Shown one piece after another: positions 1-64,000 of a DNA stretch of 64,000 bases (the stretch's first letter is position 1; every line of letters starts with the position of its first letter). A model generated the notes under the pieces. The model saw only the letters and a program-made list of their open reading frames with translations. It did not search any database and was not told the DNA's origin. Source of the stretch: a virus; the IMG/VR virus record IMGVR_UViG_3300002835_000015, positions 64,001 through 128,000 of that record; one strand, given 5' to 3'. The translations under genes and the position numbers were made by a program.

Positions 1-226
1 CGATCCATTATCGACCCAGACTGAATTGCCCCTTACTCCATCTCCGGGTATGAGTGGATTAAATACAAGTAATCTGGACGCTAATGCAAGTTTAGGATAT
101 ACTAGTCAAAATGGTATATCTCATAGTTCTTCTAGACATGATTGGTATATTGCTCTCAGTTCAGAGCCAGAGAGTATCGGAAGTAAAACTAATTATGCTT
201 TATATTATACAGTAGAATATCTATGA
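1..226 (+). CDS. 3' end of a probable virion structural protein (partial)
   Basis: Frame open from position 2 to TGA at 224-226; Ser/Thr/Asn-rich; converges on the minus-strand block. Confidence 0.6.
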   Translation, partial: DPLSTQTELPLTPSPGMSGLNTSNLDANASLGYTSQNGISHSSSRHDWYIALSSEPESIGSKTNYALYYTVEYL

Positions 227-250
227 AAAAAGGGGCGGTTTCCCGCCCCC
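226..250 (-). terminator. Rho-independent terminator
   Basis: Minus strand GGGGCGG-GAAA-CCGCCCC followed by T6. Confidence 0.85.
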
Positions 251-256
251 AGATCA

Positions 257-538
257 TCAGTAATTCCAGCACCTATGTCTGTGTCTTACGACCGGCATAG
301 GTGTTGTTGTATAATAAGGATACCCCCAATAAATTCTTTGATCAATAATTGGTTGAGGATAAACTACTATTGGCACAGGAACCGTAACGATTAACTGCGG
401 TGCTTGGTACACCATAGTTTGGACAACCACCGGTTGCTGAACAATAGGAACCGGTTGTGGTACAATGTAAACTGGATAATTAGCAAATCCCTCATTTGAT
501 ATCCCTATCAGCATAAATAGTATTGCTAAACATCTCAT
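257..538 (-). CDS. Secreted Pro/Val/Tyr-rich low-complexity protein
   Basis: Start MRCLAILF at 538 (ATGA overlap with upstream stop); signal-peptide-like N-terminus then YPVYIVPQPVPIVQQPVVV. Confidence 0.65.
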   Translation of the reverse strand: MRCLAILFMLIGISNEGFANYPVYIVPQPVPIVQQPVVVQTMVYQAPQLIVTVPVPIVVYPQPIIDQRIYWGYPYYTTTPMPVVRHRHRCWNY

Positions 539-870
539 TCTGCCTTCTCCGTCTTTGGATTCCACTTGACCCAACCGTTATCGGAAAGCCAGTTACCTTC
601 ATTGTCCTTACGCTTTGGAAATAGACCGCCACCCTTCTTGTGGACACCGAATGATAGTCTAGCACCACACTTCATACAGCGAAGTTCGTAGTACTGGTTA
701 TCATCAACGGTACGAACCACAAATCTGATATCATCAGATCCACACTTACCACATGTGGTTTCCTCAAATACCTCTTGAAATCTACTTAGTTCATTAAATA
801 GATCCTTCTGTGATTCGCCCTCTATTTCTGCCTGTAGTCTGCCATTCTTTGTTGTATATAGAATCTTCAT
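535..870 (-). CDS. Zn-ribbon hypothetical protein
   Basis: CGKC...CMKC pairs. Confidence 0.7.
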   Translation of the reverse strand: MKILYTTKNGRLQAEIEGESQKDLFNELSRFQEVFEETTCGKCGSDDIRFVVRTVDDNQYYELRCMKCGARLSFGVHKKGGGLFPKRKDNEGNWLSDNGWVKWNPKTEKAE

Positions 871-1622
871 TTACGCCACTCCTGTTTATAGCCTATAATA
901 TCTTGTGGAATTGAACTCTTATCACGCTGGTAATCGTTTAGTGAATCAATGATTTCACTAGCGATCTTCTTAGAAACTTTCTTTCCGCTATCAACACTAA
1001 AACGTGCAAATAGCTTCTCTCCATCAATATTGAGTTGCTTACACTTTACATCAATAAAGTTGTATTGTGCATCACTCATTCTACTCTGATCGTCATACTC
1101 GCCCTCGCTAGCATTCTTAGTATTAGAAATATCCCTGACGATCTTTGCTGTATCCTTCTTAGTTAGTTCTTCGGCAGCAACACCCTTAATCTTTAGTGCC
1201 TTACGCAAAGCCCTTGCTTCTGCTCTGGTGCTAGCAATAGCAACCGCAAAAGCACAGAACATGTCATCAGTGTTGCCTTCCCAAGAGTCTGCAACTTCCG
1301 CATACCTCATACCATTAGCAAATTCTACGCTAAATATGACGGTCGCTCTACCATGATGATCTTCTCTTTGAACTGGAAAGACCTGTGTTGGGCCACTAAA
1401 CATAATTGGACCCAGCACAAGCTCTGCTACACGCCTTAAACCGGCAACTAGAGGATGACCATCAACCATCTCTGACTCAGTGAATAGAGTCATAGCGTAG
1501 TCATGCCACTCTGGGGAAAGCATGGATGGAACATCTGACACTACAACGTCCTTAACTGATGTATTTGTATTACTAGGTGAAGATAATACCACTTCTTCAA
1601 AAATACTTTCAATATTACTCAT
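867..1622 (-). CDS. Putative Sak/Rad52-like single-strand annealing protein
   Basis: GLRRVAE, beta-rich core, then ASTRAEARALRKAL...AAEE, resembling Rad52/ERF-type annealases. Confidence 0.5.
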   Translation of the reverse strand: MSNIESIFEEVVLSSPSNTNTSVKDVVVSDVPSMLSPEWHDYAMTLFTESEMVDGHPLVAGLRRVAELVLGPIMFSGPTQVFPVQREDHHGRATVIFSVEFANGMRYAEVADSWEGNTDDMFCAFAVAIASTRAEARALRKALKIKGVAAEELTKKDTAKIVRDISNTKNASEGEYDDQSRMSDAQYNFIDVKCKQLNIDGEKLFARFSVDSGKKVSKKIASEIIDSLNDYQRDKSSIPQDIIGYKQEWRK

Positions 1623-2386
1623 ATTTCAATCTCTATATACCTTTCTGATTTTGGAGGGAACGACTCCTTTATTCTACTCAAACATTTTAAAATGTCAAGT
1701 CTCAACTTCTCCTTATCGGCTAAACAAACCGAGTCAGATAAGTTTTTTATTCTCAAAATAACCATCCCTTTGCTTAAGATAAGACCACTCTTTTGCGTAT
1801 CGGCCTTAATTTGCTTCTGGAGCTTTTCTTCTCCCCATATCGGAAGAAAGTGGGATGGGCCGTCTACCTCTATTATAGTCTTGATGGAGGGTACGTACAT
1901 ATCAAGTTCCATGTCGTGATTTTGGATAAGGTGCTTTTTGTGATATTCAACACTATATCCTGCCCTAGTTATTTCTTCGTATAAAAATTTCTCTAATTTA
2001 GATCCTTCTTTGCCAGCAATTTGAATACTCTTAATAGCAGCAGTCATCATTTTATCCTTTTCTACGTCGGATAATTCTTCCCACCTTTTCTTTGATTGTG
2101 CTACGCGAGATTCATATATTTCGTCTGACATATCATCCCAATACTTTTTAAGACCAGAACTAATCTTTAGCTTTTCTTCTTGTGTTCTTATCTTGCCGCT
2201 AGTTGGGTGAGTGGCAGTTCCACTCTCTATTGCATTCTTCTGCGCCTCACTTTTAGTCTTTAGATTAACGCCACTCTTGATAAGAATACGTCTTATGCGA
2301 TTGGGATAAGTATTTAACTCTTCCGCAATCTCATAAGTACTCTTATGCTGTTTGGTATACATCGTTATTATTTGATTTGTATTCAT
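1619..2386 (-). CDS. Vsr/DUF559-like (EDxHD-type) endonuclease with N-terminal HTH/NUMOD3-like region
   Basis: ELDMYVP...IIEVDGPSHF; KSTYEIAEEL HTH; RTQEEKLKIS. Confidence 0.7.
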   Translation of the reverse strand: MNTNQIITMYTKQHKSTYEIAEELNTYPNRIRRILIKSGVNLKTKSEAQKNAIESGTATHPTSGKIRTQEEKLKISSGLKKYWDDMSDEIYESRVAQSKKRWEELSDVEKDKMMTAAIKSIQIAGKEGSKLEKFLYEEITRAGYSVEYHKKHLIQNHDMELDMYVPSIKTIIEVDGPSHFLPIWGEEKLQKQIKADTQKSGLILSKGMVILRIKNLSDSVCLADKEKLRLDILKCLSRIKESFPPKSERYIEIEI

Positions 2387-2828
2387 CTTCGCACCTTGCT
2401 ATTAAGTTGATAATGTCATTAAAATTTTCTGATATTCCTATTGGACATTTACCTGTGATTCTATATATTTCTTTTGAGTCTTTTTCTGATCTAGATATAA
2501 TTTGCACATTTTGTACAGATGTCACCAATCTCAGAGTATTCTTCTCTTCATTCCATCCATGATAGTAAAAGATATTAATATTATTCACTACCTTTAAGGA
2601 CGTTGCTAAAGCCTCTAATGATGTGACTATCAAATTTCCATTGAAACTCCATAAGTCTGTTGAATTAAACATTCCGCACAGAGTATGATTTTCATTAAAA
2701 TCTACATCATCATAAAAGATACTTATATCATGTATTGATTTATTGTTTATATTGTTATTAACTAGAGAGCTTATATAATGTAGTTGTTCTTTATCTGATA
2801 ATCTAGATATATATATTCCTAAATTCAT
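2343..2828 (-). CDS. Hypothetical protein of the glycosylation island
   Basis: ORF coupled to neighbours by overlaps; alpha/beta pattern. Confidence 0.6.
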   Translation of the reverse strand: MNLGIYISRLSDKEQLHYISSLVNNNINNKSIHDISIFYDDVDFNENHTLCGMFNSTDLWSFNGNLIVTSLEALATSLKVVNNINIFYYHGWNEEKNTLRLVTSVQNVQIISRSEKDSKEIYRITGKCPIGISENFNDIINLIARCEDEYKSNNNDVYQTA

Positions 2829-3565
2829 TGATCCCACGCTCCTGTCATGTTTGAAAAATAATTGTTTCCTAAATAATAATGTCTATCAAATTCAGCGGAT
2901 TGTAAAAATGGATTCAGCGTTGATCCAATATCTAGGTATGTATTGTCTTCACAGTGTTTAGTTAGTTCATAACACAATATATTACCAAATGGCCCGCAAC
3001 AGAATAAGAATATCATATCTTTTAAGTTTCTATCGGTAATCATAGACTTACTTTTTTCAATTAGATCCCAATTGCTTTGCCAAGCATTGTTCTCTACCGG
3101 AAAAACTATTTTAGGTCTAAATGGTAGACGTTCTATTTTAGCGTTCTTATTACAAAATAAAACAACGGGTCTTTCCTTGTAGTGGGGCAATATGTTATTG
3201 ATATAATATTTATAATTGCTATTTACCCATATGTCTGCCCATGTCAAATGACTTTCTTCTTGACCGGACAACTCTTTCATTTGCTGGTGAGTTTCTAAGC
3301 CAAAAACGTTAACGCACGTAACTCCTACAAAATATCTAGAATTTTTATATTGAAAAGCATTTATTAGTTCTTGTCTCTTCAATTGATCTTGCTCATTATT
3401 AGGATCAAACCAAAACTCTTTATTGTTTATTGGTTGATTGCACATGACAGACCATTCTCCATCACAAAACTTCGAAAAGCTTATATTATCCTTAGACTTT
3501 AGTGCAGACTCTAAAACCTTGATATCTTCTCTATAATCTTTATTCGGTGGCGTTGTGAATTTCAT
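2825..3565 (-). CDS. GT-D fold (DUF1792-like) glycosyltransferase
   Basis: SFSKFCDGE, CCGP, YLDIGS match the RFGDGE / LGP / IDIG pattern of GT-D enzymes. Confidence 0.6.
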   Translation of the reverse strand: MKFTTPPNKDYREDIKVLESALKSKDNISFSKFCDGEWSVMCNQPINNKEFWFDPNNEQDQLKRQELINAFQYKNSRYFVGVTCVNVFGLETHQQMKELSGQEESHLTWADIWVNSNYKYYINNILPHYKERPVVLFCNKNAKIERLPFRPKIVFPVENNAWQSNWDLIEKSKSMITDRNLKDMIFLFCCGPFGNILCYELTKHCEDNTYLDIGSTLNPFLQSAEFDRHYYLGNNYFSNMTGAWDQ

Positions 3566-4331
3566 TTTGTTCCTTTTCTGATTCTTCTTCAGCTATTGTA
3601 TATCCCATTTGTCTCACAAAGTTCCAATATCTATTCATACCAATATTTGCGTGATAATCCATAGATATTGCTACTGGCTCTTCACCGTATTTTAATGCTG
3701 TCTCTGGCATAGATCCCCACATGTCCATATCACCTTTTGGGTGCGGTGGAACATATGTATTTAATCCAAAATGCCTTTTTACAGCGAATGATAGATGCGT
3801 ATCCTCTCCGTATCTCATTGGATTTATATCCGGCATTTCTGCCCAGAAAGCTCTCAACCAATTTTTTTCAAAGAACCAAGAATGACAACCCATGTCTACT
3901 CTTACGGTTTCTTCATTAGGATTACACCATCCAACGGCTGTATAGCTTTTTGGTGCTGGGTATGTCAGGTCATAACCTTTGTGTGCTATTACTCCCCTAG
4001 TACTCAATATACCATTATGAGTTTCCAATGTTTTTAAACAGTTTTCTAGCCACTTTTTACCCGGAATGGTATCATCATCAATTACACACACGTATTTAGT
4101 TCTTGCATTTAAAGCTACGGCAAATCTTCCCCAGCTACCATAATCAGTGTTTGATATTATTGTATTGCACTGGTTTAATATATCTCTGTCAAATTGTACA
4201 TTATCAACAACATTGACCCACATCATTATATCTATATCACTCACTGTTTGAGATTTGATGGCTTCAAACTGTTGCTTTAAAACGTGCGGCCTTTTGAATC
4301 CGCTAAGAACTATAGTAATTAGATTACTCAT
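3540..4331 (-). CDS. GT-A/GT2-like glycosyltransferase
   Basis: ITIVL..FKR, VCVIDDD, GED motifs. Confidence 0.75.
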   Translation of the reverse strand: MSNLITIVLSGFKRPHVLKQQFEAIKSQTVSDIDIMMWVNVVDNVQFDRDILNQCNTIISNTDYGSWGRFAVALNARTKYVCVIDDDTIPGKKWLENCLKTLETHNGILSTRGVIAHKGYDLTYPAPKSYTAVGWCNPNEETVRVDMGCHSWFFEKNWLRAFWAEMPDINPMRYGEDTHLSFAVKRHFGLNTYVPPHPKGDMDMWGSMPETALKYGEEPVAISMDYHANIGMNRYWNFVRQMGYTIAEEESEKEQNEIHNATE

Positions 4332-5137
4332 TTAATTTCTCCAATAATTTTAGTAAGTTCTGATGCTTTGTCATCAATATGTAAACTATTTAATAGTGTT
4401 TTTAGTCTGTGTAAACAAGTGTGCTTGTTTTTTACTGATGATAATAATTTTTGCCCCTTGAATATATCGTCTATTTTATCTAGATCCTTGGTGTCTTTTG
4501 TGTCAAATGTGACCTTAGTTCCACTATATATAGAATTAAAAGCTAATTGTGAACCTATATATGATCTACCCTTAAACACAATCTCTTTGTAGTTACGGAA
4601 TAAAGTGTTCAAAACATGAACAGGCAAAATAAAATCTACTTTATCAGCTAACTTATGATTCCATGAAGAGTAATGATAAGTTCCATCTAATTCCACTATA
4701 TCCTCTTCTTTTTCTACAAAAATCAATTTTTCTATAGAATATTCAGCATTTCCAGAATTCAAAAATATATCTGCTGATTCTAGTATTTTAATATATGAGC
4801 CATTCTTTAGCTCAAGATTGCTATTTCCAAAAAATTTAGCATTTATTTTTTTGTCACTTAATGAGGCGGCAAAATCTTCTAATGATGTAGTATCTATATT
4901 ATTGATATTTATTAATAGTGATATATTTTTATTGGATAACATATAGTGTATCATATCTTTTGAAACACCGCTTATGTGAGTTATTAAAATATCCGGCTTG
5001 AAAAGATCAAATTCGTCATATATGCTGCTTCTACTATCGAAAATCTTAGACTCGATATTTATCTTAGAGAGGGCAGCATTGATATAAAACGGCTCAGTAT
5101 TCCAAGGTGTGCTGTAATCAGATATTAAAAATTTCAT
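4328..5137 (-). CDS. Degenerate GT-B/CgeB-like protein
   Basis: FKPDILI near N-terminus and HTCLHRLKTLL C-terminus typical of Glyco_trans_1_2 proteins. Confidence 0.45.
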   Translation of the reverse strand: MKFLISDYSTPWNTEPFYINAALSKINIESKIFDSRSSIYDEFDLFKPDILITHISGVSKDMIHYMLSNKNISLLININNIDTTSLEDFAASLSDKKINAKFFGNSNLELKNGSYIKILESADIFLNSGNAEYSIEKLIFVEKEEDIVELDGTYHYSSWNHKLADKVDFILPVHVLNTLFRNYKEIVFKGRSYIGSQLAFNSIYSGTKVTFDTKDTKDLDKIDDIFKGQKLLSSVKNKHTCLHRLKTLLNSLHIDDKASELTKIIGEIK

Positions 5138-5879
5138 GATTATCCTTTATAGTGTGATAAGTTTTGATGTTATTTATTTTATAGATCGGAAATTTGTTTT
5201 CGATGCAAGAAATGGAGTAATCATTTTTGATAATGTCGTTTATAGCTTCAAAGATAAACTTTTTCTTACTATCTTGATGATTCAAAAATTTTCGTAATGT
5301 GTCTATTACCTCTGCACCGTTTAAATATAATAGCTCTGACCAAGTTTTATATGCACCAAAAGAAAAATGCTCTGCTATATTTTGAGAGTTTACATTTATG
5401 CCAATCTCTAGGTTTTCGCATGGGTTTCGTTCAACAACGGCACATATTTTATTAGTATCTATTAGCGATAAAGCTTTTTTGTTTATTAATAGACTCCCAT
5501 CCACGACAAGAATTTTCTCATTAAAAGTATTATTAATTGCTATTCTGAAGCCCTCACATGAATTGCAAGATCCAAATACTTGATTTTCAACTATTCTTAT
5601 ATTAAGATTTTTATACTTTGAGCGTATATACTTTGATATCTTTTCACCATCAAACCCAATGCAAACTATTATTTCGCTATTTGGGAAACATTTTTTAATG
5701 CATTCTATTTGTATATCTATTAACACTTTCTTATTTATTTGAATCAATGATACTGGACCATAAGATTTCATTCTATATCCCGGCAGATCACATAGCATTA
5801 TTATTGTAACAAAATCATGTATTTTTTCTTCGGCCTGTTTTTTGATTATTGTTCGTTTTTTCTTTATTATTCTTACCAT
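5118..5879 (-). CDS. Nucleotidyltransferase-like (NTP_transf) protein, signature degenerate
   Basis: IIML..PGYRMKSYGPVSLIQI aligns with ILAAG.G.RM....PK.L; EIIVCIGF; ILVVDG. Confidence 0.6.
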   Translation of the reverse strand: MVRIIKKKRTIIKKQAEEKIHDFVTIIMLCDLPGYRMKSYGPVSLIQINKKVLIDIQIECIKKCFPNSEIIVCIGFDGEKISKYIRSKYKNLNIRIVENQVFGSCNSCEGFRIAINNTFNEKILVVDGSLLINKKALSLIDTNKICAVVERNPCENLEIGINVNSQNIAEHFSFGAYKTWSELLYLNGAEVIDTLRKFLNHQDSKKKFIFEAINDIIKNDYSISCIENKFPIYKINNIKTYHTIKDNHEIFNI

Positions 5880-6605
5880 TTAGAACTCAATATATAAGTT
5901 GTTATTTTTTATTTGTTGTTCTACTTCTGGGTATTTATTTTCGAAATCTAAATACAATTCTGGATATAGTATTTTAAAAGCTAATGTTGATATAGCTGTT
6001 TTCGATCCACTCTTAAATATTAGACCTCTCCCAAGATCCTCATTTATAATAGTATCAATATCTAGTATAAATTTTTCTATTCCTATGTAATTAGTTTCAT
6101 CTACTATGGTATGAAATGCACTAGCAGACTTGAGTAATGTCAAGTATATGTATTCGGCCTTATTAATGTACATAGAGACAAATATGTTATGATCAGTATA
6201 AACTAGATTTTTGATTTTCTCTTTTTTGTCATCAGAAATTTGATATGAATGAAACAACTTTAGTATGTATTTTTTATTGATTGTTGATAAAAGTGATTGA
6301 ATATATTCCATCATTTCATCATCTATATTATCGCAATTAATTAAAATATCACAGGTTATTGAAGATTCAAGCCTTGCTTTGCTTAAATCCTTTTGTCCAT
6401 TATTCCAATCCTTAGTTTTGTATAGGTTACATATTCTATTTATTACAAAAAACTCTTTTTCGTTATCATAGGCTTCTATAATATCCTTTTTGAATTTTTC
6501 TATCCGATTAGCTTCACATGCAACCTGAGTGTTATCTTCGTATATGGCAAAGATACATTCTTTACAGCTAGTTTGGCTAATTGTGCCTGACGGCATGTAA
6601 TTCAT
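5880..6605 (-). CDS. Hypothetical protein with N-terminal Cys cluster
   Basis: CKEC...C...C; in operon. Confidence 0.65.
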   Translation of the reverse strand: MNYMPSGTISQTSCKECIFAIYEDNTQVACEANRIEKFKKDIIEAYDNEKEFFVINRICNLYKTKDWNNGQKDLSKARLESSITCDILINCDNIDDEMMEYIQSLLSTINKKYILKLFHSYQISDDKKEKIKNLVYTDHNIFVSMYINKAEYIYLTLLKSASAFHTIVDETNYIGIEKFILDIDTIINEDLGRGLIFKSGSKTAISTLAFKILYPELYLDFENKYPEVEQQIKNNNLYIEF

Positions 6606-6993
6606 ATGTCGATCCTTTCAAAAACATTTTTTCAGTTTTGATGCCTAATGCATCTAATCTATCAGATAGATTTTTGCAGTCATAAATAGCTTTTCTGTTA
6701 TATACGACCTCATTGAATACATCGCAGTCAAGAACCTTATTTATCATATCCATGCATAGACAATTTGCATCAACCCCAGTAATTAAGAGATTACCATTCA
6801 TTCTAAGTAATTGTCTTATCTTTCCAAGAAAATTATTGATGTTATTGTGTGGTACTTGCTCTATGGTATTTATCATCACGATAGAACTGATAGAATTATC
6901 TGGTACATCTAAATTGATCATACCATTTTCTATCATAACTGGATTATAACCATCTACGCAGTCAGATATATCGTTTAATATCTGTATCTTCAT
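6577..6993 (-). CDS. Truncated class I SAM methyltransferase-like protein
   Basis: PDNSISSI...TIEQV...RQLLRMNGNL resembles post-motif-I MTase segment; GxG motif absent. Confidence 0.5.
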   Translation of the reverse strand: MKIQILNDISDCVDGYNPVMIENGMINLDVPDNSISSIVMINTIEQVPHNNINNFLGKIRQLLRMNGNLLITGVDANCLCMDMINKVLDCDVFNEVVYNRKAIYDCKNLSDRLDALGIKTEKMFLKGSTYELHAVRHN

Positions 6994-7982
6994 TTTGTTG
7001 ATTCCTCATAGGCTTCATCGAACAACTTATTCCAATTATTTACAAACTGTGTTTCTGAAAAATTATCTTCTATAGTTTTTCTAGCATTAGCACCGATTTT
7101 TTCTCTTAGGCTTTTATCATTTAATAGTAATTCTAGATATGACCTTAACTCACCCTCGTTATTTGAGATAAAGCCATTTTCTCCATTCTTGATTATCTTT
7201 GGTATCATGCACGTTGCCGTGGAAACAACAGCACACCCACAGGACATAGCCTCTAGCAAAGACATGGGTATTGGACTAAGAGTTGAACTATTAAAATATA
7301 CAGCGCACTGATTATATGAATCGACCAAATCATTTATACTTTTAGCAGCTTCTGAAAGCCCTTCTGTATCTCCTATTAGTTTTGTATTTAGTCCACTTGT
7401 TATTCTTTTCCACCCGGAGAAATTCAAACAATAATCTCTTTTAACAAAGTCATTAGCAACTGTTAAAATTGTATTATTTTTTTCAATGTCTTTGACACTA
7501 AAGGTGCTGGTATCTAATCCATGATGAATAACTTTTCCATCTAACTCCCAAGCAGATCTAGAAAAATCCGATATAAAAACATTTATGTCGCCATTCATAC
7601 TCCGCATTTCTTCAATTTGCTTTTGTGCCATTGAATTAGGGGTTGGTAAGGTGTGTTCTAAACATATGATTGGCAATCCAAGCTGCCTATTTATATTTTG
7701 AGCCATTTGAAACTGTCCAAATTTGCTCTGAACAAGAATCATATCAAAATTTAAATAATCACACAATTGATTTTCTGGTAGAATATGATAATTTGCTGGA
7801 ATATCTGTTTGATTTGAATTCCACTTTTTCATGTTTGAAATATTCAACGCATAAAACTCATGATTTGTTTTACATAGCCCTGTCTCATACCTTTCGTGAG
7901 TAGGAAAAGTAAGAATATTATACTTATCCTTTTTTGGACTATTTGCTAGACTAATAATTCTATTTGTTGTATTATTCAGCAT
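6990..7982 (-). CDS. GT4 (GT-B) glycosyltransferase
   Basis: VIHHGLD, PMSLLEAMSCGCAVV, ENGF. Confidence 0.85.
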   Translation of the reverse strand: MLNNTTNRIISLANSPKKDKYNILTFPTHERYETGLCKTNHEFYALNISNMKKWNSNQTDIPANYHILPENQLCDYLNFDMILVQSKFGQFQMAQNINRQLGLPIICLEHTLPTPNSMAQKQIEEMRSMNGDINVFISDFSRSAWELDGKVIHHGLDTSTFSVKDIEKNNTILTVANDFVKRDYCLNFSGWKRITSGLNTKLIGDTEGLSEAAKSINDLVDSYNQCAVYFNSSTLSPIPMSLLEAMSCGCAVVSTATCMIPKIIKNGENGFISNNEGELRSYLELLLNDKSLREKIGANARKTIEDNFSETQFVNNWNKLFDEAYEESTK

Positions 7983-9087
7983 TTAGTATTTCCTTTATAA
8001 TATTTCCCACATTTTCATAAGAAAACTTTTCTGCACACTCTAGCCCTTTTGTTTTATCTATATTACCCCTATTGTCATAATAGAATCTCATGGCAGATTT
8101 TATCTCTTGCTCATCTGGAGTAAACCACAATTCCCTACCGGTAAAAATATTGGGAAAAGCAGAATCAGAATGTTCACAAACAGACTGTACCCCATTTATT
8201 AGTGTTCCATGATTTCTATCTAAGATATATTCTTTTGGTCCACCCTCATTGCTACATATTGGAGTATTGCCAAAGCACATAGCATCAAATGAAGGAATAG
8301 ACCACCCTTCACCGTGAGTTGTGTTGACCATACAATCACAAGATTTATGTAATATATCTATCTCTTCTGAAGTCATTTCGTCTGATATTATGATTTCTTC
8401 ATGATAATCTTCAATCTTAGGATAGATTCTTAGAGTCTTTTTAATTGAATCACACATACTTTTTACATGATTTTTTAAATCTGTTGAATTTACTCCAAAT
8501 TTCTTAATCTTAAGAACCAACGAAACCGGCTCATATGCATGAAATTCGCTATGAAAAGATTTGATAACTGATTCTATATTTTTTCTTTCATTTATATCTG
8601 CAATATAATAAAATTTGAAGCTGCTATTTTTAGCTCCAAAATTAACTCTCGTCTTTATGTCTTTTTTGTATCTACTAATATCAAATGCGTGTGGAACGTA
8701 TTTTACATTACTAAAGCCATCTTTTTTCATATTATGCAATTGAGTATTATTTGGAACCCATATTTCATCAACAAGACTCAGGCTTGTTTTCCAAGGATTG
8801 TATTTTAAAGTATTAGACTCACCAACATAGTAGGCAATATTCTTTTTGAACTTAGAAGTTCCAACTATATGGTGTGGTAATAGGTGCTGGATGCAAAAAT
8901 CAATATTGTCTAAAGACTTTTTTTCTAGCTCTGTTATCTTATCTGGTATACTAAATGGTTTTGGTGTTAGTTTTACATTCCTACAAACTACATCTATACC
9001 AGCTGAATCTATAGCATGTATTAAATCTATAGCTGCTTTTGACCAGCCGCTACTTTCTTTATAATGTCCTATATATAATAATTTCAT
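7972..9087 (-). CDS. GT4 (GT-B) glycosyltransferase
   Basis: ERKNI, EGWSIPSFDAMCFG. Confidence 0.85.
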   Translation of the reverse strand: MKLLYIGHYKESSGWSKAAIDLIHAIDSAGIDVVCRNVKLTPKPFSIPDKITELEKKSLDNIDFCIQHLLPHHIVGTSKFKKNIAYYVGESNTLKYNPWKTSLSLVDEIWVPNNTQLHNMKKDGFSNVKYVPHAFDISRYKKDIKTRVNFGAKNSSFKFYYIADINERKNIESVIKSFHSEFHAYEPVSLVLKIKKFGVNSTDLKNHVKSMCDSIKKTLRIYPKIEDYHEEIIISDEMTSEEIDILHKSCDCMVNTTHGEGWSIPSFDAMCFGNTPICSNEGGPKEYILDRNHGTLINGVQSVCEHSDSAFPNIFTGRELWFTPDEQEIKSAMRFYYDNRGNIDKTKGLECAEKFSYENVGNIIKEILNAE

Positions 9088-10754
9088 GTCATCCCTCTAG
9101 CTTTCAGCATTTCGATTCTTTTGTTTTCCCAAAAATTTCTTCTTTGGCATAAATAAGCCATTTGATCATAAGCGGTATTAAAATCAAATGCATTTCTGCT
9201 ATTTTTTCCATCAAACATAGATGAATTTTCATTAAAATACATTCCACCAGTTGTGGATGTAGAACTTTGATATGTCAAATCTCTTATCATCCTTGATTCA
9301 AAGTATGAATTTAATCTTTCTGGTTCTCCTAGCACTTCCGCAATGAGCCATCTAGCAATATCTTTATGCGGTATGTTATTAGGTAATTTTTCTGGCTTTG
9401 GTTTTGGGGTAGATATCCTTGGTTGATTTTTCCAATTATCAAAATCTTCTGATATTTCTATACTATCAAAGAAACTTTCCCAAGCACTTCCGCTCTTATC
9501 CCACTGATAATGCTTTAGAAACGCTTGTCTGGTATCAAAACCTAGTCTTCTTCTTATACTGACAGGCTGTTCGAAAAACTCTTTAAACTTTTGAGCGGCT
9601 AATATATTGTCTGGAACCGCTCTAAAACATCCAGTTTCAAGTTCTTTGTATAAAGCTTTTGGAGTAAGTGGAGTTCCACCAAGATTTCTGACTACACTTT
9701 CCATAGCAGAATAATCTGTGGCCATTACTGGTACTCCACATGCGGCGGCTTCTACTTGTGGTAATCCAAAACCCTCACAATTAGCATACTGAACATATAG
9801 ATCAAACAAGTTTATGATCTTAGAAAGTTCTTCATATTCTACGCCGTGCTTTACGTTAGACAAAGATGAACCAAATTGACCAGTATATGGAGATTGTGTA
9901 ATAGCACCCTTAAATAAAGATGGGAAAGGTTTTCCAGTTTGTCCACATATATATGTAAAATATACTTTAGATGATAGCTGGTATTGCTGTAATAACTCTG
10001 GAATGTCCCAACCTAAGTCGGGGTAACTTGTATGACAATATAAATAATAATTACTGCTATCTTCTACGCTGTCTAATAAAAGTCTAAATGCTTGAAATAA
10101 ATCTGGATATAATTTTCTTCGCTGGTTTCTCATCACTGTTCCAATAATTTTAGCATCTGGATTAATTCCCATTGATGCTCTAAGTCCAGCCTTATCTTCT
10201 ATTGGTTGATAAGCACTGTGTGCAGACGGAGGAGAAATGCCAATATAGTTTATCTTACCGCCAGACTGTTGTTTCAATACCTCGCCAGCCCACTCAGAAT
10301 ATGTTAAACAGGCATCAGCGGATTCATATGTTGATACCCACTGCCTAGCCTGCGGTCTAGCATCTACTGTGGGCATAATGCACCATTTAAAATTTCTTCT
10401 AAAGGGCGACCGTTCAGCAAAATCAAGCATCCAAAAATCTCGTATATCGCATACAACGTCTGGTAAAAAGTCTAAACATACATGCTCAAACATTGTTTCT
10501 CCAAACTGAGCCATTGGATTTTGTGCGTATTGATCTTTTTCTTCTTGTGAGCAGGAATTGTCTGGAACAACTCCATAAAATTTCCAAGGTATATTTGATG
10601 CTCTTGGGTCGCTTCTTTCGCCATATGAAGCCATTTCCGCAATATCATACTTGCCAGTGCTGTATAAATAATTGAGTATTTCTCTTGTGTAAGTAGCATA
10701 ACCAGTATTTAAAAATGTTGCTTCACTGCAAAATAATATTCTGGGTTTTCTCAT
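9084..10754 (-). CDS. Large GT4 glycosyltransferase
   Basis: TGYA, RNQRRK, EGFGLPQVEAAACGVPV. Confidence 0.85.
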   Translation of the reverse strand: MRKPRILFCSEATFLNTGYATYTREILNYLYSTGKYDIAEMASYGERSDPRASNIPWKFYGVVPDNSCSQEEKDQYAQNPMAQFGETMFEHVCLDFLPDVVCDIRDFWMLDFAERSPFRRNFKWCIMPTVDARPQARQWVSTYESADACLTYSEWAGEVLKQQSGGKINYIGISPPSAHSAYQPIEDKAGLRASMGINPDAKIIGTVMRNQRRKLYPDLFQAFRLLLDSVEDSSNYYLYCHTSYPDLGWDIPELLQQYQLSSKVYFTYICGQTGKPFPSLFKGAITQSPYTGQFGSSLSNVKHGVEYEELSKIINLFDLYVQYANCEGFGLPQVEAAACGVPVMATDYSAMESVVRNLGGTPLTPKALYKELETGCFRAVPDNILAAQKFKEFFEQPVSIRRRLGFDTRQAFLKHYQWDKSGSAWESFFDSIEISEDFDNWKNQPRISTPKPKPEKLPNNIPHKDIARWLIAEVLGEPERLNSYFESRMIRDLTYQSSTSTTGGMYFNENSSMFDGKNSRNAFDFNTAYDQMAYLCQRRNFWENKRIEMLKARGMT

Positions 10755-11416
10755 ATAAAAAATCCTATTTCTTTATCTGTTCCGGGTGAATTTTTTCTGT
10801 AAGTTTCATATCTTGAGAAGGCTATGAGCCGGTTTTTATATACGCAGCACCACCTATTATTCATTGGAGTTTCTTGTCCTATACCTATAATTTTATCATT
10901 ATCAATATAGTCATTTGATATAACCTCATCTACTGAAAGGAAGTTTTTAATATTTTTATACATATCTCTAGTAGTAAAATAGAAGGCGTCATTTGATGAG
11001 GTCGGATTCATTATGTCTAATATGCAATTTTTAATGATTGGGTGATCTGATTCACAATATAAAAGAGCTTGAAATGTAGTATTCTGGCAAGCACCAGAAT
11101 TAATGCTGAAAAATTCTATGTTATCAGAAATATAACTTGATATTGGGGCAATATGTTCAATGTCTATATCGCAATAATAACCACCATACTTTAGTAGATA
11201 ACAATATCTAAAAAAATCACCTCTTGTGCATCCAAGATTTAGGCTATTAAAAAAGTCTACATACGATGAATCGTATTCTTTTGATAAGAATGAAACAATA
11301 TCATTATCTGTAAAAAAGAGTAAATTTTTATCTGAATTCAATCTTTTGATGTTATTGAATACATAGTTAGGAATATTATCATTTCTATATGTTAGTATGA
11401 TATTATTTGGTATCAT
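10751..11416 (-). CDS. GT32 (Och1-like, DXD) glycosyltransferase
   Basis: MIPNNI, DFFRYCYLLKYGGYYCDID, HPII. Confidence 0.85.
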   Translation of the reverse strand: MIPNNIILTYRNDNIPNYVFNNIKRLNSDKNLLFFTDNDIVSFLSKEYDSSYVDFFNSLNLGCTRGDFFRYCYLLKYGGYYCDIDIEHIAPISSYISDNIEFFSINSGACQNTTFQALLYCESDHPIIKNCILDIMNPTSSNDAFYFTTRDMYKNIKNFLSVDEVISNDYIDNDKIIGIGQETPMNNRWCCVYKNRLIAFSRYETYRKNSPGTDKEIGFFI

Positions 11417-11728
11417 TCAGTCCTCAATGTCGCCATGGCAAAAATCAAATTCATTTACCCTAAATATTATTTCAGAACTATCCTTATCTGGATGTTTGGC
11501 AGAAGCACTAACCACTAATTTGGTTCCTTTTGTTGCATATTTTTCTATGGTTTCTGCACCAGTATGCCAAGCTTCACAATTTATATAAGTTGGAATTCTA
11601 TTTTTTTCCCCGCTTTTAGTTTTGCGGTAAGTATAGACTACCATAGTAAATTCTGCTAAAACTACATCATTCACAACAGAAACGTTGGGATTTTCTACTA
11701 AATATCCCGTAAAAGAACATATATTCAT
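11417..11728 (-). CDS. ssb: Single-stranded DNA-binding protein (short OB fold)
   Basis: MN.CSFTGYL..P, YINCEAW..AE.I.KY..KG. Confidence 0.75.
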   Translation of the reverse strand: MNICSFTGYLVENPNVSVVNDVVLAEFTMVVYTYRKTKSGEKNRIPTYINCEAWHTGAETIEKYATKGTKLVVSASAKHPDKDSSEIIFRVNEFDFCHGDIED

Positions 11729-11779
11729 TCAAATCTCCTATCTTAATATATTAGCAACGACTGATCAAAAAAACAACCG

Positions 11780-13351
11780 TTAAATTTCATGAATCTTATC
11801 TACTATAAATGATGTATCTTTATCACTTACTGACCCACAGAAAATTAAGTTGTTTCCTTCATATAGAATATATTTATACTTTTCACGGGTCTTTGGAAAT
11901 ACTATAACACTGTCTAATATGCACGTATCATCCTCTATAGTCAAAAATGACATGACCTGACCCTTAGATTCGCCTTTATTGATGGTATAATCTGATAGTC
12001 TTTGAATGTTGGCAACTACGCACATATCCTTACCCTTCTTGCCATTGATTATTTCTTTGCAAGTTGTGTTAGCAGCAGAAGTGTCAGAAGTCTCAACCTT
12101 CGTCATTGTAACTGGACATCCTAGAAATTTGACCTCTTGATCTATAATCCAAGTTGGATCGTCTTCTAGATCATACGGTGGACTTACTAATAGTTGTATT
12201 TCATTTTCTATAGCCTGCTTCCTGTCAGCTTTGCTAGTTCCACCACCATCTTTTTTAGTCGGTGCTAAATCTCTCAAGCAATCCACAAAGGAACTCCACT
12301 TTTTATCACTATAATGATTTAATATCCAAGTCTGTTCTGCTTTGGTGAGAGTTCTATAAATTTCATAATCATAGAGAGCTTTGTTTCTAGTAACACTGCT
12401 CTTGAAATTTCTAAAGAATCCTATTGAGGCTAAAGCCTTGAATGCAGTAGAGCTAATATTTGATCCTATAAAAAGCAAGATTTCAAGCCAAGTAAATTCC
12501 TTTACTGGTTTACTCAAAGTCTTTTCAGCTTCATTTATAGTTTCTATTAACTTATCTCCGGTCGCACCCGTTAGTGACTTTACATCCTTAATACCAAAGT
12601 ATATCTTACCACGCTTAATATTGAACTTTCTTTCAAAGTTGGTTAAGCTTGGAGTTCTTGTCTCAATATCAAATAGTTTTGCCTCAGATATCAATTCATA
12701 AACTTCTTGATGAGGGTCTTGCTTTTCATTCGCGTAGAACAGGTAAGACAAAAAGAATTCCTTGGTGTTATGAGCCTTAAAGTATGCACTCCAATAAGAA
12801 CATACAGCATATGAAACACTGTGGGATTTATTAAATGCGTATCTTGATGATTTCTCAATCCATCCGAAAATTTCTTCTGCGTTCTCCTTACTTACAATTC
12901 CAACACGCTCTGCCCCCGCTATGAATGATTTTTTGACTTCATTCATGAGGTCAGCCTTTTTCTTTCCAATGGCCTTACGAAGAACGTCTGCCTCTTGTAA
13001 ATTGAAACCAGCGATTTTCTCTGCTATACGCATAGACTGCTCTTGATATACAAGAACTCCATATGTTGGCTTTAGAATCTCTTCAAGTGCTGGATGAAGA
13101 TATGTTACTTCTTCTCTACCGTGCTTACGGTCTACATAATGCTGGGTCATGCTTTTCCCATCAACAATTGCTTTCAAAGTTCCCGGCCTAATGATAGCAA
13201 TTAGTGCTGATAGTTCTTCAATATTATTTGGTGCAACTTTTTTAGACCATGATTTTCCAAGGTTACTTTCTAATTGAAAGATTCCCTTAGTCTTGCCTTC
13301 TGCGAACAGTTGCCAAGTTGTTTTATCATTATAGTCTAAATTATTTAACAT
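11780..13351 (-). CDS. dnaE: DNA polymerase III alpha, C-terminal part (fingers, HhH, OB)
   Basis: GIFQLES, RPG, TYGVLVYQEQ, LRKAIGKK, YAFNKSHSVSY; likely start MLNNLDY at 13351. Confidence 0.9.
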   Translation of the reverse strand: MLNNLDYNDKTTWQLFAEGKTKGIFQLESNLGKSWSKKVAPNNIEELSALIAIIRPGTLKAIVDGKSMTQHYVDRKHGREEVTYLHPALEEILKPTYGVLVYQEQSMRIAEKIAGFNLQEADVLRKAIGKKKADLMNEVKKSFIAGAERVGIVSKENAEEIFGWIEKSSRYAFNKSHSVSYAVCSYWSAYFKAHNTKEFFLSYLFYANEKQDPHQEVYELISEAKLFDIETRTPSLTNFERKFNIKRGKIYFGIKDVKSLTGATGDKLIETINEAEKTLSKPVKEFTWLEILLFIGSNISSTAFKALASIGFFRNFKSSVTRNKALYDYEIYRTLTKAEQTWILNHYSDKKWSSFVDCLRDLAPTKKDGGGTSKADRKQAIENEIQLLVSPPYDLEDDPTWIIDQEVKFLGCPVTMTKVETSDTSAANTTCKEIINGKKGKDMCVVANIQRLSDYTINKGESKGQVMSFLTIEDDTCILDSVIVFPKTREKYKYILYEGNNLIFCGSVSDKDTSFIVDKIHEI

Positions 13352-14021
13352 ACAAATTTCCGTCAGCAAAAGCCTTATCAAAGTTCATGTTTTGGTATAC
13401 CGCACGATGAGTTTTCATAAGCTTAATAAATATATTTGCTTCATCTTTAACGTCCTGTAGAGCATCGTGAGCATTGTCAAAACTTAAGCCCATTCTCTCA
13501 CGCAAAGAATCCATGCTTATAGATCTAACACTGGGATCGCTTTCAGTCCAAGCAAATACACTATCCATGATATCTATCTTATAGACTCTACTGAATAGTT
13601 TTTGCTGCTCTCTCTCTTTGTCCCAAGGTCCAAAATCTCTACATAGTCTGTTTATTATGTGCATATCGAAGCCAATTATATTAAAACCAACAGGGATAGG
13701 ATTAAAAAATGGTTCACCCTTCCAGTTGTATTGATCAACAAATTTTGTAAATTTATTCCATACGGACTTTAAGGATGGTGCTAATTCTAATTGCTCCCTT
13801 GTCTTCTTTGTTATCTTTAGAGCTTCATCTTGTATGGGGTCAAATCCAGCCGCTATAGCTTTTTCATCATCAAAAATAGGCTTAATTTCACTGTTGAATT
13901 GCCCCTTCATCTGCAATGTTCTTCCATCTAAGGCAATAGCGGCGATTTGTGTTGGTTGAGTACGATGTGGATTGCGTGATCCTGTTTCAAAATCAAATAT
14001 AATATAGTCTCTATTAGCCAT
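13341..14021 (-). CDS. dnaQ: DEDDh 3'-5' exonuclease (DnaQ/epsilon-like)
   Basis: FDFETG (ExoI), GFNIIGFD (ExoII), AHDALQD (ExoIII). Confidence 0.85.
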   Translation of the reverse strand: MANRDYIIFDFETGSRNPHRTQPTQIAAIALDGRTLQMKGQFNSEIKPIFDDEKAIAAGFDPIQDEALKITKKTREQLELAPSLKSVWNKFTKFVDQYNWKGEPFFNPIPVGFNIIGFDMHIINRLCRDFGPWDKEREQQKLFSRVYKIDIMDSVFAWTESDPSVRSISMDSLRERMGLSFDNAHDALQDVKDEANIFIKLMKTHRAVYQNMNFDKAFADGNLYVK

Positions 14022-15639
14022 TAGATACTCCTGTTAGTTCTTCAATCTTCATAATTTTATCTAGCAAATTGATTCCTAGAACGTCAAACTTTACGTGGCC
14101 CAGTGCCTCTAAGTCTGCCATTTCAAGTCCAGCCACCTTTTCTGACGAGCCTTTTTGTTTTACCATTGGGCATACCTTTTGAAGTGGCTCTGCTGAAATT
14201 ACCACACCGGCAGCGTGTTTGCCTTGAGTTTTAAATGTTCCCTCTATCTGAATAGCTTGTTCAAAATATTCAGCATACTCTCCCTCAAGTTTTCCATCTT
14301 CTGATATTCTACAGAAATCTCTTAGATCCTCAGAGTTATTAATCAAAGCCCACTTAATAATAGATCGATCTTCATCATCCATTTCTGCTAATTGATCTGA
14401 GATTCTTGCTTCGTCTGGTATACAGTTACTTATAGCATTCATTTCAGAGAATGAGCAAGCCTCATTAACACGTAAAACTTCCTTAATAGCACTCTTTCCT
14501 TGAAGTCTTCCAAACGTTAACATTTGGCTAACTCGACTATTCCCATACTTATCTTTTAGATATGCAATAATTTCATCACGCTTAGTACCGGGAACGTCTA
14601 TATCAATATCTGGTAGAGATATATGATCAGCACTGTTTCTTCCAGCGTTATAAAATCGTGCAAATAGAAGGTCAAACTCTATTGGGTCAATCTTCGTTAT
14701 GCCAATTAAATATGAGATTAAACATCCTGCGGCAGATCCTCTACCGGGACCAGATAGCCAACCCATATCATTAACGTGCTTTATAATATCACGAACAATA
14801 AGAAAATATCCGAATAGATTAGCATCTTTAATAACATCAAACTCTTCCTTGAATCTACTCAAATACTTCTGCTTATCTTCTTCGTTTGATACCTTGTTTT
14901 GATCTATTAATATTTTCTTCCAGCCAATACGACATAGTTCCTTGAGATAATCTTCTTCTGATGCCCCTTTTGGACATTCAAATTTAGGCAACATTGGCTT
15001 GCTGAGAATATCGTAGTCTTCACACTGGTCATAAATCTCTTTTAGTTTAGATGAGTCTAAGCCCTTAGATTCGTCTTTGTCTTTAACGTAGAAAGAGTCT
15101 TGCATAAAATATACCAATTTATCCATATGCTCTTGGGGATATTTTGAGTCTACATTTATACCACCGCTGTTGTCTGGCCTAATGCATTTCTTTATTTTTG
15201 GTAGCGTAGTCTTCATATCAGAACATAATAATATTCTGTGAAGTTTGGCATCTTCCCTATTTGTATAATAACTAATAGGCATTGATTCAGTAGGAGCATT
15301 ATAGACACTAATCAAATTTTTACTGATATTTGTGTTGTCATATTGCTCTGGTAATTTACCATTTTCATCTAGTGATGAAACCATCTCAATTAACTCGTAC
15401 CACCCATCTTTATTCTTAGCAAAAAGTGTAGCAAAATCAAATGAGCATCCAATGATGGGCTTTATACCCTGTTTTTTGCAGGCTTTATAAAAAGCAACTG
15501 CACCAGATAATGTTTTATAATCACAAATACCACATGCTGGATATCCATTATACTTACATTTTTTAGCCAATTCTTCTGGCTTTGAATAACCTTTGAGCAA
15601 ACTGTAATGGGTATAATTCTTCAACGGGAACCAGTTCAT
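14014..15639 (-). CDS. dnaE: DNA polymerase III alpha, N-terminal part (degenerate PHP + palm/thumb)
   Basis: YSLL, GIKPIIG, GPGRGSAAG, PDIDID, GKHAAGVVI, KFDVLG. Confidence 0.9.
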   Translation of the reverse strand: MNWFPLKNYTHYSLLKGYSKPEELAKKCKYNGYPACGICDYKTLSGAVAFYKACKKQGIKPIIGCSFDFATLFAKNKDGWYELIEMVSSLDENGKLPEQYDNTNISKNLISVYNAPTESMPISYYTNREDAKLHRILLCSDMKTTLPKIKKCIRPDNSGGINVDSKYPQEHMDKLVYFMQDSFYVKDKDESKGLDSSKLKEIYDQCEDYDILSKPMLPKFECPKGASEEDYLKELCRIGWKKILIDQNKVSNEEDKQKYLSRFKEEFDVIKDANLFGYFLIVRDIIKHVNDMGWLSGPGRGSAAGCLISYLIGITKIDPIEFDLLFARFYNAGRNSADHISLPDIDIDVPGTKRDEIIAYLKDKYGNSRVSQMLTFGRLQGKSAIKEVLRVNEACSFSEMNAISNCIPDEARISDQLAEMDDEDRSIIKWALINNSEDLRDFCRISEDGKLEGEYAEYFEQAIQIEGTFKTQGKHAAGVVISAEPLQKVCPMVKQKGSSEKVAGLEMADLEALGHVKFDVLGINLLDKIMKIEELTGVSNG

Positions 15640-15675
15640 ATATTTCCTTATTCAAAATCAAGAGATCAACAACTT

Positions 15676-15715
15676 ATTATACCGCCTTGGGGGCCATAAG
15701 TCAATATGACCCCCA
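15676..15715 (-). promoter_or_regulatory. Sigma70-type promoter of dnaE with inverted repeat centred on the -35
   Basis: TTGACT (15704-15699)-N17-TATAAT (15681-15676); arms TGGGGGTCATA / TATGGCCCCCA flank the -35. Confidence 0.7.
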
Positions 15716-15727
15716 TTCAAAATTTAA

Positions 15728-16714
15728 TTACCAACTCTTACACGCCCAATATCGACTTTTCCACTTTGGACCCGGATTATCACAATTGTGTCTAGCTCTG
15801 AAACTCTTACGTCTTTCTGGAATGTTTTTCTTAATTGTCATATTTGGATCGCCAAATCTAACAATAACAACATTTCCACTCTCATTTTTGACGTATACTG
15901 CAAACTTTTTAGGACCATTAGAAGTTCTAAATGGTTTATTAAGAGTAACTTTTCTTCCTTGGTACTCGCTGCCTTCACCCATATACATTAAGACTCTGCC
16001 ATCTTTTTCGTAATAGCCTTTGCGTCTGTATGTATAAACTTCTCCAGTTTTTGTATCTTGATATTCATATGAACCTTCTGTTTCTTCTTCATCGTCGCCG
16101 GTATATTCATCTTCGTATTTCCCCGGTTCATAGTATTTAACGAAATCATATACATTTTGTATATAGATTTCTGCTTTGGAAATCATATCCTTAGTCCAAT
16201 CTTGGAATTCTACTGACAACTGCATAACTTTTAATTTTGTGACTATTTCCATAAGCTGATCGTGCATTTTTTGTATTTGCTCAAGAGCCATTTCATCACC
16301 ACCATCAGATTGAGCTTTTTTCCAAGCTTCTGGATCTGGACGATCTTTGTCGCCCCTTTTTGCTGGCTTGTAGTTTTTACCTTCACGTTCTTTTTTCTTA
16401 CGTATATTTTCCCATAAGCCGGGTTTTTCTGCTGCAATATCATACTCTTCTACTTCTTCGCCAAAGTCTTCATACTCTGCTTGAGTTGGGATATAAAAAT
16501 TTTCTTCTGTGATTTCTTCTTCGTATCCATAATTTTCCATTTGCAATTTAAAATCAGCCGCTTCTACGCACCCACAATCTGCGGTAGCTTGACCAATACA
16601 AATTGCCACTCTTTGAGAATTATCTGGATATTCTTTTTTCATAACTTCGCTACCCATGCATCGTGCTACGAACTTATCTTTGTCTTCATCTTTATTTCTT
16701 TTAGGAAGTGGCAT
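15728..16714 (-). CDS. Modular protein, putative internal head protein
   Basis: Short basic modules (KPGLWENIRKKK; EYQGRKVTLNKPFRT...RRKSFRARHNC) joined by acidic linkers; GGAG SD before MPLPK. Confidence 0.55.
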   Translation of the reverse strand: MPLPKRNKDEDKDKFVARCMGSEVMKKEYPDNSQRVAICIGQATADCGCVEAADFKLQMENYGYEEEITEENFYIPTQAEYEDFGEEVEEYDIAAEKPGLWENIRKKKEREGKNYKPAKRGDKDRPDPEAWKKAQSDGGDEMALEQIQKMHDQLMEIVTKLKVMQLSVEFQDWTKDMISKAEIYIQNVYDFVKYYEPGKYEDEYTGDDEEETEGSYEYQDTKTGEVYTYRRKGYYEKDGRVLMYMGEGSEYQGRKVTLNKPFRTSNGPKKFAVYVKNESGNVVIVRFGDPNMTIKKNIPERRKSFRARHNCDNPGPKWKSRYWACKSW

Positions 16715-17573
16715 AATTGTCTCCAAGTATTAGTTTTTTAGCGTCGTTAAAAATGTTATCTAAGCTTTCTCTGGGTATTCTATTTCTAAAATAGTTGTAA
16801 GCACCCAACACCATTATGTCATTTGGATCTTTAGTTATTTCTAGCCATCCAACGAAATAATTCCAAACCCTGTCCTCTAAGACTAGTCTATATTTAACAC
16901 CTTCTGGTCTACCAAATCTATGTAACCATCCTAGTTGTGGTAAGCATATTGCCCGTCCACCATTTCTTCTAAATTTTTCGTGTATATATCCTTCTTCTCC
17001 ACCAAATCCTTTGAAGTGCTTATTAAAGCCTAGCCAGTTTTTTGTCTCGCATGAAAAAAGTCCAAGCCCCATCATTGGTATATCAAAAGGTTCTCCCTTT
17101 TCGTAAGCTTCTGTATTTGTCCCCCATGTTCCAAACATATCTCCACGCCAAGCGGGATCAAATTGAGTTGAATAACTAACTTGATCGTCATATATCATTG
17201 GTCCTTGTATTATATCTTTGCAGTCTGGATTACTTTCATAGTATTTTAATAGCGATTCTATTGCACCGGGCTTGATTAAAACGTGGCAGTCAATAGATAT
17301 TGCATATTTACCAGACGAGTTAGAAAATATTTCATTTCTTACTGCTGTACTAGCCTTTTCTTCATATGGTATATATTTTACGTGATTTCTAAGCCACCCA
17401 GATACGTCTTTAACAGCCTGCCCGTGCTTTCCTGTTGGATTATTGTCTATAATTATTATCTCATAGTCAATATTTTTTAGTATCTCTTGGTACATTACTA
17501 ACGATTGAGTGGTAAAATACACTCCATCAAAATCGTCATATGTAGCCATTCCTATTGTAAGTAATTTACTCAT
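16701..17573 (-). CDS. GT2-like glycosyltransferase
   Basis: LTIGMATY, EIIIIDN, SIDCH, GFGGEE. Confidence 0.75.
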   Translation of the reverse strand: MSKLLTIGMATYDDFDGVYFTTQSLVMYQEILKNIDYEIIIIDNNPTGKHGQAVKDVSGWLRNHVKYIPYEEKASTAVRNEIFSNSSGKYAISIDCHVLIKPGAIESLLKYYESNPDCKDIIQGPMIYDDQVSYSTQFDPAWRGDMFGTWGTNTEAYEKGEPFDIPMMGLGLFSCETKNWLGFNKHFKGFGGEEGYIHEKFRRNGGRAICLPQLGWLHRFGRPEGVKYRLVLEDRVWNYFVGWLEITKDPNDIMVLGAYNYFRNRIPRESLDNIFNDAKKLILGDNYATS

Positions 17574-17584
17574 ATTTCCTTTTC

Positions 17585-18607
17585 TCAACCGGGAGCAGAA
17601 TAGAATCCAATATCAAATCCTGACCTTGTACAATCCTTTATGGTTTGTTCCATACCATTAGTTTTTATGCTATTCTCTATATATATACACATGTTCTGGT
17701 CGGTTTCGGGCCACTTGTTTTTGCAATAATGGCACAATTTAGTGCATTTCCAGTTCTCTCTATTGGGCGAAATTGGCTGTGGTTTTTCATTCTTTTTGAT
17801 GTCTAGAAACCTTTCCTTTAGCATCTCCAAGAACCTTTTTTCATCAGCTTTATCAAAACACATCGAAAATGGACCACCATCCTTAATAAAAAAGATACTC
17901 ATTATTGACTGCTTGTACTGGGGGAAGAGCTTAGAAATTGCATAATTATATAGCAATAACTGAGGATCTGAACATAGCTTACCATATGTCTTTTCCTCGC
18001 CGGTTGCCCAATCTAGCCTACGACCTGTCTTCCAATCTATTACTTCAATAATACCTTCTTCTGTTTCTGTTACTAAGTCAATAGTACCCTTAATAGCAAG
18101 CTGCCCTTTTATCTTTTGACCATTTACTTCATACTCATAGAAAGCCCAATCTTCATCGATTGGTATATCAAAGTGAGGCTCTGCCGCCACTATTTTCCTT
18201 AGTCTTGGATCAAACTGACCATTGTTATATCTAACAGCGTCAAAACACATTTTTAAACAATCTTCTCTATCTTTTTTGGTAAATTTATTATGAGAAGATC
18301 TATTAGAATAATAATCAAAACTAAGATTTAAAAGTTTATCTATTATCTTATCTGTCAAAAATTCATTTTTATCAATGATAATAGACCCTAAAGCATCATC
18401 TTGAAATTGTATTTTTTTGATCTTTAGATTTTGTTGAATTTTTTCTTTGGTTTTAGCTAATATTTCCATAACCTTGTGGACAATAGTACCCATATCTGCA
18501 CGTTTACCAGACGGTTGATTAAATCCTAAGTTATAAGTAATAAAATAACTCATTTGACAATATTCATATTGGTTATATGAAGAACTTCTAATATAAGTAC
18601 ATAACAT
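17585..18607 (-). CDS. PD-(D/E)XK nuclease, Cas4/RecB-like with Cys cluster
   Basis: SSS...YEYC, GT.VH, GTID, VIDWKTG, QLLLY, C..LC.YC. Confidence 0.8.
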   Translation of the reverse strand: MLCTYIRSSSYNQYEYCQMSYFITYNLGFNQPSGKRADMGTIVHKVMEILAKTKEKIQQNLKIKKIQFQDDALGSIIIDKNEFLTDKIIDKLLNLSFDYYSNRSSHNKFTKKDREDCLKMCFDAVRYNNGQFDPRLRKIVAAEPHFDIPIDEDWAFYEYEVNGQKIKGQLAIKGTIDLVTETEEGIIEVIDWKTGRRLDWATGEEKTYGKLCSDPQLLLYNYAISKLFPQYKQSIMSIFFIKDGGPFSMCFDKADEKRFLEMLKERFLDIKKNEKPQPISPNRENWKCTKLCHYCKNKWPETDQNMCIYIENSIKTNGMEQTIKDCTRSGFDIGFYSAPG

Positions 18608-19291
18608 TTATTGTTCCTTTGTTATTAATTTGCATAGCTCTATAAATCTCTCTTGACTTAATTCCCACTTCATTTTATTTATATCTTTGTGTAACCACTG
18701 GATATTGTCTGTCGTATACCCTAGATCACTGTTTATTCTGTCTAATGATGCGGTTTGTACTGTTGGTTTTTCTCCAAACTTTGGGAATTGTAATTCTAAT
18801 CCAGACAAAGAACATTTTCTATTTTGCATTTTAAATTGTTGCCATAGATCATCAACAGTAATTTGAAAATTAATCTTTCTTTTTTTCGCTCCATGCTTTA
18901 ATGAATAAAAATACCTTGCTGGTATAGTGTGATGTTTTCTATTATTTTCTATTGCTATTTGGAATTTTGAACTTTTAGTGTGTTCTCTCTCTGTAATTCC
19001 ATGTTTTTCTAGAGCCTTTTTTACTATAGCTTTTCTTTGAAATCCTGCAAGTATAGCTACGTCTTTTAGACTTAAATTTTGTTTGATATAATACTCTTCA
19101 AGGAATTCTTTGGTCAATATTTTAGAACTATCTTTTAAGTTAGATCTATACAGGCCATATTTTTTTATATATTGACTTATTGAATTATGAGAATTGATAT
19201 TGAATTCTTTAGCTATTTGGTTAATGCTCTTTCTTTGTTTAATATAATGCTCTTCAAGAAATTCTTTGGTTAAAAGATCTTTTGGTTTCAT
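18608..19291 (-). CDS. Free-standing HNH-type homing endonuclease with duplicated N-terminal HTH
   Basis: CSLSG, SLDRINS..GY...NIQW...IN.MK; repeat LTKEFLEE.YIKQ twice; AAGGAG SD before MKPKD. Confidence 0.75.
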   Translation of the reverse strand: MKPKDLLTKEFLEEHYIKQRKSINQIAKEFNINSHNSISQYIKKYGLYRSNLKDSSKILTKEFLEEYYIKQNLSLKDVAILAGFQRKAIVKKALEKHGITEREHTKSSKFQIAIENNRKHHTIPARYFYSLKHGAKKRKINFQITVDDLWQQFKMQNRKCSLSGLELQFPKFGEKPTVQTASLDRINSDLGYTTDNIQWLHKDINKMKWELSQERFIELCKLITKEQ

Positions 19292-19329
19292 ATTATGCTC
19301 CTTAGTGAAGGACTTTAGTACATAATATG

Positions 19330-19336
19330 TATACAC
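19330..19336 (-). promoter_or_regulatory. GTGTATA candidate late promoter
   Basis: Recurrent motif about 39 nt upstream of start codon. Confidence 0.55.
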
Positions 19337-19344
19337 ATAAAATA

Positions 19345-20085
19345 CTAATTTCTCCAAAAGGTATTATTCTTGAGTTCGTCACATAGAACTTCTAGTGTCA
19401 TATTATGATTATCAATTACTGTATCAAAATTGTGCCAATCAAATCTGTCGCTATCTAATGATGATTCTGATTCAGAATCACTATTGAACATGTTCCTAGT
19501 TAATCTTATAACTATTCCGCCATTGTCCTTGATAGCCTTGACTTCGTTTGGGAATCTAACATCTGGAACAATAGCCAACTGAGAATCTTCATTTAGTATT
19601 TTGTTTATTGTTGCGTGTACCCAAGCATCTGACTTAACCCGTCTTATTATTTTAGTTCCAAAGTATTCTAAAAACTCTCTATGAGTCATATTTCCAGTTT
19701 TATTTGTTGGGGTTGGCATTTCTTCCCATAGAAATGGGGTATGTTCATTCTTTTGATCGTCAGTGCCATATACATTCTTAGAATTGAGTCCAAATAAATT
19801 AACTGACATGTCTTTCAAGTAATCTGCGAAATGGTACACCTTGACATAAGGCCACAATTCTTTTTCTGCATACTCAATAAAAATTGAGTCTTTTCTAGTA
19901 ACATCAAATATTCCATATCCACTTGTTCCAGTTATATCCTGAGTATTTATTAGTAGGTTGCCATCGTCGCTGATAGCAAAATCATTAATCATAGACCTTT
20001 CTTTCAGCACTTGGCCATTAATATAATTCGCTACTGTGTTTTTACCAGACTGTTTTCTACCAGAAATCCCAATAATTTTAACCAT
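19345..20085 (-). CDS. Deoxynucleoside monophosphate kinase
   Basis: IIGISGRKQSGKNT, FADYLK, DVRFPNE. Confidence 0.8.
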   Translation of the reverse strand: MVKIIGISGRKQSGKNTVANYINGQVLKERSMINDFAISDDGNLLINTQDITGTSGYGIFDVTRKDSIFIEYAEKELWPYVKVYHFADYLKDMSVNLFGLNSKNVYGTDDQKNEHTPFLWEEMPTPTNKTGNMTHREFLEYFGTKIIRRVKSDAWVHATINKILNEDSQLAIVPDVRFPNEVKAIKDNGGIVIRLTRNMFNSDSESESSLDSDRFDWHNFDTVIDNHNMTLEVLCDELKNNTFWRN

Positions 20086-21118
20086 TTATTGTTCCCCTAA
20101 CCTGTGGTATGATAATATTCTGTATTTGTTCGACTCTCATCTCGCCAACGTCTTTGGTTGGTATTTTGGGGAAAGATAACTTATACATTCTACCCAATTG
20201 TCTTTGGAGTTGAACTTTTGCCTCTCGACCCGCTTGATCATTGTCTAGTAAGACTATTATATGAGTGAGGGGCATTTTAGACAGTTTTAATTCTTGTTCT
20301 TTGCTAAGATTCCTACCAAAAAGACTCATTGACTGAGTAATACCAGCTTCATATAGTCTCCAAACATCGCCCTGTCCTTCTACTAGAAATAATGATGATG
20401 TTTGTTTAACACTTTCTATAGCTCGGTGATAGTTATAAAAGAAATATCTCTTATCAAACCCCTTTGGGTCTAGAAGAAACTTTGGGCTTCTATATTCTTT
20501 TATAGACCTTGCTATACAAGCTATTACTTTATCGCCCGTATCATTATGAATGGGGACTACTGATCTTTCGTATAATTTTGATCCACGATCATAACAATCT
20601 CCAACATCAAAATGAACTAAAGTTTCTGGTTTGAATCCCCTAGATATAAAATATTGTGACGGTGTTTTTACGCATTCTTCTATTTCAATTGCTGGATAAT
20701 TATCATCTAGTTTAACTTTAGAGTTTATTGTGTTTACTAGTTTATTAAAGTCATCTTCTTTTATTGGTTCTTTAACAATAGTTTTTTGAGATGAGCTTCT
20801 ATCTTTTTTGATACCTAGAAAATCACACGCCCATTTTAGAGCATCAGAAAATTCAGCCTCTACTCCAATCTCCTTTGAAAGTGATCCTCTTATAACTCCA
20901 AATATATCATTCCTGTATTGTTGCTGACAATCTCTAGTCCAGCATTTCCATATGCCTTTATCTTTAGAGAATGAGAATGCTCTTGGGTTATCGCTGCCTT
21001 CGTGGACAGGACAATTACAATAGATGTTATCTCCCAAAACTTCGTATTTCATACCTAGTTTTGAGAATACTTCTTCTGATTGCTCGTTAAGACTATTCTT
21101 GATCTTCTGCAAGTCCAT
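20078..21118 (-). CDS. dnaG: DNA primase
   Basis: CPVH...C...C zinc finger; VEGQGD and LDNDQAG TOPRIM motifs. Confidence 0.85.
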   Translation of the reverse strand: MDLQKIKNSLNEQSEEVFSKLGMKYEVLGDNIYCNCPVHEGSDNPRAFSFSKDKGIWKCWTRDCQQQYRNDIFGVIRGSLSKEIGVEAEFSDALKWACDFLGIKKDRSSSQKTIVKEPIKEDDFNKLVNTINSKVKLDDNYPAIEIEECVKTPSQYFISRGFKPETLVHFDVGDCYDRGSKLYERSVVPIHNDTGDKVIACIARSIKEYRSPKFLLDPKGFDKRYFFYNYHRAIESVKQTSSLFLVEGQGDVWRLYEAGITQSMSLFGRNLSKEQELKLSKMPLTHIIVLLDNDQAGREAKVQLQRQLGRMYKLSFPKIPTKDVGEMRVEQIQNIIIPQVRGTING

Positions 21119-22559
21119 TAATTTTTAGCTTATCTAATGTATTCTGATCTACCATACCAGTATCTCCAACTGGTTGATTCTTAAATTCATTACGTGTTTT
21201 AAGTTCTCTTAACTTGGCGTGAGATCCCTGCATTACCATGTTGATATAATCACCATCGTCCAAACCTCCACCATGCCTTGAAACAATTGGCACAAGCTTC
21301 CTATTGCCAGCATTTGGCCCATCTTCTGCTAGTTCTTCTGGAGATTTGATTTTGAATATACTGAATGATGTACATAGCCAAATCAATCTGTCCGATCCAG
21401 AAACAGCGTCTGTGCTTTCTTTTGTTATGCCGTCACGGTTCAATTGTACAAAGGACAAGCATGGTATGTCAAGCTTGACGCAAAGATTATGTAGCGATGT
21501 AATCTGAAAACCAAGTGCTTGGTACTCTTGTATATTATTAGTAATAGAAGTGGATGACATTAACTTAAGATAATCATATATAATAAGACAGTTATTTGTC
21601 TTGCCATTATCACCCATCTTGACTTCTTGCATAACCCAACGTTTAATTAGGTTAAGTATTTGTTCAAATGGTTTTCCAGCAACGCTAACATAACTATAAG
21701 GTATAGACTCAATCTTTTCAATTGCTTCCATTACCTTGCGTCGTTTTTCTTCATCTTCTGTAAACTTACCAGTGGCTACTTCATTGATTGGAACTCCACT
21801 TATGTTTGCCAATAGTCTATTTAAATGATCTTCCTTACTCATTTCAGTATCTAACATCAATACTGGAACTCCACCAGAAGATACATTTAATGCTACATTA
21901 TCAGCGAACACGCTTTTCCCAACTTTGGGTCGTGCTGATATTAAATCAACACACTTCCTTCGCAATCCACCGCCAATTGCTTCATCATACTTGTTGAAGC
22001 CGGTTGGAATGCCTATAATGTCACATTTATTTTCTTCTAGAAACTGTATATAATCTTTGGCATCCTTGCCAATCTTTTCTGGAAGATCGCCGCTATCATC
22101 TTCCCTTAAGAAATCAGTAACTGGATTCTCCAGTATTTGTATAATCTCATTTATAGACTCAGCACCAGTAACACTATCTACATCTTTATGAATTTTTGCA
22201 GTAAGACCTTTTATCTTACGTGCAAATTCAAACTTCTTCATCTGTATTGCAAAGCTAAACACATTATCTTTGTTGATTGGGAAGTCCATTAAAGACTTAA
22301 TATACTTCAACTCTTGATCTGTGTTTATGCTTTCAGAAAGATTCAACTGATCTGCTGCCGACAGTATTGATGGTATATCTACTTTCTGATCGTTGAGAAT
22401 AACCTTTTCAATGCACTTAAACAATATTTGATTATTCAAATGTCCGAAAGTATCTTGACTCACTACGTCAGATATAGCTACATATCCATCTATACCGTGC
22501 TGCAATAGTCCAGCTAAAACGGCTCTTTCTGATCCAATATCAGTTAGTTTAACTTCCAT
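21093..22559 (-). CDS. dnaB: Replicative DNA helicase
   Basis: GIPTGF, ARPKVGKS, TEM, IYDYLKLM, QLNR; likely start MEVKL. Confidence 0.9.
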   Translation of the reverse strand: MEVKLTDIGSERAVLAGLLQHGIDGYVAISDVVSQDTFGHLNNQILFKCIEKVILNDQKVDIPSILSAADQLNLSESINTDQELKYIKSLMDFPINKDNVFSFAIQMKKFEFARKIKGLTAKIHKDVDSVTGAESINEIIQILENPVTDFLREDDSGDLPEKIGKDAKDYIQFLEENKCDIIGIPTGFNKYDEAIGGGLRRKCVDLISARPKVGKSVFADNVALNVSSGGVPVLMLDTEMSKEDHLNRLLANISGVPINEVATGKFTEDEEKRRKVMEAIEKIESIPYSYVSVAGKPFEQILNLIKRWVMQEVKMGDNGKTNNCLIIYDYLKLMSSTSITNNIQEYQALGFQITSLHNLCVKLDIPCLSFVQLNRDGITKESTDAVSGSDRLIWLCTSFSIFKIKSPEELAEDGPNAGNRKLVPIVSRHGGGLDDGDYINMVMQGSHAKLRELKTRNEFKNQPVGDTGMVDQNTLDKLKINGLAEDQE

Positions 22560-22560
22560 A

Positions 22561-22980
22561 TTATTTGCCGGTGCATCGATTGCAACGGTAGTAATCTCCA
22601 TGAACAAACTTGGGATCTTCCTTGAATGATTTTCCACAAACGTGGCACTCTACTTCTACTCTTTTATGTGGTTGACGGCGACGGGGTGTTCTCTCAAACT
22701 GTGGAGTTTCTACATCCTTAAACTCGCCCGTGTCTTTCCACTCGTTCTTTCTGGCTCTCACGGCTTCTTTTCTCCTAGTATTAGAATTACTATCCTGCTT
22801 AAAAACAGTAAAATCTTCATTCACGCTTGCAGGAGGCGTGGAAGATTGTATTTTCTTTATGCTTTCCTTTTTCACTTCTTTTGGAACGCTGGCTACGGTT
22901 GGACTATCACCAACTAGTGCTTTTAATAAAGCTTGCTTTTGCTCATCGTTAAGCATATTTATAAAATCGTTCATACTCAT
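22561..22980 (-). CDS. Hypothetical protein with C-terminal Zn finger
   Basis: CHVC...CNRC. Confidence 0.7.
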   Translation of the reverse strand: MSMNDFINMLNDEQKQALLKALVGDSPTVASVPKEVKKESIKKIQSSTPPASVNEDFTVFKQDSNSNTRRKEAVRARKNEWKDTGEFKDVETPQFERTPRRRQPHKRVEVECHVCGKSFKEDPKFVHGDYYRCNRCTGK

Positions 22981-23453
22981 GATCGTTTACCTTTCTCAAG
23001 TAGTATATCGGCTTTTCTCTTTAGTTCAAATACTTTACCATCTAATGATTGTAGCCTAGCCTCTGCTACTTCTCTCATATTTTCTAGCGATGCAGCATAT
23101 GAATTACTATTAGCTAATATGTGCTTCTTAGATTCGTGCTTAGTATACTGACCAAACTCTTGACTATTCTTAACAATTAGCTTTTCCATTTGATCATTGC
23201 ACCAGTTCAATGCCACTTTATTCTTACTTATTTCGTCTTGAATGTAGGTAGCGTAACCATATAAAAGATATGCGGCATCAAATAGTTCTGTTTGTGTTAA
23301 CTTCCTAAGTTGATCAGAGGACATATCTGCTACAAACAAATATTCTTCTCTAAAAGAAGAGAACTTTGTATTACTCAAATTTATATAGTCATTAATTGAT
23401 GCTATATATTCTGCTAACTTATCAGATGCCTTTAATTCTTTGTCGCCACTCAT
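22977..23453 (-). CDS. Helical hypothetical protein (possible recombination mediator)
   Basis: Coiled-coil character; between recA and dnaB. Confidence 0.6.
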   Translation of the reverse strand: MSGDKELKASDKLAEYIASINDYINLSNTKFSSFREEYLFVADMSSDQLRKLTQTELFDAAYLLYGYATYIQDEISKNKVALNWCNDQMEKLIVKNSQEFGQYTKHESKKHILANSNSYAASLENMREVAEARLQSLDGKVFELKRKADILLEKGKRS

Positions 23454-23844
23454 CGTCGCTTTCTGAATATTTTAGGGTTATTAGTTCAATTCCATTCAAC
23501 TCACACCAGTTTATCTTATCATCGTCACGAACTTGACCTTTTATGAAGTCTGCTTTGCTCCTATGAAAGAATGGATTGTACTCATAGTGCTGCTCTCCAT
23601 GAACCTCAACCCCCAGTTTAATAGAAGGAATATAAAAGTCAAGGTACAGTACAGATTTTCTATGTAAGGCTGTGCTTCCCGGTAACTTTACTTCTTCTAG
23701 TATTCTATAACTATTGTAGATTTCTTTTAGTAAGTTTCTAGCCCGAATATGATATTTAGATCGCTTACGCTTGTCATCATTAAAAACATCATATCCAGTT
23801 AGATTCCACGCATATTCTTTACCATTTATGCCGGTAACTTTCAA
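23422..23844 (-). CDS. DUF559/Vsr-like endonuclease
   Basis: LDFYIP...VEVHGEQHY...RDDDK..WC...GI.L. Confidence 0.75.
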   Translation of the reverse strand: MKVTGINGKEYAWNLTGYDVFNDDKRKRSKYHIRARNLLKEIYNSYRILEEVKLPGSTALHRKSVLYLDFYIPSIKLGVEVHGEQHYEYNPFFHRSKADFIKGQVRDDDKINWCELNGIELITLKYSESDDEWRQRIKGI

Positions 23845-24947
23845 TGAAGCTCCTTTATCTTGTTATAAATAAATGATGAAATTGCTAGATTGCCATTCAA
23901 GAATTCTGCTACGTTGTTAACGCCTTGAAACTTAAAGAATCTTTCTATTTCGTCTGGAGTCTTGCCTATCTGGTTTTCTTCTAGCACCTTAGAAACAATG
24001 GGATTTTCTGGTTCATCTACGGCACACTGTATAGTATACCAAGCACCAGCCGCTTTGATAAGTCTAAACTCACAGGCAATCTGAATTATCTCTTGTACTT
24101 CGTCAACTCCAACCCCGTACTTAATCCAACTTTCTGCTGTACTATTTGGCCTACCGCCAGCGGTTGATGTTTTTATTACCCAGTTTGCTATCTGACCAAC
24201 GTGTACACCAGTATCTTTTGGAACTTGCCACTTTCCGCGATGGGTGATCACCATGTTTGTACCGGCTTGATATTGTAACATGTTTCCACAATCTGCCATT
24301 TTTTGTGGTGCATATGGAGATCCACCAGTATTAGCAATATTGTGAGTGATACAAATTAGTATAGTCTTATTCTTCATAAGCGTACCACTGATACGCTTGA
24401 AAAACATGGAGAGTAATCTAGGCAAAGCATTTCTTACGCCAGTTCTAACTTCTCCCTCTAGTTCACACGCAGGAACCATGTTAGATAGTGAATCCGTAAT
24501 TATAACACAGCCGGGATCATTATTAATATAAAACTCAATAATGTTTAAGAAGTCTTCAGCAGATAGAACTCTCTCGTCGGTTGATTCTATAATGATGATG
24601 TTATCTGGCTCTAGACCTCTAATACCATCAAAGTTTTGCTTAGATAGTCTACCCTCTGTGTTTATATAAATGATTCTCTTACTGAGCTTTTGACATTTGG
24701 CAGCAAAGTGCAAAGCTGTGGTGGTCTTTCCGCTCTTTGGATCTCCTGTCATTACTACAACAGACCCCTCTCTTAGTCCACCACCAAGAGCAATATCTAA
24801 TGCTGGAGATATGCCTATAACTCCAAGATTATTTATATTTTGAAGAACCTCCGTTCCGCTCCTAACAACATCGCCATATTTACTAACTATTGAATTGCTA
24901 ACTGCATCTTCTGAAAACTTACCTGTTATCTTCTTGGCTTTGCTCAT
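23841..24947 (-). CDS. recA: RecA/UvsX recombinase
   Basis: LDIALGGG, GDPKSGKTT, TEGR, DSL, AGAWY. Confidence 0.9.
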   Translation of the reverse strand: MSKAKKITGKFSEDAVSNSIVSKYGDVVRSGTEVLQNINNLGVIGISPALDIALGGGLREGSVVVMTGDPKSGKTTTALHFAAKCQKLSKRIIYINTEGRLSKQNFDGIRGLEPDNIIIIESTDERVLSAEDFLNIIEFYINNDPGCVIITDSLSNMVPACELEGEVRTGVRNALPRLLSMFFKRISGTLMKNKTILICITHNIANTGGSPYAPQKMADCGNMLQYQAGTNMVITHRGKWQVPKDTGVHVGQIANWVIKTSTAGGRPNSTAESWIKYGVGVDEVQEIIQIACEFRLIKAAGAWYTIQCAVDEPENPIVSKVLEENQIGKTPDEIERFFKFQGVNNVAEFLNGNLAISSFIYNKIKELH

Positions 24948-25465
24948 AAATTCCTCAATTGGTTCAACGTTGTCCTTTTTGTATTATAGCTGCTAGACGA
25001 TCTAGTTTCAAGCGGTTTATTTTCTTCTTTAACTTCGAGATTGACTTGGGGTTTATTTTGTTCTTCCTCAATCTTCTTTTGATATTTTGCAATTACTTTT
25101 TCTGCTTCTGGACTAATCTTATATCCTCTACCGTTTTGCACCCCAAGTACTAATAGTCTATCAAAGTCTTTTGACTTTATGGCTTGTAATATAGCTTCTT
25201 CGCTATATTTTTTTCTAAGCTGAACCGCAGCACCATGCTGTTTCTTCCACAGCCAATGTAGAGGATCACCTTTGGTCCAGAACTTATATGAAGGCTTGCC
25301 CAAGTTCAACTTCTCTGATCTTCTTAAAACTATATATTCTGCAACGTATGCTTCAAAAGTGCAATATTCACCAGTATGAATATGCTTGTACTTATGAGTT
25401 TCAGACCATTGCTTTTGATAGTCTTGATTAAAAAGGTCAGGCTTCTCTTTTTTTGGTGTAGTCAT
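24944..25465 (-). CDS. Hypothetical protein
   Basis: ORF in operon, overlapped neighbours. Confidence 0.7.
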   Translation of the reverse strand: MTTPKKEKPDLFNQDYQKQWSETHKYKHIHTGEYCTFEAYVAEYIVLRRSEKLNLGKPSYKFWTKGDPLHWLWKKQHGAAVQLRKKYSEEAILQAIKSKDFDRLLVLGVQNGRGYKISPEAEKVIAKYQKKIEEEQNKPQVNLEVKEENKPLETRSSSSYNTKRTTLNQLRNL

Positions 25466-25871
25466 ATATTAATGCTTCCTCAAAACAATCCTCAACATTA
25501 TCTTCGTCTTCTAATTCTTTAATCAATTCTGGGATAACCCAAATAGTTTTCTTAACAATATCATCGTGTAACATACCAATAGTAAATGTTTGGCGTGTTG
25601 ATTGACCGAATGATCCTATGATGGATCGTGTCAAGTATACACCATCTGAGTTTAGTGTGTCAACCTCTATAGAATGAGATCGGTACTGTAGCCCAACTTT
25701 CTTTACTGATAACTTGTTTTCTTTGCAATATGTTTTTAGTTCAAACCAATCTGAATAATCTGTTAGATATATCTCTAAATCATTAGATAAGATTGCTCTT
25801 ATCCAAGTCTTATACTTATCTTTTTTATACTCTTCAAGCCAATCTTTATATGATATTATGAAGTTTTTCAT
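25437..25871 (-). CDS. Hypothetical protein
   Basis: ORF in operon. Confidence 0.7.
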   Translation of the reverse strand: MKNFIISYKDWLEEYKKDKYKTWIRAILSNDLEIYLTDYSDWFELKTYCKENKLSVKKVGLQYRSHSIEVDTLNSDGVYLTRSIIGSFGQSTRQTFTIGMLHDDIVKKTIWVIPELIKELEDEDNVEDCFEEALIYDYTKKREA

Positions 25872-26152
25872 CTGATCTTGGTCACGCAGTCGTGTTTTAC
25901 TGGGGTAGTCTTTTTATTCTCATCTATCATTGTAGATGCATTTTCAGTCATTATGGTAGCACCGCTCTGACGGGCAAATTGCTGATCAATCAAAGTTCTT
26001 GGTGCTTCGACTTTACTCTTTTTTATATATTTTTCTATAGCACCAGCTGCTCTATCTAAATCTGTTGCTATTTGTTCTATTGATTGTCCAGATTTAAATT
26101 TTTCCTCAACATAAAAAGCTTCTGCTTTACCAAGCGGTCCTGTCTTAGCCAT
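25868..26152 (-). CDS. Hypothetical HTH-like protein
   Basis: SIEQIATDLDRAAGAIEKY. Confidence 0.65.
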   Translation of the reverse strand: MAKTGPLGKAEAFYVEEKFKSGQSIEQIATDLDRAAGAIEKYIKKSKVEAPRTLIDQQFARQSGATIMTENASTMIDENKKTTPVKHDCVTKIR

Positions 26153-26492
26153 TAATGAAACTCCTTTGCGCTCTTGTCATATATAATGAGTTTTTGGTTT
26201 TTAAGTACGATGTATAATAACTGTGAGTTTGCTTACTAACGGGCTTGTATTCTAATCTTAGATTTGATTCTCTATGACTATCAGCACCATAAGGATCATA
26301 TGGTTGATTATTAAAAGTAAGAATAGCATATTTCATCTGAATTCTTCCTTCTCCCATATCTGTTGTAATAGTTTTAGCAAAAATTCTTTCTGACTCATCT
26401 GCAATTGGTAAACCCAACTTATTCAATGATACTTCATGAATTTCTTTTTTATCAATATTTTCAACACTATCTGATGAATTTATAAACTTCAT
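26145..26492 (-). CDS. Hypothetical protein
   Basis: ORF in operon. Confidence 0.7.
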   Translation of the reverse strand: MKFINSSDSVENIDKKEIHEVSLNKLGLPIADESERIFAKTITTDMGEGRIQMKYAILTFNNQPYDPYGADSHRESNLRLEYKPVSKQTHSYYTSYLKTKNSLYMTRAQRSFING

Positions 26493-26839
26493 TTTTCACC
26501 TGTCATTATGTATTTAGTTCTTTGAGTCTCAGTCATTTTATTTATCTCTTTTTTAGATGCGGACCCAAAAGTAGAAAGTGGAGAAGATTCCTGTGTATTC
26601 TTTTTAGAATTTGCTTCTATTTCAGATCTTTCATAGTGTCCTTTTTTGGACCAATTTTTGTCTGCCAAACTACCTATTGTTTTAGGATCAGACATAAAAG
26701 AAGCTATGCCACCATATATTACCCTTCTCAGACCATCTTTTCCACAACTTGGGCATTGTGTAAAAGCTTCATCTTTAATAGATTGGTAAACGTCATTCAT
26801 TTCATGCGAACATTCGTCGCAGATATAATCATATAGCAT
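26489..26839 (-). CDS. FmdB-family zinc ribbon protein
   Basis: YDYICDEC.H...CPSCG...LRRVI. Confidence 0.8.
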   Translation of the reverse strand: MLYDYICDECSHEMNDVYQSIKDEAFTQCPSCGKDGLRRVIYGGIASFMSDPKTIGSLADKNWSKKGHYERSEIEANSKKNTQESSPLSTFGSASKKEINKMTETQRTKYIMTGEK

Positions 26840-26840
26840 A

Positions 26841-27518
26841 TTATTCCTTATCTATTGAATTAGCCCACATCTTCATTTTTGATACCATATCCTCATGCAT
26901 AGTTGCATGTAAAATTATCCCATCATTTTCACTGTTTTCATTATACCTCTTATCATGTAAATGTACATTATAGATAAAAGGTAACTGACATGTTTTTTCG
27001 AACAAGTCTTTTTTTTCTTTAGTAATTGGATTTCTGAACATTACATCTATAAGAGATCCTTGTTCCCACCATAGTGGATCTATAGAATTTTTGTTATTCC
27101 ATATATCATTTAATAGCGATATACATTCCTGTTTTAAAACCCAAGCCCCACAATTTGGAACATTAAAATTAATGCCCGGAATTTGATGAAAAACCAAGCC
27201 TTGGATGTAAGATGATTCAAAAAAACCATCAAAAATATCTTTAGAAGTTTTGTTTATAATAATATCTGAGTCTAACCATAAAACCAAATCATATTTTTCT
27301 ATTTCTAATAAATATTTTAGTATTGGAATTTTTAACCAAGACGGTGGCCTTTCATGATCCCAATCAAATAAGTTACATATAGCTTTTACTTTTTCATGTG
27401 ATGGCATGAACAAATCATAATTATGCTTTGTGGCATATTTATAAAATGATGGTAGAGCTATTTGCAACAAATTTGAATGCTTGTCCCCTAGTGCAAAACT
27501 AACAATTGCTTTTTTCAT
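26841..27518 (-). CDS. GT34/Mnn10-like glycosyltransferase
   Basis: YATKHNYD, WLKI, LWLDSD, PNCG, WEQG. Confidence 0.75.
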   Translation of the reverse strand: MKKAIVSFALGDKHSNLLQIALPSFYKYATKHNYDLFMPSHEKVKAICNLFDWDHERPPSWLKIPILKYLLEIEKYDLVLWLDSDIIINKTSKDIFDGFFESSYIQGLVFHQIPGINFNVPNCGAWVLKQECISLLNDIWNNKNSIDPLWWEQGSLIDVMFRNPITKEKKDLFEKTCQLPFIYNVHLHDKRYNENSENDGIILHATMHEDMVSKMKMWANSIDKE

Positions 27519-27535
27519 GACTTCCTTATATTTAA

Positions 27536-28213
27536 CTAAGATTCAAGTGCAAATAAAACCGCACCTAATATACCATTTCTCTGTATATCTTGATAATCTA
27601 ATCCACAAACTCCAACACCATTTATGCCAGATAATTTAGTTATACATTCTATTAATCCATTACCGTGATATAAGTCAGTTTGCTTAGTATCGCCATTGAT
27701 CATAACTTTAGACTTTTCGCCCATTCTTGTAATAAACATTTTTATCTGTTCTAATGTACAATTTTGTGCTTCATCTAGAATCATGTAAGCATTATGGAAT
27801 GTAGAACCTCTCATGGTTTCTAATGGTTCAAATCTAATTCTTCTAGTATTATAATAAAGACCAAATTTATCTCTACCAAGAAAGTACTTTAGATTTTCTT
27901 CCATTGGTTGTAGGTATGGTTTTATTTTCTCATTAAGTTCTCCCGGTAAAGAGCCAATGTCTTTTCCGGTACAAACTAACGGTCGTGTTACTATTATAGA
28001 ATCTATTTTATCCTTTAACAAGTGGTCCGCAGCTATTCCAGCAGCGATAAATGACTTACCAGTACCAGAAGGTCCGGTGCAGAATATAATATCATTCTCT
28101 ACAATAGATCTGATATATTCTTTTTGATTGTCAGTTTTAGCAACTAGAACATTGTCTTTTGGTTGATTCTTGTTTTTCTTATTTTTTCTCGGATTGTTGG
28201 CCGCTGCTGACAT
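27536..28213 (-). CDS. phoH: PhoH-family protein
   Basis: GPSGTGKS, LPG, MRGSTF, DEAQN, TRMG, GDTKQTD; likely start MSAAANN with GGAG SD. Confidence 0.9.
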   Translation of the reverse strand: MSAAANNPRKNKKNKNQPKDNVLVAKTDNQKEYIRSIVENDIIFCTGPSGTGKSFIAAGIAADHLLKDKIDSIIVTRPLVCTGKDIGSLPGELNEKIKPYLQPMEENLKYFLGRDKFGLYYNTRRIRFEPLETMRGSTFHNAYMILDEAQNCTLEQIKMFITRMGEKSKVMINGDTKQTDLYHGNGLIECITKLSGINGVGVCGLDYQDIQRNGILGAVLFALES

Positions 28214-28934
28214 TGATTTCTCCATTGTTACATGGGGGGTTGTTTTCATACCACCATTTTATAGACTTTATCATGTCCTCAAACGACTTTAATCCCAATG
28301 ATTGTTTGAAGGAATTTATTCCAAATATACACCATATTACATTCCCCTTCACATAACCATCTGTCGGTTCGATTCTATCCAAAGATGGACCATCCCACGA
28401 TTGAAATCCATCCTGCTTCATAGAATTTTTCATAGGTATGTTTGAATAAAAACAGTGTCCATTTTGTTTTTTCCATAGATCAATAAGATATTCTATATCT
28501 AAATCAAATTTAATACCATTTTTTTCTGCTCTAGATTTTATCGTACCAATACGTCTTTTAATATAGAATTCAAAATCTCCATTTTCAATAGCAAATTTAA
28601 ATCTACGAGATCTAGATCGATTACATCTAATAACTGATTTTTCTTTGTTATAGCATTCTCGACATTCTTTTGAAACGCCTCCAGAAAGCTTACGACTTTT
28701 GTTAAAAAGGCTTAAATCTTTCCATTGTTTGCATTTATAACATCTTTTTGAATTTTCTACAACAGTAGGGCATTTATGTTTTGCATAAGCATTTCTACAC
28801 TCTCTATGTATATTTGAGTAACAATTATCACAAGTCACTACTATTTTTGAATGAGAACCTTTGTGCAAATCTGAAACTTTGTAACCAAAAGTTGCTAATG
28901 TCAATTCTTCATTAGGTGTAACGTCTGATAGCAT
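28179..28934 (-). CDS. Free-standing HNH-type homing endonuclease with Zn-binding N-terminus
   Basis: CDNC, CYKC, CREC; CFYS, SLDRIEP..GY..GNV; GGAG SD before MLSDV. Confidence 0.75.
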   Translation of the reverse strand: MLSDVTPNEELTLATFGYKVSDLHKGSHSKIVVTCDNCYSNIHRECRNAYAKHKCPTVVENSKRCYKCKQWKDLSLFNKSRKLSGGVSKECRECYNKEKSVIRCNRSRSRRFKFAIENGDFEFYIKRRIGTIKSRAEKNGIKFDLDIEYLIDLWKKQNGHCFYSNIPMKNSMKQDGFQSWDGPSLDRIEPTDGYVKGNVIWCIFGINSFKQSLGLKSFEDMIKSIKWWYENNPPCNNGEINVSSGQQSEKK

Positions 28935-28971
28935 AATATTTCTCCATGCGGTTTGAAAAATCATACTATTT

Positions 28972-28978
28972 TATACAC
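28972..28978 (-). promoter_or_regulatory. GTGTATA candidate late promoter
   Basis: Recurrent motif about 38 nt upstream of start codon. Confidence 0.55.
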
Positions 28979-28997
28979 CAAAAAGGTCATAAAGCCT

Positions 28998-29417
28998 TTA
29001 GTTTCCAGAACTTCCAAAGCCATTGTCTCCTCGTTGCGAGGAACCTAACGTTTCATGGACCTCCATACTTACGCGAGGAACCTCTTGGAATATAATCTGA
29101 GCGATTCTATCCCCGGTATTTATACCTACAACTTCATCAGAAGTGTTGTATAAGCATACCATTATTTCTCCTCTATATCCGCTATCCACTACCCCTGCTA
29201 AAACATCAATTCCATGTTTAACTGATAGTCCCGATCTGGGCCAAATTAAACCGGCAAAGTGTTCTGGCATTTGTATTGCTATCCCCGTTCTGACAGTCTT
29301 ACGTTGTTTTGGTGGTATGACGGTATCAAGCACTGAGTATAAGTCAAATCCTGCGTCATTTATATTAGCTTTTGTTGGAACTTTGGCATTATTATCAAGT
29401 AATTGAACAGAAATCAT
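28998..29417 (-). CDS. dut: Trimeric dUTPase
   Basis: AGFDL, RSGL, GVVDSGYRGE, RIAQ, RG..GFGSSG. Confidence 0.95.
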   Translation of the reverse strand: MISVQLLDNNAKVPTKANINDAGFDLYSVLDTVIPPKQRKTVRTGIAIQMPEHFAGLIWPRSGLSVKHGIDVLAGVVDSGYRGEIMVCLYNTSDEVVGINTGDRIAQIIFQEVPRVSMEVHETLGSSQRGDNGFGSSGN

Positions 29418-30493
29418 AGATCGAATCCTCCTAGGTCAACATCCTCTAAGTCATTCTTACTAGCACCAATCTTATATGAAGTAATTTCATGCTCTTGTGG
29501 TGCAACTTGTACTGATTCACTATTCATCCAAGGGTCAGTCCATCCAGATATTGGGTTTCTACAACCCTTATCGTATGGTAGTCCTATATTCTTTCTTCTG
29601 GTCATACATAGCCAATCAATGTATTCAGCCATTACCTTTTCATTTAAGCCAATGATTGATCCATCTTTAAATAGATATTCTGCCCATGCTTTTTCCTCAT
29701 TTGCTGCGGATTCAAACATTGCTACGGCTTCTTCTTGGCATTCTTCTGCTATCTTTACAAATCCCTCTTCTGGAACATTATGAAGAATCTTAATAATTTC
29801 CTGAGTATTATAAAGATGTAATGCCTCATCGCGTTTTATTAGTTTAATAATGTCTGCATTACCGATCATTTTCTTATTTTCTGCAAACGCGAATGCAGAA
29901 ATAAATGAGACATAAAATCTAACTGCTTCAAGTATGTTAACGCTAATGAGAGTTAGGTAAATCTGCTTTTTTATATCTTTAACTTTGCCGGAATGACCTA
30001 CTTCTCGTAAAGCGTTATATTCTTTTATTGCTACATTAGCTCGTTTGAGAATTTCTTTGTCTGTTAAACAGCTATCTAATATTTCACTAGGATTATTATA
30101 TACGTTCTTAATAATATATGTATAGCTGTAACTATGAATTTGTTCGAAAAATTGCCAAACATTCATACAAGCTTCTAATTCTGGATTAGAAACATACTGA
30201 TTGAAGCTTGGAACACCCCTACAAATAACTGAATCAAGCATAGTTTGATATTTAAGATTAGATGTGAAAATAAATCTTTCATTCTCACTCATAATATCAT
30301 CATTTTTGAAGTCATTACGATCTTTCTTCAGTTCTATTTCTTCTGGACGCCAAAAGAATTCAATTTGTTTCTTATATAAATCAAAAAATACTGGATATTT
30401 AAATTTATCATATCTCTGTAATGATAAGTTTTCGCCTAAAAATAATGGTTGCTTCAAGTAGTCAACGTTTTTAGTATTTAATATTGTTTTCAT
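29414..30493 (-). CDS. nrdB: Ribonucleotide reductase class Ia beta subunit
   Basis: FFWRPEEI, EQIHSYSY, LEAVRFYVSF, RDEALH, QVAPQE. Confidence 0.95.
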   Translation of the reverse strand: MKTILNTKNVDYLKQPLFLGENLSLQRYDKFKYPVFFDLYKKQIEFFWRPEEIELKKDRNDFKNDDIMSENERFIFTSNLKYQTMLDSVICRGVPSFNQYVSNPELEACMNVWQFFEQIHSYSYTYIIKNVYNNPSEILDSCLTDKEILKRANVAIKEYNALREVGHSGKVKDIKKQIYLTLISVNILEAVRFYVSFISAFAFAENKKMIGNADIIKLIKRDEALHLYNTQEIIKILHNVPEEGFVKIAEECQEEAVAMFESAANEEKAWAEYLFKDGSIIGLNEKVMAEYIDWLCMTRRKNIGLPYDKGCRNPISGWTDPWMNSESVQVAPQEHEITSYKIGASKNDLEDVDLGGFDL

Positions 30494-30989
30494 GTTCCAA
30501 TCTTCTTTCTATAGCTTTATTTATATCATCAAAAAAGCCTAACTCTTTGCGTTTACCATTAATTTGTATTCTTACTTGCCACTTTTTTCTTATTTTATTC
30601 CAAGAAATACCTCTATACCCACTAGTTGAATCTTTTCTAACATGTGAATTACTTTGATTAATTTCTTGTGTGACATCTCGTAAATTATTAATACAATTAT
30701 TCTGTTTATTTCTATCAATGTGATCTATTTGATTTTTAGGCCATTCATCATAATACAAATACCATGCCAATCTGTGTGCTTTATATCTTTTATATCCTAC
30801 TGATATTACTATATACCCCTTATTATCAATAGTACCTGCGATATCTCCCGCCTTTGTATATCCCAAATTAGGATTTATTTTCCAGAATATATTTCCAGTG
30901 TTGGGGTCATATAATAACATTTCTTTTAAATTATATTGCACAAGAACCACCCTCACAGGTAGATAACAAATCTTTTTCAGTATTACCAT
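30471..30989 (-). CDS. HNH-AP2 homing endonuclease between nrdA and nrdB
   Basis: YDPNTG, AHRLAW, IDHIDRNKQNN...NLR, SGYRGISW; true start probably near 30941 (GTG) or 30920. Confidence 0.85.
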   Translation of the reverse strand: MVILKKICYLPVRVVLVQYNLKEMLLYDPNTGNIFWKINPNLGYTKAGDIAGTIDNKGYIVISVGYKRYKAHRLAWYLYYDEWPKNQIDHIDRNKQNNCINNLRDVTQEINQSNSHVRKDSTSGYRGISWNKIRKKWQVRIQINGKRKELGFFDDINKAIERRLEHENNIKY

Positions 30990-33165
30990 CAGAATCTGGC
31001 GTATTGCAATAATAAAAGTTCTTTACACCATATTTATACCCCTGTATCTGATCTTTGATCAAAATACTCAAAGGAATATTGCCGTCAGGATAATGGGAAT
31101 AATTATAGTATAAATTAACACTTATGCTCATATCAACAAATTTTTGTAACACTGCACAAATATTTAATATTGCTTTGTTGTTTGGCATTTCCCACGCTAA
31201 AGTATAGTAATTTTTACGAGAAGCATAATTTGGCACTAATTGCTTGAGGATGCCGTTCTTAGCCTTTTTATAAGACATGAGGCTACGGACAGGTTCAATT
31301 CCATTTGTGCTGTTCTGGATGACGCTAGAGGACTCACAGGGCATTATAGCAGTCAGAGTAGAGTGTCTTAGACCATGAATTTTGATCCTAGCTCTCAAAC
31401 CCTCCCAATCCATAATATACTCTGGCTTAACCAGTTCGTCAACTGTTTTTTTGTACCAATCGATTGGAAGCAATCCGCGAGAATATTTAGTCTCATTAAA
31501 TTTATTACATGGACCCTTGAGTTCAGCAAGTTTGCAGGACTCATTTAGTAAGTACCACTGAATTTTTTCCATGATTTCATGAACTAATCTTAATGTTTCG
31601 GCATCATCATATTTTAGCTTGTGCTTTGCTAAAAATGCAGCAAAATTAGTAATACCAATTCCAAGTGATCTACGATTCTTTGTAAAGTTTTCACCAGCCG
31701 CTACTGGATAATCTTGATAATCAATAATAGATTCTAAAGACTTTACAGCAATAGAGCAAGCTTTTTCTATGTCCTTGTTATCTTCCAGTTCAAGTAGGTT
31801 TAATGCTGACAGAATACAAATACCAATTTCGCCTTCTTTGTCATCTATAGATGATATTGGTTTAGTTGGATGGATAATTTCTTGACATAGATTACTCATG
31901 TAAACTGGGGCATCCCATGATCCATGCTCATTAGCATTATCAATATTCATAACATAAATGCGACCAGTTTCTAATCTCTCTTTGGTAAAAATTTCAGCAA
32001 GCTTTCTTGCGTTAATTTTCTTCTTCATCTTTACGTAGCGAGCGTTTTCATATTTTTCATATAGCTTTTTGAAGTCTTCATTATTGTTCATAGAACTATA
32101 AAGACCACCAGTTTCATGAGGACTCATTAGTGTAATGTCTTCATTTTTAATTAAACGCTCATAGAATAACTTGTTAAACTGAACAGAATAATCTAGCTTT
32201 CTTACTCTATTATCGTCAGTTCCCGCGTTATTCTTTAATGTCATTATATCTTCAATTTCATAGTGCCAAAATGGAATATGCACAGTAGCAGAACCACCAC
32301 GAATACCATTCTGACTTGTTGCTTTAACCGTTGACTCAAATATCTTTAAGTATGGGATAAGACCAGTATGAATTACTTCGCCGCCCCTAATGCTAGAGTT
32401 AATTGGGCGAATGCGGCCAATATTTAAACCAATGCCAGCCCTTCTTGCAGTATACTTTCCAACAGCGTGTACGCTTGAAAATATAGAATCAAGATCATCT
32501 TCAACGTCTACTAGAACACAGCTAGCAAACTGTTTGATTTTAGTTCTTACTCCAGCCATGATTGGAGTTGGAAGATTAATCTTAAATGTAGAGAAACATT
32601 CATATGCCTCTTCTACTTCCTCTACGGTATCAAATAAAGACATAGCGATTGCTACATAAGCAAACTGTGGTGTTTCATACATCTGTCCAGTAGACCTATT
32701 CTTAATAAGATACTTATCTATCATTTGCTGTAATCCAGCATAAGTATATAAATAATCTCTATCATGATCCACGAACTTTTCAATCTGATCTATTTGTTCT
32801 TTACTCCACTTTGATAATAGAGTTTCATCATATATTTCAGCTTTTACATTACTAGATATATGAGACAACAAACTTGGTGGAGCATCATGGTTTTCCCAGA
32901 GATCTTTTCTAAGGGACATATTCAATAGTCTAGATGCAACATATTGATAGTTTGGCTTGCTGGGAGAAGTTAGATCGTTAGCAGACTTGATTAAGATTTG
33001 ATGGATTTCTTCTGTGGTTATTCCATCTTTTAAAGAGAGGTTAGCATTCATCTCTATATCTGACCAAGAAACGTTAGCGATGTCTTTTATCGCCCACTCT
33101 ACAACCTTATGAATCTTCTCAACTGTATAGACTTCGAAACTACCGTTCCTTTTTTGAACGCGCAT
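30931..33165 (-). CDS. nrdA: Ribonucleotide reductase class Ia alpha subunit with ATP cone
   Basis: VQKRNG, PTP, FASC, SNLCQEI, MPCESSS, YY, C-terminal CEGGSC. Confidence 0.95.
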   Translation of the reverse strand: MRVQKRNGSFEVYTVEKIHKVVEWAIKDIANVSWSDIEMNANLSLKDGITTEEIHQILIKSANDLTSPSKPNYQYVASRLLNMSLRKDLWENHDAPPSLLSHISSNVKAEIYDETLLSKWSKEQIDQIEKFVDHDRDYLYTYAGLQQMIDKYLIKNRSTGQMYETPQFAYVAIAMSLFDTVEEVEEAYECFSTFKINLPTPIMAGVRTKIKQFASCVLVDVEDDLDSIFSSVHAVGKYTARRAGIGLNIGRIRPINSSIRGGEVIHTGLIPYLKIFESTVKATSQNGIRGGSATVHIPFWHYEIEDIMTLKNNAGTDDNRVRKLDYSVQFNKLFYERLIKNEDITLMSPHETGGLYSSMNNNEDFKKLYEKYENARYVKMKKKINARKLAEIFTKERLETGRIYVMNIDNANEHGSWDAPVYMSNLCQEIIHPTKPISSIDDKEGEIGICILSALNLLELEDNKDIEKACSIAVKSLESIIDYQDYPVAAGENFTKNRRSLGIGITNFAAFLAKHKLKYDDAETLRLVHEIMEKIQWYLLNESCKLAELKGPCNKFNETKYSRGLLPIDWYKKTVDELVKPEYIMDWEGLRARIKIHGLRHSTLTAIMPCESSSVIQNSTNGIEPVRSLMSYKKAKNGILKQLVPNYASRKNYYTLAWEMPNNKAILNICAVLQKFVDMSISVNLYYNYSHYPDGNIPLSILIKDQIQGYKYGVKNFYYCNTPDSDGNTEKDLLSTCEGGSCAI

Positions 33166-33191
33166 AATCCCCTCTTTCTTTTAATCAACTA

Positions 33192-33830
33192 TCAATATTC
33201 GTTAAAAAGTTTTCTAAACAATCTTTCAAGTATAAACTTTAATATAACGGGCAAAACAACATAGATTAGCAAGAATGATAGTATAACAGACCCATGAATT
33301 ACTTCTGGATCTTGTTTTACATTAGACATTACGAAGTCTTTGCAGTCTCTTTTTAGTTGCCTCTTGCTATATTTGTCACACTCCGCAAAGTTCATTCCGC
33401 CTTGGCTAGCTATTGTAGCCCATTCGTTGCCATACTGCAAACATTTTTTGGCTAAAAAGTTTCTTTCTTCGTCTGCGTATTCAGCATCAATCTGAGCTTC
33501 TATGTCGCTAGTGTCGAAAGAACCACCAAACAGAGTTTCTGAGTTTTCATCATAGGAAAACTTGATATCTGGAAGGTATCTCAACTTTAGTGTACCACCA
33601 TCTTTACCCAAAGTCAAGCCCTGTACGTAAGCACTTAACTTTATGTACTTTTTCCAAGTGACTTTTGGGAGAGATTCAGTAAATGAAAGAATGATATTTT
33701 CAGAGGTATCTTTTATGACTTTAATATCTAATGGTTGGGGGAAACTTATATTTAGATTTTTAATGTCATAACCATTCTTTGAAAAGATAAAATCAACAAT
33801 CTGTTTAATTTGTAAAATTGGTATTGCCAT
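33192..33830 (-). CDS. Hypothetical protein with C-terminal TM helix
   Basis: GSVILSFLLIYVVLPVILKFIL. Confidence 0.7.
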   Translation of the reverse strand: MAIPILQIKQIVDFIFSKNGYDIKNLNISFPQPLDIKVIKDTSENIILSFTESLPKVTWKKYIKLSAYVQGLTLGKDGGTLKLRYLPDIKFSYDENSETLFGGSFDTSDIEAQIDAEYADEERNFLAKKCLQYGNEWATIASQGGMNFAECDKYSKRQLKRDCKDFVMSNVKQDPEVIHGSVILSFLLIYVVLPVILKFILERLFRKLFNEY

Positions 33831-33831
33831 A

Positions 33832-34311
33832 TTAATTTTTCTGTATTAGTGACCAAGCCAAGCCCATAAATCTATCTGAGATTTTATTTTTTTCTTCATC
33901 TGTTAGTTTATGATTGTCATCACCACCAGCGGCAGAAGTAATTAAATCTATGATAGCGACATCTAAATCTTTATACTTATCGTTCATAGCCCCTTCAAAG
34001 AATCCACTTGCAGATAATGCTAGCACATCATTTACTTGTTGTAACTGAGCGTCATAGGTTTTTACCCTACTAGCAAACTCTTGACTATATATAGCCATCT
34101 TTGCTCTATCGGTAGGGTCAGTAATTAATGATGATACCGGTTTAACAAGTTCTATTATTTCATCGCTTGGGCGATCTATATTTAGAATAGCAACATCGGG
34201 CTTTGGAAAAACTGGAATTAAATTTAATACCGGTTTGTATAAAGCTAAACCTAGTAAAACTAGTGCTATAAGATTTCTAACCTTAAGAAACTTTTCCATC
34301 GTTGTCCTCAA
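33832..34311 (-). CDS. Membrane-anchored helical protein
   Basis: N-terminal LIALVLLGLAL. Confidence 0.7.
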   Translation of the reverse strand: MRTTMEKFLKVRNLIALVLLGLALYKPVLNLIPVFPKPDVAILNIDRPSDEIIELVKPVSSLITDPTDRAKMAIYSQEFASRVKTYDAQLQQVNDVLALSASGFFEGAMNDKYKDLDVAIIDLITSAAGGDDNHKLTDEEKNKISDRFMGLAWSLIQKN

Positions 34312-34558
34312 TTACTTTGTTTAATAGTGGAAATACTTCGTCTAATTTCTCAGACGCTACGGTTAAATGGTATTCATCGCATTTATTTTTTAGCTGATAC
34401 CATAAACTAACTATTTCCAAAAATCCCTCTTCTTTGTTCTCTACAACTTTGACTTTAGACTTAGCAAATAATCTAGATACCCAGTATGGAATATCTACAA
34501 AGTTAGTTGCTAATATAAGTAAAGCAATTACAATCAACCAAACATTCCACGATTCCAT
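34283..34558 (-). CDS. Small membrane protein
   Basis: N-terminal VWLIVIALLILA. Confidence 0.7.
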   Translation of the reverse strand: MESWNVWLIVIALLILATNFVDIPYWVSRLFAKSKVKVVENKEEGFLEIVSLWYQLKNKCDEYHLTVASEKLDEVFPLLNKVIEDNDGKVS

Positions 34559-34562
34559 CTTA

Positions 34563-34868
34563 TTACCTCTTTAAATTAGTGGTCTTTGCATGAAATGGAC
34601 ACACTGTTTTATGACCATCTCCTTGAACTATTATTCCCGTGCCTTTGCAAACGCATTTGGCTGGGTCTGGATCAGTATCCACAACGGGCTGTGGTTTTGG
34701 ATCTACCTTAAAAACCTCTTTTTCTGCGTTATCAAAAGCTGCTTTACACTTCTCTTGCCACTCCGTTACGTAAGAAGAGTACATATTTGTTATATCTTCT
34801 GGATTGACAGAAAACATATTATTTGAGCATCCAGCTAATAATAATGCTAATAGTATATATTTATTCAT
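34563..34868 (-). CDS. Lipoprotein with C-terminal Cys motif
   Basis: Lipobox LLLAGC; CVCKGTG...GDG...CPFH. Confidence 0.75.
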   Translation of the reverse strand: MNKYILLALLLAGCSNNMFSVNPEDITNMYSSYVTEWQEKCKAAFDNAEKEVFKVDPKPQPVVDTDPDPAKCVCKGTGIIVQGDGHKTVCPFHAKTTNLKR

Positions 34869-34876
34869 TGTAATTC

Positions 34877-36175
34877 CTAGTATAAAGTGAATGAAGACAA
34901 ATCAATTGTTGTTACAGTATATGAACTACCAGATCTATTATTTCTTGTCCAAAGTAGATTCATATTAGTATTTAATGTACTTATAAAATTACTATAGAAT
35001 GGTCCACTGTCTGGTCCGGTCCATGTTATTATCAAAACCAATTGATTATTGATGATTAAAAATGATGGGTTACCACTATCTCCACCGATTATTGATTCAT
35101 GAAATAATATTCTATTTGGGTATGTATTATAATAACTATTATTGGGATCAAGATAATTTTGTGTTGGTTGCTGTGTATATGCGGAACTGCCCGTTGGGTC
35201 CACGTATAGAAATTCTTTTACTAAAGCTTTTTCTTCTTGATCTAAAGATAGCATTGGAAGTCTGTAGATGGTATAAGTACCACTTTTATTTCTATAAATT
35301 GTAGGTAAATATATAGACCAATTAGAAGGAAGTAATTTGGCAAAACTAATGGAATTTGGTACGTCAGAATCTAAAAGTCCCAAATAAATATCACTAGTCA
35401 ATGTTGGCATTTTGTCTATTAATGTTCTTTCTATAACGACATTATCATTAGTAACAAATCTAACTTTAGCCCCGATATCTATTTCATAATGAGTAGCAAA
35501 AACTAAGTGACTTGGGCTAATTAGAGTTCCAGCTCTAGTATTTGATCCAGTTGTATTCCAAGGACTTATGCAAGTTAAATCTAAATCATAAGCCCAACAA
35601 TTAGTATTTCTAACGTATGTAGAAGTTGAATGGTTTTGAGTACTATAAATATCTTTTGCTATAGTTGGGTTTTTATTTAATAGTCTATTATCGACGCTAT
35701 CAGAACAATTTTTTGCTAAACTACCAGATGTAAATTCACAAAAAGCATCTATTTGTCCACCTATATTACAATTGACATTTACTTCTGCAATGTTAAAATC
35801 AGATGTATTTATTCCACTTGCTATAATTTTTACTGCTCTTTTAGAAGTGCTTCCCGTTGGCACTCCAGAACATATATAGTTGTTAGGATTTAAATTTGAT
35901 AAAATACTGTTATCTGTACTATATACAGTAACTGATATATCATCTTGTTTATATAATATTATATTAAAATCAGTTATAGTAGATGAATTAGTAGATCTGA
36001 ATACTGTAGCGTCATAATTCGTAGTATAACCAGAGCCAGTAGAAACTAATATCCTATCTTGGGGCTGTGCTGTGATTTTTACTCTATCTCCACCAATATC
36101 TGGTTTTTTAAACAGATAAGATGAATTCTCAGATATAGAACCACAATTGAGAGGTATATTTTGAGCTTCTATCAT
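34877..36175 (-). CDS. Trypsin-like serine protease, paralog B
   Basis: GTLISPSHLVFATHY (His), SDIYLGLL (Asp), GGDSGNP (Ser); no signal peptide. Confidence 0.8.
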   Translation of the reverse strand: MIEAQNIPLNCGSISENSSYLFKKPDIGGDRVKITAQPQDRILVSTGSGYTTNYDATVFRSTNSSTITDFNIILYKQDDISVTVYSTDNSILSNLNPNNYICSGVPTGSTSKRAVKIIASGINTSDFNIAEVNVNCNIGGQIDAFCEFTSGSLAKNCSDSVDNRLLNKNPTIAKDIYSTQNHSTSTYVRNTNCWAYDLDLTCISPWNTTGSNTRAGTLISPSHLVFATHYEIDIGAKVRFVTNDNVVIERTLIDKMPTLTSDIYLGLLDSDVPNSISFAKLLPSNWSIYLPTIYRNKSGTYTIYRLPMLSLDQEEKALVKEFLYVDPTGSSAYTQQPTQNYLDPNNSYYNTYPNRILFHESIIGGDSGNPSFLIINNQLVLIITWTGPDSGPFYSNFISTLNTNMNLLWTRNNRSGSSYTVTTIDLSSFTLY

Positions 36176-37479
36176 TATGGTGTTCCATAGCTAGCTTGAC
36201 AGTAATTTACTGCCGCTACCCATCTAATATTTTTAGTTGCTAATCCAGTAACTCTAATAGACAATCCTCCATTTGTAGCATCTGCTGCTACGCTGGCTAA
36301 AGCCGAAGTCATACCAGCATCTTTCCAGCTTGTTTCAGTGGGTGTTTCAATCAAAGCGGTAGTACTAGCACCAACCCCTCTTTTAATACCTCCAACAAAA
36401 TTCCATACGGCTGAAGAAGTATCCGTGTCATTATAAGCACTAATTTGTATGTTAAAATTTACCGTAGTTTTATCTGGTAAAAATATAAAATTTCTTGAAG
36501 TCGTGTTACTTGGAGATGTTACTAGAGATGCAGATCCATTTGCCGTTAAAATTACATTTGATGTATTACTTGAGGTTTCAGTTCTTAGCACTATGGTTGA
36601 TCGCTGTGCATCTCCAGCAGAAGCAAAACTACCACCAGCCTGTGCCACTTCTCCATATAAAGTAGTTTTTGCGGATATACCACCTAAAATAGATGAATAT
36701 ATTCCGCTAGCAATATTGTTTTGACCGTTAATGATGCTAGAATAGTTAGCAGTTGCTGTGTTTTGATTCCCATTTCCAATAAAAGTATAATCTGAAATAG
36801 CAGAATGACCAAATCCATTTATAATAGAAGAATAAGTTCCTCTGCTCATATTAAAAGTTCCATTACATATCAACCCATAGTTAGGAGACGTTACAGTATT
36901 TCTTAAACCAGTGATTATGGTAGCGTTACTAGAGGCTGGTGATCCAGCAGTATTTCTATCTCCATTAAGAATAGATGTATAAACACCGCTACCAACACAG
37001 CCATTACCAGATAAAATTGTTATATTATAACCACTTGCAGTACAAGTATTAGCGTGATAAATACCATTATAGTTAAAACTTGAACCAAGCAGTGATGAAA
37101 TTATTGAGTTTCCTGATCCCAAGCATAGATTTCCGCTTCCTAATATATTGTTAAATTTTGTAGTATTATTACCAGAGATTTCAACTATTGGGGATGAGAT
37201 TACTATTCCGCCAACTGTAGATCCATCACCAACATATAGTTTTTTAGTATCGGTTGTCCATAACGGTTCTGCTACCGATGGAGTTACCAATAGTCTTTCT
37301 GAATCAAGACCCTGCTTTAATTGCAAAGTTGCAGCTTGATTTAGTACAGAACTTCTTAATGTGCTGGCAGAAACTTTTTTTGTTATTGCTTGATCATTTG
37401 GGCTATCCACCATAACAAAAAGATCATCATCTGTTACAGATGATACTGATGGTAACTGCGTTATTTTTACAACACCCAT
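36175..37479 (-). CDS. Tail fibre/adhesin B with beta-roll repeats
   Basis: KITQLP..DDL..MVD N-module, Mtd_N-like EPLWTTDTKKLYVGDG, repeats N.ASG.YSSI.(N/G)G. Confidence 0.7.
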   Translation of the reverse strand: MGVVKITQLPSVSSVTDDDLFVMVDSPNDQAITKKVSASTLRSSVLNQAATLQLKQGLDSERLLVTPSVAEPLWTTDTKKLYVGDGSTVGGIVISSPIVEISGNNTTKFNNILGSGNLCLGSGNSIISSLLGSSFNYNGIYHANTCTASGYNITILSGNGCVGSGVYTSILNGDRNTAGSPASSNATIITGLRNTVTSPNYGLICNGTFNMSRGTYSSIINGFGHSAISDYTFIGNGNQNTATANYSSIINGQNNIASGIYSSILGGISAKTTLYGEVAQAGGSFASAGDAQRSTIVLRTETSSNTSNVILTANGSASLVTSPSNTTSRNFIFLPDKTTVNFNIQISAYNDTDTSSAVWNFVGGIKRGVGASTTALIETPTETSWKDAGMTSALASVAADATNGGLSIRVTGLATKNIRWVAAVNYCQASYGTP

Positions 37480-37488
37480 ATTAAACTC

Positions 37489-38700
37489 CTAATAAGATAA
37501 AAAAGATGAAAGATCTATTTCAGTTAGTTGATACCCACCGCCAAGCTGAGACATCATTGTGTTGATAGCATTTTTTCTTTGAGTTATAAATGTACCCAAA
37601 CTAGAACTAGTCCAAACTGTAAGAACTACTAATTGATTGTTAATTATTAGAAATGATGGACTACCAGAATCTCCGCCAATAATATCTTCATAAAATGATA
37701 ATCTAAAAGAATTTGTCGGGCGCATCAGTACAACTTGATTAGATATTGCATATAAATCAGCAACCATAGCTTTTTTTTCTTGATCCGTTATTAAAACTGG
37801 AAGTTTTATTGGATGAGAAATAGAAGGTAAATACGATGTCCAGTTTTCTGGCAAAATTTTAGCAAATGATATACTATTAGGAACATCAGAATTTAATACA
37901 CCAATAGTTATATCTGGATAATATGGAGTGTATGAAGGATCTGTTTGCAATGTTTCAATAGTTCTATTAATAACAATATTGTCTGATGTGACATATCTTA
38001 TTGTTGTTCCTACTGGTGGTTGATAGTGGGCGGCAAATAAAACATGACGAGGAGAAATAAGTACTCCCGCCATATTATTGCCACCATATGAGTTCCATGG
38101 ACTTATGCACGTTAAATCTATGTCTGAAACCCAACATCCTGTATTTCTAATATAAATATTAGATGAGTTGTTTATATTAGAAAAAATAGGTTTTGAGTAA
38201 CCGGGAACTTTGTTGCTTATACGACTGTCGATGGCATCAGTAGTATTTTTTGCTAATGAATTATTAGCCCAACTGTTAAAAGAGTCTATATTTCCAGAAT
38301 ATGTTTTTTGAGCATACAGTCCTATTGCTGATGTTTCACCATCATTAGATATTGCTGTAATAGTACAATATCCATCATTCTGATACGTAGCTATTCCACC
38401 ATTATTATTTATAGTTAATACAGATGGATTGGATGATGAAAATTTAACAAGGCTATTGAATGTAGATTGATTGAATATATTTTGTATAGTAAAATCTGTA
38501 ACATATTCAGCACTAGTTTGCCTATTGAGCATTTTATCTTTATCATAAGCTATAGAATTAGAGCCAGACACTGTAATTCTATTTATGACATTACCTACAA
38601 TGTCAAAAGATCTATCGCTAATCCTTTTTTTAGCATAATTATTGAAGTTTACGGTTGATGCTAAACCGCAGTTAATTGGATGATTTACAGATGGATACAT
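37489..38700 (-). CDS. Trypsin-like serine protease, paralog A, with Ig-like N-terminal domain
   Basis: FSSSNPSVLTI...G...ITA (Big_2-like); GVLISPRHVLFAAHY, PDITIGVL, GGDSGSP. Confidence 0.8.
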   Translation of the reverse strand: MYPSVNHPINCGLASTVNFNNYAKKRISDRSFDIVGNVINRITVSGSNSIAYDKDKMLNRQTSAEYVTDFTIQNIFNQSTFNSLVKFSSSNPSVLTINNNGGIATYQNDGYCTITAISNDGETSAIGLYAQKTYSGNIDSFNSWANNSLAKNTTDAIDSRISNKVPGYSKPIFSNINNSSNIYIRNTGCWVSDIDLTCISPWNSYGGNNMAGVLISPRHVLFAAHYQPPVGTTIRYVTSDNIVINRTIETLQTDPSYTPYYPDITIGVLNSDVPNSISFAKILPENWTSYLPSISHPIKLPVLITDQEKKAMVADLYAISNQVVLMRPTNSFRLSFYEDIIGGDSGSPSFLIINNQLVVLTVWTSSSLGTFITQRKNAINTMMSQLGGGYQLTEIDLSSFLSY

Positions 38701-38701
38701 A

Positions 38702-40207
38702 TTAGTTAGTAGTTAGTGTTACTCCTCTGGTTACTAATGCTTTTGCACTAGAGCCAGCTTTAATGATAGTGGCTGTGCCAGCACCAGTTGCTGTTTGAGA
38801 TGATATAGTATAAGTAAATTGATTACTATTAGTTACCGTAATAACAGCATACCTGTTTGCATTTGTAGCTGTTGTAATTCCACTGACTCTTAATACATCT
38901 CCACTGAGATATCCATGATTAGTTAAATTTACAGTACAAGTTGTACCAGAACAAACGAAATTTGAACCATTGGTAGTAATACTGCCTAAATTTGAAGGAG
39001 ATGCGCTAGACCCTCCACTAATATTGATACTTCTTGCATTAGGAGATCCATAAGATGTTGTTCCATTAGTTCCATCCATGTATGCGAATGTTGCTAATAA
39101 ATTATCAACACTACTTTGATTTAGCGAAGCATTAGTTATAGACACATTCAAACCACAACTTTTCCATGTTCCAAGAGAAGGAAGAGTTAGTGTTTGTAAA
39201 ACGGGGGTTGTGAATGTTATGGTACTAGAAAAAGAACTCCCTACCGCTACTATCGATGGAATAGATATTGATGTCATAGAAGACGAAGAGATATTAAAAT
39301 TTCCACCGTTGCTAGTAACAACATACTGTAATGATGGTAGAGATAAAGAGCTTAAGCTGTTTGCTGTTAAATTAAAATAATCAATAGTATTTAATAATGG
39401 TAAGCTTATTGATGTCAAGTTTGAGCCAGTAAATAATAAATATTTTGCATAAGTGAGCTTTGGCATTTGAAAAGACGTTAGAGCATTTGCTGTTAATCCA
39501 AAATTCCCAGTAATATGTACAATTTCTGGTAATGACAGAGTTGTTAAACTATTCATCGTAGTAGAATCAAACAAATTTCCATTTATATATTTAAAATTAT
39601 TTAGTAATATGCTTGTAAGATTAGTGACAGTACCCATAGTAGAAAATAAATTACCGGTAAGACCTTCTATGTTGGATGAAATAGTAGCTATTCTACCATC
39701 AACAAAATCTTGATTATTATAGAGGGGCCACGAACCTTCAACCCACGGTCCTGTTCCTGTTAACACATTTCCATTTATTGTCATTATGTTTTTAGGAAAA
39801 GTAATAAGGGCTGCATTCCTTGAATATATTGGAGTAGACCCTGTGATAGTCGTCGTTAGTGCAGGTATGCTTTCAGAAAAACTTATTGGCACACCTCCTT
39901 GTGTAATACCATCACCCATTCGTAATACTTTGGAGTCGGTAGCCCATAAAGGCTCACCTTCTAATGGAGTTATTGCATTAACTTCTGCTAATGTTCCTCT
40001 ACGAATTTGTAAATTAGCTGGAGATGTAATATCAACCCACTGATTATTGCGGCGACCATATGTAATAGTGCCAGATGGTGCATCAACATCCTTCCATAAT
40101 ATTTTTTTAGTTACAGGTGTTCCATCTGGATTATCTACCATTACCAAAACATCGTCTGGAGTTATAGAGGAACTAGATGGTAATTGGTGTATTCTTGTGA
40201 CAACCAT
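38702..40207 (-). CDS. Tail fibre/adhesin A with LRR/L-domain repeats
   Basis: RIHQLP..DDVLVMVD N-module, Mtd_N-like LQIRRGT...EGEPLWATD...GDG, about 7 LTSLSLP.L repeats. Confidence 0.7.
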   Translation of the reverse strand: MVVTRIHQLPSSSSITPDDVLVMVDNPDGTPVTKKILWKDVDAPSGTITYGRRNNQWVDITSPANLQIRRGTLAEVNAITPLEGEPLWATDSKVLRMGDGITQGGVPISFSESIPALTTTITGSTPIYSRNAALITFPKNIMTINGNVLTGTGPWVEGSWPLYNNQDFVDGRIATISSNIEGLTGNLFSTMGTVTNLTSILLNNFKYINGNLFDSTTMNSLTTLSLPEIVHITGNFGLTANALTSFQMPKLTYAKYLLFTGSNLTSISLPLLNTIDYFNLTANSLSSLSLPSLQYVVTSNGGNFNISSSSMTSISIPSIVAVGSSFSSTITFTTPVLQTLTLPSLGTWKSCGLNVSITNASLNQSSVDNLLATFAYMDGTNGTTSYGSPNARSINISGGSSASPSNLGSITTNGSNFVCSGTTCTVNLTNHGYLSGDVLRVSGITTATNANRYAVITVTNSNQFTYTISSQTATGAGTATIIKAGSSAKALVTRGVTLTTN

Positions 40208-40208
40208 C

Positions 40209-40457
40209 TTAAACTCCTAATATGCCAGAAGATCCGGTAGTATAATAAGTAACGTCATCAAATCTATCTTTTAGTCTGTTTTCTATAGCTGTATATGAAT
40301 AAGATTTCTCATATTCAAATGGACTTATAAGAGCTTGATAATTGCCACTCCCACTAACTGGCTTTCCGAACCAGCAATATACAACGGCTGAACCGTTTTG
40401 AATTGTTTCTCTACCAGAAACTACATTAGTGATTACATCTGTTGTTGAAATTGGCAT
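40209..40457 (-). CDS. Small hypothetical (possible virion) protein
   Basis: ORF with SD in late block. Confidence 0.65.
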   Translation of the reverse strand: MPISTTDVITNVVSGRETIQNGSAVVYCWFGKPVSGSGNYQALISPFEYEKSYSYTAIENRLKDRFDDVTYYTTGSSGILGV

Positions 40458-40470
40458 ATTTTACCCCTTT

Positions 40471-41391
40471 TTAGAATTGATCTTTTAATGTCCAAATTAC
40501 TTTTCTTGGAGGAAAGCCGTCTACATCACTAAATACCCAAGAGCCATTCTGTGCTAACATTTCTGCTGCATCTCGTTCTCTTATCCAGAAACTTCCATCT
40601 GGTTGATCTAAACGCTTCTCACCATTATTCCAAACCCCCCAAGAGTTTTGGACTAAGAATAGTGTTTCATTATAAATTTCATGAGTATCATCCATCCCAA
40701 TCCAAGCCATCGCGTGACCCCATGATCCAGATCGGGCGGCAATACCATTCTTATCTCTTCTAGAACTAAATCCAGAATTACTGCATACACTAATAGAATA
40801 ACCGTTGGCTATTGCATCTCTGGCTTGATCTATTGTGTTAATTAAACTGATAGTCTTAACTTGATGTTTCTTTGCTGCTTTTACTAATTCTTCTGGAACA
40901 CCAGTACGACCCCATCTGCCACCAATAGCACTATATGTTGAAAGATCATAATCTCCGTACTTTTGACGAAGTAATATTCCTCCATTTTGGTGGACGAATT
41001 TAGCAGCACCACCACAAGTCATACCTTCACCGCCGTGTCCGCGTGAACCATAAATACCTTCAGTAGCACCACGGGCCACAAACTCTTCTCGTTGTCCATT
41101 TATAATTTCACAACTGCGTGTAATATCTACGCTATTTCGCGTTGCATGTGAAACACAATCTCCTTGGACTTGCCTTTCTGATGGACCAAAAGAGGGATCA
41201 AACTTCAAGAGAGACTTAAACGGTAGGGATAGTTTTCCTTTTCCAGTACCATATAAATCATGTGCTGCCACACCAAATAGTGGATGTGGCAGTTCTCCTA
41301 AGAGCTTGTCCAACTCTTTTGGGTCACAGTATGATCCTACAAAGCCATCTTTATAGGCTTTTAATAAATCTTTCGGTGTCTTGAACATCAC
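40471..41391 (-). CDS. Papain-like (C1) cysteine peptidase
   Basis: Q...GDCVSHA (Cys), GHAM (His), QNSWG (Asn). Confidence 0.8.
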   Translation of the reverse strand: MMFKTPKDLLKAYKDGFVGSYCDPKELDKLLGELPHPLFGVAAHDLYGTGKGKLSLPFKSLLKFDPSFGPSERQVQGDCVSHATRNSVDITRSCEIINGQREEFVARGATEGIYGSRGHGGEGMTCGGAAKFVHQNGGILLRQKYGDYDLSTYSAIGGRWGRTGVPEELVKAAKKHQVKTISLINTIDQARDAIANGYSISVCSNSGFSSRRDKNGIAARSGSWGHAMAWIGMDDTHEIYNETLFLVQNSWGVWNNGEKRLDQPDGSFWIRERDAAEMLAQNGSWVFSDVDGFPPRKVIWTLKDQF

Positions 41392-41609
41392 TTTGAGTTA
41401 TCCTTTGCCCATTTAACTACTGTGTTAATTAATACTACTGTAACAGGCACAATTAGTGCTGTCATGCTACCAAGATCAAGCTTAGTTAGATTTTCGCCAA
41501 TATATGTTAATAGTGCGGCTAAACCAACTAATGCTGCGTTCTTACCAACTGAAATAAGATCAGTTGTATTTAATGAGAATGCTTTTGAACCTACTTTTAG
41601 ATCTAACAT
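41388..41609 (-). CDS. Holin-like small protein with two TM segments
   Basis: AALVGLAALLTYI and ALIVPVTVVLI; charged C-terminus. Confidence 0.55.
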   Translation of the reverse strand: MLDLKVGSKAFSLNTTDLISVGKNAALVGLAALLTYIGENLTKLDLGSMTALIVPVTVVLINTVVKWAKDNSK

Positions 41610-41610
41610 C

Positions 41611-42204
41611 TTATATCTCCTTGAGTTGAGAAATGCTTATTAAAAATCCACCATGCTCCTTGTCATTTATCCTATATGGAAATCCCATCATTTTTACTAT
41701 CTTATCATCTACTGTTTGTACTGTTTTGACTAATTTTCTATTCATTTTTAAGCAAGATTTCAATTCATCAAAAAGATCTTCTCTATCTTCTTCTTTTATA
41801 TAATTGAGCCAATCATAACCTTCTACACTGTTAATAACTTCTTGTGTTAATTCATAAAAATTATTATTGGTCCAAGTTAGTCTACCATGATCATCTGTTT
41901 CAAATAATGCCGCATCATTATAGTGAAGTGCGGCTTTTGTTCTTTGTTCTATAACTTTTTGTCTTTTTTCCATCCTATTAACGGTAGATCTTAAGTCTAC
42001 AATAGCGTCTTTTAGGCTATTTCCACCATTAGTTGTTAGTTCTTTTTTGATTGTTTCTAATGATCTACCAACTTCTTCCTGCCCTTTAACAAATTTAACT
42101 GTTGGTTTTATTACCTTGACCCACATTAAGCTAAAAAATGTTCCTAGACCACCAATGATAGTAAATATAAAGGTGATATGTTCTGGACTTTTTATGTCTA
42201 GCAT
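41611..42204 (-). CDS. Membrane protein: TM + NGGxS coiled coil + C-terminal PAS domain
   Basis: TM FIFTIIGGLGTFFSLMW; ELTTNGGNSLKDAI; ALFETDDHGRLTWTN...GYDWLNYIKEEDRE. Confidence 0.7.
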   Translation of the reverse strand: MLDIKSPEHITFIFTIIGGLGTFFSLMWVKVIKPTVKFVKGQEEVGRSLETIKKELTTNGGNSLKDAIVDLRSTVNRMEKRQKVIEQRTKAALHYNDAALFETDDHGRLTWTNNNFYELTQEVINSVEGYDWLNYIKEEDREDLFDELKSCLKMNRKLVKTVQTVDDKIVKMMGFPYRINDKEHGGFLISISQLKEI

Positions 42205-42219
42205 AATTGCCTCCGTAGG

Positions 42220-42266
42220 AAAAAGAAGGATAAAGTGCCTTAAGATTTCTCAAAAGGCACTTATCC
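42220..42266 (-). terminator. Probable intrinsic terminator
   Basis: GGATAAGTGCCTT...AAGGCACTTTATCC stem followed by TTCTTTTT. Confidence 0.65.
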
Positions 42267-42278
42267 AAAAATAACGAC

Positions 42279-42896
42279 TTATTCGTTACTATCTTTAGCC
42301 TTGTAGGCAACATTACGAGTTGGTAAAGCTGCTCCAAATCTATAGGTAAGTTCACCGGGAACTGCTCTACTAGTACTTGCAGCATCATCAACGGCTGGGA
42401 AGTTACCGCTGGTAGCTCTATAAGTTACAGCAGTACCAGCACCAGTACCTCTGGTAAGACCGGGGAAATTGCCACTAGATGGAGTTGCAAGAACATTAAA
42501 TGTTCTTGTAGCATATGAACCAAACTGAGTAGTCTTTAGATTCTTATTAACTACGGCTTCTGTAGCACCACCGGGGATAGTTAAAATAGTTGAAGATGAT
42601 CCATTGATTTTACCAGCATTGGTATCACCAGCGGCCATTAATAGAAATTCGCTACCAGCGGGTGGAGTATATGCAAAAGTGCCACCCTCTTTTGCCCTTG
42701 TTACACCGTGTGGATCACGAAAATTATTTGGGGCTGTAGGTGTATCTTCAGTTACAACTGTACCATAGCCCGGAACGTCAGCTAAATTGTTGATAAGTGA
42801 TAGATCTGTTAGATTTTCACTAACAGCACCGCCATTTAGAACAACGCCACCGTCATTATTGTATGCATTTGCAGAAACTGCTTTTTGGGATGCCAT
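42279..42896 (-). CDS. Putative virion structural protein
   Basis: Gly/Ala/Thr-rich, AAGGAG SD, own promoter motif and terminator. Confidence 0.6.
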   Translation of the reverse strand: MASQKAVSANAYNNDGGVVLNGGAVSENLTDLSLINNLADVPGYGTVVTEDTPTAPNNFRDPHGVTRAKEGGTFAYTPPAGSEFLLMAAGDTNAGKINGSSSTILTIPGGATEAVVNKNLKTTQFGSYATRTFNVLATPSSGNFPGLTRGTGAGTAVTYRATSGNFPAVDDAASTSRAVPGELTYRFGAALPTRNVAYKAKDSNE

Positions 42897-42971
42897 ATTA
42901 TTCTCCTTTTATTAAATAAAATTTGCAAAGTAATAATTCCGCATCCTTTTATAGTCCAGTTCCTAAAATTA

Positions 42972-42978
42972 TATACAC
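42972..42978 (-). promoter_or_regulatory. GTGTATA candidate late promoter
   Basis: Immediately after sigma gene stop, upstream of structural/lysis block. Confidence 0.55.
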
Positions 42979-42980
42979 AT

Positions 42981-43460
42981 TTAACAGAATTTATCTTTTA
43001 TGTTGTCTGCAAGTTTGTGGATTTTACGTCTAATACTTTCCCTATTTTTACCACGTTTTTCAGATATTTCTGCTATAGTCATATTGCTAAGTCTATCTTC
43101 AATCAAATCCCTATCTTCTGAATTCTTAAACTCGTCCATTAGATCAATACTAAAAAATGGATCTGTATTGGATGCTATATTTTGGTGCAACATTCCAAAA
43201 GACTTATTTTTATTGGCAAACTTAATCTCCTTCATGCACTCAATAAACACGCCCTTATATAGATAAGTTGTAAATTTAGCTCCCTTTTCTGCATTGTAGT
43301 TAACGAATGTTTTCCATAACGCATTAAGTTGGCAAGTCTTTATAGAATCAGCATCTAATTGATTTCTAAATCTCTTAGAAGCCTTATTCATAATTTTAAC
43401 AATATTTTCATCCTTAAGGGCAACCTGTATCTTATCATCTATGCAATTACTCATCATCAA
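42981..43460 (-). CDS. Phage sigma70-family sigma factor
   Basis: Region 2-like ALWK...YNAEKGAKFTTYLY; region 4 HTH MTIAEISEKRGKNRESIRR. Confidence 0.7.
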   Translation of the reverse strand: MMMSNCIDDKIQVALKDENIVKIMNKASKRFRNQLDADSIKTCQLNALWKTFVNYNAEKGAKFTTYLYKGVFIECMKEIKFANKNKSFGMLHQNIASNTDPFFSIDLMDEFKNSEDRDLIEDRLSNMTIAEISEKRGKNRESIRRKIHKLADNIKDKFC

Positions 43461-43902
43461 ATTCTCCTTTTATAAGTTCTTGTTCAATATCAAATCTTAT
43501 ATTCTGAAAATCAAACATCTGTCCTATACCAACAAAAAATCTATAACGACTAAAGATTTTTAGTATCTCAATACCGGGCATTTTATTGAGTTTATTTTTT
43601 ATGGCTGGTGTAATATCGAAGTTTGTGTGACCAATCCAGCAGTCAAAATTAGCTAACATAGATATATCATCTATTACCTGCGGAGTGAGTGGCAACATCT
43701 TATGCAAAGCTGCTGACATCATATCTTTTTTATTGTCTTCATCTTCATATGATTCGTCTTCATCATCGTCATCGTCTTCTTCACCCAAAATATCTTCTTC
43801 TGCTTCTGGCATCATATTCTGTATTATATTCTGTAATATGGGGCATGATAATTGTTTTTCAATATAATCTTCATATTTTTGCCATCCTATTTTTTTAGAC
43901 AT
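43447..43902 (-). CDS. Hypothetical protein with acidic tract
   Basis: ORF in operon; EEDDDDDEDE. Confidence 0.7.
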   Translation of the reverse strand: MSKKIGWQKYEDYIEKQLSCPILQNIIQNMMPEAEEDILGEEDDDDDEDESYEDEDNKKDMMSAALHKMLPLTPQVIDDISMLANFDCWIGHTNFDITPAIKNKLNKMPGIEILKIFSRYRFFVGIGQMFDFQNIRFDIEQELIKGEFDDE

Positions 43903-43911
43903 ATATGACTC

Positions 43912-44283
43912 CTATTTTGTGAAAACTTCAGACGGTTTTATACAAGGTTCATCCGCCTTACTATCTTTATGCCCATTTATGATTTTTGCTTTAGTATCTT
44001 TACTAATAAGATTGAAAATTTTAATTAGACAATCTTCTCTACCTTCTTCTACAAGGGCATTTTTTACTATATTCATAGTTTCTAGTATCGCCCTATCTTC
44101 TGCTAAAGTGTCGATTATATAACACAGTGATTCAATAGATTCATCACTATAATCCTCCAGTTCTACATCCACTATCGTAGAATCTGAACCTTTAGAAACT
44201 ATATAACTTATTTTTGCTAAAACTTCATTAGGTTCTGAAACTTGTTCATTATCTGGTTTTTTCTTGAAGAAATTAAATAACAT
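43912..44283 (-). CDS. Hypothetical protein
   Basis: ORF in operon. Confidence 0.65.
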   Translation of the reverse strand: MLFNFFKKKPDNEQVSEPNEVLAKISYIVSKGSDSTIVDVELEDYSDESIESLCYIIDTLAEDRAILETMNIVKNALVEEGREDCLIKIFNLISKDTKAKIINGHKDSKADEPCIKPSEVFTK

Positions 44284-45346
44284 TTAATATTTTTCTCCCG
44301 GTGTTTTTCCAGCTAAAATTTTTAGCAGTTGTAATTCCATATTCGTTAACAGTTAAACTATTAGTTATATTTAGTTCATGGATATTTTGCATATATTTTA
44401 TAGCAATATTTTTGGCCCTATTATCTATCCTAGCCCAATTACCTTGACCGTGAAACCATTTACCGTCATATGCAGTTTCGGTTTCTTCTATAGGTATTAA
44501 CAATGCATTATTAGAGTTACAAAATTCTGTATGGGCAGAATAATCTGTGGCTATTACACGTTTTCCACAAGCCATCATTTCTAATAGCTCTAAATTCCAC
44601 CCCTCTGCTCTTGCTGGAAATATTCCACAATGAGTTTGGGACATTATATTATACACTTCTTGCTGAGTGTTCTGTCGTGGAATAATATGTATTTTAGATC
44701 CCAGTTTAGACTTTTTATATAGATTTATCCATTCATTTTGTTCCTGCTCTGTGCAGAAAGGATTTTCGCACATCATGAATAGTTCTACATTATCATCTTC
44801 GTTAAACGCTGAGTTAAATATATCAACTAATACATCATGCCCCTTTCTTATTTCCCATTTACCACAATTAAAAAATCTTGTTGGACTATTTTGTGGCATT
44901 TCAGACGGCTGAAAAATAGATGAATCAACACCCAGCGGGACTACTATAACGTTAGATTCTTCAATAGTTGTATTATTTAATACTATTTTCTTAGCCCATT
45001 CTGAACATACAAACACTCTATCTAAAGATTGAAGTTGATGCTTTTCAAAATCATTAAACTTATCCAACTCAAATATCGGAAACCCTATTCTGGTTCCTTT
45101 GCCAGCAAATTGTGCCATATCATGTTGATGCCATATTTTAATACATGGGGCATTATAATCATAAAACTGAGAATTTTTTATACATTTAGAGATTATGTCG
45201 GCATCTTCTTGATTTGTTACTTGAGGTTGTCCTATCATGAATAAAGAAACTTCTATGGATTTAGATAGTTCTTTGATAATGTTTAAGGATGATACGCCGT
45301 AACCAAGCTGATTAATTGGGGCCATTACATTAATTTTAGTATTCAT
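44273..45346 (-). CDS. GT4 glycosyltransferase
   Basis: VPLGVD, GKWEIRKG, EGWNLELLEMMACG. Confidence 0.85.
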   Translation of the reverse strand: MNTKINVMAPINQLGYGVSSLNIIKELSKSIEVSLFMIGQPQVTNQEDADIISKCIKNSQFYDYNAPCIKIWHQHDMAQFAGKGTRIGFPIFELDKFNDFEKHQLQSLDRVFVCSEWAKKIVLNNTTIEESNVIVVPLGVDSSIFQPSEMPQNSPTRFFNCGKWEIRKGHDVLVDIFNSAFNEDDNVELFMMCENPFCTEQEQNEWINLYKKSKLGSKIHIIPRQNTQQEVYNIMSQTHCGIFPARAEGWNLELLEMMACGKRVIATDYSAHTEFCNSNNALLIPIEETETAYDGKWFHGQGNWARIDNRAKNIAIKYMQNIHELNITNSLTVNEYGITTAKNFSWKNTGRKILNVI

Positions 45347-45896
45347 AGTTTATTTTGTTATTCCTAAAAAAGAACCATCGTTTTAGTTTTGTTACGTCTT
45401 CTTCTTGATTTATATAGCTAAGATAGTTTAATACCTCGCTCAGAGAATTAAATATATGTTCGTGTGGCAACATAAAGAATAACCAATTGGGTGCTTGGCT
45501 TTTACCCTGTTCGCACCATATTAAAACTGGCTTTTTCTCCCTATTAGCTGTTACTATCTCTTCGTATGTTCCACAAGCATGAATATTAAGATCAATATGA
45601 GCAATAATGAAGTCAGATATATCTACACATCGCAAATCTGCACTGCGTATTATACCAAATTTCTCTTTGATCTTTTCATACTTTTCTGTCTCTTTGTAGT
45701 ATTCTATCCAGTGCCTAGTCTCTTCATCTTCAATAACCCCATTGATTGGTTTGTCGCACGGGTCAATGACAGTTACCCCTAGTTCGTTTAGATATGGAGT
45801 TATTCGCTTACGCCAAGTAGTTCCACCGTCTGGAACTCTATCCATAGCACCAACTAAATAAACTCTCATGCCAACTAAGTTATTTATTGAATCCAT
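45336..45896 (-). CDS. Nucleoside 2-deoxyribosyltransferase / nucleotide N-glycosidase family protein
   Basis: VYLVG.M, WR, DP, DL..V..SD..IA, GT.EE...A...KPV. Confidence 0.75.
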   Translation of the reverse strand: MDSINNLVGMRVYLVGAMDRVPDGGTTWRKRITPYLNELGVTVIDPCDKPINGVIEDEETRHWIEYYKETEKYEKIKEKFGIIRSADLRCVDISDFIIAHIDLNIHACGTYEEIVTANREKKPVLIWCEQGKSQAPNWLFFMLPHEHIFNSLSEVLNYLSYINQEEDVTKLKRWFFFRNNKINYEY

Positions 45897-46287
45897 TGTC
45901 TATGCTCCACCATACTTTGTTAATACCTAGAGATCTCATTATTCTATCACACTTATCGCACGGCTGACTACATCTTAATTCGCCACGCTTATTTAGTCTT
46001 ATAATAACCATTTTGAGGCTATTATCTATATAATATTTACCCCATAAACGAGATATTAGATCAGTTTCTGCGTGAAAGTAAGGGTATTCACTATCTGTAT
46101 TGAACCTTTTAGCTAATACTAGTGCTTGAGTATGGGTTTTCTCTGGATTGTTTTGCCCTATTGCAAGAAGTTTATTTTTCTTGTATCCAAAAGCAAAGTG
46201 AAAAAATTTATTCTTAGTTTGTCTTTCCTCTTTGGCTTTAGGTAAAAGGCTCAGTGCTATTTCAAGTGATTGATCTATTATATTCAT
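45880..46287 (-). CDS. Zn-dependent cytidine deaminase-superfamily protein
   Basis: HAE...PCDKC. Confidence 0.75.
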   Translation of the reverse strand: MNIIDQSLEIALSLLPKAKEERQTKNKFFHFAFGYKKNKLLAIGQNNPEKTHTQALVLAKRFNTDSEYPYFHAETDLISRLWGKYYIDNSLKMVIIRLNKRGELRCSQPCDKCDRIMRSLGINKVWWSIDNGFNK

Positions 46288-46784
46288 GAGAAATCTATAG
46301 TATTGATAGTAATAAGCTTGATAAATTCTTGAATACTAGTTACTTTATGATTATCAAAAGCTTGTTTGGTTTTCTGTTTTGCTTCTGTCTTTTTGTATCC
46401 AAGTGCTACAAGCGAACTAATACAATCATTGTAAAGTTGCTCATCTCGTACTGGTTTTGGTTTAGGGGTTGTTGTTGTTGGTGTAATAGTAGGTATGGTT
46501 GCCGGTTGATTAATGACGGGGTTATTTTTCTTAGGTTTGGGCTTATCTGCAACGGTGCGTTTTGGTACACTCTTGACAGCACAGCTTTGTGTTGGTACAA
46601 CCTTTACTTGTTTTGGTTTTTCAATATACGTGTAGTCTTCTACATATCCAATAACAAACTTATCTAGCTTGTTGAAGCTAATTGATTTGCCCTCAATGTA
46701 TGCCTTATATGTATAAAAAATTGTTAAGCAAATGATAACAAATGCCCAAAAATTTCCAACGCTAGGATGTGGCTGTGGGTTCAT
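46284..46784 (-). CDS. Membrane-anchored protein with RuvA C-terminal-like domain
   Basis: N-terminal TM, Pro/Thr/Lys linker, DCISSLVALGYKKTEA...IKL. Confidence 0.6.
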   Translation of the reverse strand: MNPQPHPSVGNFWAFVIICLTIFYTYKAYIEGKSISFNKLDKFVIGYVEDYTYIEKPKQVKVVPTQSCAVKSVPKRTVADKPKPKKNNPVINQPATIPTITPTTTTPKPKPVRDEQLYNDCISSLVALGYKKTEAKQKTKQAFDNHKVTSIQEFIKLITINTIDFS

Positions 46785-46801
46785 AATTTTTTCCTACTGT
46801 G

Positions 46802-46829
46802 ATCATACCATAACTATCGTCACAGTCAA
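46802..46829 (-). promoter_or_regulatory. Sigma70-like promoter with CGATA spacer motif
   Basis: TTGACT-N16-TATGAT with TGn extension. Confidence 0.6.
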
Positions 46830-46840
46830 GACGCAAACTT

Positions 46841-46877
46841 AAAAAAAATGGCCCGAAGCACAAGGCGACGGGCCATT
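46841..46877 (-). terminator. Rho-independent terminator after ssb
   Basis: AATGGCCCG...CGGGCCATT then T-tract. Confidence 0.75.
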
Positions 46878-46901
46878 CCTTAGACAGATTGACTATCCAT
46901 T

Positions 46902-47234
46902 TCACTCTTTAGAGTCTTGCCCTACAATTCCAGACGGGCCTAAAGAAATTTCATCTGCCATTACGCAGATAGAGTTCTTTTGATTCCCATCCTTATCTTG
47001 ATAATCATCAATTTTTAGCTTCCCTTGAACGCCAACCAATCTGCCCTTCTTTAGATGATCCTTTAATGCTTCAGCCATTTTTCCAAAACATAGGATATTT
47101 AAGAATAGAGTATCTTCATTGCGACGATCATTCACGGCCATACGAAACTTTGCCATAGCAGTACCCTTTTGGGTTGTGCTTAATTCCGCATCCTTTGTTA
47201 ATCTGCCACAACCTAACCATGTATTAATATTCAT
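46902..47234 (-). CDS. ssb: Single-stranded DNA-binding protein
   Basis: GRLTKDAEL, FGKMAE, LKKG..VGVQGKL. Confidence 0.85.
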   Translation of the reverse strand: MNINTWLGCGRLTKDAELSTTQKGTAMAKFRMAVNDRRNEDTLFLNILCFGKMAEALKDHLKKGRLVGVQGKLKIDDYQDKDGNQKNSICVMADEISLGPSGIVGQDSKE

Positions 47235-47238
47235 GCTA

Positions 47239-47574
47239 TCATACCTCCAATGCTGAACGAATTCTACCTCTTACTACCTGTGTATTGCCACGATTATAAG
47301 TGCCTAGTGTAGCACTGTATACGTTTCTAGCAATTGATCGCGGAATACCCAGAAGTCGAGCAGCGAACTCTGTATCTTCACGATTATTACGAAAAAATCC
47401 AAACCCAGACTTGTGTGCTAAAGCAGTAATTGGATTTAATGTTACACCCTTGTAGTGACCACTTTGAATGGTGGCAACAACACGATTATGATTAATATCC
47501 CAATGATATGCATCAGCTAGGTTTGATAGTCTGTCAAAAAATTCAGTATAATTCATATCAATCTCCTTCTTCAT
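47239..47574 (-). CDS. Hypothetical protein
   Basis: ORF in operon. Confidence 0.65.
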   Translation of the reverse strand: MKKEIDMNYTEFFDRLSNLADAYHWDINHNRVVATIQSGHYKGVTLNPITALAHKSGFGFFRNNREDTEFAARLLGIPRSIARNVYSATLGTYNRGNTQVVRGRIRSALEV

Positions 47575-47797
47575 TGCTATTTAATTCTTCGAAAACTTGA
47601 ACATCTTTAACGCCATTTTGCACATAAGCCTTTAGTTGCTCAATCTCATTTTGAATTAAAGCCTGCTGCTTTGTCAATTCTTCAATCCTTTGAGCAACAT
47701 TTTGCAAATGTGCTTTTGCCATTTCTACAACCGTCATATCTTTTTCTCCTTGTTCTTTCACCTTGTTATACCCATTAGTACTGTCAAAAACAATCAT
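47558..47797 (-). CDS. Small coiled-coil protein
   Basis: Heptad pattern; start may be MTVVE. Confidence 0.6.
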   Translation of the reverse strand: MIVFDSTNGYNKVKEQGEKDMTVVEMAKAHLQNVAQRIEELTKQQALIQNEIEQLKAYVQNGVKDVQVFEELNSNEEGD

Positions 47798-48024
47798 GGT
47801 TTTTGTTCATATGTCATATAATCTAAAACTTGAAGATGAGTCCAATTAGGTTGATAATTGTCATCTGTTCCAAGTCTAGCAATATCTATATATTCACTTT
47901 CTAGCCTGACTACTAGTTCTGCAAGAAATTCTAGCTTGTTTGAGTAAACACATTCCTCTATCATATCTAGAGTCTCTTTTACTGTGCGTTTATTATTAGT
48001 ACTCATGTTTGATACTCCACACAT
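47794..48024 (-). CDS. Hypothetical protein
   Basis: ORF in operon. Confidence 0.55.
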   Translation of the reverse strand: MCGVSNMSTNNKRTVKETLDMIEECVYSNKLEFLAELVVRLESEYIDIARLGTDDNYQPNWTHLQVLDYMTYEQKP

Positions 48025-48440
48025 TCGACATCAGATTCATGAAATAATTCCCTTGATAATTCAAAGTCTTTTTCCCATCTATCTATTTTGTTTACGAATG
48101 AAACTATTCTGCTTATTCCTGACTGTATTATTAAACCAGCACATCTTGGACATGGCATAAATGGGTAAGTATATAAAGTACATCCTTCTACAGATTTATT
48201 AGCAAATAAGATTGCATTTATCTCGCCGTGTACAATAATATTATACTTTGTATCTCTCTCTTTCAGTCTATCATTATCTTCTATATGTTTAGGAAAACCA
48301 TTATATCCAACAGAGACTATTCTATTATTTTTATCAACTATGACAGCACCAACTTTAGTCGATGGATCTTTAGACCATCCAGAAATAAATTTAGCTAAAT
48401 CAAGAAACCTATAATCCCATTTAGACATTATAATTCCCAA
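48003..48440 (-). CDS. dCMP deaminase
   Basis: SKDPSTKVGAVI, GYNGFP, HGEINA, PCPRC. Confidence 0.9.
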   Translation of the reverse strand: MGIIMSKWDYRFLDLAKFISGWSKDPSTKVGAVIVDKNNRIVSVGYNGFPKHIEDNDRLKERDTKYNIIVHGEINAILFANKSVEGCTLYTYPFMPCPRCAGLIIQSGISRIVSFVNKIDRWEKDFELSRELFHESDVECVEYQT

Positions 48441-48994
48441 ACTATTTGATAGCCATCAAAAATAGGATCTATACCTATGTTCTTCATAAATTGTTTAACG
48501 TATTTACCTTTACCGTGTCCATTTTCAAAATTGTCATCTACAGCAATTATAGTTCCGGCAGAACATGAAGGCCAAATACATAACAATTCCATAATATGGT
48601 GCATAGATGATGGGTGAGGATTGTTATGATCAAAATCGTAAGAATCTAGATACAAAAGATCTACTGTTTTGTTTATTTCTCTCAACTGTTTATTCATATG
48701 AAATAAATAAGAAACTGAATCAGAACATATAAGACTTATATTTTTAGTTATACTTTTTGCTAATTCTATATTATATGGATTTATATCTATTGAATAACAT
48801 TGACCTTTATTGTCTTGAATAAACTTATCAAATATTACAGTTGACATTCCAGCACCGTAATCATTTACTTGTCTTACACAGCCAGTTTCTATAATCAACG
48901 GACTATCTTTTTTTGATAATTTGTCAATCATCAATTGAAAAGATTCTTTGCGTAATCCATTATTGTTTATTATTTCTTGTAATTCCAGTTCCAT
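48428..48994 (-). CDS. Class I SAM-dependent methyltransferase-like protein
   Basis: IIETG, SIDI, DS, DLLYLDS, VDD. Confidence 0.7.
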   Translation of the reverse strand: MELELQEIINNNGLRKESFQLMIDKLSKKDSPLIIETGCVRQVNDYGAGMSTVIFDKFIQDNKGQCYSIDINPYNIELAKSITKNISLICSDSVSYLFHMNKQLREINKTVDLLYLDSYDFDHNNPHPSSMHHIMELLCIWPSCSAGTIIAVDDNFENGHGKGKYVKQFMKNIGIDPIFDGYQIVWEL

Positions 48995-50037
48995 TAAATG
49001 CTCCTATCAAAGTGTACCCTATTAACTTTAACAAATTCTGCACATTTTGGAAGGTCTTTTATACTATCTGCCCCAACATATGCACAAGCACTTCTGATAC
49101 CACCCAATATATCATCAATGACATCTGATACCTCACCCTTATATTCTACCGTCTTAACGCGACCTTCACTGGCCCTATAATTTTTAATTCCACCATATTT
49201 TTCCTGTGCTGCATGGGAACTCATCCCATAGAATGTTAAAACCCTACTACCGTTTATATGACTCCATTCTCCACTGCATTCCTCTGTACCAGCAATCATG
49301 CCTCCAAGCATAACAAAGTCTGCACCAGCAGCAAATGCTTTTACAACGTCTGCTGGAGTCCTACAGCCACCATCTGCACAAATTAGACCCAAGTGCTTGT
49401 GTTGTGCTTTTAATCCATGGGCAGCGTGAGAGCATTCATTAATTGCTGATAATTGAGGATATCCTACTCCAGCTTTTAGTCTTGTTGTACATGCTGATCC
49501 CGGCCCAATTCCAACCTTAACAATATCAACGCCACCGTGAAGAATTAATTCATGAACCATTTCGGGAGTACATACATTGCCAGCCATTATAACGGGCCTA
49601 GTTCCAAACTTCTCCCTTATTTTTGCACAGTGGTCTACAAACTTATCTGTATATCCATTAGCAACATCAATACAGATATTTGGTATATCTTCTATTCTAT
49701 CAACTATCTTCCTAAGTTTGCTGACTTCTTCATCATTAATTCCCATGCTATACCAAAATGTATTTAGATCTTGGAGATTTTCTATATAATCTTCTATATT
49801 ATAATGTTTGTGTAGGCATGTGATACAATTTTTCTTTGATAGAGATTCTGCCATTTCGAATGTGCCAGTGGTATCCATATTCGCGGCCATTATAGGAACA
49901 CCACTCCACTCCAAAGATGAGTGAAAAAATTTAAACGTTCTTTTTACATCGACCAAGGACCGTGAGGCGGCTCGGGATCTCTGTGGAACGAGTAATACAT
50001 CATCGAAATCAAGTTTTGTATCGTTATTAATATTCAT
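48994..50037 (-). CDS. guaC: GMP reductase
   Basis: LDFDDVLLVP, AANMDTTG, DVANGY, KVGIGPGSACTTR, FYGMSS, YRASEG; 347 aa, no CBS. Confidence 0.9.
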   Translation of the reverse strand: MNINNDTKLDFDDVLLVPQRSRAASRSLVDVKRTFKFFHSSLEWSGVPIMAANMDTTGTFEMAESLSKKNCITCLHKHYNIEDYIENLQDLNTFWYSMGINDEEVSKLRKIVDRIEDIPNICIDVANGYTDKFVDHCAKIREKFGTRPVIMAGNVCTPEMVHELILHGGVDIVKVGIGPGSACTTRLKAGVGYPQLSAINECSHAAHGLKAQHKHLGLICADGGCRTPADVVKAFAAGADFVMLGGMIAGTEECSGEWSHINGSRVLTFYGMSSHAAQEKYGGIKNYRASEGRVKTVEYKGEVSDVIDDILGGIRSACAYVGADSIKDLPKCAEFVKVNRVHFDRSI

Positions 50038-50050
50038 TATTTACTCCAAG

Positions 50051-50084
50051 AAAAAACCGACAGGGGAATTTCTTCCCCCATCGG
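50051..50084 (-). terminator. Rho-independent terminator after rIIB
   Basis: CCGATGGGGGAA...TTCCCCTGTCGG then T6. Confidence 0.75.
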
Positions 50085-50097
50085 ATTTAACACACAA

Positions 50098-50967
50098 TCA
50101 AACACTAACAGCCTGCCTACGCTTGGAAAGAACTCTATTAAGTCTATCCATCTTTGCCGTAACCTCAACAACCCAATCCCGGTTACGCTTCTTACGATTA
50201 ACATGTTCAATATCATCACCGGTCATATGAACAACCTTATCGAAAATGCTATCAAATTCAGATACAACTTCATATCGACAAGTGCGAAGCTTTTGAAACT
50301 TAGAGTCATTTGGTACGCTAACAACATCGCGTGGATTAACCTTGCAAATCATTAGACGATTGCCACCGCCATCATTATCGTTATCAATATCAATGCCGCC
50401 ATAACTCTTAGCATAATCAATAGCACCAACGTGTAGACCCTTACCACAACCGTTGTCACGATTGCTGTCTACCTTACTACGCTGGACTTCGCAAATAGAA
50501 CCAACGCGATTGTCAAAAGTGCCGGAATAAATATCCTTGTAGTCTTCGCGTACAGCCTTATAGGACAAGAAACAACCATCATATGTGATAGGCATGTTCT
50601 TGTTTTCCATAAAGTCGAACAACTCAATAACAGCATGGTCAGATGGATTCTGACTAAGATTATCAAGGAAATTCAACATAGGCTCAAAAGGAAAACCTTG
50701 CTTAATCATATCAAGGATTGTTCCAGTAAACATATCGGGCATCTTAATTCCATCCCAACTCAAGCCACCATCTTGGCAATTTACATATCCATCGCAGTAA
50801 GCATTAACATGCGAAATGATATCGTAAGAAGCCTCAAAGTGTTCGACATTGTTATTCTTAAGATGATTAATTAACTTATTATAGTTAGGGTGGGACTTGC
50901 CGAAGCAGTATGCCTGACCACTAACAACCGCAGTAACAGTACCGTCATTTGCAATAATGTATTTCAT
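50098..50967 (-). CDS. rIIB: rIIB-like protein
   Basis: ITYDGCFLSYKAV, C..GLHVG, KVNPRDVVSVP.D, KLRTCRYEV. Confidence 0.85.
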   Translation of the reverse strand: MKYIIANDGTVTAVVSGQAYCFGKSHPNYNKLINHLKNNNVEHFEASYDIISHVNAYCDGYVNCQDGGLSWDGIKMPDMFTGTILDMIKQGFPFEPMLNFLDNLSQNPSDHAVIELFDFMENKNMPITYDGCFLSYKAVREDYKDIYSGTFDNRVGSICEVQRSKVDSNRDNGCGKGLHVGAIDYAKSYGGIDIDNDNDGGGNRLMICKVNPRDVVSVPNDSKFQKLRTCRYEVVSEFDSIFDKVVHMTGDDIEHVNRKKRNRDWVVEVTAKMDRLNRVLSKRRQAVSV

Positions 50968-50995
50968 GTTATGTCTCCTTAAACTTATTATAGCG

Positions 50996-53128
50996 TCACA
51001 GTGAGTTAAGAACAGTTTGGGCCTTCAGGCCCGATTCAATAGTATCGATATAGTCAGCAACAAGCTTCCTATCAGCATCATTCCAAGGAATCGAAAGCAG
51101 TCTGAGCATAGGATACTTCTTCATTTCCTTGTCAAACTTGCTAGCGAACTTATTATCATCGAGTTTCACATCGCTAAAACTAACCTTCTCAACATTGGGC
51201 AACATCTTTGACATGCTGTAAATCATATTCATTTCTGTTGCAATGTTATTAATGTTGGAGCAATATTCGTTGTATTCATTAATGATGTTCTTGACTTCGC
51301 TATTAGAAGTCATCGTAATGATATCCTTCCATCGATCATATCGCTCATTTGAAAGTGGAACCCTACGATTAACATTAATAATATTTTGCTTGTTGGTCTT
51401 TGTGGCATGATCAAAAACTTTTTCAAGTACGTTAACACCACGGGTCCAGTTACCACGCTCATCAAGCTTCCTATTCTTTACAACGGATGGCTTGACAATA
51501 TAAAACGTAGCATCTTCAACCATGTCAGAGTGATTCTTGCAAACATATTCAAGTACATTTTCAAGAAAACTGACATCAACTTCGTGAGAATCAATTTCAA
51601 CAGAACCCTTAGACTCTGTGAAATAGTGAGCATTCTCATACTTTACGCTCATGTTGCAATCCTCAAAGCGACCAGTTTCTTCATTGAAAACCCGTGCCTG
51701 TACAACTGGACCAGAGTTTGTAAACCCATAACTAGAACGATTGTAATTAACTTTATCAAGAGTTGAAGTCAAGACAACATCTGTCCGATCAGCATCACCA
51801 AGGATACCATACAAACGGCAGTTGTCAATAGTCTCGCTTTCCTTAAGCTTGTAGACATAGCAAGCCTGAGAGCCACCGTTCTCTTTCATGTACTGACGAA
51901 TTCGACTAACTCCACCCCTAGTAAGGTTATCAATAAAAAACTTTGTGTGAGTATTAAAGACAATACGCTCAACACCGTACTTAATATCAACCTTAGAACG
52001 ATACTGGGACTTTTCCATCAAGTTAATACCACTATCTTTAGCATTGATATACTCTCCAGCAACGCTATCAAAAAGCTTCATATCATTCCAAGTGATAGAC
52101 TTTTGAAGAGACTGAACAGCAGTATTGATAGACGAACACTGATTGCTAATCTGAACATACTTCATACGGGCCTTAAACAAAGAAGGCTGGCTAGCAATTT
52201 GTTCTTCAATCTTAACAGCAATCTCGTTAATGATATTATCAATCATGCTAAGAATATTCTTTTTAGTGTCTCGACTATATGAAAGAGACTCACGACTAGG
52301 AGTAATGTCAACATCTCCAATATTCACAAAGATTCTCAGTCCGTTAGAATACTCAATAAATTCACGATGACGTTGGAAAGACTTGTCACCATTAGCAGTA
52401 AACTGGTTAACGTCAATTGGGTATGAGATCTGACCCATCACAATAAGATTCTCTCTGGCATTGTCATCAAAGTACCAGTTGGTTCCAGCCAGAACCTTAT
52501 CAATGCTACGGAATGAGGGCTTATAAGCCACAAAGTTTGGCTTTACCTTGAAATGTTCATAAACATGGTGCGATTCATGTTGAAATCGGTTGATATCATA
52601 CTCATTCACATTGATAGAAACCTTGATACCATTCTGTTCGCTGGTATCAGACTCGTCCATCAAAGAGAAGACGGGACTGCCGCTCTCATCCTTATAGGCA
52701 GTATAAAGCCTACGAGTACCATCAAGATAAGCCTCAACGGTAAAACTATCGGAGTATGCAAAGGGAGCCTTGCTACCCAGACCAAGACAACCAACCGCAT
52801 CATTGCTATTATTTCGGGTGCTACGGAAATACGTAGTATAGAGTTGCATACAGTTTTCATGATCCATGCTAGTGCCGTAGTCACGAATAGAGAATACGGG
52901 CGAGATGGCGGTGGGGATATGAACGTCAAAAGGTACGTTTGCCTTGCCAGCCTCAACGTGAGAATCGTAGGCATTAGTAGAGAGTTCACGAACAACTGCG
53001 AGAATCTTGTTAGAATAAAGACCGTCAGAAAGGATAAAGAATGCCTTAGACGATGCTTCGATGCTGAACTTGGACTCTTCAAACTGACCGGACTTCTCAA
53101 TAACGTTCGTACTAGCGTGAAGTTTCAT
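50996..53128 (-). CDS. rIIA: rIIA-like protein (GHKL ATPase N-terminus)
   Basis: LYSNKILAVVRELSTNAYD, RDYG, STR, GLGSKAPFAY. Confidence 0.85.
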   Translation of the reverse strand: MKLHASTNVIEKSGQFEESKFSIEASSKAFFILSDGLYSNKILAVVRELSTNAYDSHVEAGKANVPFDVHIPTAISPVFSIRDYGTSMDHENCMQLYTTYFRSTRNNSNDAVGCLGLGSKAPFAYSDSFTVEAYLDGTRRLYTAYKDESGSPVFSLMDESDTSEQNGIKVSINVNEYDINRFQHESHHVYEHFKVKPNFVAYKPSFRSIDKVLAGTNWYFDDNARENLIVMGQISYPIDVNQFTANGDKSFQRHREFIEYSNGLRIFVNIGDVDITPSRESLSYSRDTKKNILSMIDNIINEIAVKIEEQIASQPSLFKARMKYVQISNQCSSINTAVQSLQKSITWNDMKLFDSVAGEYINAKDSGINLMEKSQYRSKVDIKYGVERIVFNTHTKFFIDNLTRGGVSRIRQYMKENGGSQACYVYKLKESETIDNCRLYGILGDADRTDVVLTSTLDKVNYNRSSYGFTNSGPVVQARVFNEETGRFEDCNMSVKYENAHYFTESKGSVEIDSHEVDVSFLENVLEYVCKNHSDMVEDATFYIVKPSVVKNRKLDERGNWTRGVNVLEKVFDHATKTNKQNIINVNRRVPLSNERYDRWKDIITMTSNSEVKNIINEYNEYCSNINNIATEMNMIYSMSKMLPNVEKVSFSDVKLDDNKFASKFDKEMKKYPMLRLLSIPWNDADRKLVADYIDTIESGLKAQTVLNSL

Positions 53129-53173
53129 AATTGCTAATCTCCTAAAAAGTGCTTAAGTGCTGTGTGTACTTTG

Positions 53174-53201
53174 AGTATACCAGAGTTATCGGCAGTGTCA
53201 A
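53174..53201 (-). promoter_or_regulatory. Sigma70-like promoter with CGATA spacer motif
   Basis: TTGACA-N16-TATACT with TGn extension and upstream A-tract. Confidence 0.7.
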
Positions 53202-53221
53202 GCGGCCAGTTTAATTTTTTT

Positions 53222-53530
53222 TCAACGGTTGTCTTCTACACAGAAAGATATGGGTTCTAATGCAAAGTCAACTAAATGACCATCAATATATTCTGCCCAT
53301 TCATCAATAAAAGATCCTATGGTATCTATATCATCTGTGCAATATCTATATGAATTATAATCGTTTATAGAATCATCCCAAATCACTATAGAGTCATTGG
53401 TCACTTCTACATTCTTTATATTTTCTTTGAAGTGCTTTGCTGCTAATAACTCAAGTGGTGAATACCTATTATCACGCATAGCACGAATAATATCACTTTC
53501 ACTCATTTCAAGCTTGATTTTCATTTCCAA
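53222..53530 (-). CDS. Hypothetical protein
   Basis: ORF in operon. Confidence 0.65.
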   Translation of the reverse strand: MEMKIKLEMSESDIIRAMRDNRYSPLELLAAKHFKENIKNVEVTNDSIVIWDDSINDYNSYRYCTDDIDTIGSFIDEWAEYIDGHLVDFALEPISFCVEDNR

Positions 53531-54156
53531 TCCAAAGCCTCACTAATTGTAGGGAATTGTTGTACAAAAATTTCTTTGCATCCATTCGCTATATCCATAT
53601 GTTCCTTCTGAGTACCGCTTTTTTCTCTTAGTGCTATATACGTAATCCATGATCTGACATTTCCAGAAACATAAAGTCTGGTAGGAGTTGCTAGTGGTAA
53701 TACAAACCTAGCACACTCTTTAGCCACCCCGTCTTTAATCATGTCATCGTATATTGATTTTGTTTTAGCGAAATGCTCACGAATTTTTGTATTCCATTTA
53801 ACTCGTACTTCATCGCTAATGTCATCTATACTGTTTTGTCTATTTTTAGTATCTTGACGGCGAAGTTCAAATAACGGAATGTCTTCTGCTAACAATGCTG
53901 TATCGGCATAACGTTGGCTAAACTCTTGAAAAGTAAAGCTTCTGTGTCTTAGAATCTGAGCAGCAATACCTCTTGTTGTATTAATTTCAACAGTCATAAA
54001 GCCGTGCTCAAAAATACTCCAATGCTGATGCTCAATACAATATTTCAAAAGTTTAGCATAGTTATCGTTATCTTGTCCTTTTGGATTTGATACTCTAGCA
54101 CAATATGCCATTAATTTTTCTGCATCGGGAGTAACGCTAATTAATTTTACATTCAT
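53521..54156 (-). CDS. thyX: Flavin-dependent thymidylate synthase
   Basis: HWSIFEH, QILRHRSFTFQEFSQRY, ECARFVLP, TQKEH. Confidence 0.95.
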   Translation of the reverse strand: MNVKLISVTPDAEKLMAYCARVSNPKGQDNDNYAKLLKYCIEHQHWSIFEHGFMTVEINTTRGIAAQILRHRSFTFQEFSQRYADTALLAEDIPLFELRRQDTKNRQNSIDDISDEVRVKWNTKIREHFAKTKSIYDDMIKDGVAKECARFVLPLATPTRLYVSGNVRSWITYIALREKSGTQKEHMDIANGCKEIFVQQFPTISEALDWK

Positions 54157-54653
54157 GTTTTTTCTCTATTAAATTTATCTGTTCTAGTTTCCCACCAAAA
54201 ATGCGCCATTGTTGTATCGCCATCAAAATATATTGGACAAAAATCTGGACGAAAAACGCTATTAAGATCACAGGCTATGCAAGTAAAAAATAATTGAGAT
54301 CTTGGATAACCATAATCTAAAAGTTTTTGTTCTATTTTCTTAAAATTATTTCCACTGAGACATCCGCTATCTACTACAATTAAGATATAGTATGGATCTA
54401 ATTGATTTGGATGAATAAATGCTTCAAACTCATCTTTATATGGAATATTAACGGGTTCTATATCTATAGGCTCATCTTTATTTGATAATTTATGAGATAT
54501 TAATTGAGCCACAAGCCCAGAATATTCATAACTTAATTGTAATATACCTATGCGACTAGACAAGTTAATAAGACTATTATGACGAATTTCATCGCATATT
54601 TTATCTATACATTTGGTTTCCCATTCTCTATCAATAAATAAACTATTTTTCAT
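54153..54653 (-). CDS. Phosphoribosyltransferase-like protein (variant PRPP loop)
   Basis: ILIVVDSGCLSGNN, PDF, FWWE. Confidence 0.5.
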   Translation of the reverse strand: MKNSLFIDREWETKCIDKICDEIRHNSLINLSSRIGILQLSYEYSGLVAQLISHKLSNKDEPIDIEPVNIPYKDEFEAFIHPNQLDPYYILIVVDSGCLSGNNFKKIEQKLLDYGYPRSQLFFTCIACDLNSVFRPDFCPIYFDGDTTMAHFWWETRTDKFNREKT

Positions 54654-54858
54654 TATACTCTCTTTGGTGATCTAGCCACTTACCATTCGTATGATGATTA
54701 AATATTGCCCTAGCCAGTTTACTAACGCTTGGAGCAGCACCGCTACCGCTAATAGAATTATCACTAGATTTTGCCCAATAATACTGAGCATCGTCTTTAT
54801 CTTTAATAGTCTCATATCCAAGACCTTTGGCCCACGATCTTATTTCTGTCCAAGTCAT
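54643..54858 (-). CDS. Hypothetical protein
   Basis: ORF in operon. Confidence 0.6.
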   Translation of the reverse strand: MTWTEIRSWAKGLGYETIKDKDDAQYYWAKSSDNSISGSGAAPSVSKLARAIFNHHTNGKWLDHQREYNEK

Positions 54859-55202
54859 TTTTGTAATTGGTCTTCTGACCTTACCTTTTGCTTGTGGGAA
54901 TACCCACTAGAAAATCCAGACATAAATGCTTCTTTTAAAAGCGGAATATCACTCTTCATTATGTTCTGGTTTTGTAGCCAATCGATGAACATTTTATCTT
55001 CGTCGCAAAGTTCTGGCCCACATAATTCATTATACCTATACTTTATGGTATTAAACATACTGTCTATGCATATAAAGTAGAAGTCATCTTTTATACAAGA
55101 ATTTTCAAAATTCTGATGCCATCCAGATATTACCACAATATCTCCAGAATGGGTGTAAATTTTATCACCAATTTTTATACGCAAGGCTTCTTTAAATATC
55201 AT
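54855..55202 (-). CDS. Hypothetical protein
   Basis: ORF in operon. Confidence 0.6.
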   Translation of the reverse strand: MIFKEALRIKIGDKIYTHSGDIVVISGWHQNFENSCIKDDFYFICIDSMFNTIKYRYNELCGPELCDEDKMFIDWLQNQNIMKSDIPLLKEAFMSGFSSGYSHKQKVRSEDQLQK

Positions 55203-55839
55203 ATAATTTTTCTTTTGCTATTATCTCATAATATTCTGGAGTAAATTCGCCTTTTCTCATAGCTTCATTGTACCAAGGCGTATCTTGTTTGTCAAACAGT
55301 ATTCTGTGTTGCATACTGCTATTTAATCTTTTAGACCCATTTACCTCAAATTCCCAAGGGTTTTCTGAACCGTGGTTGATCAAGCAAGATTTAAAAAACT
55401 CTTTATTCCATATAGAAGCTTGCATTGATATTGTATATAAACTATGCTGACGCAATGCATACATGTTTCCTATTATATGAAACTTATTATATAATCTACT
55501 ATCTTCATGAATTCCTAATCTATTTATTCCCTGCCGACATATTTGAATATACATATCAAATTGTGACTTTGGTATAGTTTTTCTCAAAAAATAATCATCC
55601 TGTAACCATAATACGTACTCTGTATCGACTCTATCTAGAGCATACTTTAGACAATCTGAATAAGGTATTTTGCCCGGTAAAATAGATTTAAAACCATAGT
55701 CGTTAAATTCTAGGGTTTCTGATAAAAAATATCTTGGAATATCTATATTGTGGTCCCAGTATCTGTTGAATAATAGACCAAATTTGTTCCATAGGAAATT
55801 GTATTTATCGCAAGTGCCGACTAATAAAGTAATGTCCAT
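55192..55839 (-). CDS. Putative GT-A-like glycosyltransferase
   Basis: TCDKY, YVLWLQDDYFL, IWNK, PWEFE. Confidence 0.55.
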   Translation of the reverse strand: MDITLLVGTCDKYNFLWNKFGLLFNRYWDHNIDIPRYFLSETLEFNDYGFKSILPGKIPYSDCLKYALDRVDTEYVLWLQDDYFLRKTIPKSQFDMYIQICRQGINRLGIHEDSRLYNKFHIIGNMYALRQHSLYTISMQASIWNKEFFKSCLINHGSENPWEFEVNGSKRLNSSMQHRILFDKQDTPWYNEAMRKGEFTPEYYEIIAKEKLYDI

Positions 55840-55849
55840 ATTGATTTTC

Positions 55850-55856
55850 GTGTATA
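55850..55856 (+). promoter_or_regulatory. GTGTATA candidate late promoter
   Basis: On plus strand, about 45 nt upstream of the only internal plus-strand gene. Confidence 0.6.
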
Positions 55857-55900
55857 ATTGTAATGAGTACTCGATTTTAGAACCTTATAAGGAGATTTTT

Positions 55901-56269
55901 ATGCCTTTTTCACCAACACAATCTGGTAACATGTTTCCCGGCAGAAACGTATTCTTCCCCGGCATTATAGCTGGTCCATCTACTGTCACTGGTACTAGTG
56001 GCATATTCATCCCATTTGCCGCATTAGAAAGTTATAATGTTGGTAATAGTGGTGAAATCGGAGAATTAGTATATTCAATAGTAGATAAGTTTGTAACTGG
56101 TTTAAACAATTTATCTGGTGTTCCTACGCTTGCAGATGATCTCCCAAGTAAGTTTAGTGCTTCAAGACAAACATCGTTAACTTCAGATAACACTGCCACA
56201 AAAACATACTCAATGAGTTTTGATCTTAATGTTTCAAGTGCCAAGTATGATCTACAAAGCGAAGCATGA
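55901..56269 (+). CDS. Putative virion protein (lone plus-strand gene)
   Basis: AAGGAG SD before ATG 55901; Ser/Thr/Gly-rich. Confidence 0.7.
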   Translation: MPFSPTQSGNMFPGRNVFFPGIIAGPSTVTGTSGIFIPFAALESYNVGNSGEIGELVYSIVDKFVTGLNNLSGVPTLADDLPSKFSASRQTSLTSDNTATKTYSMSFDLNVSSAKYDLQSEA

Positions 56270-56321
56270 TGGATAGGGTTTGATAGAGAACATACGTATG
56301 TTTGGTTAAGAGGGCGAACTT

Positions 56322-57086
56322 TTAGTTCGCTCTCTTTTTTTGTATATGTGTCTTGATCCAATCTAAGAAGTTACTAATCCTCGTATGACAACCATCATCA
56401 TTATACGTTGAGTCTGGCTTTTTGTCAAGGGTTGTGACACAAGAATTTATACCAGCCAATTTGCCATCTATAAATAAACCGCCGCCGCTATCCCCGCTAC
56501 CTATTAAGAATTCAAGCTCTGTTCTATTTAATATAGAAGGACTGCAAATTAAAAGATCATTTTCTATTCTATCTATTTTATTTGATCCGCCCCTTTTTTT
56601 CTTGTCTCCATTCTGTATTCCAGTTATAAAAGTACCAGTTTTACCATAGCCAGCAATAGCGCATATTTTGTCAACTTCATTTGATTCTTCGTATAGCTTT
56701 GGATAAAATTCAAGCTCTATGTCTGATGTTGTATGACATAATGCTATATCTGCAAATCCAAATTGCTTCTCTTCAAAGTTTTCATGGCATATAATTTCAT
56801 CTATAACTATGATCTGTTTTTTCTTTTCGCTGTGTAAGAAAGCAAACTTAGAGTCTTTCACAACATGAGCCGCCGTTAATACCCAACGAGAATCTATAGC
56901 AACAGCAGAGGCTGAGAATAAACCATCATTATTATAAGAACCCATTATCTCTAATACGCAATCAAATTTTTTACCATATTCAATATATTTTTCATCTGGA
57001 GTATTGGGGTCTATTGTGCCAGCATATATATTAGATATTAAACCAATAAGAAATCCAACTACGAGGTTGTTGATAAGTTTGTTCAT
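56322..57086 (-). CDS. Exported trypsin-like serine protease
   Basis: Signal-like N-terminus; VLTAAH, DIAL, GDSGGG. Confidence 0.85.
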   Translation of the reverse strand: MNKLINNLVVGFLIGLISNIYAGTIDPNTPDEKYIEYGKKFDCVLEIMGSYNNDGLFSASAVAIDSRWVLTAAHVVKDSKFAFLHSEKKKQIIVIDEIICHENFEEKQFGFADIALCHTTSDIELEFYPKLYEESNEVDKICAIAGYGKTGTFITGIQNGDKKKRGGSNKIDRIENDLLICSPSILNRTELEFLIGSGDSGGGLFIDGKLAGINSCVTTLDKKPDSTYNDDGCHTRISNFLDWIKTHIQKKRAN

Positions 57087-57393
57087 TATATGGCCTATTC
57101 TTGATTTTGAGTGATATTTGTTCACAGTCAGTGACTACATTTGTATTCCAGCTTTTGTAGTCCATCAAATGGCCCAATAATAGATGACAATCAGAGCATA
57201 ATGTGATTAAATTATCTGGATTTAATTCATTACTTGGATCTAAATGATATGGTATTATGTGATGAACTTGTAGATCGTTTTTTCTCCTACACGCCTGACA
57301 AATTGATTGATGTTTTAAATGTTCCTTCCTGACGTTAGACCACTTGGGCGATCTAGAATAGTCAGATATTTTATCTCTTAACCAATTAAACAT
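57031..57393 (-). CDS. Small HNH endonuclease
   Basis: W..VR, CQAC, VHHI, NLITLCSDCH. Confidence 0.85.
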   Translation of the reverse strand: MFNWLRDKISDYSRSPKWSNVRKEHLKHQSICQACRRKNDLQVHHIIPYHLDPSNELNPDNLITLCSDCHLLLGHLMDYKSWNTNVVTDCEQISLKIKNRPYNEQTYQQPRSWISYWFNI

Positions 57394-57427
57394 AATTTTC
57401 CCATAAGATTAAAAAAACCCTTATATA

Positions 57428-57434
57428 TATACAC
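57428..57434 (-). promoter_or_regulatory. GTGTATA candidate late promoter
   Basis: Directly after a terminator, about 35 nt upstream of start. Confidence 0.55.
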
Positions 57435-57439
57435 TAAAT

Positions 57440-57468
57440 AAAAAAGGGGGCAGCTTTCGCCACCCCCT
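57440..57468 (-). terminator. Rho-independent terminator
   Basis: AGGGGGTGGC-GAAA-GCTGCCCCCT then T-tract. Confidence 0.85.
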
Positions 57469-57496
57469 GATTCATTACTTATTAGGTAACTATTGT

Positions 57497-57790
57497 TCAC
57501 TCTTCACGAACAAAAGCCACGCCAAATTCACCCGGTGCTACGGGAGGTACAGTATCAACAGCAGTAAACTCCACGGTGGCTGGCGAACTTACATTGCCAG
57601 CATCGTCAACGTCTACTAAGGTTAAAACAACACTATCATTATCTGAGAATGATAGCTCACCAAAACTGGTGGTATTTGCTGGGAAGGGCGATGTTGAACG
57701 AACTTCACCATTAACAGCCACTGAAAGTCTACGCTCTGAAACGTCACTATCAACAACTGGGCCAGCGGTTACATTATAAACTAGTGCCAT
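57497..57790 (-). CDS. Small Ig/FN3-like protein
   Basis: VDDAGNVS...DTVPP motif; GAGAGGA SD before MALVY (frame also open to 57913). Confidence 0.6.
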   Translation of the reverse strand: MALVYNVTAGPVVDSDVSERRLSVAVNGEVRSTSPFPANTTSFGELSFSDNDSVVLTLVDVDDAGNVSSPATVEFTAVDTVPPVAPGEFGVAFVREE

Positions 57791-57917
57791 AGAAAATTCC
57801 TCTCTGTATAAAAAATCACACTTAAATGCTATAGGATAGATACTACGCATATCCATCTTTCGCAAAACTTTTAGATATCTATTAAATAGTCTGTCATTTA
57901 GCCATAAAAACATAAAT

Positions 57918-58088
57918 CTACTCTGCTTTGTATGTTAGCTCATCTACCTTTTCCATTATTATACTCATCTTGTGCTCATTTACACTGTGGCTCTGATTAA
58001 TTTCATTAAGTATGTCAATATATAGTAAATTTACCGATAAAGATGATACTAATATTGAAAGTAATAATGCTACAAATGTATATTTCAT
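57918..58088 (-). CDS. Small membrane protein
   Basis: AAGGAG SD, MKYTFVALLLSILVSSLSV; GTGTATA at 58133-58139 upstream. Confidence 0.6.
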   Translation of the reverse strand: MKYTFVALLLSILVSSLSVNLLYIDILNEINQSHSVNEHKMSIIMEKVDELTYKAE

Positions 58089-58123
58089 GAATAAACTCCT
58101 TAAGGTGGGATATTTTAGGTAGG

Positions 58124-58327
58124 CTACCATTTTATACACCAACCGGGGGGTTTATCGTTGTCTAAAATGGCTTTTCTTTCTTCTCTAAGTAGGGCTATTT
58201 CTTTTCTTTGGGTTTTTACTTCCAGTTTTAATGATTCTACTATATTTTTAAGGGATTCTATATCCCTCAACAGTTTATTTATATAGTCATCTATATCTAC
58301 TGGAAAGTCATTTATATTAATCTTCAT
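58124..58327 (-). CDS. Small coiled-coil protein
   Basis: Heptad repeats. Confidence 0.55.
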   Translation of the reverse strand: MKININDFPVDIDDYINKLLRDIESLKNIVESLKLEVKTQRKEIALLREERKAILDNDKPPGWCIKW

Positions 58328-58901
58328 CTATTGATCCATAATGTTTTACTGCCGCCCTAGCATTTTGCTTGTGGGTTACTCTCTCTAAATTATCAAGGCT
58401 ATTATTAGACTTATTGTGATCTATATGATTGACGATGAATAACTCTCTTAGAAATACTTTGATAGATTCTGGAGTCTTTTTATAGTCTTTTGCATTAATT
58501 TCTTTTGGTAGATTTTGATCAAATGGCTTCCAGCTATCAATTACTAATTTATGAACTCGACAATTTAATGATTGTCTTTTAGCTCCATATCTTCCTTTTG
58601 AGCTATATTCATAATCAAAAGTACCACAATCAAATGAAATATCCACCTTATTATATCCTTGCTTACATATACGAGGTTTTAAAAGTTTTTTATATGAAGT
58701 ATCAATAATGCAAATACGATAACCACTTTTTTCCTCATTAATTCTTTTAAAATGAGAGTATATATTACCACTTTTTGAAACGCTGTATTCTTTTATTGGA
58801 ATTCCATTCAAGATTACTGTGGTTAACTCTTCTTCATCGTCTACTTGATCTTCTGAAAAATCAAACTCTAGTTGATTCATTTGCATATAAAGCCCTCCCA
58901 A
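58317..58901 (-). CDS. NUMOD4-like HNH endonuclease
   Basis: YSVSKSGNIYS, VHKLV, VNHIDHNKSNN...NLE. Confidence 0.8.
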   Translation of the reverse strand: MGGLYMQMNQLEFDFSEDQVDDEEELTTVILNGIPIKEYSVSKSGNIYSHFKRINEEKSGYRICIIDTSYKKLLKPRICKQGYNKVDISFDCGTFDYEYSSKGRYGAKRQSLNCRVHKLVIDSWKPFDQNLPKEINAKDYKKTPESIKVFLRELFIVNHIDHNKSNNSLDNLERVTHKQNARAAVKHYGSIDED

Positions 58902-59151
58902 GTGCTATTCTAACACCAAGTTTCTTATCATAGTTATCTTCTGTGCTACAAATAGCAAGTCCATGAAAACGTTCGCCAGTAGGAGAATCAATAATAACTT
59001 CGGTAGAGCCACCCTTGGTATCTGGGCCAATAATTCCATCAGTATAACCATAGACTCTCTTACCGTTTTGCCAAGCATGATATCCATTATAAAGACGGTT
59101 GTGAAAAACTTTTACTTTGTATCCATTGTCTTGCAATTCTTTGACAGTCAT
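58861..59151 (-). CDS. Hypothetical phage protein
   Basis: KGG.T...G.AICS..DNYDKK.G..IA..RA. Confidence 0.7.
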   Translation of the reverse strand: MTVKELQDNGYKVKVFHNRLYNGYHAWQNGKRVYGYTDGIIGPDTKGGSTEVIIDSPTGERFHGLAICSTEDNYDKKLGVRIALGRALYANESTRV

Positions 59152-59176
59152 TATTCAACCTTTCATAAAAAAGTAA

Positions 59177-59263
59177 CGGAAGAAGTAGGATTCGAACCCA
59201 CGGAAGTTTTTACGCTTCTTCTGATTAGTAATCAGATGCATTAGTCCACTCTGCCATTCTTCC
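59177..59263 (-). tRNA. tRNA-Ser, anticodon ACT
   Basis: Acceptor GGAAGAA/TTCTTCC + G73; anticodon arm TCTGA-TTACTAA-TCAGA; long variable arm; T arm GTGGG-TTCGAAT-CCTAC; CCA not encoded. Confidence 0.9.
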
Positions 59264-59268
59264 TACTA

Positions 59269-59297
59269 ATTGTATCTCTATTAGTTGCTATTGTCAA
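59269..59297 (-). promoter_or_regulatory. Sigma70 promoter for the tRNA
   Basis: TTGACA-N17-TACAAT, 5 nt before tRNA G1. Confidence 0.75.
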
Positions 59298-59298
59298 G

Positions 59299-59646
59299 TG
59301 GAGGCGGCGAGAATCGAACTCGCGTCCAGAATAATTTCAATATAAACATCTACATCCTTAGTTAGTTGTTCTCGCACAGCTAACAAAGCTAACAGAATTA
59401 TCTGTGTCAGATTGAATACAATCATTACCCCCATTTATGTTTGGTGAGGATACCATATCCGATTATCGGAGTCAGCATGATTGGGCAATACGGTTCATGC
59501 CACCGCACTCTTGCCTAACTAGGTCAGGCAGCGAGAGCGAAACGAGTTTCGCCAACTAACATTTTAATCGACTTTTATACTGGCCGGTCGATTAACCAGT
59601 GGATGCCATCTATATATCCGTTTACCTGTCGATACCTTTCGCCCCC
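59299..59646 (-). ncRNA. ssrA: tmRNA, tag (A)GETRFALAA
   Basis: 5' GGGGGCGAAAGGTATCGAC, 3' GACGCGAGTTCGATTCTCGCCGCCTCCA with G3:U70; TAGTT then GGC GAA ACT CGT TTC GCT CTC GCT GCC TGA. Confidence 0.92.
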
Positions 59647-59988
59647 TTATTTTAAGAAGTTTATTAAACCGCTTGGCCCATTATAGCCAATCTTCCTTCC
59701 CTTCTCTTTACCGTTTTCGAAAACCACAAAGGCAGGGATCGTCTTTATATTGTAGCCTTCAACGATGTCTTTGTCAACATCAAAATCTACGTCTACGATG
59801 GTATAATTTTTTACAATCTCTGATAGTTGTGGGTCATTCTTCATATCATTCTTAGCTATGTGGCAGTATTTACACCAATCGGCGGAAAATATGATTAAAA
59901 CCTTTTCGTTTGTATTATCAAAAGCAAAAACAGAAGCGATAGATATTAAACACGAAATCAAAAGGATAGATACTAGTGTATTTCTCAT
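59647..59988 (-). CDS. Thioredoxin-family protein with signal peptide
   Basis: FSADWCKYC, IP; hydrophobic N-terminus ending VFA. Confidence 0.85.
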   Translation of the reverse strand: MRNTLVSILLISCLISIASVFAFDNTNEKVLIIFSADWCKYCHIAKNDMKNDPQLSEIVKNYTIVDVDFDVDKDIVEGYNIKTIPAFVVFENGKEKGRKIGYNGPSGLINFLK

Positions 59989-60034
59989 GCTATAACCCTC
60001 CAGTTGGTAAATAATATATTCTACCTTGAATATA

Positions 60035-60041
60035 TATACAC
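60035..60041 (-). promoter_or_regulatory. GTGTATA candidate late promoter
   Basis: About 47 nt upstream of thioredoxin start. Confidence 0.55.
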
Positions 60042-60048
60042 TTTTTAA

Positions 60049-60237
60049 TCAATCATTATTATCAACACCACCCTCGTATGTTAACTTGGGTATTAAATCA
60101 TCATTTGTTTGTTCTACCTTTTTGATGGTGATCACCAAGAATGTATCTCCTTGGTGATTTCCACCATCCAGTAATTTTTTCAGAGCATTACATACCTTTT
60201 CGCATGTAAGTTCTGGATTTATTTTAAAGCAAATCAT
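60049..60237 (-). CDS. Hypothetical protein
   Basis: ORF with ATGA overlap. Confidence 0.55.
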   Translation of the reverse strand: MICFKINPELTCEKVCNALKKLLDGGNHQGDTFLVITIKKVEQTNDDLIPKLTYEGGVDNND

Positions 60238-60326
60238 CTTTTCTCAATTTGACAGATTATTACTGTGACTATTGCACATATAATATATACTATACCCAAT
60301 ATTGTCCAAGCGGTTGGTTCATTCAT
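60234..60326 (-). CDS. 30-aa membrane peptide (not in ORF track)
   Basis: MNEPTAWTILGIVYIICAIVTVIICQIEKR fills the gap, overlapping both neighbours. Confidence 0.55.
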   Translation of the reverse strand: MNEPTAWTILGIVYIICAIVTVIICQIEKR

Positions 60327-60564
60327 TTAAATCGACCTCAATTTCTGCACCATCAAATACCCAATGATCTATACTATCTATATAGTTGTGGGTTGGAATT
60401 GGTTCATTTACAATTTTGAATTTAACGTCAAAAATTCCACTTATTCCTTGATTTTGATAAAGATACTTTATAATAGCATCCTTAACATCTTCATCGCTCA
60501 TAGTTATATGAGTCTTGTTATTAATCTTCATGGTTCTCCATAACAAATTTTTTGCTTTGCTCAT
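60319..60564 (-). CDS. Hypothetical protein
   Basis: ORF in operon. Confidence 0.6.
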   Translation of the reverse strand: MSKAKNLLWRTMKINNKTHITMSDEDVKDAIIKYLYQNQGISGIFDVKFKIVNEPIPTHNYIDSIDHWVFDGAEIEVDLNE

Positions 60565-60718
60565 TAAATAGTTTAGATATTAGATAGAATCTTTCATTTT
60601 CTAAGTATTGAATTTGTTCGTTTATGAAATCTATTCGTTTCTTAGTATCTTGTATACCTATACTGTTTTCGTACTTTTCTTTCATATACTCATTTAGTTG
60701 TTGTTCTCTTTTACTCAT
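60521..60718 (-). CDS. Hypothetical protein
   Basis: ORF in operon. Confidence 0.55.
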   Translation of the reverse strand: MSKREQQLNEYMKEKYENSIGIQDTKKRIDFINEQIQYLENERFYLISKLFNEQSKKFVMENHED

Positions 60719-60854
60719 TGGTTATTGCCTTTAGCTTTTTTGTGATATTCTCTATAGTTTTAATAACCGGTGCTGTTAATGCATAGTCTTTTTTATATGC
60801 CTGTATAGCATCTATAATCTTCCAAGCCTCATTTTTAGAAATATCAATGTTCAT
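60711..60854 (-). CDS. 47-aa hypothetical protein (not in ORF track)
   Basis: MNIDISKNEAWKIIDAIQAY...; fills gap with ATGA overlap. Confidence 0.55.
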   Translation of the reverse strand: MNIDISKNEAWKIIDAIQAYKKDYALTAPVIKTIENITKKLKAITNE

Positions 60855-61054
60855 ACAAATAACCTGTCCTTTAGCAATTCTGCAATAGTTTCATTAATAT
60901 TTATTCCGTTTACAACTATATCTTTGTTAGAATCATATTCATCAATTTCCATATATTTCATGGCATTATTGAAACACCAAAAGATAGCAAACTTTTGTTC
61001 TTTTGTGAGATTACCATTCATTTCTATAAATTCCCGGTTGTAATCTTGGCTCAT
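60851..61054 (-). CDS. Hypothetical protein
   Basis: ORF in operon. Confidence 0.55.
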   Translation of the reverse strand: MSQDYNREFIEMNGNLTKEQKFAIFWCFNNAMKYMEIDEYDSNKDIVVNGININETIAELLKDRLFV

Positions 61055-61370
61055 AAGGTTTAACAGTCCATCCCATCATCATTAAATCTAATTTAATTTC
61101 ATCAGTAACAACCCCTTCGTTGCCAGAACAATACCAATCCATATATTCTCCACTATTGATTATATCAGCTACTATGCCGCCAGACATTCTCCATGAGCAA
61201 GTCCACTCTTTATCACCATAAAAGAATCTGTTATTGCACAAAGCCCCATATAGGTCTGTGCAATAGACTTGGCTATTAATACATTTGGCTACTATACGTT
61301 CATTATTAATGAGATCATATTCTAAGTCTGGCTTATCAAAAACTGCTTTTAGTGTACCATTTAAGTCCAT
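61011..61370 (-). CDS. Hypothetical phage protein
   Basis: LYGALCNN, WTCSWR..GGIVAD, YMDWYCSG. Confidence 0.7.
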   Translation of the reverse strand: MDLNGTLKAVFDKPDLEYDLINNERIVAKCINSQVYCTDLYGALCNNRFFYGDKEWTCSWRMSGGIVADIINSGEYMDWYCSGNEGVVTDEIKLDLMMMGWTVKPYEPRLQPGIYRNEW

Positions 61371-62092
61371 AGCGAACTCCTAATCTTAATTAGTTCAATT
61401 AGTTTTTCAGTATCTTCTTCGTCATACTTATGCTCCATCTCATCAATTTTGCGATAGTAATACTTTCCGTCTTTTTCTTTAGTGAACAGATCATATGGAT
61501 TCGCCCTGTAGTCTCTATCTAGCCACCAATTGTAAAGTTCCAAAATCTTTTGAGAGGCTATTGCTTGTGCTGTTGCCTTATTGTAATCTTCATCATCTGG
61601 ATTAAAACCATTATCTTCATTAAGTTTAAGGTCACAGGCCCAATTTAAATAGTCTAATCCTGCTTGTTTGCATCTTCCGTTAACAAACTTATAGTTACGC
61701 TCTGGATATGCTTTCATCAAATGAGCCTGATCACTCTCAACAAAAAGAACTAACTCATTAAAAAGACCATGAAGAATACGATAGTCAAGATCATAATACT
61801 TCCCCGGCTTTAGTCCTGTTCGTAAATAATGAAGTTTGTCAATATATCTGTTACGAACATAAACTTCTATGGTATAGTAAATATCCATAGGAAGATGCAC
61901 AATGTCCTGTAAAAAGTTTAGAACTTCTTCAGCAATCCAGTGTCGTAAAGGGTGTTTTGTTTTAGATTCTTGTCTCCAAGTTTCCCATTCATCTAAACCT
62001 AATGCTAATGGCTTAGTGTTTCCCCTAATAAGGTCAGCGAAATGTGAGCAACTCCAGTAATTAATTCGGGATTGTTTTATAATTTTAAACAT
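61361..62092 (-). CDS. Hypothetical phage protein
   Basis: 243-aa ORF. Confidence 0.75.
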   Translation of the reverse strand: MFKIIKQSRINYWSCSHFADLIRGNTKPLALGLDEWETWRQESKTKHPLRHWIAEEVLNFLQDIVHLPMDIYYTIEVYVRNRYIDKLHYLRTGLKPGKYYDLDYRILHGLFNELVLFVESDQAHLMKAYPERNYKFVNGRCKQAGLDYLNWACDLKLNEDNGFNPDDEDYNKATAQAIASQKILELYNWWLDRDYRANPYDLFTKEKDGKYYYRKIDEMEHKYDEEDTEKLIELIKIRSSLWT

Positions 62093-62313
62093 TATAGATC
62101 AATATTCACTTCATAATTGTTAAGTATTCTGTAAAACTCTTCTCTTATTTTGACTACAGCATCACGGGCATCTGTAAATGGATCACCATATTTTTCCCAT
62201 GTGCGTAATGCTTCGCTTAAATCCCATAATACTTTTTGCATACGGATTGCTTGATTCATTACGTCATACTCACGCTGATCTTCTGGAAGATCAAATTCAA
62301 ATGTAGCTTTCAT
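62092..62313 (-). CDS. Hypothetical phage protein
   Basis: MKATFEFDLPED N-terminus. Confidence 0.7.
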   Translation of the reverse strand: MKATFEFDLPEDQREYDVMNQAIRMQKVLWDLSEALRTWEKYGDPFTDARDAVVKIREEFYRILNNYEVNIDL

Positions 62314-62314
62314 A

Positions 62315-62563
62315 TTATTCCTTAAATTTAACCATTAAATATGTACCAAGAAACGCTCCAGACGCTAGCGGGATTAAGTAATAAATGTTCTTACTATATG
62401 ATACTACGCCAAATGCCAGTAGACTGTAGATTATACTAGTCAAAACTGCTGCTGTAAAGGCCCGCTTTTTGTTAACGCTCATAATGTACCAAGCGTATAA
62501 CATATCAATTGCAACATAAGTAACAAAGATTGTTAGTGCGGTTATGTAAGAAAAATCATTCAT
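62315..62563 (-). CDS. Small three-TM membrane protein
   Basis: Three hydrophobic segments, GAFLGTY. Confidence 0.7.
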   Translation of the reverse strand: MNDFSYITALTIFVTYVAIDMLYAWYIMSVNKKRAFTAAVLTSIIYSLLAFGVVSYSKNIYYLIPLASGAFLGTYLMVKFKE

Positions 62564-62844
62564 GGGAAATATCTCTTTCCATTTAAAGGATCATGATCAT
62601 ATGGGTAATTGAATCCCCCTAAAACTTTTCGTTTTTTATCTTTGATAAAATGTAATACTTCAGTAAAACAATCTTCACACAAATCAATATCATACTCCAT
62701 ACCATCATCCTTGCAACCATAACCCCAAGTAGCACCAAGACTAGCCCATGATGGCCCCATATTTATGGTATCACAAGATTGACCACAGCAATCGCAAATG
62801 ACATTATCAATTGCTTTTCTAATTTCTTCTTTGTATGTTTTCAT
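62560..62844 (-). CDS. Zn-binding hypothetical protein
   Basis: CDCCG...WGY...DLCEDC. Confidence 0.7.
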   Translation of the reverse strand: MKTYKEEIRKAIDNVICDCCGQSCDTINMGPSWASLGATWGYGCKDDGMEYDIDLCEDCFTEVLHFIKDKKRKVLGGFNYPYDHDPLNGKRYFP

Positions 62845-62913
62845 CTTTTAACTTTACTTACTATGTAAAGTATAGATCGTGCCAATAATATGCCACAACA
62901 TACTTCAAATATT

Positions 62914-63063
62914 TTAAGCAGACTTGCTGACAACATCATATTTAACGTCCTGTTGATGAATCTTTGGCTTTTTATAGCCCATAAATACTTGGCTAGTAAT
63001 AACCCCCATACCAGTTATGAGAGTTACTACTATACCCACGATAAATATGGTAAAATTGTTCAT
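62914..63063 (-). CDS. Small membrane protein
   Basis: MNNFTIFIVGIVVTLITGMGVI, ATGA overlap. Confidence 0.55.
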   Translation of the reverse strand: MNNFTIFIVGIVVTLITGMGVITSQVFMGYKKPKIHQQDVKYDVVSKSA

Positions 63064-63218
63064 TTGAATAAATTTCCTAAAGAAAGTATACTTGGAACCC
63101 ACAATCCTACGAATAGTGCCTGTTGCCTATTAAGGTCACTATCTCCTGCAAACCATAGTGTAACACTAAAAACAAAACTAGCAAATGCGGCAACAATAAA
63201 ATAATTTCGACTGTTCAT
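63060..63218 (-). CDS. 52-aa two-TM membrane protein (not in ORF track)
   Basis: MNSRNYFIVAAFASFVFSVTLWF...LFVGLWVPSIL; AAGGA SD. Confidence 0.6.
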   Translation of the reverse strand: MNSRNYFIVAAFASFVFSVTLWFAGDSDLNRQQALFVGLWVPSILSLGNLFK

Positions 63219-63232
63219 AATATTCCTTTTTG

Positions 63233-63415
63233 TTAAATTTGAAACCCCTTTAATATATCTAATATTCGTCGGGCTAACGCAGCGCCGCCGACAATTCTAC
63301 CATCAGTATAATCTTCACCATATCCAGCAGAAGATTCGTGATCTTTTTGATCTTGAACTTTTTCACTACACAGTTTGATAATCTCAAGTATTCTATCTTT
63401 TTGTTTCTGATTCAT
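63233..63415 (-). CDS. Hypothetical protein
   Basis: ORF in operon. Confidence 0.55.
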   Translation of the reverse strand: MNQKQKDRILEIIKLCSEKVQDQKDHESSAGYGEDYTDGRIVGGAALARRILDILKGFQI

Positions 63416-63584
63416 TTATATTAATACCTTGATTGTATCCTTCGTCATATGCTGCTTTTAGCCAATCTTTTATTTGTAACCAATTATCCACAGGATCTTT
63501 GGGGCATTTTACAAGATCATCGTATATTCTCTCCATTCGTAAAGAAAATGATTCGACTTCTTCTAGCCATTCATTAAAAGTCAT
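63393..63584 (-). CDS. Hypothetical protein
   Basis: MTFNEWL...WLKAAY..G. Confidence 0.6.
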   Translation of the reverse strand: MTFNEWLEEVESFSLRMERIYDDLVKCPKDPVDNWLQIKDWLKAAYDEGYNQGININESETKR

Positions 63585-63997
63585 TATACCACCGTATTGT
63601 CAGTTGTCAACTCTCCATTACGAACAACATAATAAATAGGCTTGCCGGATGATCTAACATATTTTCGTCCACCATCAATCATATTACCATTATCAAATGC
63701 TTTATAATCGTGATGGAATTGAGAATATTGTAAATTACCATCATCGTCTTCTATCATGCCAAAAGTTAGTGATTCTACGCCATCAGCATTACTAATGTAA
63801 GCTTTTCCATAATGCGGTCTTAATGAAAAATATCTGTTACCAAAATCTGGATGTGGAGTTTCCCTATAAAATATATCTGCTGGATTGTCATCGCTATTTA
63901 TATCAGTAGTGCAAACATATTTAATAGGAACACCATCTCTTTGAGAATAATGCTCTACAATCTTATTTATATCGTTAATAGGAAAATGTTTTATCAT
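63584..63997 (-). CDS. Hypothetical phage protein
   Basis: DIFYRETPHP.FGNRYF, HDY, IDGGR.Y. Confidence 0.7.
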   Translation of the reverse strand: MIKHFPINDINKIVEHYSQRDGVPIKYVCTTDINSDDNPADIFYRETPHPDFGNRYFSLRPHYGKAYISNADGVESLTFGMIEDDDGNLQYSQFHHDYKAFDNGNMIDGGRKYVRSSGKPIYYVVRNGELTTDNTVV

Positions 63998-64000
63998 AGT

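Follow-up and report, generated by a model that had tools for sequence, protein, structure and literature searches.

A phage tRNA-Ser with anticodon ACU, placing A34 in the split Ser-Arg codon box, belongs to a widespread phage tRNA family

The serine codons AGU and AGC are canonically read by tRNA-Ser(GCU), which carries G at position 34 of its anticodon, and, according to a 2021 review, the Ser-Arg split box universally lacks A34 (PMC8007984). A34 is present in tRNA-Arg(ACG), the substrate that TadA converts to I34. In E. coli, TadA requires a YUACGAA stem-loop with a UACG core; single-position mutations within this motif eliminated all or nearly all editing, yet 26% of the natural sites carry one departure from the seven-base motif, and overexpressed TadA edits further off-motif sites (PMC12255301). 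A natural, unmodified A34 in bacterial-type translation is represented by the Mycoplasma tRNA-Thr(AGU), as cited in PMC11066159. That tRNA serves a four-codon family box, in which loose reading is harmless, whereas the tRNA described below serves a split box.

The only direct decoding data for the ACU anticodon come from an engineered M. jannaschii tRNA expressed in E. coli, in which reassignment reached 9.4% at AGU and 0.36% at AGG and was below detection at AGC and AGA (PMC11066159). Sequencing of its cDNA gave T alone at position 34, indicating that inosine was not formed in a loop otherwise identical to that of tRNA-Arg2 (PMC11066159). These data describe a synthetic, tyrosine-charged molecule with an archaeal Tyr body, unlike the natural gene considered here, which shares with it the same anticodon in a YU-ANN-AA loop. 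In phages, tRNA-Ser(ACU) was listed in 2024, without further comment, among the specific tRNAs of the Sinorhizobium jumbo phage AP-J-162 (PMC11242549); beyond this one listing, we found almost no mention of a phage tRNA-Ser(ACU) in the literature searched. GenBank record MN988521.1 of Rhizobium phage RHph_TM30 annotates a tRNA-Ser(act), and equivalent matches are found in phages TM40 and Y65.

The stretch of DNA analysed here (the window) is 64 kb in length and corresponds to positions 64001–128000 of an IMG/VR record of 158,798 bp, which represents an uncultured phage and is rated 100% complete. ARAGORN identified two RNA genes within it, a tRNA-Ser(act) and a tmRNA, both of which were confirmed with Rfam. 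The tRNA gene is located at positions 59177–59263 on the minus strand; it is 87 nt long, does not encode its CCA end, and matches the full tRNA model RF00005 (model positions 1–71) with a score of 56.4 bits, against a gathering score of 29. The cloverleaf is the minimum-energy fold of the sequence. It comprises an acceptor stem with seven of seven pairs perfect (including G1-C72, G2-C71 and A3-U70) and discriminator base G73, a 3-bp D stem containing C11-G24, a perfect 5-bp anticodon stem closing a 7-nt loop (T-T-A-C-T-A-A in the DNA), an 18-nt variable arm whose 4-bp stem places the molecule in class II, and a 5-bp T stem. The anticodon ACU, within the loop UUACUAA, is located at 59227–59229, with A34 corresponding to the complement of base 59229. 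ARAGORN, Rfam and a reading of the sequence itself therefore agree with the first-pass annotation, which had described a class II tRNA-Ser with an ACU loop and A34 at this base.

The identity elements for seryl-tRNA synthetase (SerRS) in E. coli are G73 together with G1-C72, G2-C71 and C11-G24, and a class II body with G73 specifies serine rather than leucine or tyrosine. This bacterial-type set is present in the window tRNA. Since SerRS ignores the anticodon, charging of the ACU tRNA should be unaffected. Beyond its class II body and these identity elements, the window tRNA shares U33, U36-A37-A38 and the codon box with bacterial and phage tRNA-Ser(GCU), and a similar D-arm is present in 72 viral GCT tRNAs (see below). 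It differs from tRNA-Ser(GCU) in having A34 rather than G34, in being expected to read AGU only rather than AGC and AGU, and in belonging to a separate family of sequences (at most 82% identical). These features support a real and, to all appearances, functional tRNA-Ser gene that brings A34 into the split AGN box.

Across the whole genome ARAGORN called 12 tRNAs, with no Ser(GCU) gene among them. A second tRNA-Ser(act), 68% identical to the window copy, is located outside the window (genome positions 138286–138372), within a tRNA cluster that runs Trp-Ser(act)-Asn-Gln-Thr. Also outside the window, on the minus strand at genome positions 144909–144986, is a tRNA-like gene of unnamed type for which ARAGORN reports a two-base ‘aa’ anticodon (Leu or Phe) and which scores 45.7 bits against the Rfam tRNA model.

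Conservation was assessed in an alignment of 44 distinct ACU tRNAs, in which the D-arm (including C11-G24) and the anticodon loop are invariant through the design of the search and the stems were free to vary. Cloverleaf pairing is found in 99.0% of the cells of this alignment, as compared with 36–53% in slid controls. Both sides have changed in 16 of the 24 pairs, and none of 500 shuffles reached the observed paired fraction and compensation. G1, G2, C71 and C72 are invariant and G73 is nearly so, and the pairs of the variable arm covary. Judged from these sequences, the ACU homologues are under purifying selection for a working tRNA. Identities among them range from 62 to 99%, and do not exceed 82% between any of them and the sampled GCU tRNAs; by sequence comparison, the phage ACU tRNAs are a large, old and separate family. 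The earlier description of the gene as a G34A variant is contradicted by this distance: a nearest GCU tRNA at 82% identity led us to reject a recent G34A mutation, and the cultured-phage tRNAs nearest to the window tRNA are all Ser(UGA). Clustering of the loci by shared proteins produced one large component, in which ACT and GCT lineages were not separated.

A search of IMG/VR with a pattern combining the D-arm with TTACTAA returned 64 contigs, all of them called tRNA-Ser(act); the corresponding pattern with TTGCTAA (the GCT form) returned 72. A pattern free of the D-arm (TTACTAA, 22–32 nt, GGTTCGAATCC) matched at least 118 contigs, and 62 of the 66 new loci were tRNA-Ser(act), with many different D-arms. 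In sum, tRNA-Ser(ACU) is present in at least 126 IMG/VR contigs (64 + 62 loci). A search that specified the D-arm and allowed any anticodon gave 30 ACT, 32 GCT and 18 others (mostly UGA) among the first 80 viral matches listed, indicating that the preference for ACT does not stem from the pattern used; for this one D-arm class, the ACU tRNA is about as common as the canonical GCU form. The GCA-anticodon matches that share this D-arm turned out to be ordinary tRNA-Cys genes of 78 nt and were discarded.

The usual gene order around the phage tRNA-Ser(ACU) is Ser(act)-Asn-Gln-Thr. The counterparts in RHph_TM30, TM40, Y65 and AP-J-162 have the same anticodon and a class II Ser body and likewise lie among phage tRNAs (with Lys UUU and Arg UCU nearby). 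They belong to other phage families and hosts, whereas the genome examined here carries two divergent copies, one of them in a promoter-bearing cassette adjoining a tmRNA gene. The RHph_TM30 tRNA is 79% identical to another member of the ACU family (a comparison with a tRNA other than the window copy). Close relatives of the present phage were not found among GenBank phages, with rIIA at most 34% identical. The kind of tRNA is thus widespread in phages, scarcely discussed in print and already present in public annotations.

In cellular genomes, covering 185,579 species, the D-arm pattern matched only three contigs. The first belongs to a Planktophila metagenome-assembled genome (MAG); its tRNAs form a phage-like cluster, and it looks like a phage contig binned into that MAG. 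The other two are from Planctomycetota and have an encoded CCA, a terminator, surrounding DNA of 58% GC and a full Ser set that includes GCU. Within this phylum, a chromosomal tRNA-Ser(ACU) was found in 4 of 201 sampled genomes. The Planctomycetota carriers are loci L157, L158 and L324–L327 (genomes G001, G002, G130, G168 and G185), with the CCA and terminator seen in L157 and L158; genome G002 also encodes Ser GCU, UGA, CGA and GGA. The body of the Planctomycetota ACU tRNA is closer to the phage ACU tRNAs and to the same organism's Ser(UGA) than to its Ser(GCU). The first-pass annotation had called the anticodon very rare, which holds for cells but not for phages, given its presence in the IMG/VR contigs and in cultured Rhizobium phages.

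Other A34 tRNAs were seen in the phage tRNA clusters (L077–L148 and L191–L256), namely Thr(AGT) in 16 cases, Leu(AAG) in 5, His(ATG) in 4, Gly(ACC) in 2 and Phe(AAA) in 1, and Ser(ACU) is therefore not the sole ‘missing’ anticodon used by phages. A further class II tRNA with a Ser-type D-arm, located at positions 1055–1145 of a 151-kb viral contig (L298), carries the anticodon CTA (labelled Pyl by ARAGORN) and is likely an amber suppressor.

Inspection of the DNA surrounding the window tRNA revealed a sigma-70-type promoter (TTGACA-17-TACAAT; 59269–59297, minus strand) that matches the consensus at 11 of 12 positions. It ends 5 nt ahead of the 5' end of the tRNA, and there is no gap between its −35 box and the tmRNA 3' end. 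The exact hexamer pair occurs three times in the window, against an expectation of 0.01; the near-consensus promoter noted in the first-pass annotation is therefore real as a motif. One of the other two occurrences (59749–59777, minus strand) lies approximately 100 nt upstream of the tmRNA gene. The tmRNA (59298–59646, minus strand; RF00023, 108.8 bits) encodes the tag GETRFALAA. On the other side of the tRNA lies a 96-residue ORF (58861–59151, minus strand), the start region of which forms the 3' boundary of the tRNA cassette, as defined by comparison with a relative.

Relatives of this locus were found via rIIA, and the RNA genes upstream of rIIA vary among them, comprising Ser(act), tmRNA, Arg(tct) or Tyr(gta). 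The closest relative, L170 (rIIA 98% identical), has the tmRNA gene and lacks the window tRNA copy. In that contig, the region just 5' of the start of the downstream ORF resumes approximately 30 nt past the tmRNA, such that a single block of approximately 100 nt is gone, containing the −10 hexamer, start region and tRNA; a diverged stretch alone is retained at the site of the −35 box. The tmRNA is found without the tRNA in L170 and L190, the tRNA without the tmRNA in L187, and both together in the window and in contig L073. The window tRNA and its promoter are an accessory cassette, probably transcribed separately, in a variable region upstream of rIIA, and the tmRNA is an independent cassette that is not part of it. 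The presence of the tmRNA varies independently of that of the tRNA, and relatives also display tag variants with the sequence GETQLALAA.

The genome contains 1020 AGT, 519 AGC and 978 AGA codons, with AGT accounting for 25% of all serine codons. Per 1000 codons, the plus-strand structural module contains 26.5 AGT and the minus-strand module 16.9, and the structural module is also richer in serine. These values are in keeping with part of an earlier suggestion, that the anticodon is tuned to AGT-rich virion genes. They leave the choice of A over G unexplained: when we tested for a stronger AGT bias in ACT carriers the opposite was found, with an AGT share of 0.749 at GCT loci versus 0.615 at ACT loci, and codon supply therefore does not explain A rather than G. 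Within this genome the T-ending share of AGY codons (0.66) is lower than that of AAY, GAY and TAY (0.76–0.79). The count of 7 AGT versus 1 AGC originally given for positions 55901–56269 is correct, for an ORF that may itself not be a gene; in its longer form (55748–56269, plus strand) it lies among minus-strand genes and overlaps minus-strand ORFs.

We believe the best explanation, to which we assign a probability of roughly 60%, is that the window tRNA is a functional phage-encoded Watson-Crick reader dedicated to AGU, which supplements the tRNA-Ser(GCU) of the host. Starting from the gene, structure, conservation, cassette and codon counts observed above, we infer that the host RNA polymerase would transcribe the tRNA from its own sigma-70-type promoter and that the host SerRS would charge it with serine. 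If A34 remains unmodified, as the published work on TadA and on the engineered tRNA suggests, it would pair by Watson-Crick geometry with AGU and with essentially no other codon. The probable benefit to the phage would be added decoding capacity for AGU, which is otherwise read via G:U wobble by the host's sole AGY reader, tRNA-Ser(GCU). Such a function would be supplied twice, by the window cassette and by the 68%-identical copy in the main tRNA cluster, in a genome with no GCU tRNA. The wider sample points the same way: a GCT tRNA is absent from every one of the 126 ACT loci, and ACT is the sole Ser tRNA in five relatives of 94–100% completeness.

An alternative that we regard as unlikely is a role in counter-defence, in which the ACU anticodon would sustain decoding of serine AGY codons after an anticodon nuclease of the host has destroyed tRNA-Ser(GCU), or would render the phage tRNA resistant to cleavage. 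Defences that cleave tRNAs can be neutralised by phage tRNAs, as exemplified by the T5 tRNAs that resist such systems. Carriers of ACT and of GCT are not distinguished by their codon usage, so selection for A34 unrelated to codon supply is possible, and a mobile accessory cassette in a variable region is a setting often seen for counter-defence genes. The consistent absence of GCT tRNAs from ACT loci, noted above, would also fit this reading. However, a nuclease with specificity for tRNA-Ser(GCU) is not known to us, and the GCT form is carried by many related phages. Furthermore, if the tRNA reads AGU only, the 519 AGC codons would be left undecoded once the host tRNA had been destroyed (PMC11066159).

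A second alternative, which we consider improbable, is that the tRNA is partly or wholly converted to ICU by deamination, either by the TadA of the host or by a TadA variant of relaxed specificity, and would then read AGU, AGC and, to some degree, AGA. To our knowledge, TadA is the only bacterial A34 deaminase. The window tRNA resembles tRNA-Arg(ACG) in A34, in U33-A34-C35 and in A37-A38, and its loop UUACUAA corresponds to YUACGAA at six of seven positions. The exception, U36 in place of G36, breaks the UACG core, so that the TadA motif is absent; the class II Ser body and the split box, in which inosine would cause Arg-to-Ser misreading, are further differences from tRNA-Arg(ACG). Editing might nevertheless be accommodated, since approximately one quarter of natural sites have a single mismatch to the motif and overexpression of TadA extends editing to further off-motif sites (PMC12255301), and it would provide for the 519 AGC codons of a genome that has no GCU tRNA. 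Those codons, however, can be served by the host tRNA-Ser(GCU), and misreading of the 978 AGA codons as serine would make inosine at position 34 a heavy cost. The requirement for the four-base core, in a motif in which single mutations abolish or nearly abolish editing (PMC12255301), and the lack of inosine in an ACU anticodon within a tRNA-Arg2-like loop in E. coli (PMC11066159) also argue against deamination. The presumption in the first-pass annotation that the tRNA is left unedited is consistent with both sets of published observations.

A phage-encoded A34 deaminase likewise received no support from a search of the ORFs with PF00383, which returned two candidates only. The first (48003–48440, minus strand) has dCMP deaminases as its best PDB matches and scores 21.6 bits against the NCBIfam TadA model, for which the cut-off is 150; we rejected it as TadA and assign it as a dCMP deaminase. 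The second (45880–46287, minus strand) is a sub-threshold, deaminase-like ORF without a PDB relative, with nothing to support a role as a tRNA deaminase. Both are located in a minus-strand block of nucleotide-metabolism genes (45336–50037) that also contains a nucleoside 2-deoxyribosyltransferase-like ORF (45336–45896), a methyltransferase (48428–48994) and a GMP reductase/IMPDH-family ORF (48994–50037), all on the minus strand, and that may point to DNA base modification. Elsewhere on the same strand the DNA polymerase is split (11780–15639): consecutive segments of phrog_405 are matched by ORFs 14014–15639 and 11780–13381, which flank a third ORF.

A third possibility, very improbable in our judgement, is a neutral passenger: a tRNA gene on a mobile cassette that contributes little or nothing to translation, or that acts in some other process. 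The window copy is dispensable, being absent from the closest relative (L170), its presence varies among close relatives as described above, and it is redundant with the copy in the tRNA cluster. A passenger would not be expected to show compensatory changes that conserve structure over very diverse copies, an anticodon kept across long divergence, or a dedicated strong promoter. Finally, an assembly or sequencing error that turned GCT into ACT can be dismissed without recourse to reads, since the independent contig L073 carries an identical tRNA next to this tmRNA, near-identical copies are present in several other contigs, a divergent second ACT copy exists within the same genome, and the anticodon recurs in well over 100 further contigs.

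Returning to a dedicated AGU reader, we offer a tentative extension, possible although not one that we favour, that A34 has been selected because it creates a private decoder. A tRNA restricted to AGU could speed the translation of AGU-rich late genes without helping host messages, or could work on after a defence system removes tRNA-Ser(GCU); the ban on A34 in the split box would then be a rule of cells that viruses break routinely and cheaply.

Phages clearly maintain under selection a tRNA with A34 in the Ser-Arg split box, a combination that has been described as universally missing (PMC8007984). They provide a natural system, with the cultured Rhizobium and Sinorhizobium phages as a point of entry, in which to ask what keeps A34 out of cells and whether, when unmodified, it discriminates between codons in vivo as strictly as synthetic-biology experiments suggest. 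To this system the present genome adds two divergent copies of the tRNA in one phage, and a clean presence/absence cassette with its own promoter.
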